Shown here one piece after another: positions 1-64,000 of a DNA stretch of 64,000 nucleotides. Made by a program: the position numbers and the translations under genes. The notes under the pieces were generated by a model. That model had not been told where the DNA came from. It did not search any database and worked only from the letters and a program-made list of their open reading frames with translations. Numbering within the stretch: position 1 is the first letter of the stretch; every line of letters begins with the position of its first letter. This DNA comes from Escherichia coli (GTDB lineage: Bacteria > Pseudomonadota > Gammaproteobacteria > Enterobacterales > Enterobacteriaceae): assembly GCF_024700885.2 (NCBI RefSeq), contig NZ_CP117016.1; one strand, 5' to 3'.

Positions 1-21336: not shown

Positions 21337-22001
21337 AACAGTTTAGCTATTGCCCGACACACTCAACGCATCCTCCGTTCTGTTATGACTTTCACTATGT
21401 CAAATCGGGGATGGTCGCCATCTTTGGTGACAACGGCAGTGGCAAAAGTACGCTGGCACAGCTGATGGCGGGCTGGTATCCGGACTTTCTGCCAGGAGAG
21501 ATAACCGGCACGGGGACGCTTCTCGGTACGCCCATTGGGCATCTCCCGCTTAATGAACAATCCGCCACCATCCAGCTCGTTCAGCAATCGCCCTATTTGC
21601 AGCTCTCCGGCTGTACCTTTAGCGTGGAAGAAGAAGTTGCCTTTGGGCCAGAAAATCTGTGTCTTGCTGAAGAAGAGATTATGGCGCGGATTGATGCCGC
21701 CCTGACTCTGACCGAGTGCCAGCCGTTGCGGCATCGTCACCCGGCAACACTCTCCGGTGGAGAGACACAGCGCGTGGTCATCGCCTGCGCCATCGCGATG
21801 CAGCCAAAACTATTAATTCTTGATGAAGCCTTTAGTCGCCTGACGCCGCAGGCCAGCGAAATGCTGTTGCAGCGCTTACAACACTGGGCGTTTGAACGTG
21901 GTTCGCTGATTATTCTTTTTGAACGTCATCGCACACCTTTCCTGAACTACTGCCAGCAAGCGTGGCAACTGCAAAACGGAGCGCTCCAGCCACTATGCTA
22001 A
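21318..22001 (+). CDS. ABC/ECF ATPase component A
   Basis: 227 aa; Walker A GDNGSGKST, signature LSGGETQR, Walker B LLILDEA. Confidence 0.8.
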   Translation: MDMVTLEQFSYCPTHSTHPPFCYDFHYVKSGMVAIFGDNGSGKSTLAQLMAGWYPDFLPGEITGTGTLLGTPIGHLPLNEQSATIQLVQQSPYLQLSGCTFSVEEEVAFGPENLCLAEEEIMARIDAALTLTECQPLRHRHPATLSGGETQRVVIACAIAMQPKLLILDEAFSRLTPQASEMLLQRLQHWAFERGSLIILFERHRTPFLNYCQQAWQLQNGALQPLC

Positions 22002-22672
22002 CGTTAAATCAGATATCTTATCGCTGGCCTGGCGCGGCAACGGATTGTCTTTGCGACATTTCTCTGCAACTCAAACAAGGCGAATGGCTGGCGCTGACCG
22101 GCGACAATGGCGCGGGAAAATCGACGCTGTTACGAGTAATGGCAGGTCTTCTTCCGCCCACAGCCGGTACGGTTATGCTGCAACAACAGGCGATGAAAAA
22201 CCTGAAAAACCGCCAACGTGCAGCAAAGATTGGCGTACTGTTTCAGGAAGCGGAAAACCAGCTTTTTCACAGCACCGTCGCCGACGAGATCGCATTTGGT
22301 TTGAAACTGCAAAAATGCCCGGCGGATGAAATCACTCAACGTACCCATGCTGCCCTGCAATGCTGTCAGTTAGCAGACACTGCCAGCGCGCATCCGTTAG
22401 ATCTGCATAGTGCGCAGCGACGGATGGTCGCCGTCGCCTGCCTGGAAGCACTCTCTCCGCCGCTATTGCTGCTGGACGAGCCGAGTCGGGATTTTGACGA
22501 AAATTGGATGAGCGTGTTTGAAAGCTGGCTGGAAAAGTGCCGTCAGCGAGGCACGAGCGTCATAGCAATCAGTCATGACGCCGCATTTACCCGGCGTCAT
22601 TTCTCTCGGGTGGTGCGACTGGAAGATGGTGTAATCAGGAACGTTAATCCACCAGATGATATTCACCCGTAG
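21995..22672 (+). CDS. ABC/ECF ATPase component A' with degenerate signature motif
   Basis: ORF 21962..22672; likely start MLTLNQISYRW at 21995 (ATGCTAA overlap with upstream stop); Walker A GDNGAGKST, Walker B LLLLDEP, H-loop SHD, signature replaced by LHSAQ. Confidence 0.75.
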   Translation: MLTLNQISYRWPGAATDCLCDISLQLKQGEWLALTGDNGAGKSTLLRVMAGLLPPTAGTVMLQQQAMKNLKNRQRAAKIGVLFQEAENQLFHSTVADEIAFGLKLQKCPADEITQRTHAALQCCQLADTASAHPLDLHSAQRRMVAVACLEALSPPLLLLDEPSRDFDENWMSVFESWLEKCRQRGTSVIAISHDAAFTRRHFSRVVRLEDGVIRNVNPPDDIHP

Positions 22673-23357
22673 CGGTCATCATTAAGGTCAAATTTGCAGG
22701 CAGACTCTCTTCCAGCACCCGGCGAACATTCGGCCCATCGGTACGGTCATAAAAGGCATCTGCGTCTGCCAGCGATAACCCTCCCGCCAGCTTGCGCCCC
22801 ACCAGTCGTTCCCGCAACGCAGTAGCTGGCGCGTTGATAAAGATCGAGAAATCACAAAATTGCGCAAGCTGGCACCACTTCTCGTCGTCCAGCAACAACC
22901 AGTTTCCTTCGACGATGACGAGTGGTGCGGTAACGTGCAACGCATCTTCAACAGGATCATGCTTTTGTCGATCGTACTGTGGCCACGTACAATCCCCTTC
23001 CACGACCTGGCGCAGGTTTTCCGCCAGTTTCGCTACATTGAATGTCTCTGGTGCGCCTTTGAAGGGGCGCAATTGATGCGCATCCAGCCAGCTATTGTAA
23101 TGGTGAAAACCATCCATCGGCAGCGTCTGTATAGCGGGTAGTTCCGGGTCTTGTTGCGCGAGATATTCCCAGAAGGTGGTTAGGGTAGATTTACCCGTCC
23201 CCGGCGGAGCGCAAAGAAAAACCACCGTACGCCGCTGCGGATTTACCGTCTGTAAGGCCGCCAACATGCGCAGCAACGGTTTATGTACATTTTCTATCTC
23301 ATCAACATGGTACTGTGCTTGTACCTTCAGACCATTCACCGTTAATTCAATTTTCAC
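22644..23357 (-). CDS. yggC: P-loop kinase-like protein YggC
   Basis: 237 aa, P-loop APPGTGKST. Confidence 0.9.
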   Translation of the reverse strand: MKIELTVNGLKVQAQYHVDEIENVHKPLLRMLAALQTVNPQRRTVVFLCAPPGTGKSTLTTFWEYLAQQDPELPAIQTLPMDGFHHYNSWLDAHQLRPFKGAPETFNVAKLAENLRQVVEGDCTWPQYDRQKHDPVEDALHVTAPLVIVEGNWLLLDDEKWCQLAQFCDFSIFINAPATALRERLVGRKLAGGLSLADADAFYDRTDGPNVRRVLEESLPANLTLMMTATGEYHLVD

Positions 23358-23863
23358 GGCGTTAATTCCTTTAAGGTGGTCGTTACTGCCAGCGTCAGCG
23401 CCGTTTTGACCATCCCGCTAAAACGCGCCTCTGACCAGACGGCGAAATCGGCGAACTTCATCGCTTTCAACGCGTCATAGAGCGTCGCATTGCGGGTTAT
23501 GCTATTGACGTTGCTGATAAAATCCCAGGTCATATCATCGGCAAATCCGGGCATTTCATTCTGTTCGTTCAGGTAATGCCAGAACTGGGAAAAGTGCGTG
23601 ATATCGGCGTACAGCCATTTATCCATTTTCCCCAGCGCATAAATCAAACGCAGTGCAACATCAATATCGTCAAGCGGGCCGCTTTGGGCGAGTAACGGCT
23701 TCACTGCATATTCGACGATCTCTTCATCGTTATCGACAAACAGCGACGGTAGAAACTGGCGTATCCCCTGGAGCAAAATAGAATGCGCCGTTTTCATAAA
23801 TGAAAATAAATTGTCCTGTGCCTCCAGTTGCTCAAGCACATCATCTTCTGTCAGCGTCGCCAT
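23354..23863 (-). CDS. yggD: MtlR-like regulator YggD (FumE)
   Basis: 169 aa, matches YggD. Confidence 0.88.
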   Translation of the reverse strand: MATLTEDDVLEQLEAQDNLFSFMKTAHSILLQGIRQFLPSLFVDNDEEIVEYAVKPLLAQSGPLDDIDVALRLIYALGKMDKWLYADITHFSQFWHYLNEQNEMPGFADDMTWDFISNVNSITRNATLYDALKAMKFADFAVWSEARFSGMVKTALTLAVTTTLKELTP

Positions 23864-23884
23864 TGGTCTTCCGATAGATCACCA

Positions 23885-24850
23885 TCAATGCAGGGAGTCT
23901 ATTATATTACACGTTTGGTCCGCGCCGCCGATCAGTAATGTCTGCGTCCGCACCCCATTCGCCGTCTGTTGGATACCGTTCACCAACTCGCCGCCCGTCA
24001 CGCCCGTAGCGCTAAAGAGGATATCGTTCCCCCTCACCAGTTCATCGAGCGAGTACACACGGTTAACGTCAACGCCCATTTCCTTGCAACGCTTGCGCTC
24101 CTGCTCTGCAATCTGCCGATTTTCCGTGTAATCCCCTTTAGCCTGACAAAAGTCAATCAGCTCGGCCTGCATATCCCCGCCTAATGCTTTAACGGCACAG
24201 GCAGAAATCACGCCCTCCGGCGCACCGCCGATGGTGTACATCACATCGTAAGGATTATCCTGCCAGCAGGTCAGCACGCTGGCGGCGACATCGCCATCCG
24301 GCAGGGCAAAAACCTTCACGCCCAGCTGTGTTGCTTCCTCAATTGCGGTACTCAGGCGCGGTTTATCCAGCGTAACCATGCGCAGTTTGTCCAGCGGTTT
24401 GCCTAACGCTTTCGCCACGTTTCGCAAGTTGTCCGCCAGAGGCAAAGACAGATCAATCGCCCCGGCAGCCTGTCGATTAACAACCAGCTTTTTCATATAC
24501 ATATCGGGCGCATGTAACAGGCTATCCCGAGGTGCGAAAGCCATGACCGCCAGCGCATTGCTCTGCCCCATCGCCACCATCCGGGTGCCTTCAATCGGGT
24601 CAACCGCGATATCGACTTCTGGCCCATCGCCTTTGCCCACCTCTTCGCCAATCCACAGCATCGGCGCATGGTCAATCTCTCCCTCGCCGATAACCACTCG
24701 CCCACGAAAAGCGACGTCGTTTAATGCCTGGCGCATCGCGGTGACCGCCAGGCCATCAATTTTATTTTTGTCGCCACATCCGGTTTGCGGCCAGGCAGCC
24801 AACGCTGCCTGTTCCGTAACGCGAAATAATGGCCACGCCAGGGACATCAT
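23885..24850 (-). CDS. yggF: fructose-1,6-bisphosphatase class II (GlpX paralogue)
   Basis: 321 aa GlpX-like. Confidence 0.9.
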   Translation of the reverse strand: MMSLAWPLFRVTEQAALAAWPQTGCGDKNKIDGLAVTAMRQALNDVAFRGRVVIGEGEIDHAPMLWIGEEVGKGDGPEVDIAVDPIEGTRMVAMGQSNALAVMAFAPRDSLLHAPDMYMKKLVVNRQAAGAIDLSLPLADNLRNVAKALGKPLDKLRMVTLDKPRLSTAIEEATQLGVKVFALPDGDVAASVLTCWQDNPYDVMYTIGGAPEGVISACAVKALGGDMQAELIDFCQAKGDYTENRQIAEQERKRCKEMGVDVNRVYSLDELVRGNDILFSATGVTGGELVNGIQQTANGVRTQTLLIGGADQTCNIIDSLH

Positions 24851-26124
24851 TGCGCGGCCTCCCCAATATCAACGCCAAATTGCGCCAGCAGATATTTCTC
24901 GGCCTGTTCATTCCAGATACCGTGCGTTTCCTCAACCAGCCGCGCCAGTTCTTTAAACAGCGGATCGGTTTTGCCTTTTTCGGCAAAATCGGCAATGGCA
25001 GTCAGCGGCATGGTCACGCCGTTATAAATGAGTTTTTTACCTCCGGGGATATCCGGCAGATTGAGCACGGTTTCTGGCACTGCATCCAGGCCACCGATAT
25101 GGGTCACCATAAACGACGGCTGTAACTGCCCCGTGGCGCTAAGCGCAATCGCCTCTTTCATGTCGTCCGTTGAACCGCCGGACGTACCGACGACATGCGT
25201 GCTGTTGTAATGGACGTTGTAGAAATTAAACGGCACTTTGAAGTTTTTATCCGTCGGCCCGGCAAAGAAGTTCAGGCAGCCATCTTCCGCCAGTAATTCA
25301 TCAGCCATCTCGACGACTGAAGGCACCGCTGCATAGACAAATACGTCATCAAATCCGGCATCATCCGTCAGCGCCCGCAGCGTCTGGACCGGATCGCTCA
25401 TCCCTTTGGTATTCACATACACCAGCTCAATGCCTTTACTGGCCGCCAGTTCCACCGGCAGCAGCTTTTGTACCTGCGCCAGGCGTTTGTCGTCGATATC
25501 GACCACCACCACCCGCGACGGTTGTATGCCGCCGTTAATAGCATAATCGATAGCGCCAATGCCCATCGGACCTGCACACGCCAGCAGCGCAATATTGCCG
25601 CCAGGTTTAACGCCCATGCGATGCTCATAAACATATTGCGTGGTGTGATAATTGGCATGATAAGCGCCAATAATGCAGCACATAGGCTCTGCCAGCGACG
25701 CCGCAGCAAAATAAGAGCCGTGGTACGGTAATACGCAGCCCAGGTTAATGGCGATCTCGGGAATAATCATATAGGTGGCGTTACCGCCAAAATATTCGTA
25801 GCTGTAGCCCGCTGAATATCCGCTTGGTAACCCCATCGCCGGTTGCAATACAAAACGCTGGCCTTTTTTATATTTGCCGGTGAGATTTTTACCCACTTCA
25901 ACAATAACCCCGGCACATTCATGCCCGGTAATGACCGGATGATTTTCTAAATCGTCGGGTACGCGTTTATGTTCACTACCGAGTAACGCCGCTTTCCAGG
26001 TCGATAAACAGACGCTGTCAGAAATTACACTCACTAACAGTTCATTATCGGTAATTTCTGGCAGTTCAAATTCGCGCAGACGGACATCCCGCTTGCCATA
26101 AATAGCAGCAACTTTGGTTTTCAT
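24847..26124 (-). CDS. yggP: zinc-type alcohol/polyol dehydrogenase-like protein
   Basis: 425 aa MDR-family dehydrogenase. Confidence 0.88.
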   Translation of the reverse strand: MKTKVAAIYGKRDVRLREFELPEITDNELLVSVISDSVCLSTWKAALLGSEHKRVPDDLENHPVITGHECAGVIVEVGKNLTGKYKKGQRFVLQPAMGLPSGYSAGYSYEYFGGNATYMIIPEIAINLGCVLPYHGSYFAAASLAEPMCCIIGAYHANYHTTQYVYEHRMGVKPGGNIALLACAGPMGIGAIDYAINGGIQPSRVVVVDIDDKRLAQVQKLLPVELAASKGIELVYVNTKGMSDPVQTLRALTDDAGFDDVFVYAAVPSVVEMADELLAEDGCLNFFAGPTDKNFKVPFNFYNVHYNSTHVVGTSGGSTDDMKEAIALSATGQLQPSFMVTHIGGLDAVPETVLNLPDIPGGKKLIYNGVTMPLTAIADFAEKGKTDPLFKELARLVEETHGIWNEQAEKYLLAQFGVDIGEAAQ

Positions 26125-26138
26125 TTTTACCTCGGCAA

Positions 26139-27527
26139 TCAGTTTTTATGTTCGGCGGTTAATTGATTAAATAAAGTGTCGAGTTTTGGATCGCCAATAT
26201 AGTTATTAATCAGTATCAGCGGTTTATCCGTCACACGTTTCACGCGCCCTTCCAGACTGGCATGAGTAACAACGATATCCGCATCCGCAGGCACGTTTTC
26301 TATCGCGTAATGTTTTACTTCAATTGCCAGCCCCGCTTTTTCCAGACGTTTACGGAAGGTGGTTGCGCCCATCGCGCTGGAGCCCATCCCCGCATCGCAA
26401 ACAAAGGCGATACGCTTAACCCTGCTTAACGAGAATGCACCCTCTTGTTTCATCGCCTTAACCGCATTGGCTGACTGAGCAAACTCATCTTCGCTCTCCG
26501 TTTCCACCGTTTTTTCCATCTTCAGTATCAGCGAAGTGATAGCAAAGGACACCAGGGTACCTACCGTAACACCGGCAATTGTCGCCAGGAACGAGCCTTT
26601 CGGCGTCAGTGCCAGGTAAGCAAAAATAGAGCCAGGGCTTGGGCCAGCCACCAAACCGCCATCAAGTAAGTTAAACATCCAGGTGCCAGACATACCGCCC
26701 GCAATCATGGCAATAATGGTCAGTGGCTTCATCAGCACATATGGGAAATACAGTTCGTGGATCCCACCGAGGAAGTGAATAATCATCGCGCCAGGCGCAG
26801 AACGCTTACTCATCCCTTTACCAAACAAGGTAAACGCCAGCAGCAGCCCCAGGCCAGGACCTGGATTAGAGGCCACCATAAAGAAGATGGATTTGCCGTT
26901 AACTGATGCCTGTTGCATTCCCAGCGGATAATAGACGCCCTGATCGATCGCATTATTAAGGAAAAGCACTTTCGCCGGTTCATTGATGACTGACAGCAAA
27001 GGCAGATAACCCGCATGTACCAGCGCCTCAATACACTCTTTGACGAAAGTATTGGCAATTAACACCGCCGGGCCGATCACTTCAAAACCCAGCAGACAAA
27101 GGAGCATCCCCGCGATACCTAATGAGAAGTTATTGATAACCATCTCAAAACCGGCAGGTATGCGTTTTTCCAGTGCCTTATCAACATATTTTATGACCAG
27201 ACCACCGAGCGGCCCCATAATCATTGAGCCAAGGAACATCGGGATCTCTGCGCCGACGATCACACCAATAGTACCAATTCCGCCCATGACCGCGCCGCGT
27301 TTACCGCCGACCAGATGACCACCGGTAGAACCAATCATCACGGGCAATAAATAGGTAATCATCGGGCCGACAATTTTGGCGAAATGTTCGTTAGGCAGCC
27401 AACCGGTGGGAATAAATAACGCAGTAATAAAACCCCAGGCAATAAAAGCACCAATATTGGGGATGACCATTGCCGTCAAAAAGCCCCCAAAAGCCTGGAC
27501 CTTTGCACGAGCAGACTTGTTTTCCAT
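26139..27527 (-). CDS. cmtA: PTS mannitol-type EIICB (cryptic)
   Basis: 462 aa EIIC membrane domain plus EIIB. Confidence 0.9.
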   Translation of the reverse strand: MENKSARAKVQAFGGFLTAMVIPNIGAFIAWGFITALFIPTGWLPNEHFAKIVGPMITYLLPVMIGSTGGHLVGGKRGAVMGGIGTIGVIVGAEIPMFLGSMIMGPLGGLVIKYVDKALEKRIPAGFEMVINNFSLGIAGMLLCLLGFEVIGPAVLIANTFVKECIEALVHAGYLPLLSVINEPAKVLFLNNAIDQGVYYPLGMQQASVNGKSIFFMVASNPGPGLGLLLAFTLFGKGMSKRSAPGAMIIHFLGGIHELYFPYVLMKPLTIIAMIAGGMSGTWMFNLLDGGLVAGPSPGSIFAYLALTPKGSFLATIAGVTVGTLVSFAITSLILKMEKTVETESEDEFAQSANAVKAMKQEGAFSLSRVKRIAFVCDAGMGSSAMGATTFRKRLEKAGLAIEVKHYAIENVPADADIVVTHASLEGRVKRVTDKPLILINNYIGDPKLDTLFNQLTAEHKN

Positions 27528-27554
27528 AATATTATCCTGTAGAGGAGAGAGTAA

Positions 27555-27998
27555 TTATCCGCGGCTGATTATGTCCGCTAATTGTTTTTCTGATGCTGCT
27601 GTTAATAATTGGTTGAGTATTTCTTCTTCACACAATAATTCACTTAACGCCTGAATAGCGCCAATGTGCGAATCGGCATCGGCAGCAGAAAGGCCGATGA
27701 GTAATTTTATCGGTTCGTCATTCCCCGGAAAATAAACACCTTGTTTAAGTAACGTTAAAGACATCCCGGTTTTAAGCGCCCCACATTCCGGTCGAGCATG
27801 AGGCATTGCCACGCCTGGTGCGAGAATATAATAAGGACCATTGCTGATGGTGGAGTCTTTAATAGACTGAATGTAATTCTCGCTGATATAGTTTTTATCC
27901 AGCAATGATGCCATCGAGAAATCGATAGCTTCCTGCCAGTCTTTTGCTGAATGTATAACTGAAATTGATAATTCTGGAAAATAATTAATAAGCCGCAT
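27555..27998 (-). CDS. cmtB: PTS mannitol-type EIIA (cryptic)
   Basis: 147 aa EIIA. Confidence 0.9.
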   Translation of the reverse strand: MRLINYFPELSISVIHSAKDWQEAIDFSMASLLDKNYISENYIQSIKDSTISNGPYYILAPGVAMPHARPECGALKTGMSLTLLKQGVYFPGNDEPIKLLIGLSAADADSHIGAIQALSELLCEEEILNQLLTAASEKQLADIISRG

Positions 27999-28374
27999 AA
28001 ATTATCCTTATTTTATTTTTAGGGTGCCGTCCGGCGGTAAAAATAAAATACTCGTGCAGTTTAATGAAAGCAATTGGGTACGCGAGAAGAAAAAACCCAT
28101 GAGCCAAAATAATAAAACTTTAAATAACAACAACATGAAATCAATAATTACAAAGTCAACTTTGTATTTGTTATGTTTATCACAAAATCAACACTTTGTT
28201 TGTTGTTGTATTTGTGATGCATATCGCCATTTATTTATTGAATGTTCGAAAACATATTTTTTTAATGCAATGTTTTTTCGCTATACCCCTTTATAGATTC
28301 TGAATTCTCACCTGTCGGCTATTTTATCCTCACCTCATGTGACATATTCCCCACTTTACTCAAGGAAGATTCAT

Positions 28375-29283
28375 ATGAAAGCACCTGTTTCAATAACCTC
28401 ATTTCGCCCACAAAAATCTATTGCTATCGTCATTGGCGTGCTTGCCGTGGTTGTGCTGCCATTTCTCTCGTATTACACCGTTAATGAAGGTGAACGCGGC
28501 ATTTTGCTGCGCTACGGAAAAATCGTAAAAGTTGCCGAGCCGGGTCTGGGTTTTAAGATCCCTTTTATGGAAAGCGTGGAGAAAATTTCCACGCGTAATC
28601 AGGCTGTGGTTTATCAGGGATTACAGGCCTACAGCCGCGACCAGCAACCGGCACAAATGACAGTATCAGTCAGCTTCCACATTAAACCTTCAGAAGCTGG
28701 CGCAGTTTATACAACCTACAACACCATTGAATCTTTAAAAGAGCGTCTGATCGTCCGCCAGCTGCCAACCCAACTGGAGAACGTTTTCGGGCAATATACC
28801 GCCATTAGCGCGGTACAAGATCGTACGAAACTGGTGCAGGATCTGCAAAACGCGATGCGTAAAGCCGTTGTTGGCCCGGTGGTGATTGATGGTGTTCAGA
28901 TTGAAAATATTGATTTTTCTGACGCTTATGAAAAATCGATTGAAGATCGAATGAAAGCAGAAGTCGCCATTGCCACACGTAAGCAAAATCTGGAAACAGA
29001 GAAAATCCAGGCGCAAATAGCGGTAACTCAGGCCCAGGCAGAAGCAGACAGTAAACTGGCGGCAGCCAAAGCAGAAGCTGAGACTATTCGCGTAAGAGGC
29101 GCGGCAGAGGCTGAAACTATTCGTTTAAAAAGTGCGGCTGAAGCAGAAGCAATCCGCCTGCGCGGTGAAGCTCTGCGGGATAATCCCGGACTTGTAGCCC
29201 TTACCACTGCAGAGCGTTGGGACGGTAAACTGCCCGATACCATGATCCCCGGCAGTACAGTTCCGTTTATCTCTACTAAGTAA
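28375..29283 (+). CDS. SPFH/band-7 (prohibitin/HflC-like) membrane protein
   Basis: ORF 28339..29283; probable start MKAPVSITS at 28375 (AAGGAAG SD); N-terminal TM then SPFH domain; C-terminal 11-aa repeats AEAETIRVRGA x3. Confidence 0.75.
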   Translation: MKAPVSITSFRPQKSIAIVIGVLAVVVLPFLSYYTVNEGERGILLRYGKIVKVAEPGLGFKIPFMESVEKISTRNQAVVYQGLQAYSRDQQPAQMTVSVSFHIKPSEAGAVYTTYNTIESLKERLIVRQLPTQLENVFGQYTAISAVQDRTKLVQDLQNAMRKAVVGPVVIDGVQIENIDFSDAYEKSIEDRMKAEVAIATRKQNLETEKIQAQIAVTQAQAEADSKLAAAKAEAETIRVRGAAEAETIRLKSAAEAEAIRLRGEALRDNPGLVALTTAERWDGKLPDTMIPGSTVPFISTK

Positions 29284-29288
29284 AAAAA

Positions 29289-29654
<366 letters not shown>

Positions 29655-29676
29655 TTCTCACAAAGCATCTTACCGA

Positions 29677-31668
29677 TTACAGCAGTTCTTTTGCTTTCGC
29701 AACAACGTTGTCAACGGTGAAGCCGAACTCTTCAAACAGCAGCTCTGCCGGAGCAGATTCACCAAAGGTGGTCATGCCGACGATAGCACCGTTCAGGCCA
29801 ACATACTTGTACCAGTAGTCAGCAATGCCAGCTTCCACCGCAACGCGTGCAGTAACCGCTTTCGGCAGTACAGACTCACGGTAAGCCGCATCCTGCTTGT
29901 CGAATGCGTCAGTAGACGGCATGGAAACCACGCGCGCTTTCACGCCTTCGGCAGTCAGTTTTTCGTAGGCAGCAACCGCCAGTTCAACTTCAGAACCGGT
30001 CGCGATGAAAATCAGTTCCGGCTGACCGGCACAGTCTTTCAGCACATAACCACCGCGCGCGATGTTTGCCAGCTGCTCTTCAGTACGTTCCTGCTGCGCC
30101 AGGTTCTGACGGGAGAGGATAAGCGCAGTTGGGCCGTCCTGACGCTCAACGCCGTATTTCCACGCGACCGCGGATTCAACCTGGTCACATGGACGCCATG
30201 TGGACATGTTCGGGGTCACGCGCAGAGAAGCCACCTGCTCAACCGGCTGGTGAGTCGGGCCATCTTCGCCCAGACCGATGGAGTCGTGGGTGTAAACCAT
30301 CACCTGACGCTGTTTCATCAGCGCAGCCATACGTACGGCGTTACGTGCGTATTCCACGAACATCAGGAAGGTGGAGGTGTACGGCAGGAAACCACCGTGC
30401 AGGGAGATACCGTTAGCAATCGCGGTCATACCGAACTCGCGAACACCGTAGTGGATGTAGTTACCCGCAGCATCTTCGTTGATTGCTTTAGAACCAGACC
30501 ACAGGGTCAGGTTAGACGGTGCCAGGTCAGCAGAGCCGCCGAGGAATTCCGGCAACAGCGGACCGAAAGCTTCAATCGCATTCTGAGACGCTTTACGGCT
30601 GGCGATTTTCGCCGGATTAGCCTGCAGTTTAGCGATGAACTCTTTCGCTTTGGCGTCGAAGTCAGACGGCATTTCGCCTTTCATACGGCGGGTAAATTCA
30701 GCGGCTTCCTGCGGATAAGCTTTCGCGTAAGCAGCGAATTTCTCGTTCCATGCGGATTCTTTCGCCTGGCCTGCTTCTTTCGCATCCCACTGAGCATAGA
30801 TTTCAGACGGGATTTCGAACGGTGCATATTTCCAGCCCAGCTGTTCGCGGGTCAGGGCGATTTCAGCGTCGCCCAGCGGCGCACCGTGGGAGTCGTGCGT
30901 ACCGGCTTTGTTCGGTGAACCGAAACCGATGATGGTTTTGCACATCAGCAGGGACGGTTTGTCAGTCACTGCGCGCGCTTCTTCTACTGCGCGTTTGATG
31001 GATGCCGCGTCATGACCGTCGATGCCGCGAATAACGTGCCAGCCGTAGGCTTCGAAACGCATTGCGGTGTCGTCGGTGAACCAGCCTTCAACGTGACCAT
31101 CGATAGAGATACCGTTGTCATCGTAGAACGCAATCAGTTTACCCAGCTTCAGCGTACCCGCCAGAGAACAAACTTCGTGGGAGATGCCTTCCATCATGCA
31201 GCCGTCGCCCATGAAGGCGTAGGTGTAGTGGTCGACGATGTCGTGGCCCGGACGGTTAAACTGCGCCGCCAGCGTTTTTTCTGCAATCGCCATACCGACT
31301 GCGTTGGCAATACCCTGACCCAGCGGACCTGTAGTGGTTTCCACGCCAGCGGTGTAACCCACTTCCGGGTGGCCCGGAGTTTTAGAGTGCAGCTGACGGA
31401 AGTTTTTCAGTTCTTCCATCGGCAGATCGTAACCGGTGAGGTGCAGCAGGCTGTAGATCAGCATGGAGCCGTGGCCGTTGGACAGCACGAAGCGGTCACG
31501 GTCAGCCCAGGACGGATTCTGCGGGTTGTGTTTCAGGAAATCACGCCACAGGACTTCGGCAATGTCAGCCATACCCATAGGGGCACCCGGGTGACCGGAT
31601 TTGGCTTTCTGTACTGCGTCCATGCTCAGCGCACGAATAGCATTGGCAAGCTCTTTACGTGAGGACAT
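29677..31668 (-). CDS. tktA: transketolase 1
   Basis: ORF 29677..31698; start at [22 protein letters not shown]; 663 aa. Confidence 0.95.
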
Positions 31669-31945
31669 TTTGACTCCAGATCGGATGATGAAGGGCACGC
31701 CCTTAACGACTTGACGACAGCGCGTTTTGGGCTACGCCGGAAAATTTGCCAACAATTTACCGCAAGCCGCGCGTCATGTACATGGAACATCCTTTTGCCG
31801 CTTCAGAAATCTCTGGATCATGCTCGCATGTTGCGCAATCTGCTCGCCCGTCCGCTGCGCTTTTCCTTATACTGAGACTAAGCGTCGATTCACCTGCAAA
31901 CGGCGCATTTTTAGAATAATCCTGACCTTGTGCGGAAGAGAAAAC

Positions 31946-44261: not shown

Positions 44262-44677
44262 TGAGTGGAACCTTACTCGCCTTCGACTTCGGTACCAAAA
44301 GCATTGGTGTAGCGGTCGGCCAACGCATTACCGGCACCGCTCGCCCTTTGCCTGCAATTAAAGCGCAGGACGGTACGCCGGACTGGAACCTCATCGAACG
44401 TTTACTGAAAGAGTGGCAGCCGGACGAAATCATCGTCGGTTTACCGCTGAATATGGACGGCACAGAACAGCCGTTGACTGCCAGAGCGCGTAAATTTGCC
44501 AACCGTATTCATGGTCGTTTCGGTGTTGAAGTAAAGCTCCATGACGAGCGTCTTAGCACCGTAGAAGCGCGCTCCGGTCTGTTTGAACAAGGTGGCTACC
44601 GGGCGCTTAATAAAGGCAAAGTCGACTCTGCCTCTGCGGTTATTATTCTCGAAAGTTATTTCGAGCAGGGGTATTAA
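44261..44677 (+). CDS. ruvX: Holliday-junction-resolvase-like protein RuvX (YqgF)
   Basis: ORF 44135..44677; start at [25 protein letters not shown] overlap with yqgE stop; 138 aa. Confidence 0.92.
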
Positions 44678-44703
44678 GGCGATTTACGTCATCGCTCCTT
44701 ATT

Positions 44704-44760
44704 GCCGGATGCGGCGTGAATGACTACGTTTGTAGGCCTGATAAGCGTAGCGCATCAGGC
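44704..44760. repeat. REP pair (BIME) between ruvX and yggR
   Basis: GCCGGATGCGGCGTGAATG ... GTAGGCCTGATAAGCGTAGCGCATCAGGC. Confidence 0.75.
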
Positions 44761-44791
44761 ATATTTACTAAACTAATCAATCACTTTAGCC

Positions 44792-45772
44792 TCACAAACG
44801 TCCTTCCCCTACCCGCTGCTGATAACTCTGCTGAAACGTTAACATCCCCACCTGCTGCCCGGTTTGAATAACATGCGGCAACTGGTGGGTTTTCCCTTCG
44901 CGAATCAAATTCCCCACCGCGGGAATGTTAATCAGCAATTCAAACAGCGCCACGCGTCCTTCCTGTTTATCCACTTCCAGCTTTTGTGACAACACCGCCC
45001 GTAAACTCCCTGCCAGTTGATTACGCACGGGATCTTTTTCCTGCGCCGGAAACGAATCCACCAGTCGCTCAACTGCCTGCGCTGCGCCGCGCGTGTGTAA
45101 TGTCGCCAGCACCAGATGCCCGGTTTCTGCCGCCGTCAGCGCCAGACGGATTGTCTCGCTGTCACGCAGCTCTCCCAGCAAAATCACATCAGGATCTTCC
45201 CGCAATGCAGCCCGCAATCCCGATGCGAACGTCATACAGTGCAAACCAATCTCCCGCTGCTGGATCAAACATCGCTGGCTGGCATAGAGATATTCAACAG
45301 GATCTTCCAGCGTCAGAATATGCGCATCGGCATGTTGATTGAGATAGCCAACCATCGCCGCCAGCGTGGTAGATTTGCCGCTCCCCGTCGCCCCCGTCAC
45401 CAGAATCAGGCCATTCTCGCTCTTGAGTAATTCCGGCAATACCGGTGGCGCACCAAGCTGTTCGAGCTGTGGACAGTGCGAAGGTAACAACCGTAATGCC
45501 AGAGAAATACCTTGCCGTTGCGCGAACGCACTGCCACGCAACCGCTGGTTTTCCGCCAGCGACACAGCAAAATCCAACTGACCATTCTCCAGCAATATTG
45601 TCCGCTGATCGTCATCCAGCCACTCCCGCAGTAGCTCTTCGACGTCCGGCGCATCAAATGGCGCAGCTTCCATTCGCCCGCGAATGCGCCATCGTGCGGG
45701 CCAGGCGCTGCACAGGTGTAGATCCGAGACGTTATGCTTTACACTAAGGGCCACAATTTCTTCCATATACAT
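44792..45772 (-). CDS. yggR: PilT-like type IV pilus ATPase homologue
   Basis: ORF 44792..45847; start at M(Y)MEEIVALSVKHNVSDLHL; Walker A GATGSGKST; 326 aa. Confidence 0.88.
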   Translation of the reverse strand: MYMEEIVALSVKHNVSDLHLCSAWPARWRIRGRMEAAPFDAPDVEELLREWLDDDQRTILLENGQLDFAVSLAENQRLRGSAFAQRQGISLALRLLPSHCPQLEQLGAPPVLPELLKSENGLILVTGATGSGKSTTLAAMVGYLNQHADAHILTLEDPVEYLYASQRCLIQQREIGLHCMTFASGLRAALREDPDVILLGELRDSETIRLALTAAETGHLVLATLHTRGAAQAVERLVDSFPAQEKDPVRNQLAGSLRAVLSQKLEVDKQEGRVALFELLINIPAVGNLIREGKTHQLPHVIQTGQQVGMLTFQQSYQQRVGEGRL

Positions 45773-45789
45773 ACTAAGATCCTCGGAAA

Positions 45790-46494
45790 ATGAACGATAT
45801 TGCGCATAACCTGGCACAGGTCCGGGACAAAATCTCAGCGGCTGCAACGCGTTGCGGCCGTTCTCCAGAAGAAATTACGCTGCTTGCAGTCAGTAAAACA
45901 AAACCTGCGAGCGCCATCGCAGAAGCCATTGATGCCGGGCAGCGTCAATTTGGTGAAAACTACGTTCAGGAAGGGGTAGATAAAATTCGCCACTTTCAGG
46001 AACTGGGCGTAACAGGATTAGAATGGCATTTTATTGGCCCGTTGCAGTCTAATAAAAGCCGCCTGGTGGCAGAGCATTTCGACTGGTGTCATACCATCGA
46101 CCGTTTGCGCATTGCTACCCGCCTCAACGATCAGCGCCCGGCAGAACTTCCCCCTCTTAACGTACTGATTCAAATTAATATTAGTGACGAAAACAGTAAG
46201 TCCGGGATTCAACTGGCAGAACTGGACGAGCTGGCAGCTGCGGTCGCTGAACTACCGCGTTTACGTCTGCGCGGGCTGATGGCAATCCCTGCGCCTGAGT
46301 CAGAATATGTAAGGCAGTTTGAAGTTGCACGCCAAATGGCTGTAGCATTTGCCGGACTGAAAACGCGCTACCCGCATATCGACACGCTCTCTCTGGGAAT
46401 GTCGGACGATATGGAAGCCGCCATTGCGGCAGGTAGCACGATGGTTCGTATCGGCACTGCAATTTTTGGTGCGCGTGATTACTCTAAAAAATAA
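45790..46494 (+). CDS. yggS: PLP homeostasis protein (YggS family)
   Basis: 234 aa, MNDIAHNLAQVRDKISAAA... Confidence 0.92.
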   Translation: MNDIAHNLAQVRDKISAAATRCGRSPEEITLLAVSKTKPASAIAEAIDAGQRQFGENYVQEGVDKIRHFQELGVTGLEWHFIGPLQSNKSRLVAEHFDWCHTIDRLRIATRLNDQRPAELPPLNVLIQINISDENSKSGIQLAELDELAAAVAELPRLRLRGLMAIPAPESEYVRQFEVARQMAVAFAGLKTRYPHIDTLSLGMSDDMEAAIAAGSTMVRIGTAIFGARDYSKK

Positions 46495-46511
46495 GGAATT
46501 AAAGGAACGCC

Positions 46512-47078
46512 ATGAATACGTTGACTTTCCTGCTTTCAACGGTCATTGAGCTGTATACCATGGTGCTGTTATTACGCATCTGGATGCAGTGGGCTCATTG
46601 TGATTTTTACAACCCCTTCTCACAGTTTGTAGTGAAGGTAACGCAGCCAATTATCGGGCCACTGCGCCGCGTTATTCCGGCTATGGGTCCCATTGACAGC
46701 GCCTCGCTGCTGGTTGCCTATATTCTCAGTTTTATCAAAGCCATCGTGCTGTTTAAAGTGGTGACCTTCCTGCCAATCATCTGGATTGCCGGTTTACTGA
46801 TTCTGCTGAAAACCATCGGCCTGCTGATTTTCTGGGTCCTGCTGGTGATGGCGATTATGAGCTGGGTAAGCCAGGGTCGTAGTCCGATTGAATACGTGCT
46901 GATTCAGCTGGCCGATCCGCTGCTGCGCCCGATTCGCCGCCTGCTACCGGCAATGGGTGGGATTGATTTCTCGCCGATGATCCTCGTTCTGCTGCTGTAT
47001 GTCATCAATATGGGTGTCGCAGAAGTCTTGCAGGCGACCGGAAATATGCTGCTGCCGGGGCTGTGGATGGCGTTATGA
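46512..47078 (+). CDS. yggT: YggT-family inner membrane protein
   Basis: 188 aa membrane protein. Confidence 0.88.
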
Positions 47079-47365
47079 GTGCCGTAACAGTTAATGATGA
47101 CGGTCTGGTTTTACGGCTCTATATTCAGCCGAAAGCCAGCCGTGATTCTATTGTCGGTTTACATGGCGACGAGGTAAAAGTCGCCATAACCGCGCCGCCG
47201 GTTGACGGCCAGGCCAACAGCCATCTGGTGAAGTTTCTCGGTAAGCAATTCCGGGTTGCCAAAAGCCAGGTGGTGATTGAAAAAGGCGAACTTGGCCGCC
47301 ACAAACAAATTAAAATCATTAATCCGCAACAAATCCCGCCAGAAATCGCGGCGTTAATTAATTAG
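47075..47365 (+). CDS. yggU: DUF167 protein YggU
   Basis: ORF 47063..47365; likely start [11 protein letters not shown] at 47075. Confidence 0.85.
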
Positions 47366-47372
47366 GTATCCT

Positions 47373-47966
47373 ATGCAAAAAGTTGTCCTCGCAACCGGCA
47401 ATGCCGGTAAAGTGCGTGAGCTGGCGTCGCTGCTTAGCGACTTCGGTCTTGATATCGTGGCCCAAACAGACCTCGGCGTAGATTCCGCTGAAGAAACCGG
47501 CCTGACCTTTATCGAAAACGCGATTCTGAAAGCGCGCCATGCGGCAAAAGTGACCGGTTTACCGGCAATTGCCGACGACTCCGGTCTGGCGGTAGATGCG
47601 CTGGGTGGCGCGCCGGGTATTTACTCCGCGCGTTATTCCGGTGAAGACGCGACCGATCAAAAGAACCTGCAAAAACTGCTGGAAACAATGAAAGACGTAC
47701 CGGACGACCAACGTCAGGCGCGTTTCCACTGCGTGCTGGTATATCTGCGTCACGCGGAAGATCCGACTCCGCTGGTATGCCACGGCAGCTGGCCGGGCGT
47801 GATTACTCGTGAACCAGCGGGTACTGGCGGCTTTGGTTATGATCCAATCTTCTTCGTACCTTCCGAAGGAAAAACCGCTGCCGAACTGACCCGCGAAGAA
47901 AAGAGCGCCATTTCCCACCGTGGTCAGGCGTTGAAACTGCTGCTGGACGCTTTACGTAATGGTTAA
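47373..47966 (+). CDS. rdgB: dITP/XTP pyrophosphatase
   Basis: 197 aa, [21 protein letters not shown]... Confidence 0.93.
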
Positions 47967-49095
47967 ATTACCGCCGCTGAGTCTCTACATTCACATCCCG
48001 TGGTGCGTGCAGAAATGCCCGTACTGCGATTTCAACTCTCACGCGTTGAAAGGAGAAGTGCCGCACGACGATTATGTTCAGCATCTGCTTAACGATCTGG
48101 ACAACGATGTGGCTTACGCTCAGGGCCGTGAAGTGCAGACAATCTTTATTGGCGGTGGTACGCCGAGCCTGCTTTCCGGCGCGGCGATGCAAATGCTGCT
48201 GGACGGCGTACGTGCGCGTTTGCCGCTGGCAGCGGATGCAGAGATTACTATGGAAGCGAACCCTGGTACGGTTGAAGCCGATCGCTTTGTCGATTATCAG
48301 CGTGCTGGTGTGAACCGCATCTCTATTGGTGTGCAGAGTTTTAGCGAAGAAAAGCTGAAACGACTTGGGCGCATTCATGGCCCGCAAGAAGCGAAACGAG
48401 CGGCAAAACTTGCAAGCGGGCTGGGGCTGCGTAGTTTTAACCTTGATTTGATGCATGGGCTGCCGGATCAATCACTGGAAGAGGCGCTTGGCGATCTGCG
48501 CCAGGCCATTGAACTGAATCCGCCGCATCTTTCCTGGTATCAACTGACCATCGAACCTAATACGCTGTTTGGCTCGCGCTCTCCTGTACTGCCGGACGAT
48601 GACGCGCTGTGGGATATTTTCGAACAGGGGCATCAGTTATTAACCGCAGCGGGCTATCAGCAGTATGAAACATCCGCTTACGCCAAACCAGGTTATCAGT
48701 GCCAGCACAATCTCAACTACTGGCGATTTGGCGACTACATCGGTATTGGCTGCGGCGCGCACGGCAAAGTGACCTTCCCGGATGGGCGCATTCTGCGTAC
48801 CACCAAAACGCGTCATCCGCGTGGTTTTATGCAAGGAAGGTATCTGGAAAGCCAGCGTGATGTCGAAGCCGCAGATAAGCCGTTTGAGTTCTTTATGAAT
48901 CGCTTCCGTCTGCTGGAAGCCGCGCCGCGCGTGGAGTTTAGCCAGTATACTGGCCTTTCTGAAGAAGTTATTCGCTCTCAGTTAGACGAGGCCATCGCTC
49001 AGGGTTATCTCACAGAATGTGCGGATTACTGGCAGATAACGGAACATGGTAAATTATTCTTAAACTCACTTCTTGAATTATTCCTCGCTGAGTAA
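47959..49095 (+). CDS. hemW: radical SAM heme chaperone HemW (YggW)
   Basis: 378 aa, CxxxCxxC ([10 protein letters not shown]); overlaps rdgB stop. Confidence 0.92.
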
Positions 49096-49097
49096 TC

Positions 49098-49130
49098 ATT
49101 AATGCGCCTGCGGGCGCATTAATCACTTCT
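49098..49130 (+). terminator. perfect palindromic hairpin after hemW
   Basis: ATTAATGCGCC-TGCG-GGCGCATTAAT followed by CACTTCTTTT. Confidence 0.55.
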
Positions 49131-49408
49131 TTTACCCCCCCGTTAATTAACTTCGGCAAAAATATATTTCTTACTGAATAAATATCGACGATATTTATTA
49201 TATATATTTAGTGAATATTTACTCATCATTTATTGATTATAAACATGTACAACCTGGCGCACAAAATTAATATTTAATTTCTGACTTTATTTCAAGTTGT
49301 GATAAACATAGACAAGTTGTCAGACAGGTTAACCAATTTGTCGCACAAAGCACTGATAAGCACAATTAGATATCAACCAATTTCCATCCTTCAACAGGGA
49401 GTTTTTTT

Positions 49409-50395
49409 ATGAAAATGAGGTCATTTACCCGCTCATTAGTCTGCGCATCCTTGCTGGCTCTGGTTAGCACTGGCGTAAACGCCGCAGAAAAAGTGACGTT
49501 AAAGTTAGCACACAACCTGGAAAGAAGTCATGTTGTACATCAGAGTTTTGAAGAGCTGGCGAAAGAGGTAAAACAGCTGTCAAAAGGTAATATGGTGATC
49601 CGTATTTATCCCAGCAGCCAGATGGGTAATGCGCGAGAAACTATGGAGTTGTTGCAAAATGGTGCACTGGATATGACCAAAGGTTCCGCCAGTGATCTGG
49701 AGTCTTTTGATAATATTTATGCTATCTATAATTTGCCGTTCTTATTTAAAGATCAGGCGCACTTCAACAAAGTGGTTTTTGGTGAAGTTGGTAAAGAAAT
49801 TATGGATTCAACAAAAGATAAAGGCTTTTTTGCTTTATCAGCTTATGTAGCGGGTACACGCAGTTTCTATGCGAAAAAACCGATTACTAAGCCAGAAGAT
49901 CTTAAAGGGCTGAAAATTCGTGTTCAGCCAAGCCCGACCACCATCAAAATGATTGAACTGATGGGTGGCTCACCCACTCCAATTTCATTTGGCGAAGTTT
50001 ATACTGCGATGCAGCAAGGTGTAGTAGATGGCGCAGAAAATAACGTGCCTTCCTGGGTGCAGACTCGACATATCGAAATTGCCAAAGTCTTTTCTGAAGA
50101 TGAACATGCCTCAATTCCTGACTTTTTGGTTATCTCCACCAAAACATGGAATAAATTAACCCCAGAACAGCAACAAATCCTCGAAACAGCGGCGAAGAAA
50201 TCCGAAGCTTATCAACAAAAATTGTGGGAAAAAATTGACGCTGACACACGTGCTCAGGCGAAAGCTATGGGTGGTGAAATCGTTAAGGTTGATAAAGCCC
50301 CATTCCGTGCCGCAGTTCAACCTCTGTTTGACGACTTCAAAAAAGATCCAAAACAAGCTGCTTTGTTAGAGAAATTCGACAACGCTGCTCAATAA
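49409..50395 (+). CDS. TRAP transporter solute-binding protein (DctP family)
   Basis: 328 aa, signal peptide, DctP-like, conserved Arg in ..AGTRSF.. Confidence 0.82.
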   Translation: MKMRSFTRSLVCASLLALVSTGVNAAEKVTLKLAHNLERSHVVHQSFEELAKEVKQLSKGNMVIRIYPSSQMGNARETMELLQNGALDMTKGSASDLESFDNIYAIYNLPFLFKDQAHFNKVVFGEVGKEIMDSTKDKGFFALSAYVAGTRSFYAKKPITKPEDLKGLKIRVQPSPTTIKMIELMGGSPTPISFGEVYTAMQQGVVDGAENNVPSWVQTRHIEIAKVFSEDEHASIPDFLVISTKTWNKLTPEQQQILETAAKKSEAYQQKLWEKIDADTRAQAKAMGGEIVKVDKAPFRAAVQPLFDDFKKDPKQAALLEKFDNAAQ

Positions 50396-50430
50396 TATTT
50401 CGGGCCAGTCTCTGGCCCTGATTTTCCAGG

Positions 50431-50943
50431 ATGCTTACAATGATATTTAACCGCCTGAAACTTGCGGTAGACCGCGTCATTGCCGCGTTTTCTGTCGCCG
50501 TAATGCTTGCTCTGGTTGTATGCGTAGTCTGGCAAGTATTTAGCCGCTACGTACTTAACCAGCCAAGTACATTAACCGATGAACTGGCACGCTTTTTGAT
50601 GATCTGGGTAGGATTATTAGGTGCTGCATATACCGTCGGCGCGCAGAGACATCTCTCTATCGATTTATTTGCTCTCGCCCTGAATAAGCGCAAGCAATTA
50701 CTTCTTAGTATAGTCATTAACGTTCTTATTTTAGGTTTTGCCGGTTCGGTCATTGTGACTGGTGGCCTGAAATTAATTGATAAAACACTGGCAACATCAC
50801 AGGTATCTGCCGCGATGCAAATACCGATGGGATACGTATATATCATTCTGCCATTAAGTGGATTGGTGATGATGTTTTATGCCTTGTGTTTTATTAATCA
50901 AAGCATTCAACAACTGAAACAACCTGCGCAGGAGGCCAGTTAA
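50431..50943 (+). CDS. TRAP transporter small permease (DctQ family)
   Basis: 170 aa, 4 predicted TM segments. Confidence 0.8.
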   Translation: MLTMIFNRLKLAVDRVIAAFSVAVMLALVVCVVWQVFSRYVLNQPSTLTDELARFLMIWVGLLGAAYTVGAQRHLSIDLFALALNKRKQLLLSIVINVLILGFAGSVIVTGGLKLIDKTLATSQVSAAMQIPMGYVYIILPLSGLVMMFYALCFINQSIQQLKQPAQEAS

Positions 50944-52244
50944 TGGATAGTTATATCGCGCTTACACTGTTTGGCTGTTTTTTTGTGCTGGTCTTTATTG
51001 GTGTGCCCATTTCGTTCTCAATCGGTATTGCCACTGTAGCTTCAATGCTGTTGATGTTTCCCTGGGATATCGCGGCAATCACTGTTTCGCAGCGACTGGC
51101 TAATGGACTGGATAACTTTGCCCTATTGGCAATCCCCTTTTTCATCTTTGCCGGAACGCTGATGAACAGCGGCGGTATTGCGATACGTTTGATTAACCTC
51201 GCCCAGGTAATGGTTGGCCGCGTTCCTGGTTCGCTTGGTCATGTGAACGTCCTGGCGAATATGATGTTTGGTTCCATTTCTGGTTCAGCCGTTGCGGCAG
51301 CTGCTGCCGTTGGTGGCACACTGAATCCCATTCAGACCAAAGAAGGTTATGATCCGGCATTTTCTACCGCTGTAAACGTCTCATCTTGTATTACTGGATT
51401 ACTGATACCGCCCTCAAACGTGTTAATTGTGTTTTCCCTGACAGCTGGCGGCGTTTCTGTAGCATCGTTATTTATGGCGGGATATTTGCCAGGGATCTTA
51501 ATGGGTCTCGCGGTAATGATAGTCTGCGGCATTATTGCTAAACGCCGTGGCTACCCACTTTCAGAAAGAGCAACCTTTGCTCAGGCATGTAAAGCTTTTC
51601 TGGATGCCTTACCAAGTTTGCTTCTGGTGTTCATTGTAATGGGCGGCATTCTGGGCGGCATTTTTACCGCAACTGAAGCGTCAGCAATTGCCGTTGTCTA
51701 CACATTTATTCTCTCGGTGCTGATTTACCGGGAAGTAAAATGGCGCGATTTACCCAAACTGATTCTGGAATCGGTTGTTACCACTTCGATTGTATTACTG
51801 TTGATCGGTTTTTCCGTGGGCATGTCCTGGGCAATGACCAATGCTGATATTCCTTATATGATCAGCGACGCATTGATGGGGATTTCTGATAACCCACTGA
51901 TCATATTGCTGCTGATTAATATCGTCTTATTAATTGTCGGCATCTTTATGGACATGACACCGGCTGTACTAATCTTCACACCAATCTTCTTGCCGATTGC
52001 ACAAGAGCTGGGAATGGATCCGGTACATTTCGGTATTATGATGGTGGCTAACCTTTGTATTGGGCTGTTAACACCGCCGGTGGGTAGTGCGCTATTTGTT
52101 GGTTGTTCTATTTCAGGTGTGAAGATTCAACATTTGATCAAACCATTGCTGCCATTTTATGCCGCATTGTTAATCGCGTTGATGATGATCACTTACATCC
52201 CGCAAATATCCTTGTTCATTCCACAGCTACTAGGGCTAATGTAA
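50943..52244 (+). CDS. TRAP transporter large permease (DctM family)
   Basis: 433 aa polytopic membrane protein; ATG overlaps dctQ stop (TAATG). Confidence 0.85.
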   Translation: MDSYIALTLFGCFFVLVFIGVPISFSIGIATVASMLLMFPWDIAAITVSQRLANGLDNFALLAIPFFIFAGTLMNSGGIAIRLINLAQVMVGRVPGSLGHVNVLANMMFGSISGSAVAAAAAVGGTLNPIQTKEGYDPAFSTAVNVSSCITGLLIPPSNVLIVFSLTAGGVSVASLFMAGYLPGILMGLAVMIVCGIIAKRRGYPLSERATFAQACKAFLDALPSLLLVFIVMGGILGGIFTATEASAIAVVYTFILSVLIYREVKWRDLPKLILESVVTTSIVLLLIGFSVGMSWAMTNADIPYMISDALMGISDNPLIILLLINIVLLIVGIFMDMTPAVLIFTPIFLPIAQELGMDPVHFGIMMVANLCIGLLTPPVGSALFVGCSISGVKIQHLIKPLLPFYAALLIALMMITYIPQISLFIPQLLGLM

Positions 52245-52252
52245 AAAATAAT

Positions 52253-52283
52253 TTGCCGGATAACTTTTTATATTATCCGGCAA
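52253..52283. terminator. hairpin between convergent dctM-like gene and yggM
   Basis: TTGCCGGATAA-loop-TTATCCGGCAA 11-bp stem. Confidence 0.5.
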
Positions 52284-52299
52284 AGGTACTTAACATGAG

Positions 52300-53307
52300 T
52301 TACTTAATCACTCCATTGCGCCGCAGTTGTTCGGTATCTTTTTTCCAGCGTTCATTAGCCTGATTGATATCGTCAATTTTCATCAAAATCGCGACTTTTT
52401 TACTGTTTATTTCTGAAACTTTCATCGTTAACGGATATTGCCCTTTCTCGAGCGTTATCCAGTCATCCTGCAATTTACGGCTAAGTTTTTGTGATTGCAG
52501 AAAAGTCTGTCGCCGTTGTTCGTTGATATCGAAATCTCGCTTCTGCTGAATTGGCACTTCATAACACTCTGCACTCTGTTTATGACATGCCACAATCGCC
52601 GGTTGATAAACCTCTTTGTCATATTTAACCGCGAAAGCCTCGCTATCGTTCTGTTTATTAAACTCATCACGCTGTTGGTGAATTTTTTTAAAGGCGTCTT
52701 CGCGGGTCATTTGCTTACCGTTTGCATCTTTTCCCCAATATGCATCCGCTGCTTTCTGCGCCGCCACCATTTGCTTATCAAGCGCTTTCACTTCCTTTTC
52801 CAGCGCAGGAATCGAGTTCTTCTGGTTATTCAACGCTGATTCAAGCTGACTAAAGCGATAATTGAAATCTTCGCTATTCACGATCAGATATTTATTATTC
52901 GTTTTGATATCGTCGACCACCCGTCCACGATCGCTGGCTGCCGCCTGAAAAGAGTAAAAGTTCACCGACCAGCCAGACGCGGGCGTTCCTTTACTGGTTA
53001 ACATCGCCGAGAATTTTACCGGTTTATCTTTCGTCCAGGTCTGTTCGAGCAGTTCGTAATCTGCCAACTGACCGACCCAGGTATAGAGATCGTCACTGGA
53101 AGAGACATCGCCTTCCGCTGACCAGGTGGCCTGATTACCCTTAGCATCAAGATTTTTTAAGCTGATGGCATCAAGCTTGAGAATGCCGTGATACTGCTTT
53201 TTGAATTGATCTTTTAAGATATTTTCAGTTGGCGGTTCGCCATCTGCCCAGACATTACCAGTCATCAACATAAGCAGCGCCGTGCCAACAATCCATTGCT
53301 TTTTCAC
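52300..53307 (-). CDS. yggM: DUF1202-family periplasmic protein YggM
   Basis: 335 aa with signal peptide MKKQWIVGTALLMLMTGNVWA. Confidence 0.85.
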   Translation of the reverse strand: MKKQWIVGTALLMLMTGNVWADGEPPTENILKDQFKKQYHGILKLDAISLKNLDAKGNQATWSAEGDVSSSDDLYTWVGQLADYELLEQTWTKDKPVKFSAMLTSKGTPASGWSVNFYSFQAAASDRGRVVDDIKTNNKYLIVNSEDFNYRFSQLESALNNQKNSIPALEKEVKALDKQMVAAQKAADAYWGKDANGKQMTREDAFKKIHQQRDEFNKQNDSEAFAVKYDKEVYQPAIVACHKQSAECYEVPIQQKRDFDINEQRRQTFLQSQKLSRKLQDDWITLEKGQYPLTMKVSEINSKKVAILMKIDDINQANERWKKDTEQLRRNGVIK

Positions 53308-53390
53308 CCGAAAACCCTCTCGCGGAATAATTTACTGCGGTGATTATCATTAGGGTAATGAAAATTGGCAATGGACGTAAGTCTGAAGTG

Positions 53391-53416
53391 AAAAAGCCCC
53401 GGCACGATACCGGGGC
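53391..53416 (-). terminator. rho-independent terminator after ansB
   Basis: GCCCCGG-loop-CCGGGGC followed on minus strand by U5. Confidence 0.7.
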
Positions 53417-53423
53417 GAGGTGA

Positions 53424-54470
53424 TTAGTACTGATTGAAGATCTGCTGGATCTGCTGCGGATCTTTGGTTTGCGTCAGAGCCAGTTGCAGCAGAACGCGCG
53501 CTTTTTGCGGGTTCAGCGTGCCAGAGGCCACGAAGCCATATTTCGCATCATCCACTTCGGCATCCTGAGTGGTAGCGCCCGTCGGTACGCGGGAAGAACG
53601 CACGACTGCAGTGCCGTTTTTCGCGGCGGTCGCCAGAGTGTCGAACACGGATTTATACAGGTTACCGTTACCCACACCAGCGCTGACGATACCATCATAG
53701 CCCGCATCTACCAGTGCTTTAGCCGGAAGATCGGATGCGTTAGCGTAGTTATAAACGATGCCGACTTTCGGCAGCTCATTCAGCTTAGATACATCGAATG
53801 GCGTATCGCTGGTGTGCTTACGTGCCGGGGTACGTTGGTAGTCAATCTTACCGTTGTGAATGTAACCCAGAGGACCGTAGTTAACAGACTTGAAGGTCGC
53901 TACGTCGGTGGTGTTGGTTTTGGTGACATCGCGACCGTCCAGTACGGTGTCGTTCATCACCACCAGCACGCCACGATTAGCTGAGGCCTTATCAGCTGCG
54001 GTCACTACCGCGTTATACAGGTTGAATGGACCGTCTGCGCTCATGGACGTGGACGGGCGCATTGCGCCGACCATCACCACCGGTTTGTCGCATTTCACCG
54101 TCAGGTCGAGGAAGTAAGCGGTTTCTTCCATCGTGTCGGTACCGTGGGTAATGACGAAGCCGTCGGTTTTATCGCAGTCGGTGTTAATTTTTTTCGCCAG
54201 TGTCAGCCAGACATTATCGTTCATGTCCTGGGAGCCGATATTCACTACCTGCTCGCCTTTAACGTTCGCAATGTCCTTCAGTTGCGGCACCGCATTAACC
54301 AGATTTTCTACGCCAACTTTACCCGCTGTGTAGTTAGATTTGGTTGCGGAGTCACCACCACCGGCAATGGTCCCGCCGGTTGCTAAAATGGTGATATTGG
54401 GTAATGCCAATGCTGCACCACTAAAACCCATAACCAGTGCGGCAAGTGCCGTCTTTTTGAAAAACTCCAT
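53424..54470 (-). CDS. ansB: L-asparaginase II (periplasmic)
   Basis: 348 aa, MEFFKKTALAALVMGFSGAALALPNITILATGGTIAGGG... Confidence 0.95.
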   Translation of the reverse strand: MEFFKKTALAALVMGFSGAALALPNITILATGGTIAGGGDSATKSNYTAGKVGVENLVNAVPQLKDIANVKGEQVVNIGSQDMNDNVWLTLAKKINTDCDKTDGFVITHGTDTMEETAYFLDLTVKCDKPVVMVGAMRPSTSMSADGPFNLYNAVVTAADKASANRGVLVVMNDTVLDGRDVTKTNTTDVATFKSVNYGPLGYIHNGKIDYQRTPARKHTSDTPFDVSKLNELPKVGIVYNYANASDLPAKALVDAGYDGIVSAGVGNGNLYKSVFDTLATAAKNGTAVVRSSRVPTGATTQDAEVDDAKYGFVASGTLNPQKARVLLQLALTQTKDPQQIQQIFNQY

Positions 54471-54645
54471 TTCATTCCTCCAGTTACGTGAACGCTACGC
54501 ATTATCCCTTAGCTTTGTATGGGAAATTTGACGTTAAACAATTTACAACGTGAATATATTTTGGAGATCTACAAAGTTAGAGGCAGGTAACAAAACGAAG
54601 AATTAAACGGCATAAAAAAGTATTATGCCGTCTTAAAATAGAGGA

Positions 54646-55365
54646 TTATTTTAAATTCCCGACCAGGGCTTTGCGACTATCTTCCAGAGTCACAACGCGG
54701 CTACAAACATCTTTGCCAAACTGCTGGAAATCTTTTTCCTGCTTTTTCCATTCGGTTTGGATTGAGGATTGCAGACCGCCCAGGCTTCCCAGCACGTTCT
54801 GTAATGGGTTACCGCCGCTTTTCAGCACCGCTTTCGCGCCCATTTCATTAATGCTGTCCTGTAAAATTCCGCCCATTGCCTGATTAACTAATTGCTGGCC
54901 TTCGGCGCGAACCTGATCAATGGCTTTATAGTGAAACGTCAGGCCATCGCTGCGCGTTTCGATAATGCGGTTCATCTGCTCTTTCAGCTGCGCATCAAGT
55001 TTGGTCAGACGGCTGCGCATTTTGCTGCTTTCGCCCATCTCCTGAACGATAATTTTATCCAGCGCAATACGGGCTTTCTCGACGCGGCTTTTCGCGCCTT
55101 CATCAATCCACGGCAGCGTGCTGCGTAGTTCAGCCTGATAATCCTTCGCCTGCTCGCGCTGGGCGGCGTTCAGGGAATATTGCTTACCGTTATACATCAC
55201 GTTGCCGTCTGGCGTGATCACCAGATTGCCGTTTTCGCCTTTCACCTGCACGGTTTGCGGGCTGACAATCACATCGTCACGCGGCGTGACGCTGCACTGG
55301 TAGTCGGCGTGAGCGGTCATTGCCGTCACTGAAAGTGCTGCCGCCAGCAGCATTTTGCGCATCAT
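54646..55365 (-). CDS. yggN: DUF2884-family periplasmic protein YggN
   Basis: 239 aa with signal peptide. Confidence 0.88.
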   Translation of the reverse strand: MMRKMLLAAALSVTAMTAHADYQCSVTPRDDVIVSPQTVQVKGENGNLVITPDGNVMYNGKQYSLNAAQREQAKDYQAELRSTLPWIDEGAKSRVEKARIALDKIIVQEMGESSKMRSRLTKLDAQLKEQMNRIIETRSDGLTFHYKAIDQVRAEGQQLVNQAMGGILQDSINEMGAKAVLKSGGNPLQNVLGSLGGLQSSIQTEWKKQEKDFQQFGKDVCSRVVTLEDSRKALVGNLK

Positions 55366-55417
55366 AGTCTTCCCTCAAGAAAAAATTAGGCCAGCATTTG
55401 CTGGCCCGTATGCTTTA

Positions 55418-55744
55418 TTAGTCCCACCAAACGTCGAAAAGTTCGCTGGTGCGTACCTCATCCAGTTTGCGCTCTTCCAGCCACTTACGCACAATCGCCT
55501 GATGTTCTTCGGTGCATTTGCCGATTTCCTGCATGCAGATCAGACCTTCCCAGGCCAGATAACCGCTGCCGTCAAAGGCCAGTTTGTTCGGTTCGATAAC
55601 CTCGTTAATAAAGTCATCAACGGTTTTATCAATCTGTTCTTCCGATGTACCTTCCGGGAATCGCCATGCCACCGAAAATCCTAATTCCTGGAATTCGTCG
55701 ATGTGCATTTTTTTACGCAGACGACGGCTACGGTTCTTTGCCAT
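55418..55744 (-). CDS. yggL: DUF469 protein YggL
   Basis: ORF 55418..55774; start at [18 protein letters not shown]; 108 aa. Confidence 0.85.
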   Translation of the reverse strand: MAKNRSRRLRKKMHIDEFQELGFSVAWRFPEGTSEEQIDKTVDDFINEVIEPNKLAFDGSGYLAWEGLICMQEIGKCTEEHQAIVRKWLEERKLDEVRTSELFDVWWD

Positions 55745-56463
55745 TATTTCACCCTCTCGAACATTAAGTCCCATACTCCGTGACCAAGACGATGACCACG
55801 TTGTTCAAATTTCGTCACCGGACGTGATGCCGGACGAGGTACGTAATCATTGCTCTCTGACAGGTTTTTATAACCGTCAATAGAAGACATCACTTCAAGC
55901 ATATGTTCCGCATAAGGTTCCCAGTCGGTCGCCATATGGAATACGCCCCCCAGTTGCAGTTTGCTTTTTACCAGTTCGGCAAACGGCACCTGAACGATAC
56001 GGCGTTTATTATGGCGCGCTTTGTGCCACGGGTCAGGGAAAAAGAGCTGCACCATGCGCAATGAATTGTCAGGAATCATTTTATGCAGCACTTCAACCGC
56101 ATCGTGACACATCACGCGCAGGTTGCTTAAGCCCTCTTCATGCGCAGAAGCCAGGCACGCACCAACGCCCGGTGAATGCACTTCAATGCCGAGGAAGTCC
56201 TGCTCAGGGCGATCTTTAGCCATTGCCACCAGCGACGCCCCCATGCCAAAACCAATCTCAAGCGTCACCGGCGCTTCTCGGCCAAAAAGCGCGGGGAAAT
56301 CCAGCATATCTTCGCTGAACTCAACGCCCATCACCGGCCAGTAGTTTTCCAGCGCATGTTCCTGGCCTTTGGTCAGTCGCCCCTGGCGGCGCACAAAACT
56401 ACGGATACGGCGCAGTGGGCGGCCGTTTTCATCAAATTCCGGTGAGATGACGTCGTTTTTCAT
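55744..56463 (-). CDS. trmB: tRNA (guanine46-N7)-methyltransferase
   Basis: 239 aa, [30 protein letters not shown]... Confidence 0.93.
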
Positions 56464-56623
56464 AAAGATTTAGTCGCTTGTGAAAGTGTTCTGAAAACGG
56501 GCATTATCCAAAGTTAGTTGCCGGATGCAAGCATGATAAGGCCGTGGCTGCGGAAAGTTCCGGTTTACACCCTGCCGTCGCTGTGCTGCAATCTTGCCCC
56601 CAACAACAGTGAATTCGGTGACC

Positions 56624-57676
56624 ATGCAAGCGTCGCAATTTTCAGCCCAGGTTCTGGACTGGTACGATAAATACGGGCGGAAAACGCTGCCCTGGCAAAT
56701 TGACAAGACGCCCTACAAAGTATGGCTCTCAGAAGTGATGTTGCAACAAACTCAGGTTGCGACCGTTATCCCCTATTTTGAACGCTTTATGGCGCGCTTC
56801 CCGACGGTGACCGATCTCGCCAATGCACCGCTGGATGAAGTTCTCCACTTGTGGACCGGGCTTGGCTATTACGCCCGCGCGCGCAATCTGCATAAAGCGG
56901 CACAACAAGTGGCGACCTTACACAGCGGTAAATTCCCGGAAACCTTTGAAGAAGTCGCGGCGTTACCGGGCGTCGGGCGTTCCACCGCAGGCGCGATTCT
57001 CTCGCTTTCTCTGGGTAAGCACTTTCCGATTCTCGACGGTAACGTCAAACGCGTGCTGGCGCGCTGCTATGCTGTAAGCGGCTGGCCTGGGAAAAAAGAG
57101 GTCGAGAATAAACTGTGGAGTTTAAGCGAGCAGGTGACGCCCGCGGTTGGCGTGGAACGGTTTAATCAGGCGATGATGGATTTGGGCGCGGTGATTTGCA
57201 CGCGCTCGAAGCCGAAATGTTCGCTCTGTCCGCTACAAAACGGATGTATTGCCACCGCCAACAATAGCTGGTCGCTTTATCCGGGCAAAAAACCGAAACA
57301 GACGCTGCCGGAGCGTACTGGCTACTTTCTGCTGTTACAGCACGAAGATGAAGTATTGCTGGCGCAGCGTCCGCCGAGTGGATTGTGGGGCGGTTTATAC
57401 TGTTTCCCACAGTTTGCCGACGAAGAAAGTTTGCGGCATTGGCTGGCGCAACGGCAAATTGCTGCCGATAACCTGACGCAGCTGACCGCGTTTCGCCATA
57501 CCTTCAGCCATTTCCACTTAGATATTGTGCCTATGTGGCTTCCCGTGTCGTCATTCACCGGCTGCATGGATGAAGGCAATGCGCTCTGGTATAACTTAGC
57601 GCAACCGCCGTCAGTTGGCCTGGCGGCTCCCGTGGAGCGTTTGTTACAGCAGTTACGCACTGGCGCGCCGGTTTAG
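56624..57676 (+). CDS. mutY: adenine DNA glycosylase
   Basis: ORF 56594..57676; start at [20 protein letters not shown]; 4Fe-4S Cys cluster; 350 aa. Confidence 0.95.
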
Positions 57677-57700
57677 CGCGTGAGTCGATAAAGAGGATGA

Positions 57701-57979
<279 letters not shown>

Positions 57980-58016
57980 AAACAGTGCCGGAGCACGCCT
58001 CCGGCAACTTGCATAA

Positions 58017-59123
<1,107 letters not shown>

Positions 59124-59324
59124 TTCCACTAACCGCCCCTGACGATGCTCAGGGGCAAAAATGTTATCCACATCACAATTTCGTTTTGCAAATTGGGAAT
59201 GTTTGCAATTATTTGCCACAGGTAACAAAAAACCAGTCCGCGAAGTTGATAGAATCCCATCATCTCGCACAGTCAAATGTGCTTTTTCAAACACTCATCC
59301 GCATCACGATGTGAGGAAATTAAC

Positions 59325-60581
59325 ATGAATCTTAAGCTGCAGCTGAAAATACTCTCTTTTCTGCAGTTCTGTCTGTGGGGAAGTTGGCTGACGACCCTCG
59401 GCTCCTATATGTTTGTTACCCTGAAGTTTGACGGTGCTTCTATCGGCGCAGTTTATAGCTCACTGGGTATCGCCGCGGTCTTTATGCCTGCGCTGCTGGG
59501 GATTGTGGCCGACAAATGGTTAAGTGCGAAATGGGTATATGCCATTTGCCACACCATTGGCGCTATCACGCTGTTCATGGCGGCCCAGGTCACGACGCCG
59601 GAGGCGATGTTCCTTGTGATATTGATTAACTCGTTTGCTTATATGCCAACGCTTGGGTTAATCAACACCATCTCTTACTATCGCCTGCAAAATGCCGGGA
59701 TGGATATCGTTACTGACTTCCCGCCAATTCGTATCTGGGGCACCATCGGCTTTATCATGGCAATGTGGGTGGTGAGCCTGTCTGGCTTCGAATTAAGCCA
59801 CATGCAGCTGTATATTGGTGCAGCACTTTCCGCCATTCTGGTTCTGTTTACCCTGACTCTGCCGCATATTCCGGTTGCTAAACAGCAAGCGAATCAGAGC
59901 TGGACAACCCTGCTGGGCCTCGATGCATTCGCGCTGTTTAAAAACAAGCGTATGGCAATCTTCTTCATCTTCTCAATGCTGCTGGGCGCGGAACTGCAGA
60001 TTACCAACATGTTCGGTAACACCTTCCTGCACAGCTTCGACAAAGATCCGATGTTTGCCAGCAGCTTCATCGTGCAGCATGCGTCAATCATCATGTCAAT
60101 TTCGCAGATCTCTGAAACCCTGTTCATTCTGACCATCCCGTTCTTCTTAAGCCGCTACGGTATTAAGAACGTAATGATGATCAGTATTGTGGCGTGGATC
60201 CTGCGTTTTGCGCTGTTTGCTTACGGCGACCCGACTCCGTTCGGTACTGTACTGCTGGTACTGTCGATGATCGTTTACGGTTGCGCATTCGACTTCTTCA
60301 ACATCTCTGGTTCGGTGTTTGTCGAAAAAGAAGTTAGCCCGGCAATTCGCGCCAGTGCGCAGGGGATGTTCCTGATGATGACTAACGGCTTCGGCTGTAT
60401 CCTTGGCGGCATCGTGAGCGGTAAAGTGGTTGAGATGTACACCCAAAACGGCATTACCGACTGGCAGACCGTATGGTTGATTTTCGCTGGTTACTCCGTG
60501 GTTCTGGCCTTCGCGTTCATGGCGATGTTCAAATATAAACACGTTCGTGTCCCGACAGGCACACAGACGGTGAGCCACTAA
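59325..60581 (+). CDS. nupG: nucleoside:H+ symporter
   Basis: ORF 59277..60581; start at MNLKLQLKILSFLQFCLWGS; 418 aa. Confidence 0.93.
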   Translation: MNLKLQLKILSFLQFCLWGSWLTTLGSYMFVTLKFDGASIGAVYSSLGIAAVFMPALLGIVADKWLSAKWVYAICHTIGAITLFMAAQVTTPEAMFLVILINSFAYMPTLGLINTISYYRLQNAGMDIVTDFPPIRIWGTIGFIMAMWVVSLSGFELSHMQLYIGAALSAILVLFTLTLPHIPVAKQQANQSWTTLLGLDAFALFKNKRMAIFFIFSMLLGAELQITNMFGNTFLHSFDKDPMFASSFIVQHASIIMSISQISETLFILTIPFFLSRYGIKNVMMISIVAWILRFALFAYGDPTPFGTVLLVLSMIVYGCAFDFFNISGSVFVEKEVSPAIRASAQGMFLMMTNGFGCILGGIVSGKVVEMYTQNGITDWQTVWLIFAGYSVVLAFAFMAMFKYKHVRVPTGTQTVSH

Positions 60582-60591
60582 TTACGCAAAG

Positions 60592-60625
60592 AAAAACGGG
60601 TCGCCAGAAGGTGACCCGTTTTTTT
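60592..60625. terminator. bidirectional terminator between convergent nupG and speC
   Basis: AAAAACGGGTCGCC-AGAA-GGTGACCCGTTTTTTT: A-run, hairpin, T-run. Confidence 0.8.
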
Positions 60626-60626
60626 C

Positions 60627-62762
60627 TTACTTCAACACATAACCGTACAATCGTTTCATGCCATCTGCATCGGTTTCGCTATAGACACCTTGCAGCTCCG
60701 GCGAAAATCCCGGCAACAAATTCACCCCTTCTTCCAGCGCAAGGAAATAACGTTGGACCGCCCCGCCCCAGACTTCCCCGGGCACCACGCAAAGCACGCC
60801 TGGTGGATAAGGCAACGCCCCTTCTGCCGCAATTCGCCCCTCGGCATCACGAATCCGCACCAACTCCACTTCACCGCGAATATAAGCACTATGCGCATCC
60901 TGGGGGTTCATCACCACTGACGGGAAACTCTGCTGGCGGAACATCGCTTTTTGTAGGTCTTTGACGTCGAAACTGACATACAGATCGTGCATCTCCTGAC
61001 ACAACTGGCGCAGGGTGTAGTCGCGATAGCGCACCGGATATTTGTTATAAACGCTCGGCAACACCTCAGCCAGCGGCGAGTCATCCTCAATATGCTGTTC
61101 AAACTGCGCCAGCATCGCCACCAGTTGCGCCAGCTTCTCGTGGCTTTCCGCCGGCGTTAATAAGAACAGAATGGAATTGAGATCGCACTTCTCCGGCACA
61201 ATGCCGTTCTCACGCAGATAGTGCGCCAGAATCGTCGCCGGAACGCCAAAGTCGCTATATTCGCCAGTTTCGGCATTGATACCTGGTGTAGTGAGTAACA
61301 GCTTGCACGGATCAACAAAATACTGATCCACGGCATATCCTTCAAAGCCGTGCCACTTCGCCCCCGGCTCAAAACTGAAAAAACGACGGTCACTGGCTAA
61401 CACTGATGTCGGATAATCCTGCCACAATTTGCCATCAACAACGGGCGGGATAAACGGGCGGAACAGCTTACAGTGCGCAAGAATAGCCTTGCGCGCTTCA
61501 ATCCCTATCACAACGCACTCAGCCCACAGCCGACGCCCACTCTCCCCTTCATGAATTTTGGCGTTAACGTCCAGCGCGGCAAACAACGGATAGAACGGGC
61601 TGGTAGAAGCATGGAGCATAAAGGCATTATTCAACCGCTTATGCGGGCAAAAACGCGCCTGTCCGCGGATATGGTTATCTTTTTTATGGATCTGCGACGT
61701 CTGTGAGAATCCCGCCTGCTGTTTGTGCACTGACTGGGTCACAAAGATCCCCGGATCGTTTTCGTTAAGTTCTAACAGCAGCGGCGAGCTATCCGCCATC
61801 ATCGGGATAAACTGTTCGTAACCGACCCACGCGGAATCAAACAGAATGTAATCACACAGATGCCCAACGGTATCGACCACCTGACGGGCGTTATAGACAG
61901 TGCCGTCATAGGTTCCCAACTGAATAATCGCCAGGCGAAACGGGCGCGGCAACTCAGCTTTTTCTGGCGCAACGTCGCGAATTTGCTGGCGCAGATACTC
62001 TTCATTAAAACAGTGCGCATCAATACCGCCAATGAAACCAAACGGGTTACGTGAAGCTTCCAGATAGACCGGCGTCGCCCCCGCCTGAATCAGCGCGCCG
62101 TGATGATTCGACTTATGGTTGTTACGGTCGAAGAGCACCAGATCGCCACGCGTTAACAGCGCATTCGTCACCACTTTATTCGCTGCCGATGTGCCGTTCA
62201 GGACAAAATAGGTTTTATCGGCATGAAAGACTTTGGCTGCGAATTTCTGCGCATCCTTCGCCGATCCTTCATGAATAAGCAGATCGCCCAATTTTACGTC
62301 AGCGTTACACATATCGGCGCGAAAGACGTTCTCACCAAAGAAATCGTAAAAATGGCGTCCGGCAGGATGCTTTTTAAAAAACGCACCATGTTGATGTCCA
62401 GGGCAAGCAAAGGTGCTGTTGCCCATCTCAACGTACTGCGTCAGCGTGTCATAAAACGGTGGCAGCAAATTCTCTTCATACTGACAGGCTGCGGATTCCA
62501 GCTCCAGCCACTGCTGCTCGTTGCCGTTGATTACCGCCGTAACGCCCGCAGGTAATTCAACAACATGTTCGGAATACAAAAACACCGGTAGATGAAAACC
62601 GGTGCGCTTAAGCAACGTAAGAATGCCACTGCGACTATCCGCAGCGGTAATGACGACTGCCGCGACGTCCGTAAAATCAGTATCTCCCAACGCCACCACG
62701 CGGCGATGAGTAGAAAGTCGGGATACCAGTTCACTACTGGCGGCAATATTCATTGATTTCAT
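60627..62762 (-). CDS. speC: ornithine decarboxylase (constitutive)
   Basis: ORF 60627..62822; start at MKSMNIAASSELVSRL; 711 aa. Confidence 0.95.
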   Translation of the reverse strand: MKSMNIAASSELVSRLSTHRRVVALGDTDFTDVAAVVITAADSRSGILTLLKRTGFHLPVFLYSEHVVELPAGVTAVINGNEQQWLELESAACQYEENLLPPFYDTLTQYVEMGNSTFACPGHQHGAFFKKHPAGRHFYDFFGENVFRADMCNADVKLGDLLIHEGSAKDAQKFAAKVFHADKTYFVLNGTSAANKVVTNALLTRGDLVLFDRNNHKSNHHGALIQAGATPVYLEASRNPFGFIGGIDAHCFNEEYLRQQIRDVAPEKAELPRPFRLAIIQLGTYDGTVYNARQVVDTVGHLCDYILFDSAWVGYEQFIPMMADSSPLLLELNENDPGIFVTQSVHKQQAGFSQTSQIHKKDNHIRGQARFCPHKRLNNAFMLHASTSPFYPLFAALDVNAKIHEGESGRRLWAECVVIGIEARKAILAHCKLFRPFIPPVVDGKLWQDYPTSVLASDRRFFSFEPGAKWHGFEGYAVDQYFVDPCKLLLTTPGINAETGEYSDFGVPATILAHYLRENGIVPEKCDLNSILFLLTPAESHEKLAQLVAMLAQFEQHIEDDSPLAEVLPSVYNKYPVRYRDYTLRQLCQEMHDLYVSFDVKDLQKAMFRQQSFPSVVMNPQDAHSAYIRGEVELVRIRDAEGRIAAEGALPYPPGVLCVVPGEVWGGAVQRYFLALEEGVNLLPGFSPELQGVYSETDADGMKRLYGYVLK

Positions 62763-63138
62763 AAGCGCAAACCCGTTTCGGGGAAGTAAGAATACCGGAC
62801 AAGGTGGAAAACCCTGCCCCATGAGATATGGGTCAAACTGGTCACCAGCTCCGACCGCCAGACATCAGTAAAAGCAGAAACGCTCTGATTTTACTGTTGT
62901 CCTGCAGTGAGCGTGCGTTAACTTCACCGCATGAGCAGTAGCATAAAAAGAGAAGAGTTTCGCGCGAAACGGCGATAAGCGAGAGAATGTAAGGAGGTGG
63001 CGTACATCGGGCAAACTCCGTACAGAGAGGAGAAAATTCGCGCAATCATGGCACCTTTCGCTAAAGCGTGCAAGCCAGGACTTTGCGAACAAACAAGCCA
63101 TCGACGGCACCAAACGGTCATAATAAGAAAATCAGACA

Positions 63139-63867
63139 ATGCAGCTAACAGGAACTCTTGTGGTCATCGGTCCTTTTATCAACGCAAGTGCAGTATTACT
63201 GGGTGGCGTGCTCGGTGCACTGCTTAGCCAACGCTTACCGGAACGTATCCGCGTCTCCATGACATCAATTTTTGGTCTGGCATCGCTGGGGATTGGTATT
63301 TTACTGGTGGTGAAATGCGCCAACCTTCCGGCGATGGTTTTAGCAACCTTACTCGGTGCATTAATCGGCGAAATTTGTCTGCTGGAAAAAGGCGTCAATA
63401 CCGCGGTCACCAAAGCACAAAATCTGTTTCGCCACTCACGTAAGAAGCCAGCGCATGAATCTTTTATTCAGAATTATGTCGCGATTATTGTCCTGTTTTG
63501 CGCCAGCGGCACCGGGATCTTCGGGGCGATGAACGAAGGGATGACCGGCGATCCGAGTATTTTAATCGCCAAGTCATTTCTTGATTTCTTTACGGCGATG
63601 ATCTTCGCCTGCTCGCTGGGTATTGCGGTATCGGTGATTAGTATCCCATTACTGATCATCCAGTTAACGCTGGCGTGGGCTGCCGCGCTGATATTACCGC
63701 TGACCACACCGTCGATGATGGCAGACTTCAGCGCCGTAGGCGGTTTATTGCTGCTGGCAACCGGATTACGCATCTGTGGCATTAAAATGTTCCCGGTGGT
63801 CAACATGCTTCCAGCACTCCTTCTGGCAATGCCGCTTTCCGCCGCCTGGACCGCCTGGTTTGCTTGA
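63139..63867 (+). CDS. yqgA: DUF554 inner membrane protein YqgA
   Basis: 242-aa ORF; alternative GTG start at 63160 would give 235 aa. Confidence 0.8.
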   Translation: MQLTGTLVVIGPFINASAVLLGGVLGALLSQRLPERIRVSMTSIFGLASLGIGILLVVKCANLPAMVLATLLGALIGEICLLEKGVNTAVTKAQNLFRHSRKKPAHESFIQNYVAIIVLFCASGTGIFGAMNEGMTGDPSILIAKSFLDFFTAMIFACSLGIAVSVISIPLLIIQLTLAWAAALILPLTTPSMMADFSAVGGLLLLATGLRICGIKMFPVVNMLPALLLAMPLSAAWTAWFA

Positions 63868-63933
63868 CAATGCGTGCAATAGCGGCAAAGTGATGATAGA
63901 TTGTGCAGTCTGCAGTAAATTGAAGAAATTTGA

Positions 63934-63962
63934 TTGACGAGACGTGGCGAATCAGGTTTAAT
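63934..63962 (+). promoter_or_regulatory. sigma70 promoter for pheV (TTGACG -35, 17-nt spacer, TTTAAT -10, GC-rich discriminator)
   Basis: read directly from sequence; about 10 nt upstream of tRNA start. Confidence 0.65.
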
Positions 63963-63972
63963 GCGCCCCGTT

Positions 63973-64000
63973 GCCCGGATAGCTCAGTCGGTAGAGCAGG
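63973..64000 (+). tRNA. pheV: tRNA-Phe, 5' end only (truncated by window edge)
   Basis: GCCCGGATAGCTCAGTCGGTAGAGCAGG matches the 5' acceptor/D-arm of E. coli tRNA-Phe. Confidence 0.85.

Follow-up and report, generated by a model that had tools for sequence, protein, structure and literature searches.

Two adjacent ATPase genes in a stretch of Escherichia coli DNA of 64,000 nucleotides (here called the window) raise the question of how many of the ATP sites of the transporter that they would power are competent for hydrolysis. The product of the first gene (A1) contains a canonical ABC signature, and that of the second (A2) has LHSAQ where LSGGQ is expected; the first-pass annotation had proposed on these grounds a heterodimer with one canonical and one degenerate site.

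An accessory ECF-type operon

The two genes are the last of five accessory genes forming an operon, which was found in 3334 of 5426 complete E. coli genomes (~61%) and is missing from K-12, a strain that has been reported to be devoid of ECF core components (PMC5372724). The genes are the following:

19596..20027, + strand: PCC/PPC-domain protein (DUF296-like), operon gene 1; Pfam PF03479, 95.6 bits
20050..20628, + strand: ECF S component (substrate capture); Pfam PF12822, 35.3 bits; PGAP "ECF transporter S component"
20629..21336, + strand: ECF T component (scaffold/coupling); Pfam CbiQ PF02361, 22.8 bits (cutoff 25)
21324..22001, + strand: ATPase A1, 225 aa, canonical signature; PF00005 at 78 bits
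21995..22672, + strand: ATPase A2, 225 aa, degenerate signature; PF00005 at 96 bits

The S and T genes lie directly upstream of A1-A2, so the gene set of an ECF-type, vitamin-style importer (S, T and two A) is present; the T gene, which PGAP names [quoted passage not shown], overlaps the start of A1 by 13 nt. The S-T-A order is repeated in three other loci (L004, L082 and L086), and in these, too, a PCC-domain gene is located upstream. The PCC-domain protein matches PDB entries 2HX0/2NMU (1.8e-70), deposited under the title "putative DNA-binding protein", while the S component has no PDB relative detectable by sequence and its top NCBIfam match is NF045596 (CD3073 family), at 136 bits and under the cutoff of 180. 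Many E. coli strains carry this ECF transporter, and queuosine precursors are among its candidate substrates, on the basis of a source label and of a gene neighbour in relatives. One source labels a Proteus homologue as the ATPase of a "queuosine-regulated ECF transporter"; in the comparison with QrtTUVW, the S component matched just the generic PF12822 and, below cutoff, the CD3073 family, and Rfam searches (gathering thresholds for the entire window, E <= 1 for 19280-20100) gave no riboswitch upstream of the operon. A scan of 19250-22800 for promoter and terminator consensus sequences returned counts that were not above those of shuffled sequence, and a literature search on YkoD, CD3073 and the Salmonella locus tags found nothing specific. 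An Arthrobacter relative adjoins a putative nucleoside hydrolase gene, as judged from reading the translation alone.

A1 and A2 overlap by seven nucleotides:

21995..22001, + strand: ATGCTAA overlap; ATG 21995-21997 (A2 start), TAA 21999-22001 (A1 stop)

This overlap had been noted already in the first-pass annotation, which started A2 at 21962; that position is only the GTG of the maximal open reading frame, the true start being the ATG at 21995, as called by PGAP and as indicated by the orthologs, all of which begin with MLTLNQ. A GGAG is located 13 nt 5′ of this ATG, and the overlap reads ATGTTAA in Citrobacter (L002) and ATGCTAA in L086, from another genus; its conservation is compatible with translational coupling of the two genes.

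In the comparison with the EcfA/EcfA' families, which had been proposed as a check, the ECF models are the best NCBIfam matches, TIGR04520 (ECF_ATPase_1) for A1 and TIGR04521 (ECF_ATPase_2) for A2, but the scores, 122.1 and 150 bits, are far below the respective equivalog cutoffs of 315 and 330. Among structures, the best ECF match of A2 is Lactobacillus brevis EcfA (4huq_B, 3e-31), residues 2-218 aligning on 6-222 of 279. In our preferred reading, A1 and A2 are the two different ATPase subunits of a dedicated, group I-like importer of the ECF type, with the organization PCC-S-T-A1-A2.

A signature that is degenerate and conserved

The catalytic motifs of the two ATPases, with their conservation among ortholog clusters (109 for A1, 113 for A2), are these:

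21426..21452, + strand: A1 Walker A, GDNGSGKST; G-x-N/S-G-S/C-G-K-S-T in 109/109 clusters
21750..21764, + strand: A1 signature LSGGE, canonical; invariant in 109/109 clusters
21810..21845, + strand: A1 Walker B LLILDE (21810-21827), then the D-loop region AFSRLT; LDEAFSRLT in 109/109 clusters
21918..21929, + strand: A1 H-loop region FERH; Arg201 at the H-loop position, His202 one residue on and not conserved
22100..22126, + strand: A2 Walker A, GDNGAGKST; intact in 110/113 clusters
22238..22255, + strand: A2 Q-loop region LFQEAE; Q84 invariant
22403..22417, + strand: A2 degenerate signature LHSAQ (Ser to His, Gly to Ser, Gly to Ala); LH[TSA]AQ in 113/113 clusters
22463..22498, + strand: A2 Walker B LLLLDE (22463-22480), then the D-loop PSRDFD; LDEPSRDFD in 111/113 clusters
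22568..22579, + strand: A2 H-loop ISHD, canonical; His kept in all aligned orthologs

As an ABC nucleotide-binding domain (NBD; PF00005), A2 has Walker A, Q-loop, Walker B and H-loop in canonical order, and only the LSGGQ feature is missing; its Walker A is identical in 108 clusters and reads GNNGAGKST or GPNGAGKST in two others, the remaining three being frameshifted or truncated entries. In HMMER alignments to ABCB4 and ABCB1, 'LDLHSAQRRMVAVA' falls on 'AQLSGGQKQRIAIA', which places LHSAQ at the signature position. The motif assignments of the first-pass annotation, namely a canonical signature in A1, LHSAQ for LSGGQ in A2 and otherwise intact A2 motifs, are thus borne out and, moreover, are conserved. 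How uncommon the A2 signature is can be judged from 100 ABC domains of unrelated loci, of which 69 have xSGG[QE] and only 4 have both glycines replaced; this background sample consists of the leftover loci of a contig profile search with the A2-family alignment, a search that keyed on generic Walker A/Q-loop patterns and returned mostly unrelated ABC ATPases along with three loci of the family (L002-L004).

A degenerate motif in an accessory operon, missing from K-12, could be thought of as a sequencing or frame error, or as a sign of an operon on its way to pseudogenes; occasional frameshifted or fused alleles (P0007, P0455) exist, and the E. coli proteins are without the C-terminal extension of their Providencia homologues. 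This reading deserves hardly any credence. Many complete E. coli genomes carry the A2 sequence with 100% identity, hence LHSAQ is not a sequencing error, and no alternative frame has LSGG near the motif, the condition that the first-pass annotation had named as fatal to its claim. The signature motif and all the catalytic motifs are kept across genera, and most members of the ortholog clusters are full length. Both genes are under purifying selection: in the comparison with Citrobacter, in which synonymous sites are saturated, pN/pS is 0.117/0.769 for A1 and 0.177/0.755 for A2 (about 0.15-0.23), and omega against L086 is 0.15 for A1 and 0.20 for A2. On the frame scan and the conservation data, the frame-error and pseudogene readings are rejected: LHSAQ is a degenerate motif that is conserved, not decaying. 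Its flanks, HPLDL and RRMVA, are invariant, and in more distant relatives the position is occupied by LHAGQ, LNAGQ or LNSAE. A departure from the consensus is in itself no proof of an inactive site. The strong conservation of HPLDLH.AQRRMVA indicates some function of this region, and the invariant His or Asn at position 2 of the signature could touch the gamma-phosphate; both points speak against a dead site.

Two deviations on one predicted composite site

A1 was also found to deviate from the consensus, a point missed in the first-pass annotation. It has Walker A, Q-loop, Walker B and LSGGE, but the H-loop His is replaced: FER is near-invariant in the 109 clusters, and the residue that follows is hypervariable (N, R, H, T, D, K, Q and others). 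The register of the H-loop was set by counting residues from the conserved RG turn in two translations, and the hmmsearch alignment of P0123, a fused relative described below, likewise puts E-R on S-H. His202 was considered as the H-loop residue and rejected, as this would need a two-residue gap; the gapless register, with Arg201 at the H-loop position, is preferred. In the A1 D-loop, Asp is replaced by Thr (SRLT vs SALD).

According to general ABC architecture, A1 and A2 would assemble on the T component as a head-to-tail heterodimer, each ATP site being composed of the P-loop of one subunit and the signature of the other. One site (site II) would then be complete, with Walker A, Q-loop, Walker B and H-loop from A2 and LSGGE from A1, and the other (site I) would be degenerate in two elements, combining Walker A and Walker B of A1, FER in the place of the H-loop His, and LHSAQ of A2. 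Both the A2 signature and the A1 H-loop deviations hence map to the site built on the A1 P-loop, while the other site is invariant, with the exception of the A1 D-loop; indeed the non-canonical SRLT is assigned to the consensus site, which is a caveat, as is the fact that E. coli A1 retains the catalytic Glu (LDEA) and a His one residue past the H-loop position.

We consider it likely, from these sequence patterns, that the A1:A2 heterodimer has one consensus hydrolytic site and one site that binds ATP and hydrolyses it poorly. The asymmetry proposed in the first-pass annotation is supported by the comparative data (113/113 and 109/109 clusters, together with the fusions described below), and its degenerate site stands, with the refinement that this site is built on the A1 P-loop and has a second defect in the lost A1 H-loop His. 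Resetting of the transporter would depend on ATP hydrolysis at site II. At site I, ATP binding is most likely retained, since the A1 P-loop and the Walker B Asp-Glu are conserved, but hydrolysis would be slow or absent; like its counterpart in heterodimeric ABC exporters, this site may act as a nucleotide latch or allosterically. The stoichiometry would then probably be one ATP hydrolysed per cycle.

Alternatively, site I could be a re-wired active site, in which A2 His138 acting in trans, A1 Arg201 or His202, or both subunits' residues, substitute for the missing H-loop His and signature Ser, so that both sites turn over. In agreement with it, the subfamily conserves both the A1 "ER" and a His or Asn in the second position of the signature, the region is under tight constraint, and A1 retains Walker A and the Walker B Glu. 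Against it, Enterobacteriaceae replace both glycines of LSGGQ, A1 position 202 is hypervariable, and the losses in the N-terminal NBD of distant fused relatives (see below) look like relaxed catalytic constraint; on balance, we regard turnover at both sites as unlikely. Equally tentative is the more specific proposal that the degenerate site is no passive relic but a re-engineered element, either a permanently ATP-loaded latch that keeps A1 and A2 together in place of the C-terminal dimerization domains lost from the Enterobacteriaceae proteins, or a catalytic site complemented in trans, the A2 His/Asn standing in for the A1 H-loop His. If it were true, the system would be a natural ECF transporter with a single turnover site, in which the ATP count per cycle and the identity of the NBD driving the expulsion of the S component would be directly testable.

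Pairing of the signatures and H-loops holds also outside E. coli: A1 FERN occurs with A2 LNAGQ in Providencia, FERA with LHAGQ in L086, and ERN or ERT with LNSAE in P0135 and P0147.

Other group I ECF systems have homodimeric ATPases, e.g., CbiO and BioM, and A1 and A2 might accordingly not be partners at all, each forming a homodimer or serving a separate transporter, with no mixed site. We hold this to be very improbable. The two genes overlap by 7 nt, and the operon to which they belong has just one S gene and one T gene. If A2 paired with itself, both ATP sites of the dimer would be degenerate. Fusions of the types A1-A2 and T-A1-A2 are found in the same genomic context. In P0123, A1 and A2 form one polypeptide in a PCC-S-T context, in P0135 and P0147 the T component is fused to A1-A2, and A1-A2 fusions are present also in some E. 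coli/Shigella genomes; these natural fusions support a 1:1 heterodimer.

Fused relatives and known two-ATPase systems

The same one-sided pattern is the rule among 141 fused ECF-type representatives, which were chosen by similarity to A2 and are not phylogenetically independent; TIGR04520/04521 are the top models for 10/10 of those sampled. Their C-terminal NBD, corresponding to A2, has the Lys, Gln, Asp-Glu and His each in 141/141, and a canonical signature in only 27, the other 114 being non-canonical. For the N-terminal NBD, the signature is canonical in 130/141, but the H-loop His is present in only 102/141; in 38 of the 39 cases of His loss, the C-terminal signature is degenerate (Fisher p = 0.0014, not corrected for phylogeny). 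In the more distant members the N-terminal NBD has also lost the Walker B Glu (14/141), the Q-loop Gln (21/141) or the Walker A Lys (5/141). Among these signatures LHSAQ is an extreme variant, as His at position 2 is found in 2/141 and Ala at position 4 in 12/141. The one-sided pattern is shared with these YkoD-like, fused two-NBD ATPases of dedicated ECF-type systems, one of which, P0123, is an orthologue in the same PCC-S-T operon; the E. coli genes differ in being split, with a 7-nt overlap, and shorter. The paper on YkoE/YkoD makes no mention of Walker or signature motifs, and the asymmetry of the sites is therefore not discussed there.

Group II EcfA/EcfA'-EcfT transporters (L. brevis 4HUQ/4HZU/4RFS; L. 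delbrueckii ECF-FolT2 5JSZ) are similar in having two different ATPase genes beside the T component, together with an S component, and A1 and A2 match the solved EcfA at E of about 1e-31 to 1e-19. However, the E. coli module is dedicated, an S component of its own and a PCC-domain gene being encoded alongside, and its ATPases, of 225 aa, are without the ~55-residue C-terminal extension of EcfA/EcfA' (about 270-290 aa); long forms are present in Morganellaceae and Budviciaceae. Moreover, a bona fide EcfA1/EcfA2 pair, L007 (380.6 and 345.9, above the cutoffs), has LSGGQ and the His in both subunits. Functional asymmetry has been described for ECF-FolT2, which has two consensus sites, ATP being retained in EcfA and ADP in EcfA'; in ECF modules of this type, asymmetry has been seen only as such a difference in nucleotide occupancy, by cryo-EM (PMC10368641).

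Degenerate ABC sites are well established as a principle and are a known design in ABC exporters. In heterodimeric exporters (TM287/288, TmrAB, BmrCD, TAP1/2, CFTR/ABCC) the NBDs are non-identical, as in the E. coli system, and the deviations in signature, H-loop and in some cases Walker B are likewise confined to one composite site, the other being strictly canonical; the degenerate site is described as binding ATP without hydrolysing it efficiently (PMC3971661; PMC7756565). The reviews consulted assign degenerate sites to exporters. These are type IV proteins with fused transmembrane domains, while the E. coli system belongs to the ECF-type (type III) importers and has S and T as separate subunits, and the substitutions also differ, being LH[STA]AQ and H-loop His to Arg in E. 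coli. Degenerate sites were not described for any ECF transporter in the literature that we searched.

ECF transporters are mechanistically unusual, in that the S component topples in the membrane, and to our knowledge work on them has so far used modules with two consensus ATP sites. A widespread, naturally one-sided family would offer tractable genetics to establish whether one hydrolysis per cycle suffices, and it could show how the two NBDs are matched to the coupling helices of the T component and what a non-hydrolytic site contributes; for specialists, the system is useful rather than startling.

LivG/LivF-type pairs in the sampled loci have an LPLGx signature in one subunit and Gln for the H-loop His (EQ) in the other. 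By ABC geometry these deviations, too, fall in one composite site; the loci score below the LivG/LivF cutoffs, and LivG/LivF is a type I importer family, whose operon and subunits are unrelated to those of the E. coli system.

The ECF operon and its distribution

Five genes on the same strand lie between epd and yggC in the window, coding for a PCC/PPC-domain (DUF296-like) protein (PCC), the substrate-capture (S) and scaffold (T) components of an ECF transporter, and two ATPases of 225 aa each, A1 and A2; the PGAP annotation gives identical coordinates for all five.

19596-20027, +, PCC/PPC-domain protein (PF03479)
20050-20628, +, ECF S component (PF12822; best NCBIfam match the CD3073 family, below cutoff)
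20629-21336, +, ECF T component, CbiQ-like
21324-22001, +, ATPase A1
21995-22672, +, ATPase A2

The PCC-S-T-A1-A2 cluster is accessory, being carried by 3334 of the 5426 complete E. coli genomes; window 19400-22750 is 100% identical in SMS-3-5, NCTC86 and other E. coli strains. K-12 MG1655 does not carry the island (its epd-yggC gap is 284 bp), in agreement with a published statement that E. coli K-12 lacks ECF core components (PMC5372724). When window 19434-22712 was compared with K-12, homology was found to end at about 19433 and to restart inside yggC at only 78% identity, and therefore the 3′ end of yggC is a divergent allele. A2 (+) and a yggC-like kinase gene (-) converge, sharing 29 nt at their 3′ ends (window 22644-22672).

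Motifs of the two ATPases and conservation of the A2 signature

The first-pass annotation described a canonical A1 and an A2 with a degenerate signature, and all the motifs that it named were located in the two translations.

21426-21452, +, A1 Walker A, GDNGSGKST
21750-21764, +, A1 signature, LSGGE
21810-21827, +, A1 Walker B, LLILDE
22100-22126, +, A2 Walker A, GDNGAGKST
22403-22417, +, A2 signature position, LHSAQ
22463-22480, +, A2 Walker B, LLLLDE-P
22568-22579, +, A2 H-loop, ISHD

LHSAQ occupies the signature position, because A2 LDLHSAQRRMVAVA aligns on AQLSGGQKQRIAIA of ABCB4 and ABCB1 in HMMER; Ser is changed to His, the first Gly to Ser and the second Gly to Ala. As a background, xSGG[QE] is canonical in 69 of 100 ABC domains of unrelated loci, and both glycines are replaced in only four of them. 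The ATGCTAA overlap of the two genes was confirmed at 21995-22001, and this 7-nt overlap is conserved (ATGTTAA in Citrobacter, ATGCTAA in L086, a locus from another genus). Position 21962, taken earlier as the A2 start, is only the GTG that opens the maximal ORF; since all orthologues begin with MLTLNQ, A2 has its conserved start at ATG 21995.

The degenerate motif is conserved, not decaying: LH[TSA]AQ is found in 113/113 A2 ortholog clusters, from Escherichia, Salmonella, Citrobacter, Klebsiella, Atlantibacter, Leclercia and others, across which Walker A, LDEPSRDFD and ISHD are also conserved. HPLDL and RRMVA, on either side of the motif, stay unchanged down to 45% identity; the motif itself reads LH[ASTV]GQ or LNAGQ in Morganellaceae and Budviciaceae, and LHAGQ, LNSAE or LDAAA in distant fused relatives. 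Both genes are under purifying selection, with low non-synonymous divergence and saturated synonymous sites (pN/pS versus Citrobacter 0.117/0.769 for A1 and 0.177/0.755 for A2; omega versus L086 0.15 and 0.20, respectively). Motif conservation and low pN/pS, together with the absence of LSGG in any other frame there, therefore rule out the frame error that the first-pass annotation had raised as an objection; a pseudogene is likewise rejected, given the cross-genus conservation of the motif and the low non-synonymous divergence.

Among the A2 homologues P0001-P0124 and P0391-P0484, long forms (265-285 aa; Morganellaceae, Budviciaceae) have Gly at signature position 4 (LH[ASTV]GQ in 61/70), whereas short forms (~225 aa; Enterobacteriaceae) have Ala (LH[STA]AQ in 138/141); thus loss of the C-terminal extension co-occurs with further signature degeneration, possibly as a clade effect only. 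One E. coli A2 allele, P0007, has a frameshifted stretch, KRQWRGKIDAVTSNGRSS..., in place of the Walker A region, and P0395, a 397-aa A2 with internal repeats, is probably an assembly artefact.

Two predicted composite sites and the proposed cycle

ABC dimers are arranged head to tail, so that each ATP is enclosed by Walker A, Walker B and the H-loop from one NBD and by the signature motif of its partner. Site I would accordingly combine the A1 P-loop with the A2 signature, and site II the A2 P-loop with the A1 signature. Across 109 A1 ortholog clusters LSGGE, Walker A and LDEAFSRLT do not vary; in the H-loop region, by contrast, LFER precedes a hypervariable position (N, R, H, T, D, K, Q and others), occupied by His in only about a fifth of the clusters. 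Arg201 falls at the H-loop position (manual count from the conserved RG turn in two translations), and hmmsearch places E-R on S-H in the A1-A2 fusion P0123; in E. coli, Arg201 is followed by a non-conserved His202. Elsewhere the region reads FERN (Providencia), FERA (L086), ERN (P0135) and ERT (P0147). A1 is thus also abnormal, a point missed by the first reading, and, because of the head-to-tail geometry, His loss would affect the same site I as the A2 signature. Site II (A2 Walker A, Walker B, Q-loop and H-loop, with A1 LSGGE) is intact and invariant; the exception to the one-site split is the A1 D-loop, SRLT and not SALD, assigned to site II.

Together with the gene overlap, fusions provide strong Rosetta-stone evidence for a predicted 1:1 A1:A2 heterodimer served by one T component: in P0123 both ATPases form one 503-aa polypeptide within a PCC-S-T context, P0135 and P0147 are T-A1-A2 triple fusions, and some E. 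coli and Shigella genomes have a 420-449 aa A1-A2 fusion (P0451, P0453-P0461). The latter originated by a frameshift near A1 codon 213, reading into the open extension upstream of the A2 ATG (window 21940-21997), the same extension that was included when GTG-21962 was used as the start. P0455 was encountered on 23 contigs, some of them from genomes of roughly 5 Mb.

Among the 50%-identity representatives, 141 of the 150 nearest to A2 carry two NBDs, and ECF ATPase models were the best match for 10/10 of those sampled.

Motif conservation in the two-NBD relatives (N-terminal NBD; C-terminal NBD)
Canonical signature: 130/141; 27/141
Walker A Lys: 136/141; 141/141
Q-loop Gln: 120/141; 141/141
Walker B Asp-Glu: 127/141; 141/141
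H-loop His: 102/141; 141/141

Loss of the N-terminal H-loop His is paired with a degenerate C-terminal signature in 38/39 (Fisher p = 0.0014, phylogeny ignored); in the control EcfA1/EcfA2 pair L007, which exceeds the NCBIfam cutoffs, each subunit has LSGGQ and His. On these counts, one-sided degeneracy appears to be the rule in a dedicated ECF ATPase branch, within which the E. coli pair is short, encoded by split genes and fairly extreme. The asymmetry of the A1:A2 sites, as first proposed, is supported by this pattern, by the second defect in site I and by the fusions.

It is quite probable that site II is hydrolytic and that site I binds ATP and hydrolyzes it poorly. Both sites would take ATP, and the closed A1:A2 dimer would act on the T coupling helices and through them on the S component; hydrolysis at site II would reset the cycle, while ATP would stay bound at site I with slow or absent turnover. 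Site I may thus be a latch or allosteric site, by analogy with TM287/288, TmrAB and related exporters, where such a role of the degenerate site is described (PMC3971661; PMC7756565). A re-wired and still active site I, using the second signature residue of A2 (His or Asn) or A1 Arg201/His202, seems unlikely: that residue of A2 is invariantly His or Asn and HPLDLH.AQRRMVA is tightly conserved, so that the region must be functional in some way, but the N-terminal NBD of fused relatives further loses the Walker B Glu, the Q-loop and the Walker A Lys, which looks like relaxed catalytic constraint.

Relation to known systems and candidate substrate

The degenerate-site principle is well known and reviews ascribe it to exporters (PMC3971661); its extension to ECF transporters seems to be new. 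A literature search for degenerate sites in ECF transporters found none, which is not proof of absence, and the YkoE/YkoD paper has nothing on them. A1/A2 would resemble the degenerate/consensus heterodimeric exporters in working, but as an ECF-type importer. The pair is related to EcfA/EcfA′ but falls under the equivalog cutoffs (122 vs 315 and 150 vs 330), is encoded with its own S component and, in Enterobacteriaceae, is without the C-terminal extension seen in EcfA proteins. Cryo-EM of ECF-FolT2 revealed functional asymmetry between two consensus sites (PMC10368641), of which the A1/A2 family would be a hard-wired version. LivG/LivF-like adjacent pairs (L060, L066, L068, L069, L071) have LPLGx and EH in one subunit, LSGGE and EQ in the other, an analogous one-site degeneracy in a type I importer family; therefore degenerate sites in importers are probably under-reported and not unique to the A1/A2 family.

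The S component matches generic or below-cutoff models only, and Rfam detected no riboswitch upstream of the operon in the window. The Proteus homologue P0397 is labelled in its source as the ATPase of a 'queuosine-regulated ECF transporter'. In Arthrobacter mangrovi (L003 1288-5621) a putative nucleoside hydrolase gene, recognized by eye from its translation, precedes S, T and a fused ECF ATPase with TQT at the N-terminal H-loop and LPASG as C-terminal signature; this neighbour and the P0397 label hint at uptake of a nucleoside or queuosine precursor. PCC is the conserved first operon gene across genera (L004, L082, L086), and structures of its Salmonella orthologue from structural genomics (2HX0, 2NMU) were deposited as 'putative DNA-binding protein'.

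Three Rfam matches to the ES036 (CssrF) sRNA, all above the gathering threshold, were found elsewhere in the window.

15571-15613, +, ES036 (CssrF) match
29354-29396, -, ES036 (CssrF) match
29528-29570, -, ES036 (CssrF) match

Since they are short and repeated, these matches suggest a repeated palindromic element rather than three sRNA genes.

Follow-up and report, generated by a model that had tools for sequence, protein, structure and literature searches.

A convergent gene overlap at the seam of two accessory modules in Escherichia coli: probable old age and passive maintenance, with K-12 as the likely derived state

Genes and gene ends between epd and yggC

The locus considered here lies in a window of 64,000 nucleotides, that is, the whole stretch of Escherichia coli DNA that was analysed (contig NZ_CP117016.1). 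In this window, epd, which is on the minus strand and ends at 19224, is separated from yggC by five genes on the plus strand. These encode a PCC-domain protein (19596-20027; annotation and profile searches), an ECF S component (20050-20628; annotation, Pfam and NCBIfam), a T component (20629-21336; annotation and Pfam) and two ABC ATPases. The first ATPase, A1, is found at 21324-22001 (annotation, Pfam and NCBIfam), and the second, A2, a protein of 225 aa encoded at 21995-22672, is assigned as a further ECF-type ATPase by the Pfam ABC_tran model and by the NCBIfam ECF_ATPase and FtsE-type NBD models. Together with their promoter region, the five genes (PCC-S-T-A1-A2) form an ECF module at 19468-22643 on the plus strand, delimited by its presence and absence across genera, whose counterpart in K-12 amounts to about 40 nt. 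Upstream of epd, at 19349-19362, lies the palindrome CTGAAACGCTTCAG, which is kept in all genera aligned and which presumably resembles a Cra/FruR operator.

The profile matches of the module are of uneven strength. The S component passes the cut-off of PF12822 (35.3 bits against 30.7), and its nearest NCBIfam family is the CD3073 family, of unknown substrate, whose model it matches at 136 bits, under the cut-off of 180. The T component, which PGAP names EcfT, reaches 22.8 bits with PF02361 (CbiQ/EcfT), under the cut-off of 25. Both A1 and A2 match PF00005. Their top NCBIfam matches are ECF_ATPase_1 and ECF_ATPase_2, far under the equivalog cut-offs, and at 225 aa the two proteins are without the C-terminal extension of these profiles of 270-280 residues. 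A search of Rfam at a permissive threshold over 19000-23600 returned no match, and thus no riboswitch that would hint at a substrate. In the E. coli W genome paper (PMC3032704) the locus was noted as ‘cobalt transport system cbiQ-O2’. As judged from the profiles, the ‘cobalt’ label is unsupported, because the S component is nearest to the CD3073 family at a score below the cut-off and no riboswitch is detectable.

On the other side of the module, yggC (22644-23357, minus strand) encodes a P-loop nucleoside/nucleotide kinase family protein of 237 aa, assigned by NF006742 and annotation. It is the last of six consecutive minus-strand genes, cmtB-cmtA-yggP-glpX(yggF)-fumE-yggC in the annotation of E. 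coli NCTC86, and the run is called here the cmt-yggC operon, its operon status being assumed. Beyond cmtB, the interval up to tkt holds a prohibitin/SPFH-family gene (window 28375-29283) together with a unit of about 174-178 nt that contains REP sequences and is duplicated in tandem (window 29300-29660), of which NCTC86 has one copy fewer than the window; in the Salmonella and Atlantibacter loci the cmtB-tkt interval contains no gene.

The two runs meet tail to tail. According to the open reading frame listing and the sequence, A2 (plus strand, 21995-22672, within an open reading frame listed as 21962-22672) and yggC (minus strand, 22644-23357) have 29 nt in common, at 22644-22672. The yggC stop codon TAA is the complement of 22644-22646, while the A2 stop codon TAG is at 22670-22672 and is unambiguous; the overlap thus contains the eight final codons of A2 plus 2 nt and the stop and, on the yggC side, the stop plus the eight final codons and 2 nt. 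The RefSeq/PGAP calls for NCTC86 give the identical pair, namely an ABC transporter ATP-binding protein at 21995-22672 (+) and a nucleoside/nucleotide kinase family protein at 22644-23357 (-). This genome is 100% identical to the window over 19000-23900 and 99.5% identical, with several indels, over 4154-29482. The same 29-nt overlap is also present in O157:H7 and in E. coli W/KO11. The convergent overlap of yggC with the last gene of the cluster, as described in an earlier note on this DNA, is therefore confirmed by open reading frames, stop codons and RefSeq annotation. Its remark that the overlap leaves no room for terminators agrees with a terminator scan, which found no consensus intrinsic terminator near the overlap on either strand; in K-12, a scan likewise found no intrinsic terminator 3' of yggC.

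The A2/yggC overlap is statistically unremarkable. Nine convergent gene pairs are present in the corresponding 64 kb of the NCTC86 annotation, and two of the nine overlap, A2/yggC by 29 nt and scpC/srsR by 4 nt. The latter pair, with scpC on the plus and srsR on the minus strand, overlaps at window 10733-10736.

It might be supposed that the overlap is an artefact of annotation, one of the two genes truly ending earlier, and the overlapped residues of A2 do lie beyond the ATPase domain and are unconserved. The chance of this is practically negligible. Indeed, both stop codons are set by the sequence, YggC fits its family profile to the last residue (an end-to-end match to NCBIfam NF006742, 1-237 of 237, 520 bits), and its C-terminal GEY(R/H) motif is kept in all genera; moreover, no earlier in-frame A2 stop occurs in any genome that has both the cluster and yggC. 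A sequencing error at 22640-22672 is excluded by the occurrence of the same sequence in many independent genomes. A shorter true end of yggC or of the ATPase gene, for which the earlier note had allowed, is thus not found, given the full-length NF006742 match, the K-12 YggC of likewise 237 aa and the unambiguous A2 stop.

Haplotypes in E. coli and the arrangement in other genera

The cluster is carried by 3317 of 5426 complete E. coli genomes, and the segment of the window that holds the 3' ends of A2 and yggC is found at 95-100% identity in 3318 of them. Instead of this segment, 2087-2092 genomes (about 39%, including K-12, B and C) have that of K-12, and about 13 of the 5426 show other states, so that the yggC 3' allele and the presence of the cluster are almost perfectly linked in E. 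coli. Among the rare states, epd adjoins cmtA in one case through a deletion spanning the ECF cluster and yggC-yggP (match H30), and in another genome (match H55) only 123 nt of the junction query (22400-22893) match, all of them inside A2.

Comparison of the two alleles places the boundary of the variable segment inside yggC. Over nt 1-464 of the gene, only 21 substitutions, scattered in position, separate K-12 from the window (95.5% identity over nt 1-463), whereas from nt 465 to the stop the identity is 61% at the nucleotide and 65% at the amino acid level, with no length changes. This allele-specific 3' third of yggC (gene nt 465-714; window 22644-22893, minus strand) is delimited by alignments, population linkage and trees, and the jump in mismatches at about nt 465 recurs in six of six pairs of cluster-bearing and cluster-less alleles, including E. 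albertii against another Escherichia lineage. The right-hand breakpoint is held by a run of 86 nt that is identical in the window and K-12 (22894-22979; K-12 alignment and five further pairs). On the left, allele comparisons place the edge at 19428-19467: allele-linked divergence starts at about 19428, and alignable homology between cluster-bearing and cluster-less alleles stops at the motif TTTATTCCA (19459-19467). K-12 thus has about 0.33-0.37 kb in place of about 3.5 kb in the window (about 19428-22893). Within E. coli, the right boundary falls at about 22893, about 250 nt inside yggC and about 220 nt past the overlap, and by the pattern of these alignments it is most likely a homologous-replacement breakpoint and not an insertion junction. 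The earlier note had looked to an alignment of the yggC 3' end with K-12 for its proposed junction; the variable segment does reach into the 3' part of yggC, but its boundary is at nt 465 and not at the overlap.

The remaining 5' two-thirds of yggC (22894-23357) are themselves unusually diverse within E. coli, with pairwise identities of 90-96%. The differences cluster at gene nt 31-90 and are independent of the presence of the cluster, which suggests a recombination-rich, mosaic region.

The arrangement extends well beyond E. coli. A cross-genus scan with YggC, using one genome per species, gave 56 loci, which were recovered by peptide patterns, so that absences are soft; three A2 look-ups added Salmonella, Atlantibacter and Klebsiella. 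The order epd, PCC-S-T-A1-A2 and convergent yggC-fumE-glpX is shared by E. albertii, E. whittamii, C. koseri and six further Citrobacter species, of the freundii/werkmanii group, as well as by Silvania, Phytobacter, two Superficieibacter species, an Enterobacteriaceae MAG (UBA5654), Salmonella serovar Djakarta and Atlantibacter hermannii; A2 is present also in E. marmotae and E. ruysiae. In every genome with that order, A2 and yggC overlap. The overlap measures 29 nt in Escherichia, 32 nt in Salmonella Djakarta, 44 nt both in the Citrobacter freundii/werkmanii group and in Atlantibacter hermannii, 26 nt in Silvania, 68 nt in C. koseri, 41 nt in Superficieibacter, 92 nt in the Enterobacteriaceae MAG (UBA5654) and 11 nt in Phytobacter. 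All these lengths are 2 modulo 3, and hence the two frames stand in equal relative phase everywhere, in at least eight genera (Escherichia, Salmonella, Citrobacter, Atlantibacter, Silvania, Superficieibacter, Phytobacter and that of the Enterobacteriaceae MAG). In addition, the cluster genes diverge from those of Citrobacter in step with the genes that flank them: amino acid identity is about 70% for A2, about 80% for A1, about 80% for T and about 91% for S, against about 76% for YggC, about 85% for FumE, about 86% for GlpX and about 95% for Epd. Because the overlap is found in the same phase across genera and the cluster co-diverges with its flanks, the A2/yggC arrangement can be regarded as long-evolved. 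The opposite claim, that the arrangement is not a long-evolved one, is contradicted by the same-phase overlap in at least eight genera.

Some observations made in the course of this comparison concern individual loci. In Buttiauxella sp. B2 (L049, 1-884), the PCC and ECF S genes are separated from glpX by about 3.6 kb on its upstream side, with the yggC operon standing between them and epd, which indicates that the ECF cluster can take another position relative to this operon. The fumE-yggC segments of Raoultella planticola and Citrobacter braakii (L014 versus L016, 5495-6760) are 85-100% identical and encode an identical YggC C-terminus, a closeness that exceeds the intergeneric expectation and suggests either transfer between the genera or mislabelling of an assembly. 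A glpX-fumE-yggC-epd locus typical of Enterobacteriaceae is present on a contig labelled Chryseobacterium sp. 18061 (L024), and a 4.5-kb contig in a Citrobacter MAG (L004) is 95-98% Escherichia-like; both are probably due to contamination or binning errors.

These data bear directly on the view that the cluster is a recent island in the lineage of this strain, whose right junction inside the yggC 3' end created the overlap. In favour of this view, about 39% of E. coli, K-12 among them, are without the cluster, the sequences of K-12 and the window part ways inside yggC, and the junction is free of terminators. As expected of an island, the cluster is variably present among close relatives (3317 of 5426 E. 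coli); unlike those of an island, its phylogeny and distribution are congruent with the host backbone, the cluster being found at the same site in at least eight genera with a divergence proportional to that of its flanks. The breakpoint in E. coli, 220 nt away from the overlap, also speaks against an island, and so does the lack of mobility genes, tRNA, repeats or GC anomaly. In particular, no integrase or transposase is annotated at the cluster in NCTC86, no tRNA is present in 10-35 kb, and no direct or inverted repeats flank the cluster, the short direct repeats that were found being of chance length (12-20 nt) and none of them flanking it. A 15-nt match of 87% between 19690 and 22885 was likewise set aside as chance, as one copy is at the right breakpoint and the other inside the PCC gene, not at the left edge. 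No compositional anomaly was detected, with a GC content of 0.53-0.59 in the cluster and 0.48-0.58 in the flanks. To these points are added the deletion scars in other Escherichia lineages and the species-tree congruence of the cluster-linked yggC 3' end, which the K-12 one does not have. Taken together, a recent island is very improbable, and the recent insertion scar put forward in the earlier note is contradicted both by the overlap in the same phase in at least eight genera and by the tree of the yggC 3' part.

The scars and the tree deserve closer attention, as they concern the polarity of the change. Independent internal deletions of the ECF cluster are found in Escherichia sp. MOD1-EC7003 (L003, 6714-7306) and Escherichia sp. 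E1V33 (L007, 6714-7354), where the equivalents of window 19620-22423 and 19678-22433, respectively, are missing. What remains in both cases is the beginning of the PCC gene (its first codons) and the last 240-250 nt of A2, together with the overlap and a yggC end of the cluster type. Simple NJ trees (248-463 sites, 200 bootstraps) were built separately for yggC nt 1-463 and nt 464-711. In the tree of the 5' part, all Escherichia group together (200/200). In that of the 3' part, the cluster-linked Escherichia alleles group together (200/200) as sister to Citrobacter, matching the 5' tree, whereas K-12 and the Escherichia lineage L008 form a clade of their own (200/200), which joins the other Escherichia in only 5/200 replicates and falls in with cluster-less lineages, Lelliottia and Huaxiibacter among them. 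The discordance of the yggC 3' tree and the independent deletion scars argue that the ECF cluster is ancestral in Escherichia and the K-12 state derived. The polarity implied by an insertion is thus reversed: it is the K-12-type yggC 3' end that is phylogenetically foreign, and the cluster-bearing state that follows the species tree.

Accordingly framed as a derived state, the K-12 type could have arisen as follows. The cluster-bearing haplotype would be the vertically inherited one, and in the K-12 type the segment of 3.5 kb (about 19428-22893) would have been replaced via homologous recombination, with a distant cluster-less member of the Enterobacteriaceae as the donor; the crossovers would fall within yggC and within the spacer next to epd. 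The outcome would be a chimeric yggC, the final 250 nt of which are foreign. The K-12-type allele occurs also in lineage L008, at 89% identity. The cluster-less arrangement is itself old: L008 is colinear with C. braakii through the yggC 3' end, the spacer and epd, at 76% identity. A protein search with the 82 C-terminal residues of the K-12-type allele returned only E. coli-like fragments and one match of 66%, and blastn against all of the more than 60 retrieved loci showed no match outside Escherichia that exceeded 67%. As no donor was found in these searches, the best match outside Escherichia being 67%, the replacement could be very old, and the haplotypes may represent a long-term trans-species polymorphism. 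Two stronger proposals are unlikely, namely that the haplotypes are an ancient polymorphism kept across Escherichia species by balancing selection, and that the terminator-less hairpin seam described below couples, through convergent transcription, the expression of the ECF transporter to that of the sugar/kinase operon cmt-yggC.

These findings have consequences for how the locus is read. K-12 is not the ancestral reference state at epd-yggC, and where a cluster varies among strains, an overlap at its edge calls for outgroups before it is taken as an insertion scar. Moreover, the chimeric nature of the K-12 gene is relevant for studies of YggC function and wherever K-12 yggC serves as the ‘E. 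coli’ sequence.

The module seam, the A2 tail and the hairpin

The position of the overlap acquires meaning once the two neighbouring modules are considered separately. When C. freundii, which has the cluster, is compared with C. braakii, which does not, homology runs through the whole of yggC to its stop; past the stop, 3.2 kb in C. freundii face 73 nt with a long hairpin in C. braakii. K. pasteurii offers the reciprocal case, as here tktA comes immediately after epd-PCC-S-T-A1-A2 and the yggC-cmt operon is missing; the K. pasteurii sequence is homologous to the window as far as 22624, which is about 20 nt short of the yggC stop. Each module is therefore also found singly, the yggC side in K-12, C. 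braakii and Raoultella and the ECF side in K. pasteurii. Because of the Citrobacter and K. pasteurii comparisons, the ECF and yggC-cmt modules can be said to vary independently and to meet within about 20 nt of the yggC stop. In loci that combine the two, the seam has no terminator from either module and no stop proper to A2. The claim that the overlap marks a boundary thus stands for the seam of the modules, as seen in Citrobacter and K. pasteurii, and fails for the presence/absence boundary within E. coli, which lies about 220 nt away.

The structure of A2 is in keeping with this picture. Its nucleotide-binding domain ends near residue 214 (‘RLEDGVI’, about 22636), a complete FtsE-type NBD model ends at residue 212, and the ends of the domain models fall at about 212-224. 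An alignment across genera indicates that residues 217-225 are an unconserved read-through tail; the tails differ among genera in both length and sequence, and their sole conserved piece, ‘D(I/T)H(P)’, is the antisense of the conserved YggC codons for ‘TGEY’. In K. pasteurii, which is without yggC, A2 has 218 aa and is thus seven codons shorter, ending with ‘...RLEKGRLLSIS’ at a stop of its own, which is followed by a canonical, bidirectional-looking terminator, AAAAAGAAACGGGCCGC...GCGACCCGTTTTTTT. No homology was found between this Klebsiella A2/tktA terminator and the region downstream of tkt in E. coli. Because the K. pasteurii A2, without yggC next to it, is shorter and has its own stop and terminator, the overlapped A2 tail can be interpreted as 3' read-through into the antisense of yggC. 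Since the tail is unconserved, the overlap is most likely neutral at the protein level and adds 8-9 residues past the ATPase domain.

A simple course of events would account for these features. The ECF cluster (PCC-S-T-A1-A2), anchored beside epd, and the yggC-cmt operon abut with no spacer. Without a stop of its own before the seam, the A2 frame continues for 26 nt, antisense to the final codons of yggC, and ends at the first in-frame stop there, which leaves a tail of 8-17 residues beyond the ATPase domain. The uniform phase suggests a single origin of the junction, in an ancestor of the Enterobacteriaceae, after which the length of the overlap would have drifted between 11 and 92 nt through gain and loss of stop codons. 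The original seam could have been formed by insertion of one module beside the other, or by deletion of a terminator-bearing spacer. Collectively, the evidence makes it probable, with good confidence, that this tail-to-tail overlap is old and maintained passively, that it marks the seam of two accessory modules, and that the K-12 state is a derived replacement.

Passive maintenance has to be weighed against the idea that the overlap was selected as a regulatory device, in which convergent transcription and complementary 3' ends would couple the ECF and cmt-yggC operons by antisense pairing, RNase III cleavage or transcriptional interference. The absence of intrinsic terminators fits with this idea, and both operons may end by Rho-dependent or otherwise non-canonical termination inside the 3' coding sequence of the partner, which could yield complementary 3' ends. 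The arrangement also persists across genera without a spacer ever having re-evolved, and the mscL/arfA pair provides a precedent (PMC10070815). On the other hand, each module occurs alone in many genomes, and neither the length of the overlap nor the sequence of the tail is conserved.

A further element of the argument is a 9-bp hairpin, ATGACGCCG-N8-CGGCGTCAT, at 22575-22600 on the minus strand, identified by a structure scan and by cross-genus comparison. On the yggC strand it lies 43 nt past the stop codon of yggC, within the A2 codons for the H-loop (‘HDAAFTRRH’), and it has no U-tract; a regulatory role of the overlap would make it the 3' end of the yggC operon transcript. On the yggC-sense strand, 8-9 of the 9 pairs are kept in Escherichia, Salmonella, Citrobacter and Atlantibacter, with one compensatory change from C:G to T:A, and the G-U pairs favour the yggC-sense RNA. 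The conservation in four genera with a compensatory change supports regulation and suggests that the 3' region of A2 may be under some constraint at the RNA level. In Klebsiella, which is without yggC, the hairpin is weaker. However, it is lost in Superficieibacter and Phytobacter despite the overlap, its location in the conserved ABC H-loop codons means that protein constraint may explain it, and the lack of a U-tract also speaks against regulation. Furthermore, no unusual global structure was found in 161-201 nt around the overlap on each strand, the local fold being no stabler than that of shuffled sequences (z = -0.06 on both strands). On balance, selection of the overlap as a regulatory device is unlikely, and an old overlap maintained passively at the module seam is the preferred interpretation.

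Comparison with known systems

The presence/absence difference at the epd-yggC locus is already in the literature, as it was described between E. coli W and K-12, B and C (PMC3032704). The locus is the same; in that paper it is treated as a strain-specific extra transporter, and the overlap, the chimeric yggC and the conservation across genera are not mentioned. What is modestly new is the chimeric, partly foreign yggC of K-12-type strains.

Mosaic genes are a familiar product of allelic replacement in E. coli, in which homologous recombination brings in sequence from divergent donors. As in these genes, yggC shows a sharp step in identity, from about 97% to about 61%, the trees of its two parts disagree, and an indel next to the step is linked to it. 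Unlike usual mosaic genes, the yggC donor would be unusually distant, further from Escherichia than Citrobacter is, and the K-12-type allele is common to another Escherichia lineage.

For complementary 3' ends, the closest parallel is the convergent mscL/arfA pair of E. coli, for which antisense regulation was shown experimentally (PMC10070815). Like this pair, A2 and yggC are arranged tail to tail, with complementary 3' regions, and are enriched in Enterobacterales; unlike for mscL/arfA, the evidence for them consists of geometry and a partly conserved hairpin.

The origin of the overlap is best compared with the established model of Kingsford et al. 2007, in which convergent overlaps arise by 3' extension, in the form in which the model is cited in PMC3887535. 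As in the overlaps outlined in that citation, genes on opposite strands share their 3' ends, the unconserved tail lies past the functional domain, and extends to the first stop codon met in frame in the antisense of the neighbour; likewise, the orthologue without the neighbour, the K. pasteurii A2, is shorter and has its own stop. Unlike the general cases of 3' extension, at least as summarized there, the A2/yggC overlap can be dated, being found in the same phase in at least eight genera, and coincides with the seam of two modules that are gained and lost independently. The pair thus provides a clean natural example of origin by 3' extension, with the ‘before’ state kept in Klebsiella.

Follow-up and report, generated by a model that had tools for sequence, protein, structure and literature searches.

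The 376-bp gap between cmtB and the neighbouring SPFH gene of this Escherichia coli strain (GCF_024700885.2, NZ_CP117016.1) is likely to be a composite bidirectional control region, made up of an ancestral CRP-controlled part that belongs to cmtB and of a second part that carries the promoter of the SPFH gene. The gap is an ordinary two-way promoter region, and its core is the previously described cAMP-CRP-activated control region of cmtBA. In it, this old control region of cmtB meets an accessory cassette with the SPFH gene, present in about 29% of the complete E. coli genomes. For the K-12-type allele, cAMP-CRP as the regulator and one of its sites are already published. Modest additions of the present work are a second conserved CRP site at a fixed 44-bp spacing, as in mtlA, a conserved promoter-like block with a palindrome adjoining the Shine-Dalgarno sequence (SD), the recognition that the gap is of composite origin, and a candidate promoter for the SPFH gene. 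The significance is mainly one of annotation: a CRP-controlled, vertically inherited promoter instead of a foreign island of the H-NS type, and no small gene.

Locus and composite origin of the gap

Within the window, which is the whole stretch of 64,000 nucleotides analysed, the gap and its flanking genes are the following.

27555 to 27998, minus strand: cmtB, PTS mannitol-type EIIA, which opens the cmtBA-yggPFDC operon (NCBIfam equivalog PRK09854 at 317.5 bits)
27999 to 28374, no strand: AT-rich divergent intergenic region, 376 bp, 31.4% GC
28375 to 29283, plus strand: SPFH/Band_7 gene ("prohibitin family"; Pfam PF01145 Band_7, 3.5e-30), accessory in E. coli

The start codon of cmtB occupies 27998-27996 on the minus strand and the ATG of the SPFH gene begins at 28375, and the gap between the start codons is thus exactly 27999-28374, with the two genes heading in opposite directions. 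Its GC content of 31.4% compares to 50.8% for the window, in which equally low 376-bp windows make up 0.27% of the 64 kb, and it contains twelve A or T runs of at least four bases. An earlier sequence-only reading had described a 376-bp AT-rich region with oligo-A and oligo-T tracts between divergent genes, and this description is accurate. A second low-GC stretch of the window (about 33%) starts near 49001.

The gap is 100% identical to that of E. coli strain MLI114, where the RefSeq order of genes is yggP, cmtA and cmtB (minus strand), a "prohibitin family protein" (plus strand) and tkt (minus strand). An Rfam scan of 27000-30000 (E up to 1) gave no family within 27999-28374, and a terminator scan found none inside the gap. 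A simple sigma-70 consensus scan of the gap detected two promoter-like sites versus 3.1 expected from shuffled sequences, and at this level promoters cannot be read here from consensus matching alone. That the gap holds promoters for both genes, as the same reading had supposed, is very probable: the K-12 gap drives CRP-dependent lacZ expression (Shimada 2011, PMC3105977), and promoter-like blocks are conserved on both sides.

By comparison with other genomes the gap can be divided into two segments.

27999 to 28253, minus strand: ancestral cmtB control region, collinear with the K-12 cmtB-tktA gap, near-identical up to 28076 and about 60% identical beyond
28254 to 28374, plus strand: SPFH-specific segment (putative SPFH promoter and 5' UTR), absent from K-12-type genomes

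The first 78 bases of the gap (27999-28076) are matched in 4874 of 5426 complete E. coli genomes; the whole gap, used here as a proxy for the SPFH-type locus, is present in 1564 of the 5426 (about 29%). In K-12-type genomes tktA follows directly beyond cmtB, at a spacing of 313 bp, and the megablast match to these genomes is limited to bases 1-78. By gapped local alignment, the K-12 gap also matches 28107-28253 in a collinear and nearly gap-free manner, with a score of 26 (dinucleotide shuffles 12.1 +/- 1.9, 0 of 500 reaching 26), and homology stops near 28253. Identity between this strain and K-12 amounts to 97% in cmtA, 97% in tktA and about 94% in cmtB, as compared to about 60% in the gap beyond base 78. 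The alignments indicate that 27999-28253 is one old region existing in two deeply diverged forms, to which 28254-28374 and the SPFH gene are extra.

Across 26139-29283 the alleles of E. coli have diverged to an unusual extent, with identities of 93-95% for cmtB, 95-98% for cmtA and 95-97% for the SPFH gene. The central gap is 73-94% identical among E. coli alleles and about 60% identical to K-12, and tktA is 97% identical to K-12.

Outside E. coli, the ancestral region aligns with the cmtB upstream regions, adjoining tktA, of about 12 enterobacterial genera. From about 28286 on, the SPFH-specific part can be aligned with the DNA that precedes the SPFH gene in Kluyvera, Klebsiella spallanzanii and the locus L092, and in Kluyvera and Klebsiella the SPFH gene adjoins tktA and the cmt genes are absent. 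Since the SPFH unit and the tktA-cmtB unit occur apart in other genera, the gap joins two units of different history. In Kluyvera intermedia, Klebsiella spallanzanii and a metagenome contig, which have no cmt genes there, the SPFH gene is flanked by epd and tktA, while close homologs between cmtB and tktA are found in E. albertii and another Escherichia. Genomes of the epd-SPFH-tktA type (Kluyvera, L092) have an orthologous junction, which runs from the SPFH stop through the bidirectional terminator GGGCCGCTTTCGCGGCCC to the stop of tktA. The tktA terminator of K-12 is a different one, common to Citrobacter, Salmonella and Raoultella. The simpler history of an ancestral SPFH gene deleted in K-12 was rejected, because most of the cmt-carrying genera have tktA-cmtB without the SPFH gene and K-12 shares their tktA terminator.

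Between the SPFH stop and tktA (29290-29660) two BIME/REP units are found, which triplicate the terminator hairpin GGGCCGCTTTCGCGGCCC; other SPFH-type strains have zero REP units (45-bp spacer) or one. As its sole hits in the scan of 27000-30000, Rfam reports the REP-derived ES036 twice above its gathering score in 29302-29659, and naRNA4 below it. SPFH homologs with about 70% identity are present inside conjugative-transfer clusters (L093 2501-3391; L094 2501-3403), so this family travels on mobile elements too. A homolog in Kosakonia lies between TrbI and TraV, and one in Klebsiella oxytoca adjoins an Rrf2-family regulator.

CRP sites upstream of cmtB and the question of H-NS

Two CRP sites are predicted in the ancestral part of the gap.

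28169 to 28184, no strand: CRP site A, TGTTATGTTTATCACA, 15.0 bits, rank 3 in the 64-kb window
28213 to 28228, no strand: CRP site B, TGTGATGCATATCGCC, 12.9 bits, rank 4 in the 64-kb window

The position weight matrix used was built from the 96 other ChIP-seq sites in the table of PMC4287617, the cmtB site being left out, and the median score of real ChIP sites with this matrix is 13.2 bits. Sites A and B both conform to the CRP consensus TGTGA-N6-TCACA. The match ranking second in the window is identical in sequence to the galP site listed in the same table (PMC4287617). Site A is centred 178.5 nt from the cmtB ATG, and site B 222.5 nt from the cmtB ATG and 154.5 nt from the SPFH ATG; from centre to centre the two sites are 44 bp apart. 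The best match of the whole window, TGTTATCCACATCACA with 16.7 bits, is found at 59162-59177.

The TGTGA motifs are kept in all aligned alleles. The K-12 sites score 12.8 and 13.6 bits and have offsets of 171 and 215 nt from the ATG, the same as here, and in other E. coli alleles and in E. albertii the sites lie at unchanged or almost unchanged distances from the ATG of cmtB within surrounding DNA that is 60-94% identical. Site A is degraded in the alleles GN06667, SK0189 and L010, and in L012 both sites score just 8.1 bits, which shows that the full arrangement is not kept in every allele.

Conservation beyond the species was evaluated in 44 cmtB loci, one genome per species, from several enterobacterial genera. 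A pair with a spacing of exactly 44 bp and a score of 9 bits or higher for both sites is present in 23 of these loci, and in 29 if the threshold is set to at least 7 bits, the two sites lying about 157-186 and 201-230 nt away from the ATG of cmtB. Shuffling (20 x 44 sequences) produced no such pair, and no spacing of CRP sites other than 44 bp recurs among the 44 loci. The genera carrying the pair include Escherichia, Citrobacter, Silvania, Raoultella, Lelliottia, Buttiauxella and Superficieibacter, and it is also found in Salmonella arizonae and diarizonae.

Experimental data exist for the K-12 and ETEC form of the region. In the CRP ChIP-seq of ETEC H10407 a cmtB peak lies over TGTGATCTACAACACG, 16-fold above threshold, and is among the five highest values in the available portion of the supplementary table (PMC4287617). 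The H10407 site is the same in sequence as that of K-12, and site B is the positional homolog of this TGTGATCTACAACACG. Genomic SELEX in K-12 lists TGTGATCTACAACACG as a CRP site for "cmtBA-yggPFDC", and the activity of a lacZ fusion of the whole K-12 gap, the primers of which extend from within tktA up to the base that precedes the cmtB ATG, drops in a crp mutant (Shimada 2011, PMC3105977). CRP binding and activation are thus measured on the K-12/ETEC-type allele and predicted for the allele of this strain.

The cmt operon is regarded as cryptic. Silencing by H-NS would explain this: filaments would nucleate on the AT-rich gap with its A-tracts and keep cmtBA as well as the SPFH gene silent, and CRP would be at most a counter-silencer. 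The 31% GC and the many A and T runs are consistent with such a model, and H-NS binding follows low GC genome-wide in ETEC (PMC4287617). We consider it somewhat unlikely. The gap has no match to the high-affinity H-NS motif TCGATAAATT with up to one mismatch, and a literature search for H-NS or start sites at cmt found CRP data alone and no paper reporting H-NS there. The ChIP-seq peak (PMC4287617) and the CRP-dependent reporter activity (PMC3105977) described above imply that the K-12-type region is not fully occluded.

The sequence-only reading had also called the region typical of acquired genes. This is contradicted by the conservation of the cmtB-proximal 255 bp, together with their low GC, in about a dozen enterobacterial genera. 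GC upstream of cmtB is 28-40% in every genus examined, and is thus a stable and old property of this promoter and not the mark of a recent acquisition. The AT-rich upstream region has been inherited vertically beside tktA and has no foreign-DNA signature; the SPFH segment alone is accessory, and it is itself syntenic with tktA in other genera. The H-NS model is compatible with the CRP model and does not exclude it, but the regulator demonstrated for the K-12-type allele is cAMP-CRP, not H-NS.

What the literature search found on yggP and cmtA was a sigma-54 site of intragenic location and a list of genes from an acid-resistance study, neither of which bears on the gap. The former is the site CTGGCGGCAATATTGCA found by sigma-54 ChIP in K-12 within yggP, upstream of yggF (PMC4591121). 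In the window yggP is located at 24847-26124.

Promoter-like blocks, palindromes and small reading frames

Between the CRP sites and cmtB the following elements are found.

28136 to 28137, minus strand: pyrimidine-A step, invariant, candidate class II CRP-dependent start, 40.5 bp downstream of the centre of site A
28045 to 28073, minus strand: candidate proximal sigma-70 promoter of cmtB, -35 TTGCTT (28073 to 28068), 17 nt, -10 TATTTT (28050 to 28045)
28009 to 28050, no strand: interrupted palindrome TATTTTATTTTTA-N16-TAAAAATAAAATA, a perfect 13-nt inverted repeat with arms at 28009-28021 and 28038-28050
28004 to 28009, minus strand: Shine-Dalgarno sequence AAGGAT of cmtB, its AAGGA conserved in the alignment described below

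An alignment of 28 cmtB upstream sequences (A4), read in the cmtB sense, shows as invariant outside the CRP boxes a TTG at 28159-28157, the A at 28136 after a pyrimidine, and a TG at 28129-28128. Also invariant are TTG(C/A)TTT at 28073-28067 and four single bases, T28050, A28049, T28047 and T28045. These two groups correspond to the candidate proximal promoter, in which the TTG of the -35 and the T(-12), A(-11), T(-9) and T(-7) of the -10, with -12, -11 and -7 as the critical positions, are invariant in the 28 sequences and the 17-nt spacer is constant in length and variable in sequence. TTGCTT/TATTTT is by this alignment the best conserved sigma-70-like pair, and would give a start near A28038; both hexamers are weak, with three to four of the six consensus bases.

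An alternative start around 28135 is suggested by the pyrimidine-A step and by analogy with mtlA. The two start models for cmtB conflict. A start near 28135 would place the proximal promoter block within the leader, where its conservation needs another reason, and a start near 28038 would give the CRP sites positions of about -138 and -182, a distance that exceeds the range of standard class I or class II activation.

Indels of about one helical turn are seen between the CRP module and the downstream blocks (A4 columns 122-142, about 28138-28150), namely +11 bp in Buttiauxella and about -10 bp in Superficieibacter and UBA5654. Their size suggests that helical phase may matter.

The palindrome includes the -10 hexamer inside its left arm and abuts the SD of cmtB. 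Its arms are near-invariant across genera; in the 16-nt spacer about 10 nt beside the distal arm vary, and the GTACCC beside the SD-proximal arm is conserved. An intrinsic terminator or attenuator was rejected, because on both strands a T-run precedes the hairpin and an A-run follows it.

The palindrome might instead act as RNA, as a hairpin of the cmtB mRNA leader upstream of the SD which controls stability or translation, and a CRP-proximal start would indeed put both arms in the transcript. The predicted hairpin has -11.4 kcal/mol (z -2.0), on the cmtB-sense strand several of the arm changes leave a G-U pair, and in three cells both sides have changed. Such a covariation is weak, as these three double-change cells are equalled or exceeded in 22 of 500 shuffles and most pairs never vary, and E. 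albertii, Raoultella and C. koseri have one-arm deletions without compensation. RNAalifold on 25 leaders gave no consensus structure and the palindrome has no Rfam match. The hairpin also leaves the SD uncovered and is not followed by a U-tract, which makes it neither a terminator nor an obvious translational switch. A function as leader RNA is therefore judged quite improbable. A role as DNA, in the form of a promoter with an overlapping operator, is favoured, because the evidence for an RNA hairpin is weak and the order of T-run, hairpin and A-run is that of a reversed terminator.

It is more speculative, and in our estimate rather unlikely, that the palindrome is the operator of a repressor, possibly involving YggD, which keeps cmt "cryptic" despite strong CRP binding. 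YggD (annotated FumE) is an MtlR-family protein. In the Shimada table yggD belongs to the same operon (PMC3105977). The discovery of such a repressor would tell what induces the Cmt PTS system and what its physiological substrate is.

On the SPFH side three elements can be recognised.

28297 to 28305, no strand: small palindrome ATTCTGAAT upstream of the SPFH gene, putative factor site or promoter element
28340 to 28348, plus strand: extended -10-like TGaCATATT, about 20 nt upstream of the SD, putative SPFH start near 28353-28355
28362 to 28368, plus strand: Shine-Dalgarno sequence AAGGAAG of the SPFH gene, conserved among SPFH loci

Six SPFH loci of four lineages were compared. The pattern TGnCATnnT is invariant in all six, at a constant distance to the SD, and ATTC(T/C)GAATT at 28297-28305 is kept in five. 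TGaCATATT carries the fixed positions of an extended -10, and a start of the SPFH transcript about 20 nt before the ATG may be proposed from this pattern. Sites for sigma-E, sigma-32, sigma-54, sigma-28 and sigma-S were looked for by eye, by comparison to their consensus sequences, and none fits or is conserved. The 5' region of the SPFH gene folds no better than shuffled sequences (z -0.01).

The epd promoter of the window (19347-19435) contains an exact match to the Kluyvera/Klebsiella Cra box CTGAAACGCTTCAGC together with a CRP-like sequence TCTGACTTACGTCACG, and this pair is also found in the epd-SPFH gap of Kluyvera and Klebsiella spallanzanii. The CRP-like site in the epd-SPFH gap of Kluyvera and Klebsiella was considered as an ortholog of site B and rejected, since it belongs to the epd promoter.

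The remaining feature is a reading frame.

28024 to 28296, plus strand: 90-codon ORF, spurious, with GTG start and an N- and K-rich low-complexity sequence

It is extremely improbable that the gap encodes a small protein, be it by this ORF or by a hydrophobic 42-codon ORF running from 28136 to 28008 on the minus strand. Both frames are open in this allele, which was aligned with five other E. coli alleles (80-96% identical) and with K-12. The 90-codon ORF has an in-frame stop at codon 40 in GN06667, SK0189 and L010 and is interrupted by numerous stops in the allele of K-12, and its substitutions are distributed evenly over codon positions 3, 2 and 1 (19, 21 and 24 versus GN06667; 21, 21 and 24 versus SK0189). 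Because of these stops and flat counts the ORF, which the sequence-only reading had rightly held to be spurious and of low complexity, is by comparison of alleles a chance frame in AT-rich DNA and no gene. All six E. coli SPFH-type alleles compared keep the 42-codon frame open, but in that of strain 405 its ATG is lost, and K-12 does not have the frame. About one quarter of its residues change between alleles that are just 10-20% apart in DNA, and it overlaps the conserved promoter blocks. This frame is no gene either.

Model of the region and comparison with known systems

In the model we propose, sites A and B would activate leftward transcription of cmtBA-yggPFDC when glucose is absent. By analogy with mtlA, site A would be near -41 and site B near -85 of a start at about 28135, with a leader of about 137 nt, which would correspond to a class II site plus an upstream CRP site (class II/III geometry). 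The second block could be a weak sigma-70 promoter with a start near 28038, embedded in the 13-bp palindrome that abuts the SD, and a hypothetical repressor acting at this block of promoter and palindrome might keep the operon "cryptic". The right part of about 120 bp would serve the SPFH gene by means of the extended -10-like TGaCATATT, with the palindrome ATTCTGAAT about 50 bp further upstream. This right segment, the SPFH gene and the bidirectional terminator form one unit, located beside tktA in Kluyvera and Klebsiella and missing in K-12-type E. coli. What we infer in this model are the starts of transcription, the class II/III geometry of the CRP sites, the existence of the repressor and the promoter of the SPFH gene. 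The CRP pair with its 44-bp spacing, the SD-adjoining palindrome and the elements upstream of the SPFH gene offer handles on the function of the "cryptic" cmt operon.

The system nearest to the one described here is the cmtBA-yggPFDC promoter of K-12 and ETEC H10407 (Shimada 2011; Haycocks 2015), where the locus and the adjoining cmtB are those described here. The available parts of the two reports (PMC3105977, PMC4287617) mention neither the second CRP site nor the palindrome nor the conserved hexamers. The first 78 bp are near-identical to this allele and the CRP offsets (171 and 215 nt) are identical, whereas site B reads TGTGATCTACAACACG there and TGTGATGCATATCGCC here, and beyond base 78 the alleles are about 60% identical. 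At the right end, this allele has the SPFH gene with its putative promoter where K-12 has the tktA terminator.

Like cmt, the bgl operon encodes a PTS for a sugar, counts as "cryptic" and is preceded by an AT-rich region that also has CRP sites. For bgl, silencing by H-NS and activation by mutation are experimentally shown, whereas the literature search yielded no H-NS silencing data for cmt. A further difference from bgl is the conservation of the AT-rich region of cmt across genera.

The mtlADR operon of E. coli is paralogous to the cmt operon, both comprising a PTS mannitol-type transporter, a dehydrogenase and an MtlR-family protein. There are differences between the two control regions: mtlA has at least four CRP sites versus two at cmtB, sequence similarity is confined to the CRP boxes, the mtl gap lacks a marked AT-richness near the ATG, and the 13-bp palindrome of cmtB is absent from the mtlA control region. 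The two distal CRP sites in the K-12 mtlA-yibI gap (L091 26451-26986) are 43 bp apart. Both mtlA and cmtB are strong CRP ChIP-seq peaks (PMC4287617), and the two ATG-proximal CRP sites of K-12 mtlA are exactly 44 bp apart, like the pair upstream of cmtB.

Follow-up and report, generated by a model that had tools for sequence, protein, structure and literature searches.

What does the transporter encoded between hemW and yggM in some Escherichia coli strains take up, what controls it, and was it gained by these strains or lost from others? In the 64-kb window examined here (the whole stretch of E. coli DNA that was analysed) three genes resembling a TRAP transporter lie at this site while K-12 MG1655, as the initial annotation had anticipated, has hemW and yggM just 154 bp apart. 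Our search of the literature found no paper on the operon and no ligand, transport or expression measurement for it. We examined its genes, leader, relatives and distribution by computational analysis.

The hemW-yggM operon encodes a complete TRAP transporter

The three genes are all on the plus strand and together span positions 49409-52244 (Table 1). DctP matched TIGR00787 with 285.7 bits (cut-off 175) and has an N-terminal hydrophobic leader that ends in AxA, DctQ matched Pfam PF04290 (E = 3.5e-30) with model positions 1-129 of 132 covered, and DctM matched TIGR00786 over the full model length with 472.9 bits (cut-off 268). These matches agree with the complete DctP/Q/M transporter proposed in the initial annotation, and judged by sequence dctPQM is an ordinary three-gene TRAP uptake system. 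Likewise, the reported TAATG overlap was found as described, with the dctQ stop (TAA, 50941-50943) and the dctM start (ATG, 50943-50945) having one base in common (...GTTAATGG...). DctQ is 81% identical to its Salmonella orthologue; dctQ orthologues are called at 165-168 aa, and the real start may be an ATG located 9 nt downstream. No ATPase gene was found within the operon. Uptake by the TRAP family is driven by an ion gradient, without ATP. The operon is preceded by rdgB and hemW and followed by yggM, ansB and yggN, which upholds the earlier remark that neither regulator nor catabolic genes accompany the transporter.

Table 1. Coordinates of the operon, its leader and hairpins, and of the stand-alone binding protein, in the 64-kb window.
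Feature	Position	Strand	Remarks
Stand-alone DctP-family binding protein, outside the operon	13381-14424	+	347 aa; between argO and mscS
Operon leader and regulatory region	49096-49408	+	313 bp; 68% A+T against ~49% in the whole window
hemW terminator-like hairpin, ATTAATGCGCC-TGCG-GGCGCATTAAT	49098-49123	+	Upstream boundary of the TRAP leader
Conserved TGTGA, candidate CRP half-site	49300-49304	+	AAAtGTGA in most genera; box 1 centre ~22 bp further downstream
Box 1, AAGTTGTCAGACAGGTT, GntR/FadR-type palindrome of the TTGT-N3-ACAA class	49314-49330	+	Conserved across genera
UxuR/ExuR-type box, AGACAGGTTAACCAATTT, E. coli-specific	49322-49339	+	Between boxes 1 and 2, overlapping both
Box 2, AATTTGTCGCACAAAGC, second GntR/FadR-type palindrome	49335-49351	+	Most conserved leader stretch
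dctP ribosome-binding site, CAGGGAG	49395-49401	+	GGAG kept in every orthologue, 7-8 nt ahead of the ATG
dctP, periplasmic substrate-binding protein	49409-50395	+	328 aa; signal peptide ends ...GVNA/AEK
GC-rich intercistronic stem-loop, GGGCCAG-TCT-CTGGCCC	50402-50418	+	Just past the dctP stop; terminator-like match
dctQ, small membrane subunit	50431-50943	+	170 aa; PF04290
dctM, large membrane subunit	50943-52244	+	433 aa; TIGR00786; first base shared with the dctQ stop
dctM/yggM convergent hairpin, TTTGCCGGATAA-N9-TTATCCGGCAAA	52252-52284	.	Perfect 12-nt inverted repeat I8

Palindromic hairpins bracket the operon, again in line with the initial annotation. The upstream one, inverted repeat I1, has an 11-pair stem directly after the hemW stop that is followed by a T-rich tail in a terminator scan, and it is kept in Salmonella (locus L002). 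The downstream stem has 12-13 pairs (13 in the minus-strand terminator scan), and since a T-run follows on the minus strand it reads as a yggM terminator and is possibly bidirectional. A stem-loop was also present at the same post-dctP position in 11 of 11 folded orthologues, its sequence being unrelated in Buttiauxella, Hafnia, Edwardsiella and Enterobacillus, and this conserved structure would probably increase the amount of binding protein relative to the membrane subunits.

The leader contains predicted ExuR/UxuR operators

The 313-bp AT-rich region described ahead of the operon proved correct in both extent and composition. Using a phylogenetic footprint of 39 non-redundant orthologous leaders, we observed conservation peaks only at the TGTGA, at boxes 1 and 2, and at the ribosome-binding site, and a scan of the leader for a sigma-70 consensus promoter gave none. 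Box 2 reads ATGTCATACAG in most genera, and its centre is 66 nt before the dctP ATG and 21 bp from the centre of box 1. Box 1 was located by the rule of this 21-bp spacing, and a recognisable box 1 palindrome occurs there in most of the 34 leaders that match the box 2 pattern.

Box 1 resembles the K-12 exuT promoter site AAGTTGTATGACAAGTT, a site itself derived from sequence and not from footprints. Using a matrix built from non-Escherichia TRAP leaders, box 1 was the best match in the 64-kb window, with 18.3 bits, and the K-12 exuT site scored 17.1 bits, against a background of only 2-3 sites of at least 12 bits in ~104 kb. In the reciprocal analysis, with a matrix for which K-12 uxu/exu promoter regions were the sole training set, the E. 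coli-specific box topped the whole window at 16.2 bits, the runner-up reaching 13.5, and its 13-mer GGTTAACCAATTT recurs without a mismatch between gntP and uxuA; the K-12 uxuA-type boxes used for this comparison were likewise predicted from sequence as opposed to footprinted. This box was not found in the Salmonella and Klebsiella leaders and is not conserved outside Escherichia. By both matrices the leader holds an ExuR/UxuR-type operator at the sequence level, and the likely regulators of the operon are ExuR and/or UxuR, an assignment based on the likeness of the leader to uxuA-type boxes and a single exuT site. Operators of the TTGT-N3-ACAA type are common to sugar-acid repressors of the FadR subfamily in general, DgoR among them.

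We propose that the hexuronate repressors ExuR and/or UxuR would probably repress transcription of the operon through the two conserved boxes 21 bp apart, together with the third, E. coli-specific box. The TGTGA is kept in all orthologous leaders, including those of Edwardsiella, Hafnia and Enterobacillus, and CRP may provide a further input there, although its second half-site is poor and we put it forward only as a weak candidate.

The binding protein has features of a hexuronate receptor

The top solved relatives of DctP were 4OVR, 4N15, 4MHF, 4X8R and 4N91, with matches that span the entire mature protein at E values of 1e-60 to 1e-68, and the nine best scored 201-233 bits (E 1e-58 to 1e-68). 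Presumably 4OVR and 4X8R group with the hexuronate-binding TRAP proteins from structural genomics. The proteins in 4N15, 4MHF and 4N91 have been named as D-glucuronate binders, 4MHF also binding D-galacturonate (PMC7660916). Structures of C4-dicarboxylate DctP and sialic-acid SiaP proteins gave about half the score of the best relatives, the C4-dicarboxylate proteins 9DSY, 9DTL and 9HT3 being at 111-118 bits; as its closest relatives lie elsewhere, the system was rejected as a C4-dicarboxylate DctPQM.

We then compared ligand residues with those of STM3169 from Salmonella Typhimurium by way of its E. coli orthologue, in which all seven are at the same numbers. Five of the seven (N35, Q36, E74, R150, R170, N210 and D237 in STM3169) are kept in DctP, as N36, R151, R171, N211 and D238, with the last four invariant among DctP orthologues. 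In the alignments, the carboxylate-binding R171 (LKGLKIRVQ) falls at the Arg of solved relatives and at Arg170 of STM3169. The other two positions are apolar in DctP (Gln36 to Leu37 and Glu74 to Ala75), and where all three aligned solved relatives (4OVR, 4N15 and 4MHF) have the Glu of a GSE motif, DctP has G-N-A.

Related gene clusters point in the same direction as the structural matches. The nearest sister cluster, P0242 (53% identity), has the HNL...G-x-x-R-E signature in common with DctP and is found in a GntR/FCD - DctPQM - UxaA - mannitol-DH family - UxaC arrangement, the regulator of which is 50% identical to E. coli ExuR. Similarly, P0244 (52% identity) adjoins UxuA and a UxuR homologue (52% identical), with ATTGGTCAACCAAT boxes. 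Linkage to uxa/uxu or ExuR/UxuR genes occurs only in these sister families at 52-53% identity, and in E. coli and the syntenic genera none of these genes is adjacent to the operon. We consider the likely substrate, as far as sequence can indicate it, to be a hexuronate, namely D-galacturonate and/or D-glucuronate.

The Leu37 and Ala75 replacements of two polar STM3169 contacts, together with the missing GSE Glu, nevertheless mark a pocket that differs, such that specificity could fall outside the two classical hexuronates. The operon might then encode a TRAP transporter for another carboxylate, such as an aldonate, a keto- or unsaturated uronate or L-iduronate/mannuronate, under a different FadR-subfamily GntR repressor encoded elsewhere. 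DctP is only 45-50% identical to any characterised binding protein, TGT-N3-ACA palindromes are common to several sugar-acid repressors and the UxuR-type box is confined to E. coli, all of which lend this alternative some weight. We judge it unlikely, if still a serious contender, as the signature-sharing sister P0242 sits within a uxaA/uxaB-like/uxaC cluster with an ExuR homologue, the best solved relatives all fall into one group together with the named glucuronate binders, and the box 1/exuT match stands well clear of its sparse background.

For hexuronate uptake, we envisage that secreted DctP would bind a carboxylated sugar in the periplasm, most likely the hexuronate, and would dock on DctQM, which would import the ligand using an ion gradient and not ATP. 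This would give a high-affinity route beside the MFS carrier ExuT, and once inside the cell the sugar would enter the UxaCAB/UxuAB pathway, the genes for which lie at other places in the genome.

A stand-alone DctP-family protein is unlikely to share the channel

The initial annotation had also counted two DctP-type proteins and one permease pair in the window, and suggested that both binding proteins may use one channel. The second open reading frame is real, as it matched NF037995 with 54.9 bits (cut-off 50) and its cluster carries PF03480, and the pair count is true of the window, but yiaMNO is present in ~90% of E. coli genomes. In Yokenella and Kluyvera the family is likewise found between argO and mscS, and in Hafnia and Rahnella its members lie at different sites, beside unrelated transporters; no Q/M genes were found next to it in any context examined. 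Its best solved matches include 2PFZ and 2PFY (E 9e-9 and 6.5e-3), which we take to be the Bordetella pertussis orphan receptors DctP6 and DctP7; Rucktooa et al. in 2007, a study cited in PMC5812351, reportedly described these proteins as orphans. Like the protein at 13381-14424, they are periplasmic members of the DctP family whose genes have no Q/M partners, although their similarity to it is very distant.

We give little credence to this protein being a second receptor for a TRAP pair encoded elsewhere (DctQM, YiaMN or that of the ygiQ-ftsP islet), or else a periplasmic sensor without a transporter. If so, it would be a conserved enterobacterial orphan TRAP receptor, and in the docking version one channel would serve two unrelated binding proteins and their ligands. 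Still more doubtful is the specific proposal that it delivers another ligand to the same DctQM channel. Beyond their joint presence in the window, both binding proteins are found on one contig in Kluyvera sp. STS39-E, the Arg of the orphan (LQGTTWRTAS) aligns with the TRAP carboxylate-binding position, and ~147 E. coli genomes contain both orphan and operon when ~58 would be expected if they were independent. However, this excess looks clonal since the orphan allele is 100% identical in sampled genomes with both. With the cognate DctP the orphan shares just 20% identity. It occurs in 216 of 5426 E. coli genomes (4%), about a third of which (~70-80) keep it intact without the operon, one case (O145 RM8995-C1) having been verified. 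With a family that stands alone wherever it was examined, whose nearest solved relatives include the presumed Bordetella orphans, and with YiaMN or the ygiQ-ftsP transporter equally available as partners, the shared channel found no support in our analysis.

The operon is ancestral and was lost from K-12

Of 5426 complete E. coli genomes, 1461 have the operon, which lies at hemW-yggM in all records listed, and ~73% are without it; its carriers include ST131 isolates (EC958 and JJ1887) and STEC O103, O111 and O121. Empty sites of 68, 154 and 242 bp are filled by REP elements. The operon is also present directly 3' of hemW in ~30 species of Escherichia, Salmonella, Citrobacter, Pseudocitrobacter, Kluyvera, Klebsiella, Pluralibacter and Phytobacter. 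Identity to E. coli across genera is 88-93% for hemW, 88-94% for DctP and 93-96% for DctM (the last in Salmonella, Citrobacter, Klebsiella and Kluyvera), and operon G+C follows the host, at 44% in E. coli, 51% in Salmonella, 52% in Klebsiella and 59% in Edwardsiella. Within E. coli, alleles are up to ~3% apart, as for core genes. No integrase, IS or tRNA was found at the operon, and the sole direct repeat on its flanks is of 14 nt at 86%, one of the copies falling within yggM. Because the same post-hemW site is occupied across genera with divergence equal to that of neighbouring genes, the operon is ancestral on the 3' side of hemW in the Enterobacteriaceae, and this synteny, the core-like divergence and the lack of mobility signs set the polarity as loss from K-12 and not gain.

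The earlier description of the operon as inserted between hemW and yggM is thus already largely refuted, and a recently acquired small genomic islet in the source-strain lineage, despite the absence from K-12 and most complete E. coli genomes, an operon G+C of 44% beside neighbours at 49-52% and hairpins on both sides, is extremely improbable given the shared position and orientation with flank-like divergence in ~30 enterobacterial species, the G+C that shifts with each host, the core-like allele divergence, the lack of mobile elements or a convincing repeat, and empty sites that hold REP arrays and no clean junction.

Taken as a whole, we find it reasonably probable that this is a hexuronate TRAP transporter, controlled by ExuR/UxuR, ancestral after hemW and lost from K-12. 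Should this be true, around a quarter of E. coli strains would have high-affinity, binding-protein-dependent hexuronate uptake that is absent in K-12; beyond this prospect, the transporter belongs to a well-understood class and carries a generic annotation. Glucuronate and galacturonate are abundant carbon sources in the gut, derived from glucuronides and pectin. From this supply, and the macrophage link of STM3169 described below, operon differences between strains could affect colonisation or extraintestinal fitness. For this operon 'absent from K-12' means loss in K-12 and not acquisition elsewhere, which corrects a common reflex.

Comparison with known transporters

STM3169 binds D-glucuronate with a Kd of 0.17 uM and has been linked to macrophage survival (PMC7660916). 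STM3169-STM3171 and the E. coli orthologue have the same P-Q-M gene order as the hemW-yggM operon, and the two ligand-site arginines, the Asn, the Asp and Asn36 are common to DctP and STM3169. The E. coli orthologue, however, is located elsewhere, in the ygiQ-ftsP islet (UTI89, L063 7109-9931), and the hemW-yggM proteins are 46% (DctP) and 60% (DctM) identical to it. Both loci are strain-variable in E. coli, but the islet has an adjacent FadR/GntR regulator and dehydrogenases, which the hemW-yggM operon does not, and its leader boxes are unlike, with AATTGGTCTA-type repeats. In LT2, STM3169 is likewise without uxa/uxu or ExuR/UxuR linkage. Among the solved relatives, Bpro_3107 (4MHF), Bamb_6123 (4N15) and Apre_1383 (4N91) share with DctP the Arg in LKG-x-K-I-R-V-Q and an ENN motif, while 4OVR, 4N15 and 4MHF differ in having G-S-E instead of G-N-A, and identity is only ~45-50%.

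YiaMNO, which transports 2,3-diketo-L-gulonate, belongs to the same transporter class in the same species. The comparison with yiaMNO suggested in the initial annotation showed the operon to be distinct, as DctP is 30% identical to YiaO and DctM 37% to YiaN, and the yia genes are ordered Q-M-P inside a catabolic operon as opposed to P-Q-M. The NCBIfam equivalog cut-offs for YiaM and YiaN were also not reached (38.1 against 260 and 296.6 against 800 bits, respectively), and identity with YiaMNO was discarded. Finally, ExuT, the K-12 MFS hexuronate carrier, has the same predicted substrates and would be part of the same predicted regulon, with box 1 resembling the exuT site; it is nevertheless of an unrelated family, a single-component proton symporter without a binding protein, whereas the hemW-yggM system is a TRAP transporter.

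A complete TRAP transporter between hemW and yggM

The interval between hemW and yggM is filled by three genes that run in the same direction, dctP, dctQ and dctM, each of which matched its expected family, and the initial annotation of a complete TRAP transporter at this position therefore stands. The details it gave for the region were also found: dctQ and dctM overlap, with one base common to the stop of the former and the start of the latter, the leader upstream is 313 bp long and 68% A+T, and the region is bracketed by hairpins. Among the neighbouring genes of the window, which are rdgB-hemW on one side and yggM-ansB-yggN on the other, there was no regulator or catabolic gene adjoining the operon, as had been stated. 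At this locus in K-12 the operon is absent and only 154 bp separate hemW from yggM. By its sequence, which carries all the defining features recognisable at that level, the operon belongs to the DctP-type TRAP family; its genes are already annotated in RefSeq under generic labels, and our literature search found no published work on it.

Immediately 3' of the dctP stop there is a GC-rich stem-loop, seen in all 12 of the 12 leaders folded, and as its sequences are unrelated among distant genera, conservation is of the structure. Judged by other binding-protein-dependent operons, the stem-loop would probably increase the amount of binding protein relative to the membrane subunits.

Coordinates of the features described (window positions unless a locus number is given; L-numbers are loci compared with the window)
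Feature	Position	Size	Details
dctP	49409-50395	328 aa	TIGR00787 (NCBIfam), 285.7 bits, cut-off 175
dctQ	50431-50943	170 aa	PF04290 (Pfam), E = 3.5e-30
dctM	50943-52244	433 aa	TIGR00786 (NCBIfam), 472.9 bits, cut-off 268
Stem-loop after dctP	50402-50418		GC-rich
Hairpin	49098-49123		
Hairpin	52252-52284		
Direct repeat D5	49119 and 52304	14 nt	
Conserved TGTGA	49300-49304		
Box 1	49314-49330		(A/T)TGTCnGACAA in the alignment of orthologous leaders
Box 2	49335-49351		ATGTCATACAG in the alignment of orthologous leaders; centre 21 bp from box 1 centre
Third box	49322-49339		UxuR/ExuR-type candidate; contains 13-mer GGTTAACCAATTT
yggM	52300-53307		DUF1202
Adjacent ORFs	10734-11629	206 and 112 aa	minus strand
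Orphan binding protein	13381-14424		
Orphan family	L004 6001-7050		
Orphan family	L006 6001-7029		
Orphan family	L060 7001-8026		
Orphan family	L005 6001-7038		
Orphan family	L059 7001-8038		
Genes upstream of orphan, O145 RM8995-C1	L058 1-2078		tyrosine recombinase, DEAD/DEAH helicase, hypothetical gene
TRAP-less gap, K-12	L001 1697-1850	154 bp	
TRAP-less gap	L012 5759-6000	242 bp	
TRAP-less gap, O145 RM8995-C1	L058 37853-37920	68 bp	
UTI89 ygiQ-ftsP islet	L063 2458-9931		FadR/GntR regulator, three dehydrogenases, TRAP P-Q-M

The operon is ancestral at this site and was lost from K-12

Using a query that spanned both operon junctions, with presence taken as at least 80% coverage, we detected the operon in 1461 of 5426 complete E. 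coli genomes, at a single chromosomal place, and among the matches listed hemW and yggM lay under the match in every record. Carriers include ST131 (EC958, JJ1887), STEC O103:H2, O111:H8 and O121, and avian isolates, while it was missing from K-12, a BL21 derivative, O157:H7/O55:H7 and O127:H6. A scan with one genome per species gave 39 orthologous loci, at which synteny was tested by tblastn with the window's proteins. The operon was directly 3' of hemW in another Escherichia species, Citrobacter, Pseudocitrobacter, Kluyvera, Klebsiella, Pluralibacter and Phytobacter. Some genomes of Salmonella enterica share this arrangement. Buttiauxella, Hafnia psychrotolerans, Edwardsiella and Enterobacillus carry the operon at a different place. 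Across the syntenic genera, identity to E. coli was 88–93% for hemW, 88–94% for DctP and 93–96% for DctM, a divergence of DctP and DctM equal to that of the flanking core genes, and the G+C content of the operon shifts in step with that of the host genome.

The initial annotation had described the operon as inserted. A search of the window found neither a tRNA nor an integrase at the operon, and no flanking repeat of note, and the empty E. coli sites, of 68, 154 and 242 bp, hold one to several REP elements and no operon remnant. Given the hemW synteny across genera, the core-like identities, the host-tracking G+C, the lack of mobility features and the REP-filled empty sites, we conclude that the operon is ancestral at hemW-yggM and was lost from K-12 and many other lineages. 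This correction of polarity, to loss instead of insertion, is one of the main gains of the analysis, together with the substrate and regulon assignment and the weakening of the shared-channel idea described below. The TRAP-less gaps differ in size with their number of REP elements, which suggests that the REP arrays grew after deletion of the operon. The direct repeat D5 was considered as a deletion or insertion scar and judged to be chance, because it would not yield the REP arrays seen at the empty sites.

The truly variable genes at the hemW-yggM site are yggM and ansB. The yggM product has 63% identity in Salmonella and ~35% in Klebsiella and Kluyvera, two genera in which ansB is also absent from the site. 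Several genera lack yggM altogether, and the genes around the pair hold 82–95% identity across orthologous loci. Short contigs of 3–4 kb from two MAGs, labelled Collinsella sp. (L013) and Bacillota bacterium (L014), match the hemW-TRAP region of E. coli at 99–100% identity and are almost certainly binning contamination in these Gram-positive taxa. Elsewhere in the window, the adjacent 206- and 112-residue ORFs look like one LysR-type regulator broken by a frameshift or stop, possibly the pseudogene known at the same place in K-12.

No evidence links the orphan binding protein to the operon's permease

The initial annotation also counted two DctP-type proteins and one permease pair in the window, and proposed that the two might share a channel. 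The stand-alone protein between argO and mscS (the orphan) is a genuine but distant DctP-family member. Further QM pairs occur widely in E. coli, namely yiaMNO, found in ~90% of genomes, and the ygiQ-ftsP islet where that junction is split; the K-12-type junction is broken in ~1227 of 5425 E. coli genomes, and the islet itself was seen there in UTI89. The orphan occurs in 216 E. coli genomes, and a joint query for it and the operon gave 1545 records and 1692 places, which implies ~147 genomes with both and ~70–80 with the orphan alone. In O145 RM8995-C1 the orphan is intact and the hemW-yggM site is empty. The orphan family occupies the same argO-mscS site in Yokenella, Kluyvera and a metagenomic enterobacterium, and no Q or M genes adjoin it in any locus examined (Enterobacteriaceae argO-mscS, and different sites in Hafnia and Rahnella). 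With only 20% identity between orphan and operon DctP, and with orphan-only genomes, nothing ties the orphan to the operon's DctQM, and the shared-channel idea is weakened.

At argO-mscS, orphan-family proteins are 55–60% identical across Enterobacteriaceae genera. The Hafnia gene lies beside an AraC regulator, a GFO/IDH oxidoreductase and an SBF-type carrier, and the Rahnella gene just 3' of a TonB-dependent receptor. In O145 RM8995-C1, the recombinase, helicase and hypothetical genes stand directly upstream of the orphan, where argO is expected, which points to an island inserted on that side.

Conserved leader boxes resemble hexuronate regulon operators

Alignment of 39 non-redundant orthologous leaders revealed four conserved islands: a TGTGA, box 1, box 2 and the ribosome-binding site. 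Each box is a TTGT-N3-ACAA palindrome, the class of operator recognised by GntR repressors of the FadR subfamily. The plus strand of the leader yielded no sigma-70 consensus promoter, and of a CRP site only the TGTGA was discernible there.

ExuR/UxuR sites were derived here from K-12 promoter sequences, not from published footprints; a naive one-site-per-sequence motif search on these promoters gave a partly spurious set and was dropped. A matrix built only from non-Escherichia TRAP leaders gave AAGTTGTATGACAAGTT, in the K-12 exuT promoter, a score of 17.1 bits, with just 2–3 positions of at least 12 bits in ~104 kb of background. Reciprocally, a seeded and iterated K-12 matrix, trained only on uxu/exu promoter regions, had its best match in the whole 64-kb window at the third box (16.2 bits; next 13.5), the 13-mer of which is also present in the uxuA promoter region. 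On these two tests we link the boxes to the hexuronate regulon as putative operators, and ExuR/UxuR control of the operon seems likely, with about even confidence. The third box is restricted to Escherichia, and it is boxes 1 and 2 that are conserved; an earlier reading of the leader AACCAATTT repeats as a conserved UxuR operator was half wrong, as the full box is E. coli-specific.

Predicted substrate and comparison with known systems

The nine best solved relatives of the operon's DctP by sequence match (4OVR, 4N15/4LN5, 4MHF/4MIJ, 4X8R, 4N91, 4N8Y and 4XFE) form one group, with E values of 1e-58 to 1e-68, and SiaP and C4-dicarboxylate DctP structures reach about half their score. Within this group 4N15, 4MHF and 4N91 have been named as D-glucuronate binders, and 4MHF binds D-galacturonate too (PMC7660916). 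An exhaustive search over 50%-identity cluster representatives placed the nearest sister clusters at 50–54% identity. Among these, P0242 has the gene order GntR/FCD regulator-DctPQM-UxaA-mannitol-DH family-UxaC, with a regulator 50% identical to E. coli ExuR; P0244, of a family widespread in Vibrio and Pasteurellaceae, adjoins UxuA and a UxuR homologue (52% identical) and has ATTGGTCAACCAAT boxes at its locus. We read the operon as probably a transporter of hexuronates, perhaps with a preference for galacturonate; with the predicted regulon, this gives an assignment that can be tested.

The one characterised enterobacterial relative of the operon's DctP is STM3169, the Salmonella TRAP binding protein with a Kd of 0.17 µM for D-glucuronate and ligand residues N35, Q36, E74, R150, R170, N210 and D237 (PMC7660916). 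Published work locates a TRAP islet of E. coli in the ygiQ-ftsP gap; the islet is strain-variable. As the UTI89 islet binding protein has all seven of these residues at the same numbers, we treated it as the STM3169 orthologue and used it as a stand-in for the Salmonella LT2 sequence. Against it, the operon's proteins are 46% (DctP) and 60% (DctM) identical, and DctP keeps five of the seven ligand residues, Gln36 being replaced by Leu37 and Glu74 by Ala75, a Leu/non-Glu signature shared with the UxaABC-linked P0242 family. Given this change in the pocket, there is a real possibility that the substrate is a different sugar acid. The operon is a different system from both YiaMNO and the C4-dicarboxylate DctPQM, and it is not the orthologue of the STM3169 system; its sequences place it as an uncharacterised orthologue group inside the hexuronate-type clade.

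Follow-up and report, generated by a model that had tools for sequence, protein, structure and literature searches.

A stem-loop directly downstream of hemW in Escherichia coli is probably the 3′-end terminator hairpin of the yggS-hemW transcript

Directly behind the stop codon of hemW, the window (the whole 64,000-nt stretch of Escherichia coli DNA that was analysed) carries a perfect inverted repeat, beyond which lies an operon for a TRAP transporter. The question raised by this locus is whether the repeat is the hemW terminator, a protein-binding palindrome or part of a scar from an insertion of the TRAP segment, all of which had been offered when the DNA was read from its letters alone (the sequence-only reading). 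The repeat itself was confirmed exactly as claimed. Two 11-nt arms that are 100% complementary enclose a 4-nt TGCG loop at 49098-49123, and the window at 49087-49141 reads gctgag-TAA-tc-ATTAATGCGCC-tgcg-GGCGCATTAAT-cacttcttttaccccccc. Two bases (TC) separate the palindrome from the hemW stop codon (TAA at 49093-49095), so that it begins at the third base past the stop. The hemW ORF encodes 378 amino acids and is the final gene of a yggS-yggT-yggU-rdgB-hemW run; strain 1190 is 100% identical to the window over 721 nt, and its RefSeq annotation names the gene hemW. The coordinates of the features are given in Table 1.

Chance origin of the palindrome is excluded. Its pattern, with up to three mismatches allowed, occurs once in the window and in none of 100 dinucleotide shuffles, and the window contains four perfect hairpins with a stem of at least 11 bp, compared with 0.18 expected from first-order Markov simulations. 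As RNA, the 30-nt element folds with an energy of -17.2 kcal/mol (z = -5.2), and 0 of 200 shuffles fold as well. An intrinsic terminator was taken to have a stable, GC-containing stem of about 5-14 bp and a loop of 3-8 nt, and the perfect 11-bp stem with its five G-C pairs and 4-nt loop lies within these limits. The placement is also that of an intrinsic terminator: on the coding strand, at the end of a gene and operon, 2 nt past the stop of hemW. The palindrome very probably acts as RNA, as the 3′-end terminator stem-loop of the yggS-yggT-yggU-rdgB-hemW transcript, which it separates from TRAP. The hairpin is real, non-random, evolutionarily maintained and previously unannotated; it is of an ordinary kind and implies no new mechanism. 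Because related genera all have a hairpin at this place, it is most likely neither an insertion scar nor a protein-binding site.

Table 1. Positions of hemW, the hairpin and the TRAP segment in the window
Feature	Position	Strand	Basis or details
hemW (radical SAM heme chaperone)	47959-49095	+	ORF list; RefSeq/PGAP annotation of strain 1190, K-12
Hairpin 5′ arm, ATTAATGCGCC	49098-49108	+	Sequence, inverted-repeat search, folding
Hairpin loop, TGCG	49109-49112	+	Sequence, folding
Hairpin 3′ arm, GGCGCATTAAT	49113-49123	+	Sequence, inverted-repeat search, folding
Imperfect U-rich tail, CACTTCTTTT	49124-49133	+	Terminator-like in consensus scan; 4 U in first 8 nt, 6 in 10
C-rich, G-poor 80 nt, candidate Rho loading region	49124-49203	+	C 17, G 6; C7 at 49135-49141
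TRAP operon, split from hemW by the hairpin	49409-52244	+	ORF list; RefSeq annotation
TRAP substrate-binding protein	49409-50395	+	ORF list; annotation
TRAP small permease	50440-50943	+	ORF list; annotation
TRAP large permease	50943-52244	+	ORF list; annotation
Perfect 12-bp hairpin TTTGCCGGATAA-N9-TTATCCGGCAAA, right-hand counterpart closing the TRAP segment	52252-52284	.	

When the window and K-12 are aligned, homology ends exactly at the hemW stop and restarts exactly at the yggM stop codon (52300). The K-12 hemW-yggM spacer is 154 nt long and consists wholly of REP elements. The palindrome is absent from it, as the sequence-only reading had supposed, so the finding that would have spoken against a link with the TRAP segment, an identical sequence in K-12, was not made. 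The TRAP-less B2 strains E2348/69 and SF-173 have a single REP in the same spacer, and the REP in TRAP-less E. coli begins about 9 nt past the hemW stop, in the same slot as the hairpin. A genome-wide search located the palindrome in about 1,483 of 5,426 complete E. coli genomes (roughly 27%), always together with the TRAP operon; the hemW-to-TRAP junction is present in 1,471 of the 5,426. Every carrier has one copy, at a single site, and the second place reported for it is the same palindrome on the opposite strand. Only two alleles of the hairpin are found in E. coli, the exact palindrome in 977 genomes and a C-to-T variant, GCGTC, in 505. In + strand RNA the variant keeps all 11 pairs via G.U (-14.5 kcal/mol), whereas on the - strand the top of the hairpin melts, with a change from -16 to -9.5 kcal/mol, and the symmetry of the DNA is broken. 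This allele points weakly to the hemW-sense RNA as the working form, as it represents one mutational event for which, given a transition, the prior of the + strand being favoured is about 50%. In one further genome, E. coli AREA_492 (L048, 401-500), an IS1 interrupts the 3′ arm behind GGCG and parts hemW from the remaining spacer.

The distribution of the hairpin beyond E. coli was followed through relatives of the TRAP substrate-binding protein, which were sought in one genome per species and gave 44 loci. hemW lies directly upstream of TRAP in Escherichia sp., Citrobacter (6 species), Pseudocitrobacter, Kluyvera (7), Klebsiella (7), Phytobacter, Pluralibacter and other Enterobacteriaceae, and the hemW-hairpin-TRAP arrangement is common to at least 8 enterobacterial genera. 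The length of the hemW-TRAP spacer is nearly constant, at 293-315 nt in 23 of 25 loci. A perfect stem of 6-16 bp follows the hemW stop in all 25 hemW-TRAP loci, and it starts 2-15 nt past the stop in 23 of them, which span Escherichia, Citrobacter, Pseudocitrobacter, Kluyvera, Klebsiella, Phytobacter and other Enterobacteriaceae. In each of the 22 comparable loci, the first 60 nt past the hemW stop have the lowest folding energy of the spacer. The mean energy of this first 60-nt segment is -17.6 kcal/mol, compared with -3.3, -3.3 and -8.9 kcal/mol for the next three, and the longest perfect stem averages 10.9 bp in the first segment and about 5 bp elsewhere. In C. amalonaticus the stem has 7 bp and lies at offset 33, as part of a REP-like element. 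The hemW-TRAP spacer of this species (L006, 4432-4960) is 527 nt long instead of about 305 nt, and at its start stands a nested inverted repeat of REP-like type, GGGTGATG...CCCGATA-N10-TATCGGG...CATCACCC; apparently, a repeat element was inserted there at the hairpin slot.

While the position is kept, the sequence of the hairpin turns over between genera. The 5′ arm reads ATTAATGCGCC in Escherichia, ATATATTTCGCCATTA in Kluyvera, TTATCCCGTTAT in Klebsiella and TTGTCCTTCCC in K. pneumoniae. The hairpins are not alignable across genera, and covariation was counted by subgroup, with Klebsiella and Phytobacter inspected by eye, outside the count. When Kluyvera and Pseudocitrobacter are aligned, compensatory, double-sided changes affect 5 of 16 pairs, a number reached in 0 of 500 shuffles, and 87% of cells are paired in the true register compared with 34-60% in slid registers. 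In the Escherichia/Citrobacter subgroup one pair is doubly changed, which is matched by 149 of 500 shuffles and amounts to no significant covariation; these hairpins have a common core, GCGCC-N4-GGCGC, and vary little. The outer ATTAAT/ATTAAT pairs are confined to Escherichia, and we suggest that their perfect pairing may have come from template-switch 'perfection' of a quasipalindrome. Kluyvera and Pseudocitrobacter have perfect, AT-rich stems of 13-16 bp; the stems of typical terminators are shorter than this.

The sequence behind the stem bears on the mode of termination, and hairpin tails were graded by raw U counts. In the window the tail is CACUUCUUUU, in which the first three bases are CAC and four of 8 nt are U. 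In a relaxed consensus scan the site is terminator-like on the + strand only, and the T-rich tail is likewise present only on that strand. In the second E. coli allele, the tail is replaced by CACTTCTTCC... and, with the sequence CACUUCUUCC / CACUUCUUCCCC, is poorer in U than that of the window allele. The first 8 nt past the stem contain only 1-4 U in most genera. A clear U-tract is found in the Citrobacter homologues, and both the C. braakii hairpin (TGCGCC-TGTC-GGCGCA-TTTTCTTC) and that of Citrobacter On2M (ATGCGCC-TGCG-GGCGCAT-ATTTATTT) end in a canonical U-tail. The proposal that the repeat is the hemW terminator is supported by a hairpin that is positionally conserved in all genera, by compensatory changes and by the canonical U-tails of Citrobacter. 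Further downstream, the length of the poly-C run at 49135-49141 varies among E. coli alleles: the window has C7 after TTTTA and strain E2855 an uninterrupted C12, and the longer run of E2855 removes part of the U-run behind the hairpin. Over 23 loci, the 80 nt past the hairpin contain C and G at 404:170, with C exceeding G in 22 of the 23. A stable stem, the lack of a strong U-tract and an excess of C over G downstream, which together characterize protective stem-loops, are all found at the hemW hairpin.

Because its U-tract is weak, the E. coli hairpin is not established as a canonical intrinsic terminator, and it may act as an intrinsic terminator that is weak, or it may instead protect the mRNA end upstream of a C-rich Rho site. 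The structure, its constant place despite sequence turnover, its compensatory changes and its tie to hemW are shown; we infer termination itself, and its split between intrinsic and Rho-dependent routes, along the following lines. RNA polymerase would run past the hemW stop codon, and the 11-bp stem with a UGCG loop would form, with an energy of about -17 kcal/mol. The imperfect U-rich tail would permit partial intrinsic termination. On transcripts that read through, Rho would probably load on the C-rich, G-poor stretch just downstream and terminate, and 3′ exonucleases would then trim the Rho-ended transcripts back to the hairpin. In this way the hairpin would set and guard the 3′ end of hemW mRNA and would keep read-through out of the TRAP operon, which lies 285 nt downstream and is regulated separately.

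The close spacing to the stop codon also suggests a role in translation or mRNA decay, in which the stem would slow the terminating ribosome and either lower HemW output or trigger cleavage of the mRNA. The start of the hairpin 2-15 nt past the stop in 23 of 25 loci, as well as the REP in the corresponding slot of TRAP-less E. coli, would suit such a regulator, and an effect of this kind was reportedly described by Liang, Rudd and Deutscher in Mol Cell in 2015 for a REP within about 15 nt of the stop codon. The position is not diagnostic, however, as terminators often lie this near to stop codons, and we regard the regulator as an unlikely explanation of the hairpin. A stop-proximal brake could possibly add to the terminator role, since the two are compatible. 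It is similarly doubtful that the hairpin was selected beyond termination as a brake that acts via ribosome stalling to tune HemW synthesis or the decay of hemW mRNA, with hairpin and REP types being interchangeable in function.

The region upstream of TRAP (49240-49400) contains blocks that are conserved in at least 8 genera. The spacer blocks with sequence conserved across genera are CTCGG-N7-CGAG, AACCCAGCGCACAAAA, TGTCnGACA-N13-ATGTCATACAGAAA, AGATAT..ACCA and GGAG, and the E. coli blocks are CAACCTGGCGCACAAAA (49250-49266), GTTGTCAGACAGG...TTTGTCGCACAAAG (about 49315-49350, corresponding to TGTCnGACA-N13-ATGTCATACAGAAA elsewhere), AGATATCAACCA (49369-49380) and a GGAG ribosome-binding site. 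The blocks look like a GntR-type operator pair and a promoter; no regulator gene is adjacent to TRAP in E. coli. A second perfect palindrome, AATAAATATCG-A-CGATATTTATT with 11-nt arms, is located at 49177-49199, 54 nt downstream of the hairpin, where the sequence ahead of TRAP is AT-rich; a half-motif related to it, TTATCGAATAAT, is all that occurs at this position in other genera. About 30-50 nt past the hemW hairpin, Citrobacter, Kluyvera, Klebsiella and even Edwardsiella have a CTCGG-N5-7-CCGAG inverted repeat (49146-49165 in the window; about 4735-4762 in L008), the E. coli version of which is degenerate (ACTTCGGCAAAAATA), with its 3′ half lost.

In such a setting, the 26-bp palindrome might itself be a DNA operator at which a dimeric transcription factor regulates hemW or TRAP. 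It is perfect, intergenic and upstream of a regulated operon, and the spacer region has further operator-like repeats. We nevertheless consider this very improbable. The sequence of the hairpin varies between genera, whereas the TRAP blocks AGCGCACAAAA, TGTCnGACA...ATGTCATACA and CTCGG-N7-CGAG are conserved, and a structure that is conserved without its sequence, beside sequence-conserved motifs, argues against a protein-binding site. An operator would be expected to have a half-site conserved among orthologous loci, and the hairpin has none, while adjacent motifs are conserved. Some 285 nt separate the palindrome from the start codon of TRAP, and the symmetry-breaking allele is present in 505 of about 1,483 carriers in E. 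coli. It is also missing wherever TRAP has another upstream neighbour: Buttiauxella, Edwardsiella, Mangrovibacter and Enterobacillus keep the TRAP blocks and lack the hemW-type hairpin. In Buttiauxella the terminator of the preceding gene itself lies ahead of TRAP, and in Edwardsiella and Mangrovibacter the upstream gene is divergent and there is no hairpin. By this comparison of neighbourhoods, the hairpin goes with hemW rather than with the TRAP module. The protein-binding palindrome of the sequence-only reading is therefore set aside, as there is no cross-genus sequence conservation and a third of carriers break the symmetry yet keep the + strand stem.

The palindrome had further been described as the left edge of a TRAP insertion. 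It does mark where the difference from K-12 begins on the left, but insertion is the part of that description that fails: in the simplest reading of the compared loci, the hemW-hairpin-TRAP order looks ancestral and the TRAP-less, REP-filled state of K-12 looks derived, because hemW-hairpin-TRAP synteny is common to many genera. Identity to C. amalonaticus is 94% for DctP and 92.6% for HemW, and this matching divergence fits vertical descent. Over the final 300 nt of hemW, the window and K-12 diverge by about 11%. Identity to K-12 is 82-96% per 100 nt over hemW 48390-49095, 98-100% further upstream and 96-100% in yggM, and the diverged hemW 3′ haplotype (48390-49095) is linked to the presence or absence of TRAP. 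Both hemW 3′ alleles are equally distant from other genera (70-81% identity), and by this measure the divergence is a deep haplotype split within Escherichia rather than the result of transfer from another genus. Strain HH45 joins a hemW 3′ end of the window type to a REP spacer; this recombinant indicates recombination between the two hemW haplotypes.

For these reasons, an origin of the hairpin as an insertion scar or mobile-element end (a terminal inverted repeat or attachment site) that arose when the TRAP segment was inserted is extremely unlikely. The absence of the palindrome from K-12, the exact break of homology at the hemW stop and a 9-nt direct repeat, TTAATCACT, which brackets the segment at 49119-49127 and 52304-52312, would fit such an origin; synteny in at least 8 genera and the agreement of the DctP and HemW divergences contradict it. 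There is no integrase or transposase gene in the TRAP segment, its ends have no mutual similarity apart from the 9-nt repeat, and each genome has one copy. The copies of TTAATCACT, one in overlap with the 3′ arm and one within the last codons of yggM, flank the 3.2-kb segment missing from K-12. A synthetic excision junction of TTAATCACT, with the hairpin fused to yggM, was found in 0 of 5,426 E. coli genomes; the single match covering at least 80% of the query is the recombinant strain HH45 and not a hairpin-yggM fusion. The bracketing repeat is probably due to chance, since the predicted deletion junction was found in no genome. When a 48-mer was searched in plasmids and phages, full matches were obtained only in mislabelled chromosomal records. 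Three contigs (L003, L004 and L044) that are 99-100% identical to the E. coli locus belong to public MAGs or genomes labelled Collinsella, Bacillota and Alicyclobacillaceae, which is probably a binning or contamination error. With neither terminal repeats nor mobility genes nor other sequence contexts to be found, no occurrence in plasmids or phages and synteny across at least 8 genera, the insertion scar was discarded. At the right-hand end of the segment, the TRAP large permease gene and yggM converge on the 52252-52284 hairpin, which likely serves both as a terminator. Literature searches on a TRAP operon beside hemW/yggW/yggM returned nothing relevant.

That the hairpin terminates a minus-strand small RNA similar to STnc130 is barely credible: a weak Rfam match (RF02084; minus strand 49092-49219, 23.6 bits, E 0.17-0.35), an identical GCGCC-CGCA-GGCGC terminator core in its alignment on the minus strand and a promoter-like site at 49188-49161 on that strand are outweighed by a score far under the 55-bit gathering threshold, by the location of STnc130 beside dmsA in Salmonella and not beside hemW, by the lack of a U-run past the hairpin on the minus strand (GAUUACUCAG) and by the common C-to-T allele, with which the minus-strand hairpin folds at -9.5 instead of -16 kcal/mol. 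The Rfam scan, which covered 48900-49500 on both strands, gave sub-threshold chance matches only.

The value of the hairpin as the probable terminator of hemW is chiefly for annotation: in the roughly 27% of E. coli that have this TRAP transporter, it fixes where the yggS-hemW operon ends, and it marks the TRAP operon as a transcription unit apart, which has a conserved regulatory region of its own. The evolutionary reading of the locus is corrected as well, in that the transporter appears to be ancestral here and K-12 to have lost it, with REPs filling the gap, instead of having an insertion site that stayed empty. The locus also illustrates, cleanly and on a small scale, how a terminator can keep its position and pairing while its sequence turns over between genera.

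Among known systems, REP/BIME elements resemble the hairpin in forming mRNA 3′ hairpins and in using the same slot past the hemW stop in TRAP-less E. coli. The hemW hairpin is unlike them in having no similarity to the REP consensus and a single copy per genome, and its sequence does not resemble that of the REPs behind hemW in K-12 and E2348/69. REPs occur in hundreds of copies. A closer likeness is to the 3′-terminal stem-loops of Rho-dependent transcripts, which guard against 3′ exonucleases and were described in a 3′-end study of K-12 (Dar & Sorek 2018, PMC6061677). In common with these protective stem-loops, the hemW hairpin has a stable stem, no strong U-tract, no upstream A-tract and more C than G downstream (17:6 in 80 nt), although its tail contains more U than the Rho-dependent class (PMC6061677) usually has. 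With the intrinsic terminators of Enterobacteriaceae it shares a GC-cored stem, a tetraloop, a location directly past the last gene of the operon and a T-rich stretch behind the stem on the coding strand. It departs from them in E. coli, where six extra A-U pairs push the U-run 3 nt off the base of the stem (CACUUCUUUU) and part of the U-run is lost in a third of carriers. The Citrobacter hairpins have the canonical form of an intrinsic terminator.

Follow-up and report, generated by a model that had tools for sequence, protein, structure and literature searches.

A conserved leader ORF and three mutually exclusive RNA helices suggest leader-peptide control of speC in Enterobacteriaceae and Erwiniaceae

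Polyamine synthesis influences growth, stress tolerance and virulence in enterobacteria. The ornithine decarboxylase genes speC and speF are paralogous; speC is described as the constitutive one, and the inducible speF is a textbook case of control by a metabolite-sensing nascent peptide. The 34-residue leader peptide SpeFL ends with arginine before the stop codon, a hairpin forms over the 3′ end of its ORF and a Rho loading site overlaps the ORF; ornithine induces ribosome stalling at the stop codon, which keeps Rho off the transcript. A comparable arrangement exists in tnaC-tnaCAB, where a tryptophan-dependent stall at the stop codon blocks loading of Rho. In mdtU-mdtJI the upstream ORF is needed for induction by spermidine, and transcription is subject to premature termination by Rho. 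The attenuators of trpL and hisL combine a leader ORF with exclusive 1:2, 2:3 and 3:4 helices, of which region 2 lies at the ORF end. The polyamine pathway also includes the upstream ORF of AMD1 (S-adenosylmethionine decarboxylase), encoding the peptide MAGDIS, for which only the last few residues and termination matter.

Here we analysed the region between speC and yqgA in a 64,000-nucleotide stretch of Escherichia coli DNA (the window). That it contains a functional cis-regulatory element of some kind is very likely, and we consider it reasonably probable that it is composed of a divergent promoter region and a speC 5′ leader of about 276 nt, carrying the translated small ORF yqgH. Our best reading, made by analogy, is that yqgH is a cis-acting leader ORF and part of a leader-peptide attenuator of speC, with a layout like that of speFL-speF and tnaC. 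Similarly to speFL, yqgH is an ORF of about 30 codons in the long leader of an ornithine decarboxylase gene, it ends with Arg-stop, a hairpin involves its 3′ end in most genera, C-rich RNA overlaps the ORF, and the distance from the stop to the ATG of the enzyme gene is 160-260 nt. As in tnaC, the last codons and UGA may be the control point, with a putative Rho loading site at or near the ORF end. The similarity to mdtU is the link with polyamine metabolism, and MdtU is also encoded by a short ORF (34 codons) within a leader of similar layout (278 nt, stop about 106 nt before the gene), with the C-terminus as its most conserved part. The order of elements, a leader ORF followed by three exclusive helices with region 2 at the ORF end, is that of trpL and hisL.

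In a preliminary description based on the window sequence, positions 62763-63138 were taken as the region between the two genes. Its left edge is correct, as it directly follows from the position of the speC start codon (Table 1). The right edge is not, because RefSeq starts yqgA at GTG 63160 and not at ATG 63139; across genera a Shine-Dalgarno sequence is retained in front of this GTG, unlike the upstream ATG, which is not conserved. This makes the intergenic region 62763-63159, with a length of 397 bp. An alternative start of speC at the in-frame ATG 62822, which would add 20 codons (731 vs. 711 AA), was rejected. This ATG, falling within the 5′ arm of hairpin P4, is replaced by GTG or GTT in other genera, and thus the annotated speC start at 62762 stands.

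The same description pointed to three minus-strand ORFs of 67-82 codons, whose coordinates are borne out by the ORF listing, and considered the region to be non-coding. In 77 of 5000 dinucleotide shuffles (1.5%), every frame of one strand had a stop-free run of 67 or more codons. The minus strand has only 17% A, and its 11 stop trinucleotides vs. 13.6 expected do not represent a significant depletion. In cross-genus comparison, the pattern of three open frames was confined to E. coli and absent from the other genera. Taken together, this indicates that the long ORFs are a mild composition effect and not genes; the pattern goes only mildly beyond chance and is largely incidental. The earlier opinion that they do not encode proteins thus holds, as they are unconserved outside E. 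coli and owe much to base composition, and its suggestion of promoters was also apt, since promoter-like elements are present for both speC and yqgA. What has to be given up is the absence of coding sequence: the 27 codons at the 3′ end of the 71-codon ORF are yqgH, for which translation was detected by ribosome profiling and in a reporter-transposon screen. A conservation profile across Enterobacteriaceae had been proposed there as a check; the leader ORF and the RNA helices are deeply conserved, the long ORFs are not, and the 100 nt proximal to yqgA are poorly conserved. The conserved RNA resembles a speC mRNA 5′ leader rather than an independent small-RNA gene; the one terminator-like hairpin present, P4, is weak, though a fragment of an attenuated leader could accumulate.

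Table 1. Features of the speC-yqgA intergenic region and its margins, in window positions
Feature	Positions	Strand	Basis or remark
speC start codon	62760-62762	minus	product begins MKSMNIAASS
Hairpin P5, CCCCG-AAA-CGGG, 10 nt before speC ATG	62772-62783	minus	93% paired, one-sided changes only
Hairpin P4, GGGGCAGGG...CCTTGTCC, then weak T-rich run	62797-62820	minus	94% of cells paired
ORF	62828-62941	plus	37 aa (ORF listing)
ORF	62842-63045	minus	67 aa (ORF listing)
Region 4, GGCGGTCGGAGC, 3′ strand of basal P2 helix	62848-62859	minus	alignment-based pairing
Upper hairpin P2, GGACA-ACAGTAAAATCAGA / TCTGCTTTTACTGA-TGTCT	62860-62902	minus	96% paired
ORF	62865-63113	minus	82 aa (ORF listing)
Region 3, GCTCACTGCA	62903-62912	minus	partner is region 2 or region 4
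Region 2, ATG-CGG-TGA (Met-Arg-stop)	62924-62932	minus	pairs with region 1 (most genera) or region 3
yqgH leader ORF (b4785), 27 codons and stop, MYATSLHSLAYRRFARNSSLFMLLLMR-stop	62924-63007	minus	RefSeq CDS, Pfam PF23506
ORF	62924-63139	minus	71 aa (ORF listing)
ORF	62997-63227	plus	76 aa (ORF listing)
yqgH Shine-Dalgarno ACGGAG	63016-63021	minus	almost all loci have GGRG 5-12 nt upstream of ATG
Candidate extended -10 box TGcCATGAT of speC/yqgH promoter, then GC-rich discriminator TGCGCG	63045-63053	minus	cross-genus conservation
Candidate -35 box TTGCAC of speC/yqgH promoter	63068-63073	minus	TTGC conserved in Enterobacteriaceae alignment
Candidate -10 box CATAAT of yqgA promoter	63119-63124	plus	CATAATAATGC conserved in all genera with divergent speC and yqgA
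yqgA Shine-Dalgarno AGGAAC and GTG start	63150-63162	plus	RefSeq, AGGA conserved

The yqgH CDS is annotated in RefSeq at equivalent coordinates, between speC and yqgA on the speC strand, in both K-12 and the strain identical to the window. Pfam family PF23506 matched the window peptide with 51.1 bits and the K-12 peptide with 66.8 bits (gathering cutoff 27); it recognises only Escherichia sequences; the Citrobacter peptide scored E = 0.34 and the others examined gave no match. Translation of this ORF is known from previous work. As ORF22 it was found by ribosome profiling with Onc112 and retapamulin, where it served as an example of a clean start-codon signal, and the name yqgH was given because the protein could be tagged and detected (Weaver et al., bioRxiv 10.1101/511675). 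PIRT-seq also detected translation in the yqgH frame (PMC12350097). Our literature search found no paper giving yqgH a function or connecting it with speC regulation; the current K-12 RefSeq record names its product "protein YqgH", whereas the speF leader is called "leader peptide SpeFL".

Within E. coli, the stretch 62763-63138 (376 bases) was present in 5424 of 5426 complete genomes with 90-100% identity, and it is 100% identical in strain 1190. Changes concentrate in the 100 nt proximal to yqgA and in yqgH codons 17-23; the promoter box, the first 16 codons of yqgH and the whole downstream leader are almost invariant among strains. For a 106-nt block of this leader, identity to the window reaches 99% or more in 4919 of the 5424 genomes, and for the whole spacer in only 8. 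The YqgH peptide, the C-terminal half of which is hydrophobic in E. coli, differs between strains at 3-5 of its 27 residues, and the changes in the variable codons 17-23 include a deletion of two codons, the in-frame 6-nt deletion of ST131 giving a 25-residue version. In strain CH10982 the match lacks the 45 bases nearest to speC, and a copy of IS26 lies close to this end of it; the record of this strain has a second matching place. Two further copies of the spacer are located on plasmids. The tRNA-Phe gene pheV (63973-64000), a known insertion site of islands, is truncated where the window stops. It is followed by yghD and gsp genes in K-12, and by an IS110 remnant and kpsF in the strain whose sequence is identical to the window.

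For a broader comparison, 80 speC loci of Enterobacteriaceae and Erwiniaceae were used, one genome per species, from Escherichia, Citrobacter, Salmonella, Klebsiella, Kluyvera, Kosakonia, Buttiauxella, Cedecea, Pantoea, Erwinia, Mixta, Tatumella and other genera. All 80 open with a speC orthologue, and yqgA is the divergent neighbour only in part of Enterobacteriaceae. Most of the loci, from Escherichia to Pantoea, Erwinia and Mixta, share a common upstream layout. Read towards speC, it consists of a promoter-like box and, after 25-35 nt, a GGRG ribosome-binding site with an ATG, which opens an ORF of 18-37 codons that ends with ATG-CGG-TGA; then come a long, near-invariant hairpin of about 100 nt, a hairpin of variable sequence and a small hairpin immediately upstream of the speC start codon. 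In 52-53 of 62 loci, vs. 14% of shuffles, the frame opened by the first ATG after the predicted transcription start ended exactly at the conserved stop; in the loci that break this rule, the Shine-Dalgarno-proximal ATG is preceded within a few bases by a spurious one in another frame.

Among the 71 distinct leader peptides (18-37 AA), only the C-terminus is shared, with Arg at the last position in all 71, preceded by Met (66 of 71), Thr (54) and Leu (47). The terminal Arg codon is CGG in 71/71 and the stop is TGA in 69/71. One further locus has ATG-AGG-TAA, by which Met-Arg-stop is kept and the RNA pairing is weakened. The RNA of the ORF is C-rich and G-poor in all 71 cases (34% C, 21% G; C/G median 1.6, minimum 1.1), vs. 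a C/G of 0.95 in the remainder of the leader. The near-absence of Asp, Glu, Lys, Asn, Gly and Trp from the peptides reflects this bias, and the composition resembles that of a Rho loading site. Arginine makes up 13.5% of the peptides. Among the internal Arg codons CGA accounts for 22.5%, vs. 2.5% in the speC genes next to them, a difference that may reflect either programmed slow decoding or just the local CG-rich, G-poor context. Judged from its pattern of conservation, the leader ORF appears to be selected for being translated, rather than for encoding a protein that has its own function.

Some lineages have lost the leader module, which shows that it is dispensable. In the Enterobacter cloacae complex the ORF and the block are gone, and the promoter box and a remnant of helix 1:2 are kept; four Enterobacter loci have a CTCACC-N4-GGTGAG hairpin directly before speC. 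The module is also absent from two Pseudocitrobacter loci and two Pantoea lineages. Two lineages (L025, L064) lack the long hairpin block but still have the ORF ending in ...TMR-stop, so that the ORF is the more persistent unit. In Erwiniaceae, Buttiauxella and Cedecea the last 90 nt before speC are unlike those of Enterobacteriaceae and are conserved within the group, as seen in three loci taken as examples; the elements found there are GGGGAAnnTTCCCC, GTGCC-N4-GGCAC and CCACTCATCCTTGA...GGGGATTTGTG. In these leaders ATCC could mask the Shine-Dalgarno sequence GGGGA.

The promoter-like box in the speC direction, TTGCAC-N14-TGn-CAT[G/T/C]AT-TGCGCGAATTTTCTCC, spans 63073 to 63029, with a 17-nt spacer between the candidate -35 and -10 boxes. 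From Escherichia to Pantoea, hardly any change is seen in the aligned GGTGnCAT[G/T/C]ATTGCGCGAATTTTC, and the variation within the -10 hexamer affects only its least constrained position, which is the most variable one in real -10 boxes. The box, including its -35 part, is kept in the lineages that lost the leader module. A consensus promoter scan revealed no sigma-70 site above threshold on the speC strand; the candidate -35 box falls below this threshold, so it is conservation that argues for the assignment. The transcription start of speC and yqgH is predicted near 63038, about 31 nt ahead of the yqgH ATG, giving the leader length of about 276 nt, and from this conserved box together with the gene order we infer that yqgH is located on the speC mRNA. 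In K-12 coordinates the predicted leader spans 3,109,156 to about 3,109,431, and yqgH occupies 3,109,317-3,109,400 on the minus strand. The part of the Term-seq tables of Adams et al. available for comparison has no entry for speC. For the yqgA promoter no recognisable -35 box was found. We also considered an internal promoter TAAAAT in the conserved block, but its hexamer is lost in Erwiniaceae and its changes track the hairpin partner. Both speC and yqgA are listed among CRP targets by genomic SELEX (PMC3105977). The CRP-like site TGAGA-N6-TCAAA at 62825-62840, in a leader stretch present only in Escherichia, was not retained, as it is a weak match (8/10).

RNA structure was evaluated in 50 sequences with RNAalifold and explicit pair counts, using slid partners as controls. 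Around the yqgH stop codon three helices are mutually exclusive. In helix 1:2, CUCACC pairs with GGUGAG of the last codons and stop (90% of cells paired); in helix 2:3, UGCGGUGA(G) pairs with (C)UCACUGCA (92%); and in helix 3:4, GCUCACUGC pairs with GGCGGUCGGAGC to form the base of the long hairpin (93-94%). The slid controls for these helices gave about 40% paired cells. E. coli does not have helix 1:2, and helix 2:3 is present in its leader minimum-energy fold (z = -2.8). The near-invariance of regions 2-4 is expected if each of them must fit two partners. By the same token, ATGCGGTGA could be invariant purely because of its pairing with two partners, and constraints of RNA pairing could also explain the conservation of the C-terminal residues.

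Further downstream, the upper hairpin P2 shows double changes from A-U to G-C at two pairs, in 9 sequences each, and its many G-U pairs are sensible only for RNA of the minus strand; TTTACTGATGTC within it is nearly invariant from E. coli to Pantoea. Hairpin P4 has compensatory double changes at 8 of 9 pairs. It is the only terminator-like site in the consensus scan, though a weak one, and in other genera its U-run is weak and offset. Hairpin P5 holds the sole Shine-Dalgarno-like GGG before speC. Rfam 15 gave no match in 62763-63159, even with E-values up to 10 included. A covariance model built from the 50 sequences matched once per locus with 61-125 bits, also in loci outside the training set; the matches lie on the strand of speC, and 70-110 nt separate their ends from the speC start codon. 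No second element was detected in the 64-kb window, the speFL locus or the mdtU locus; the only other match in the window (47382-47447, minus strand; 19 bits, E = 0.05) is probably noise. A second copy of the block, for example at speA or speF, was likewise rejected, as blastn found one copy per E. coli genome. Two features suggested by the E. coli sequence were set aside. These were a long pairing of CTGGCGG with speC codons 7-9 in the E. coli fold, which is not kept in Pantoea, and a mini-ORF MSGGRSW (ATG-TCT-GGC-GGT-CGG-AGC-TGG-TGA; 62860-62883, minus strand) in the 3′ arm of P2, which has no Shine-Dalgarno sequence and varies in length between genera.

There are also differences from the described systems. 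YqgH and SpeFL share no sequence similarity: the HIRRXXH sensor motif is missing from YqgH, and PF10940, which gives 23.8 bits with SpeFL itself, matched none of six YqgH-type peptides. The body and length of YqgH are free to vary and only ...L-T-M-R is conserved; its stop is almost always UGA, whereas speFL takes any stop; and the RNA downstream of yqgH is near-invariant and forms three competing helices. TnaC has internal W12, D16 and P24 and a Pro end, none of which occur in YqgH. MdtU, ending with ...WRNAL-stop, is unrelated in sequence, and the covariance model misses its locus; homology of YqgH to either SpeFL or MdtU was thus looked for and not found. Unlike in trpL and hisL, there are no tandem regulatory codons in yqgH, only the Arg-richness mentioned above and one invariant terminal CGG. 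Also unlike in these attenuators, the 3:4 helix of the speC leader is not an intrinsic terminator: no U-run lies downstream, region 4 being followed by TGGTGACCAG, which means that the leader is not a classical intrinsic attenuator. The AMD1 peptide, for its part, is a eukaryotic hexapeptide with no RNA switch.

On these grounds we propose a working model, in which ribosome stalling, Rho dependence and the signal at yqgH are inferred. The features under selection would be the translation of yqgH, its C-rich, G-poor RNA resembling a Rho loading site, and the Met-Arg(CGG)-UGA end. Ribosomes on yqgH would cover the C-rich RNA of the ORF. Region 2 has two possible partners, region 1 upstream of it within the ORF and region 3 downstream of it, and region 3 may alternatively pair with region 4 and close the base of the long conserved hairpin. 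The time that a ribosome dwells at CGG-UGA would set whether region 2 is free for region 3, and this choice would decide both the formation of the 3:4 helix and the loading of Rho, and with them read-through into speC. What would probably be controlled in this way is the proportion of transcripts extending into speC, and we favour Rho-dependent attenuation, as in tnaC and speFL. An altered downstream folding or a change in speC translation is a possible but unsupported alternative output. When the ORF or a ribosome footprint at its stop was kept single-stranded in thermodynamic folding, the predicted accessibility of the speC ribosome-binding site in 36 species did not change (mean 0.41, 0.41 and 0.42), and for this reason a model of translational unmasking was rejected. 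Rejected as well were a programmed +1 frameshift at CGG-UGA, by analogy to antizyme, because the +1 frame, open for 26 codons in E. coli, is broken by single-base indels or stops in several genera, and read-through at CGG-UGA, which would end after 1-10 codons.

As for the signal, it is likely to be something that alters ribosome dwell at the last codon or stop, such as the supply of arginine or Arg-tRNA(CCG), ornithine or polyamines. The rare terminal codon, the Arg content of the peptides and the enrichment of internal CGA support an arginine signal. Conserved internal sensor residues were absent among the 71 peptides, and a freely varying peptide body, unlike the TnaC and SpeFL sensors, argues against a specific pocket for a small molecule. 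We regard the general model of a translation-coupled leader as fairly probable; the specific version, a metabolite-responsive stall with Rho as the effector, is put forward only tentatively. Under the general model, the "constitutive" speC would probably have leader-peptide control of its own.

Other explanations of the same observations were considered. The conserved block could be a self-sufficient RNA element, that is, a riboswitch-like aptamer, a binding site for a protein or small RNA, or a processing or stability element, with yqgH translation being incidental or serving only to keep Rho off. Its conservation in nucleotides exceeds that expected from structure alone, as seen for the P2 segment invariant from E. 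coli to Pantoea and in the identity of the block across those 4919 E. coli genomes, the covariance model is specific to speC upstream regions, and covariation in P4 is strong. We nevertheless find this explanation unlikely, since the reading frame, start codon, Shine-Dalgarno sequence and precise stop position of the ORF are conserved well above shuffles, the yqgH stop codon lies within the switching helices, L025 and L064 preserved the ORF with its terminal residues after loss of the block, and Rfam contains no matching family. That the whole region is an ordinary spacer with two promoters, in which all ORFs are due to chance, is harder still to maintain: such a spacer would account for the long unconserved ORFs, which are largely a product of chance and composition, and for the poorly conserved 100 nt next to yqgA, but two published methods have seen yqgH being translated, and the depth of conservation of the leader ORF and RNA helices leaves this explanation very little room.

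There is also the possibility that YqgH is a small protein acting in trans, adjacent to speC only by virtue of operon organisation. The protein can be tagged and detected, which is the origin of its gene name, a Pfam family exists for it, and the E. coli version has a hydrophobic C-terminal half. On the other hand, the 71 orthologous peptides all differ and share just their last 2-4 residues over a twofold range of lengths (18-37 AA), the Pfam family does not extend beyond Escherichia, E. coli strains themselves vary in sequence and by the two-codon deletion, and the composition, almost devoid of Asp, Glu, Lys, Asn and Gly, follows the nucleotide bias. A function in trans thus appears improbable, though slightly less so than the plain spacer, and the cis-acting leader ORF is the reading that we keep.

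What was already known here is the yqgH gene and its translation; new is a deeply conserved, speC-specific leader ORF with an RNA switch, for which we found no prior description. As far as can be told from sequence comparison, we would place it among the leader-ORF attenuators, as a new member with a putative function. In its fullest form, the proposal would be that speC is controlled across Enterobacteriaceae and Erwiniaceae by a leader ORF whose ..L-T-M-R end, rare CGG and UGA set ribosome dwell according to arginine, ornithine or polyamine status, flip a three-way RNA switch and gate Rho; this we regard as possible, with considerable doubt. The natural losses of the module in the Enterobacter cloacae complex, Pseudocitrobacter and some Pantoea offer ready comparisons. 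If the proposal is true, it would provide a function for yqgH, one of many orphan small ORFs from ribosome profiling, and a second, simpler system in which the end of a nascent chain and the stop codon control termination and Rho. Together with speFL and mdtU, it would mean that control by leader ORFs is common among polyamine genes, and the main polyamine biosynthetic route would also be tuned after transcription start.
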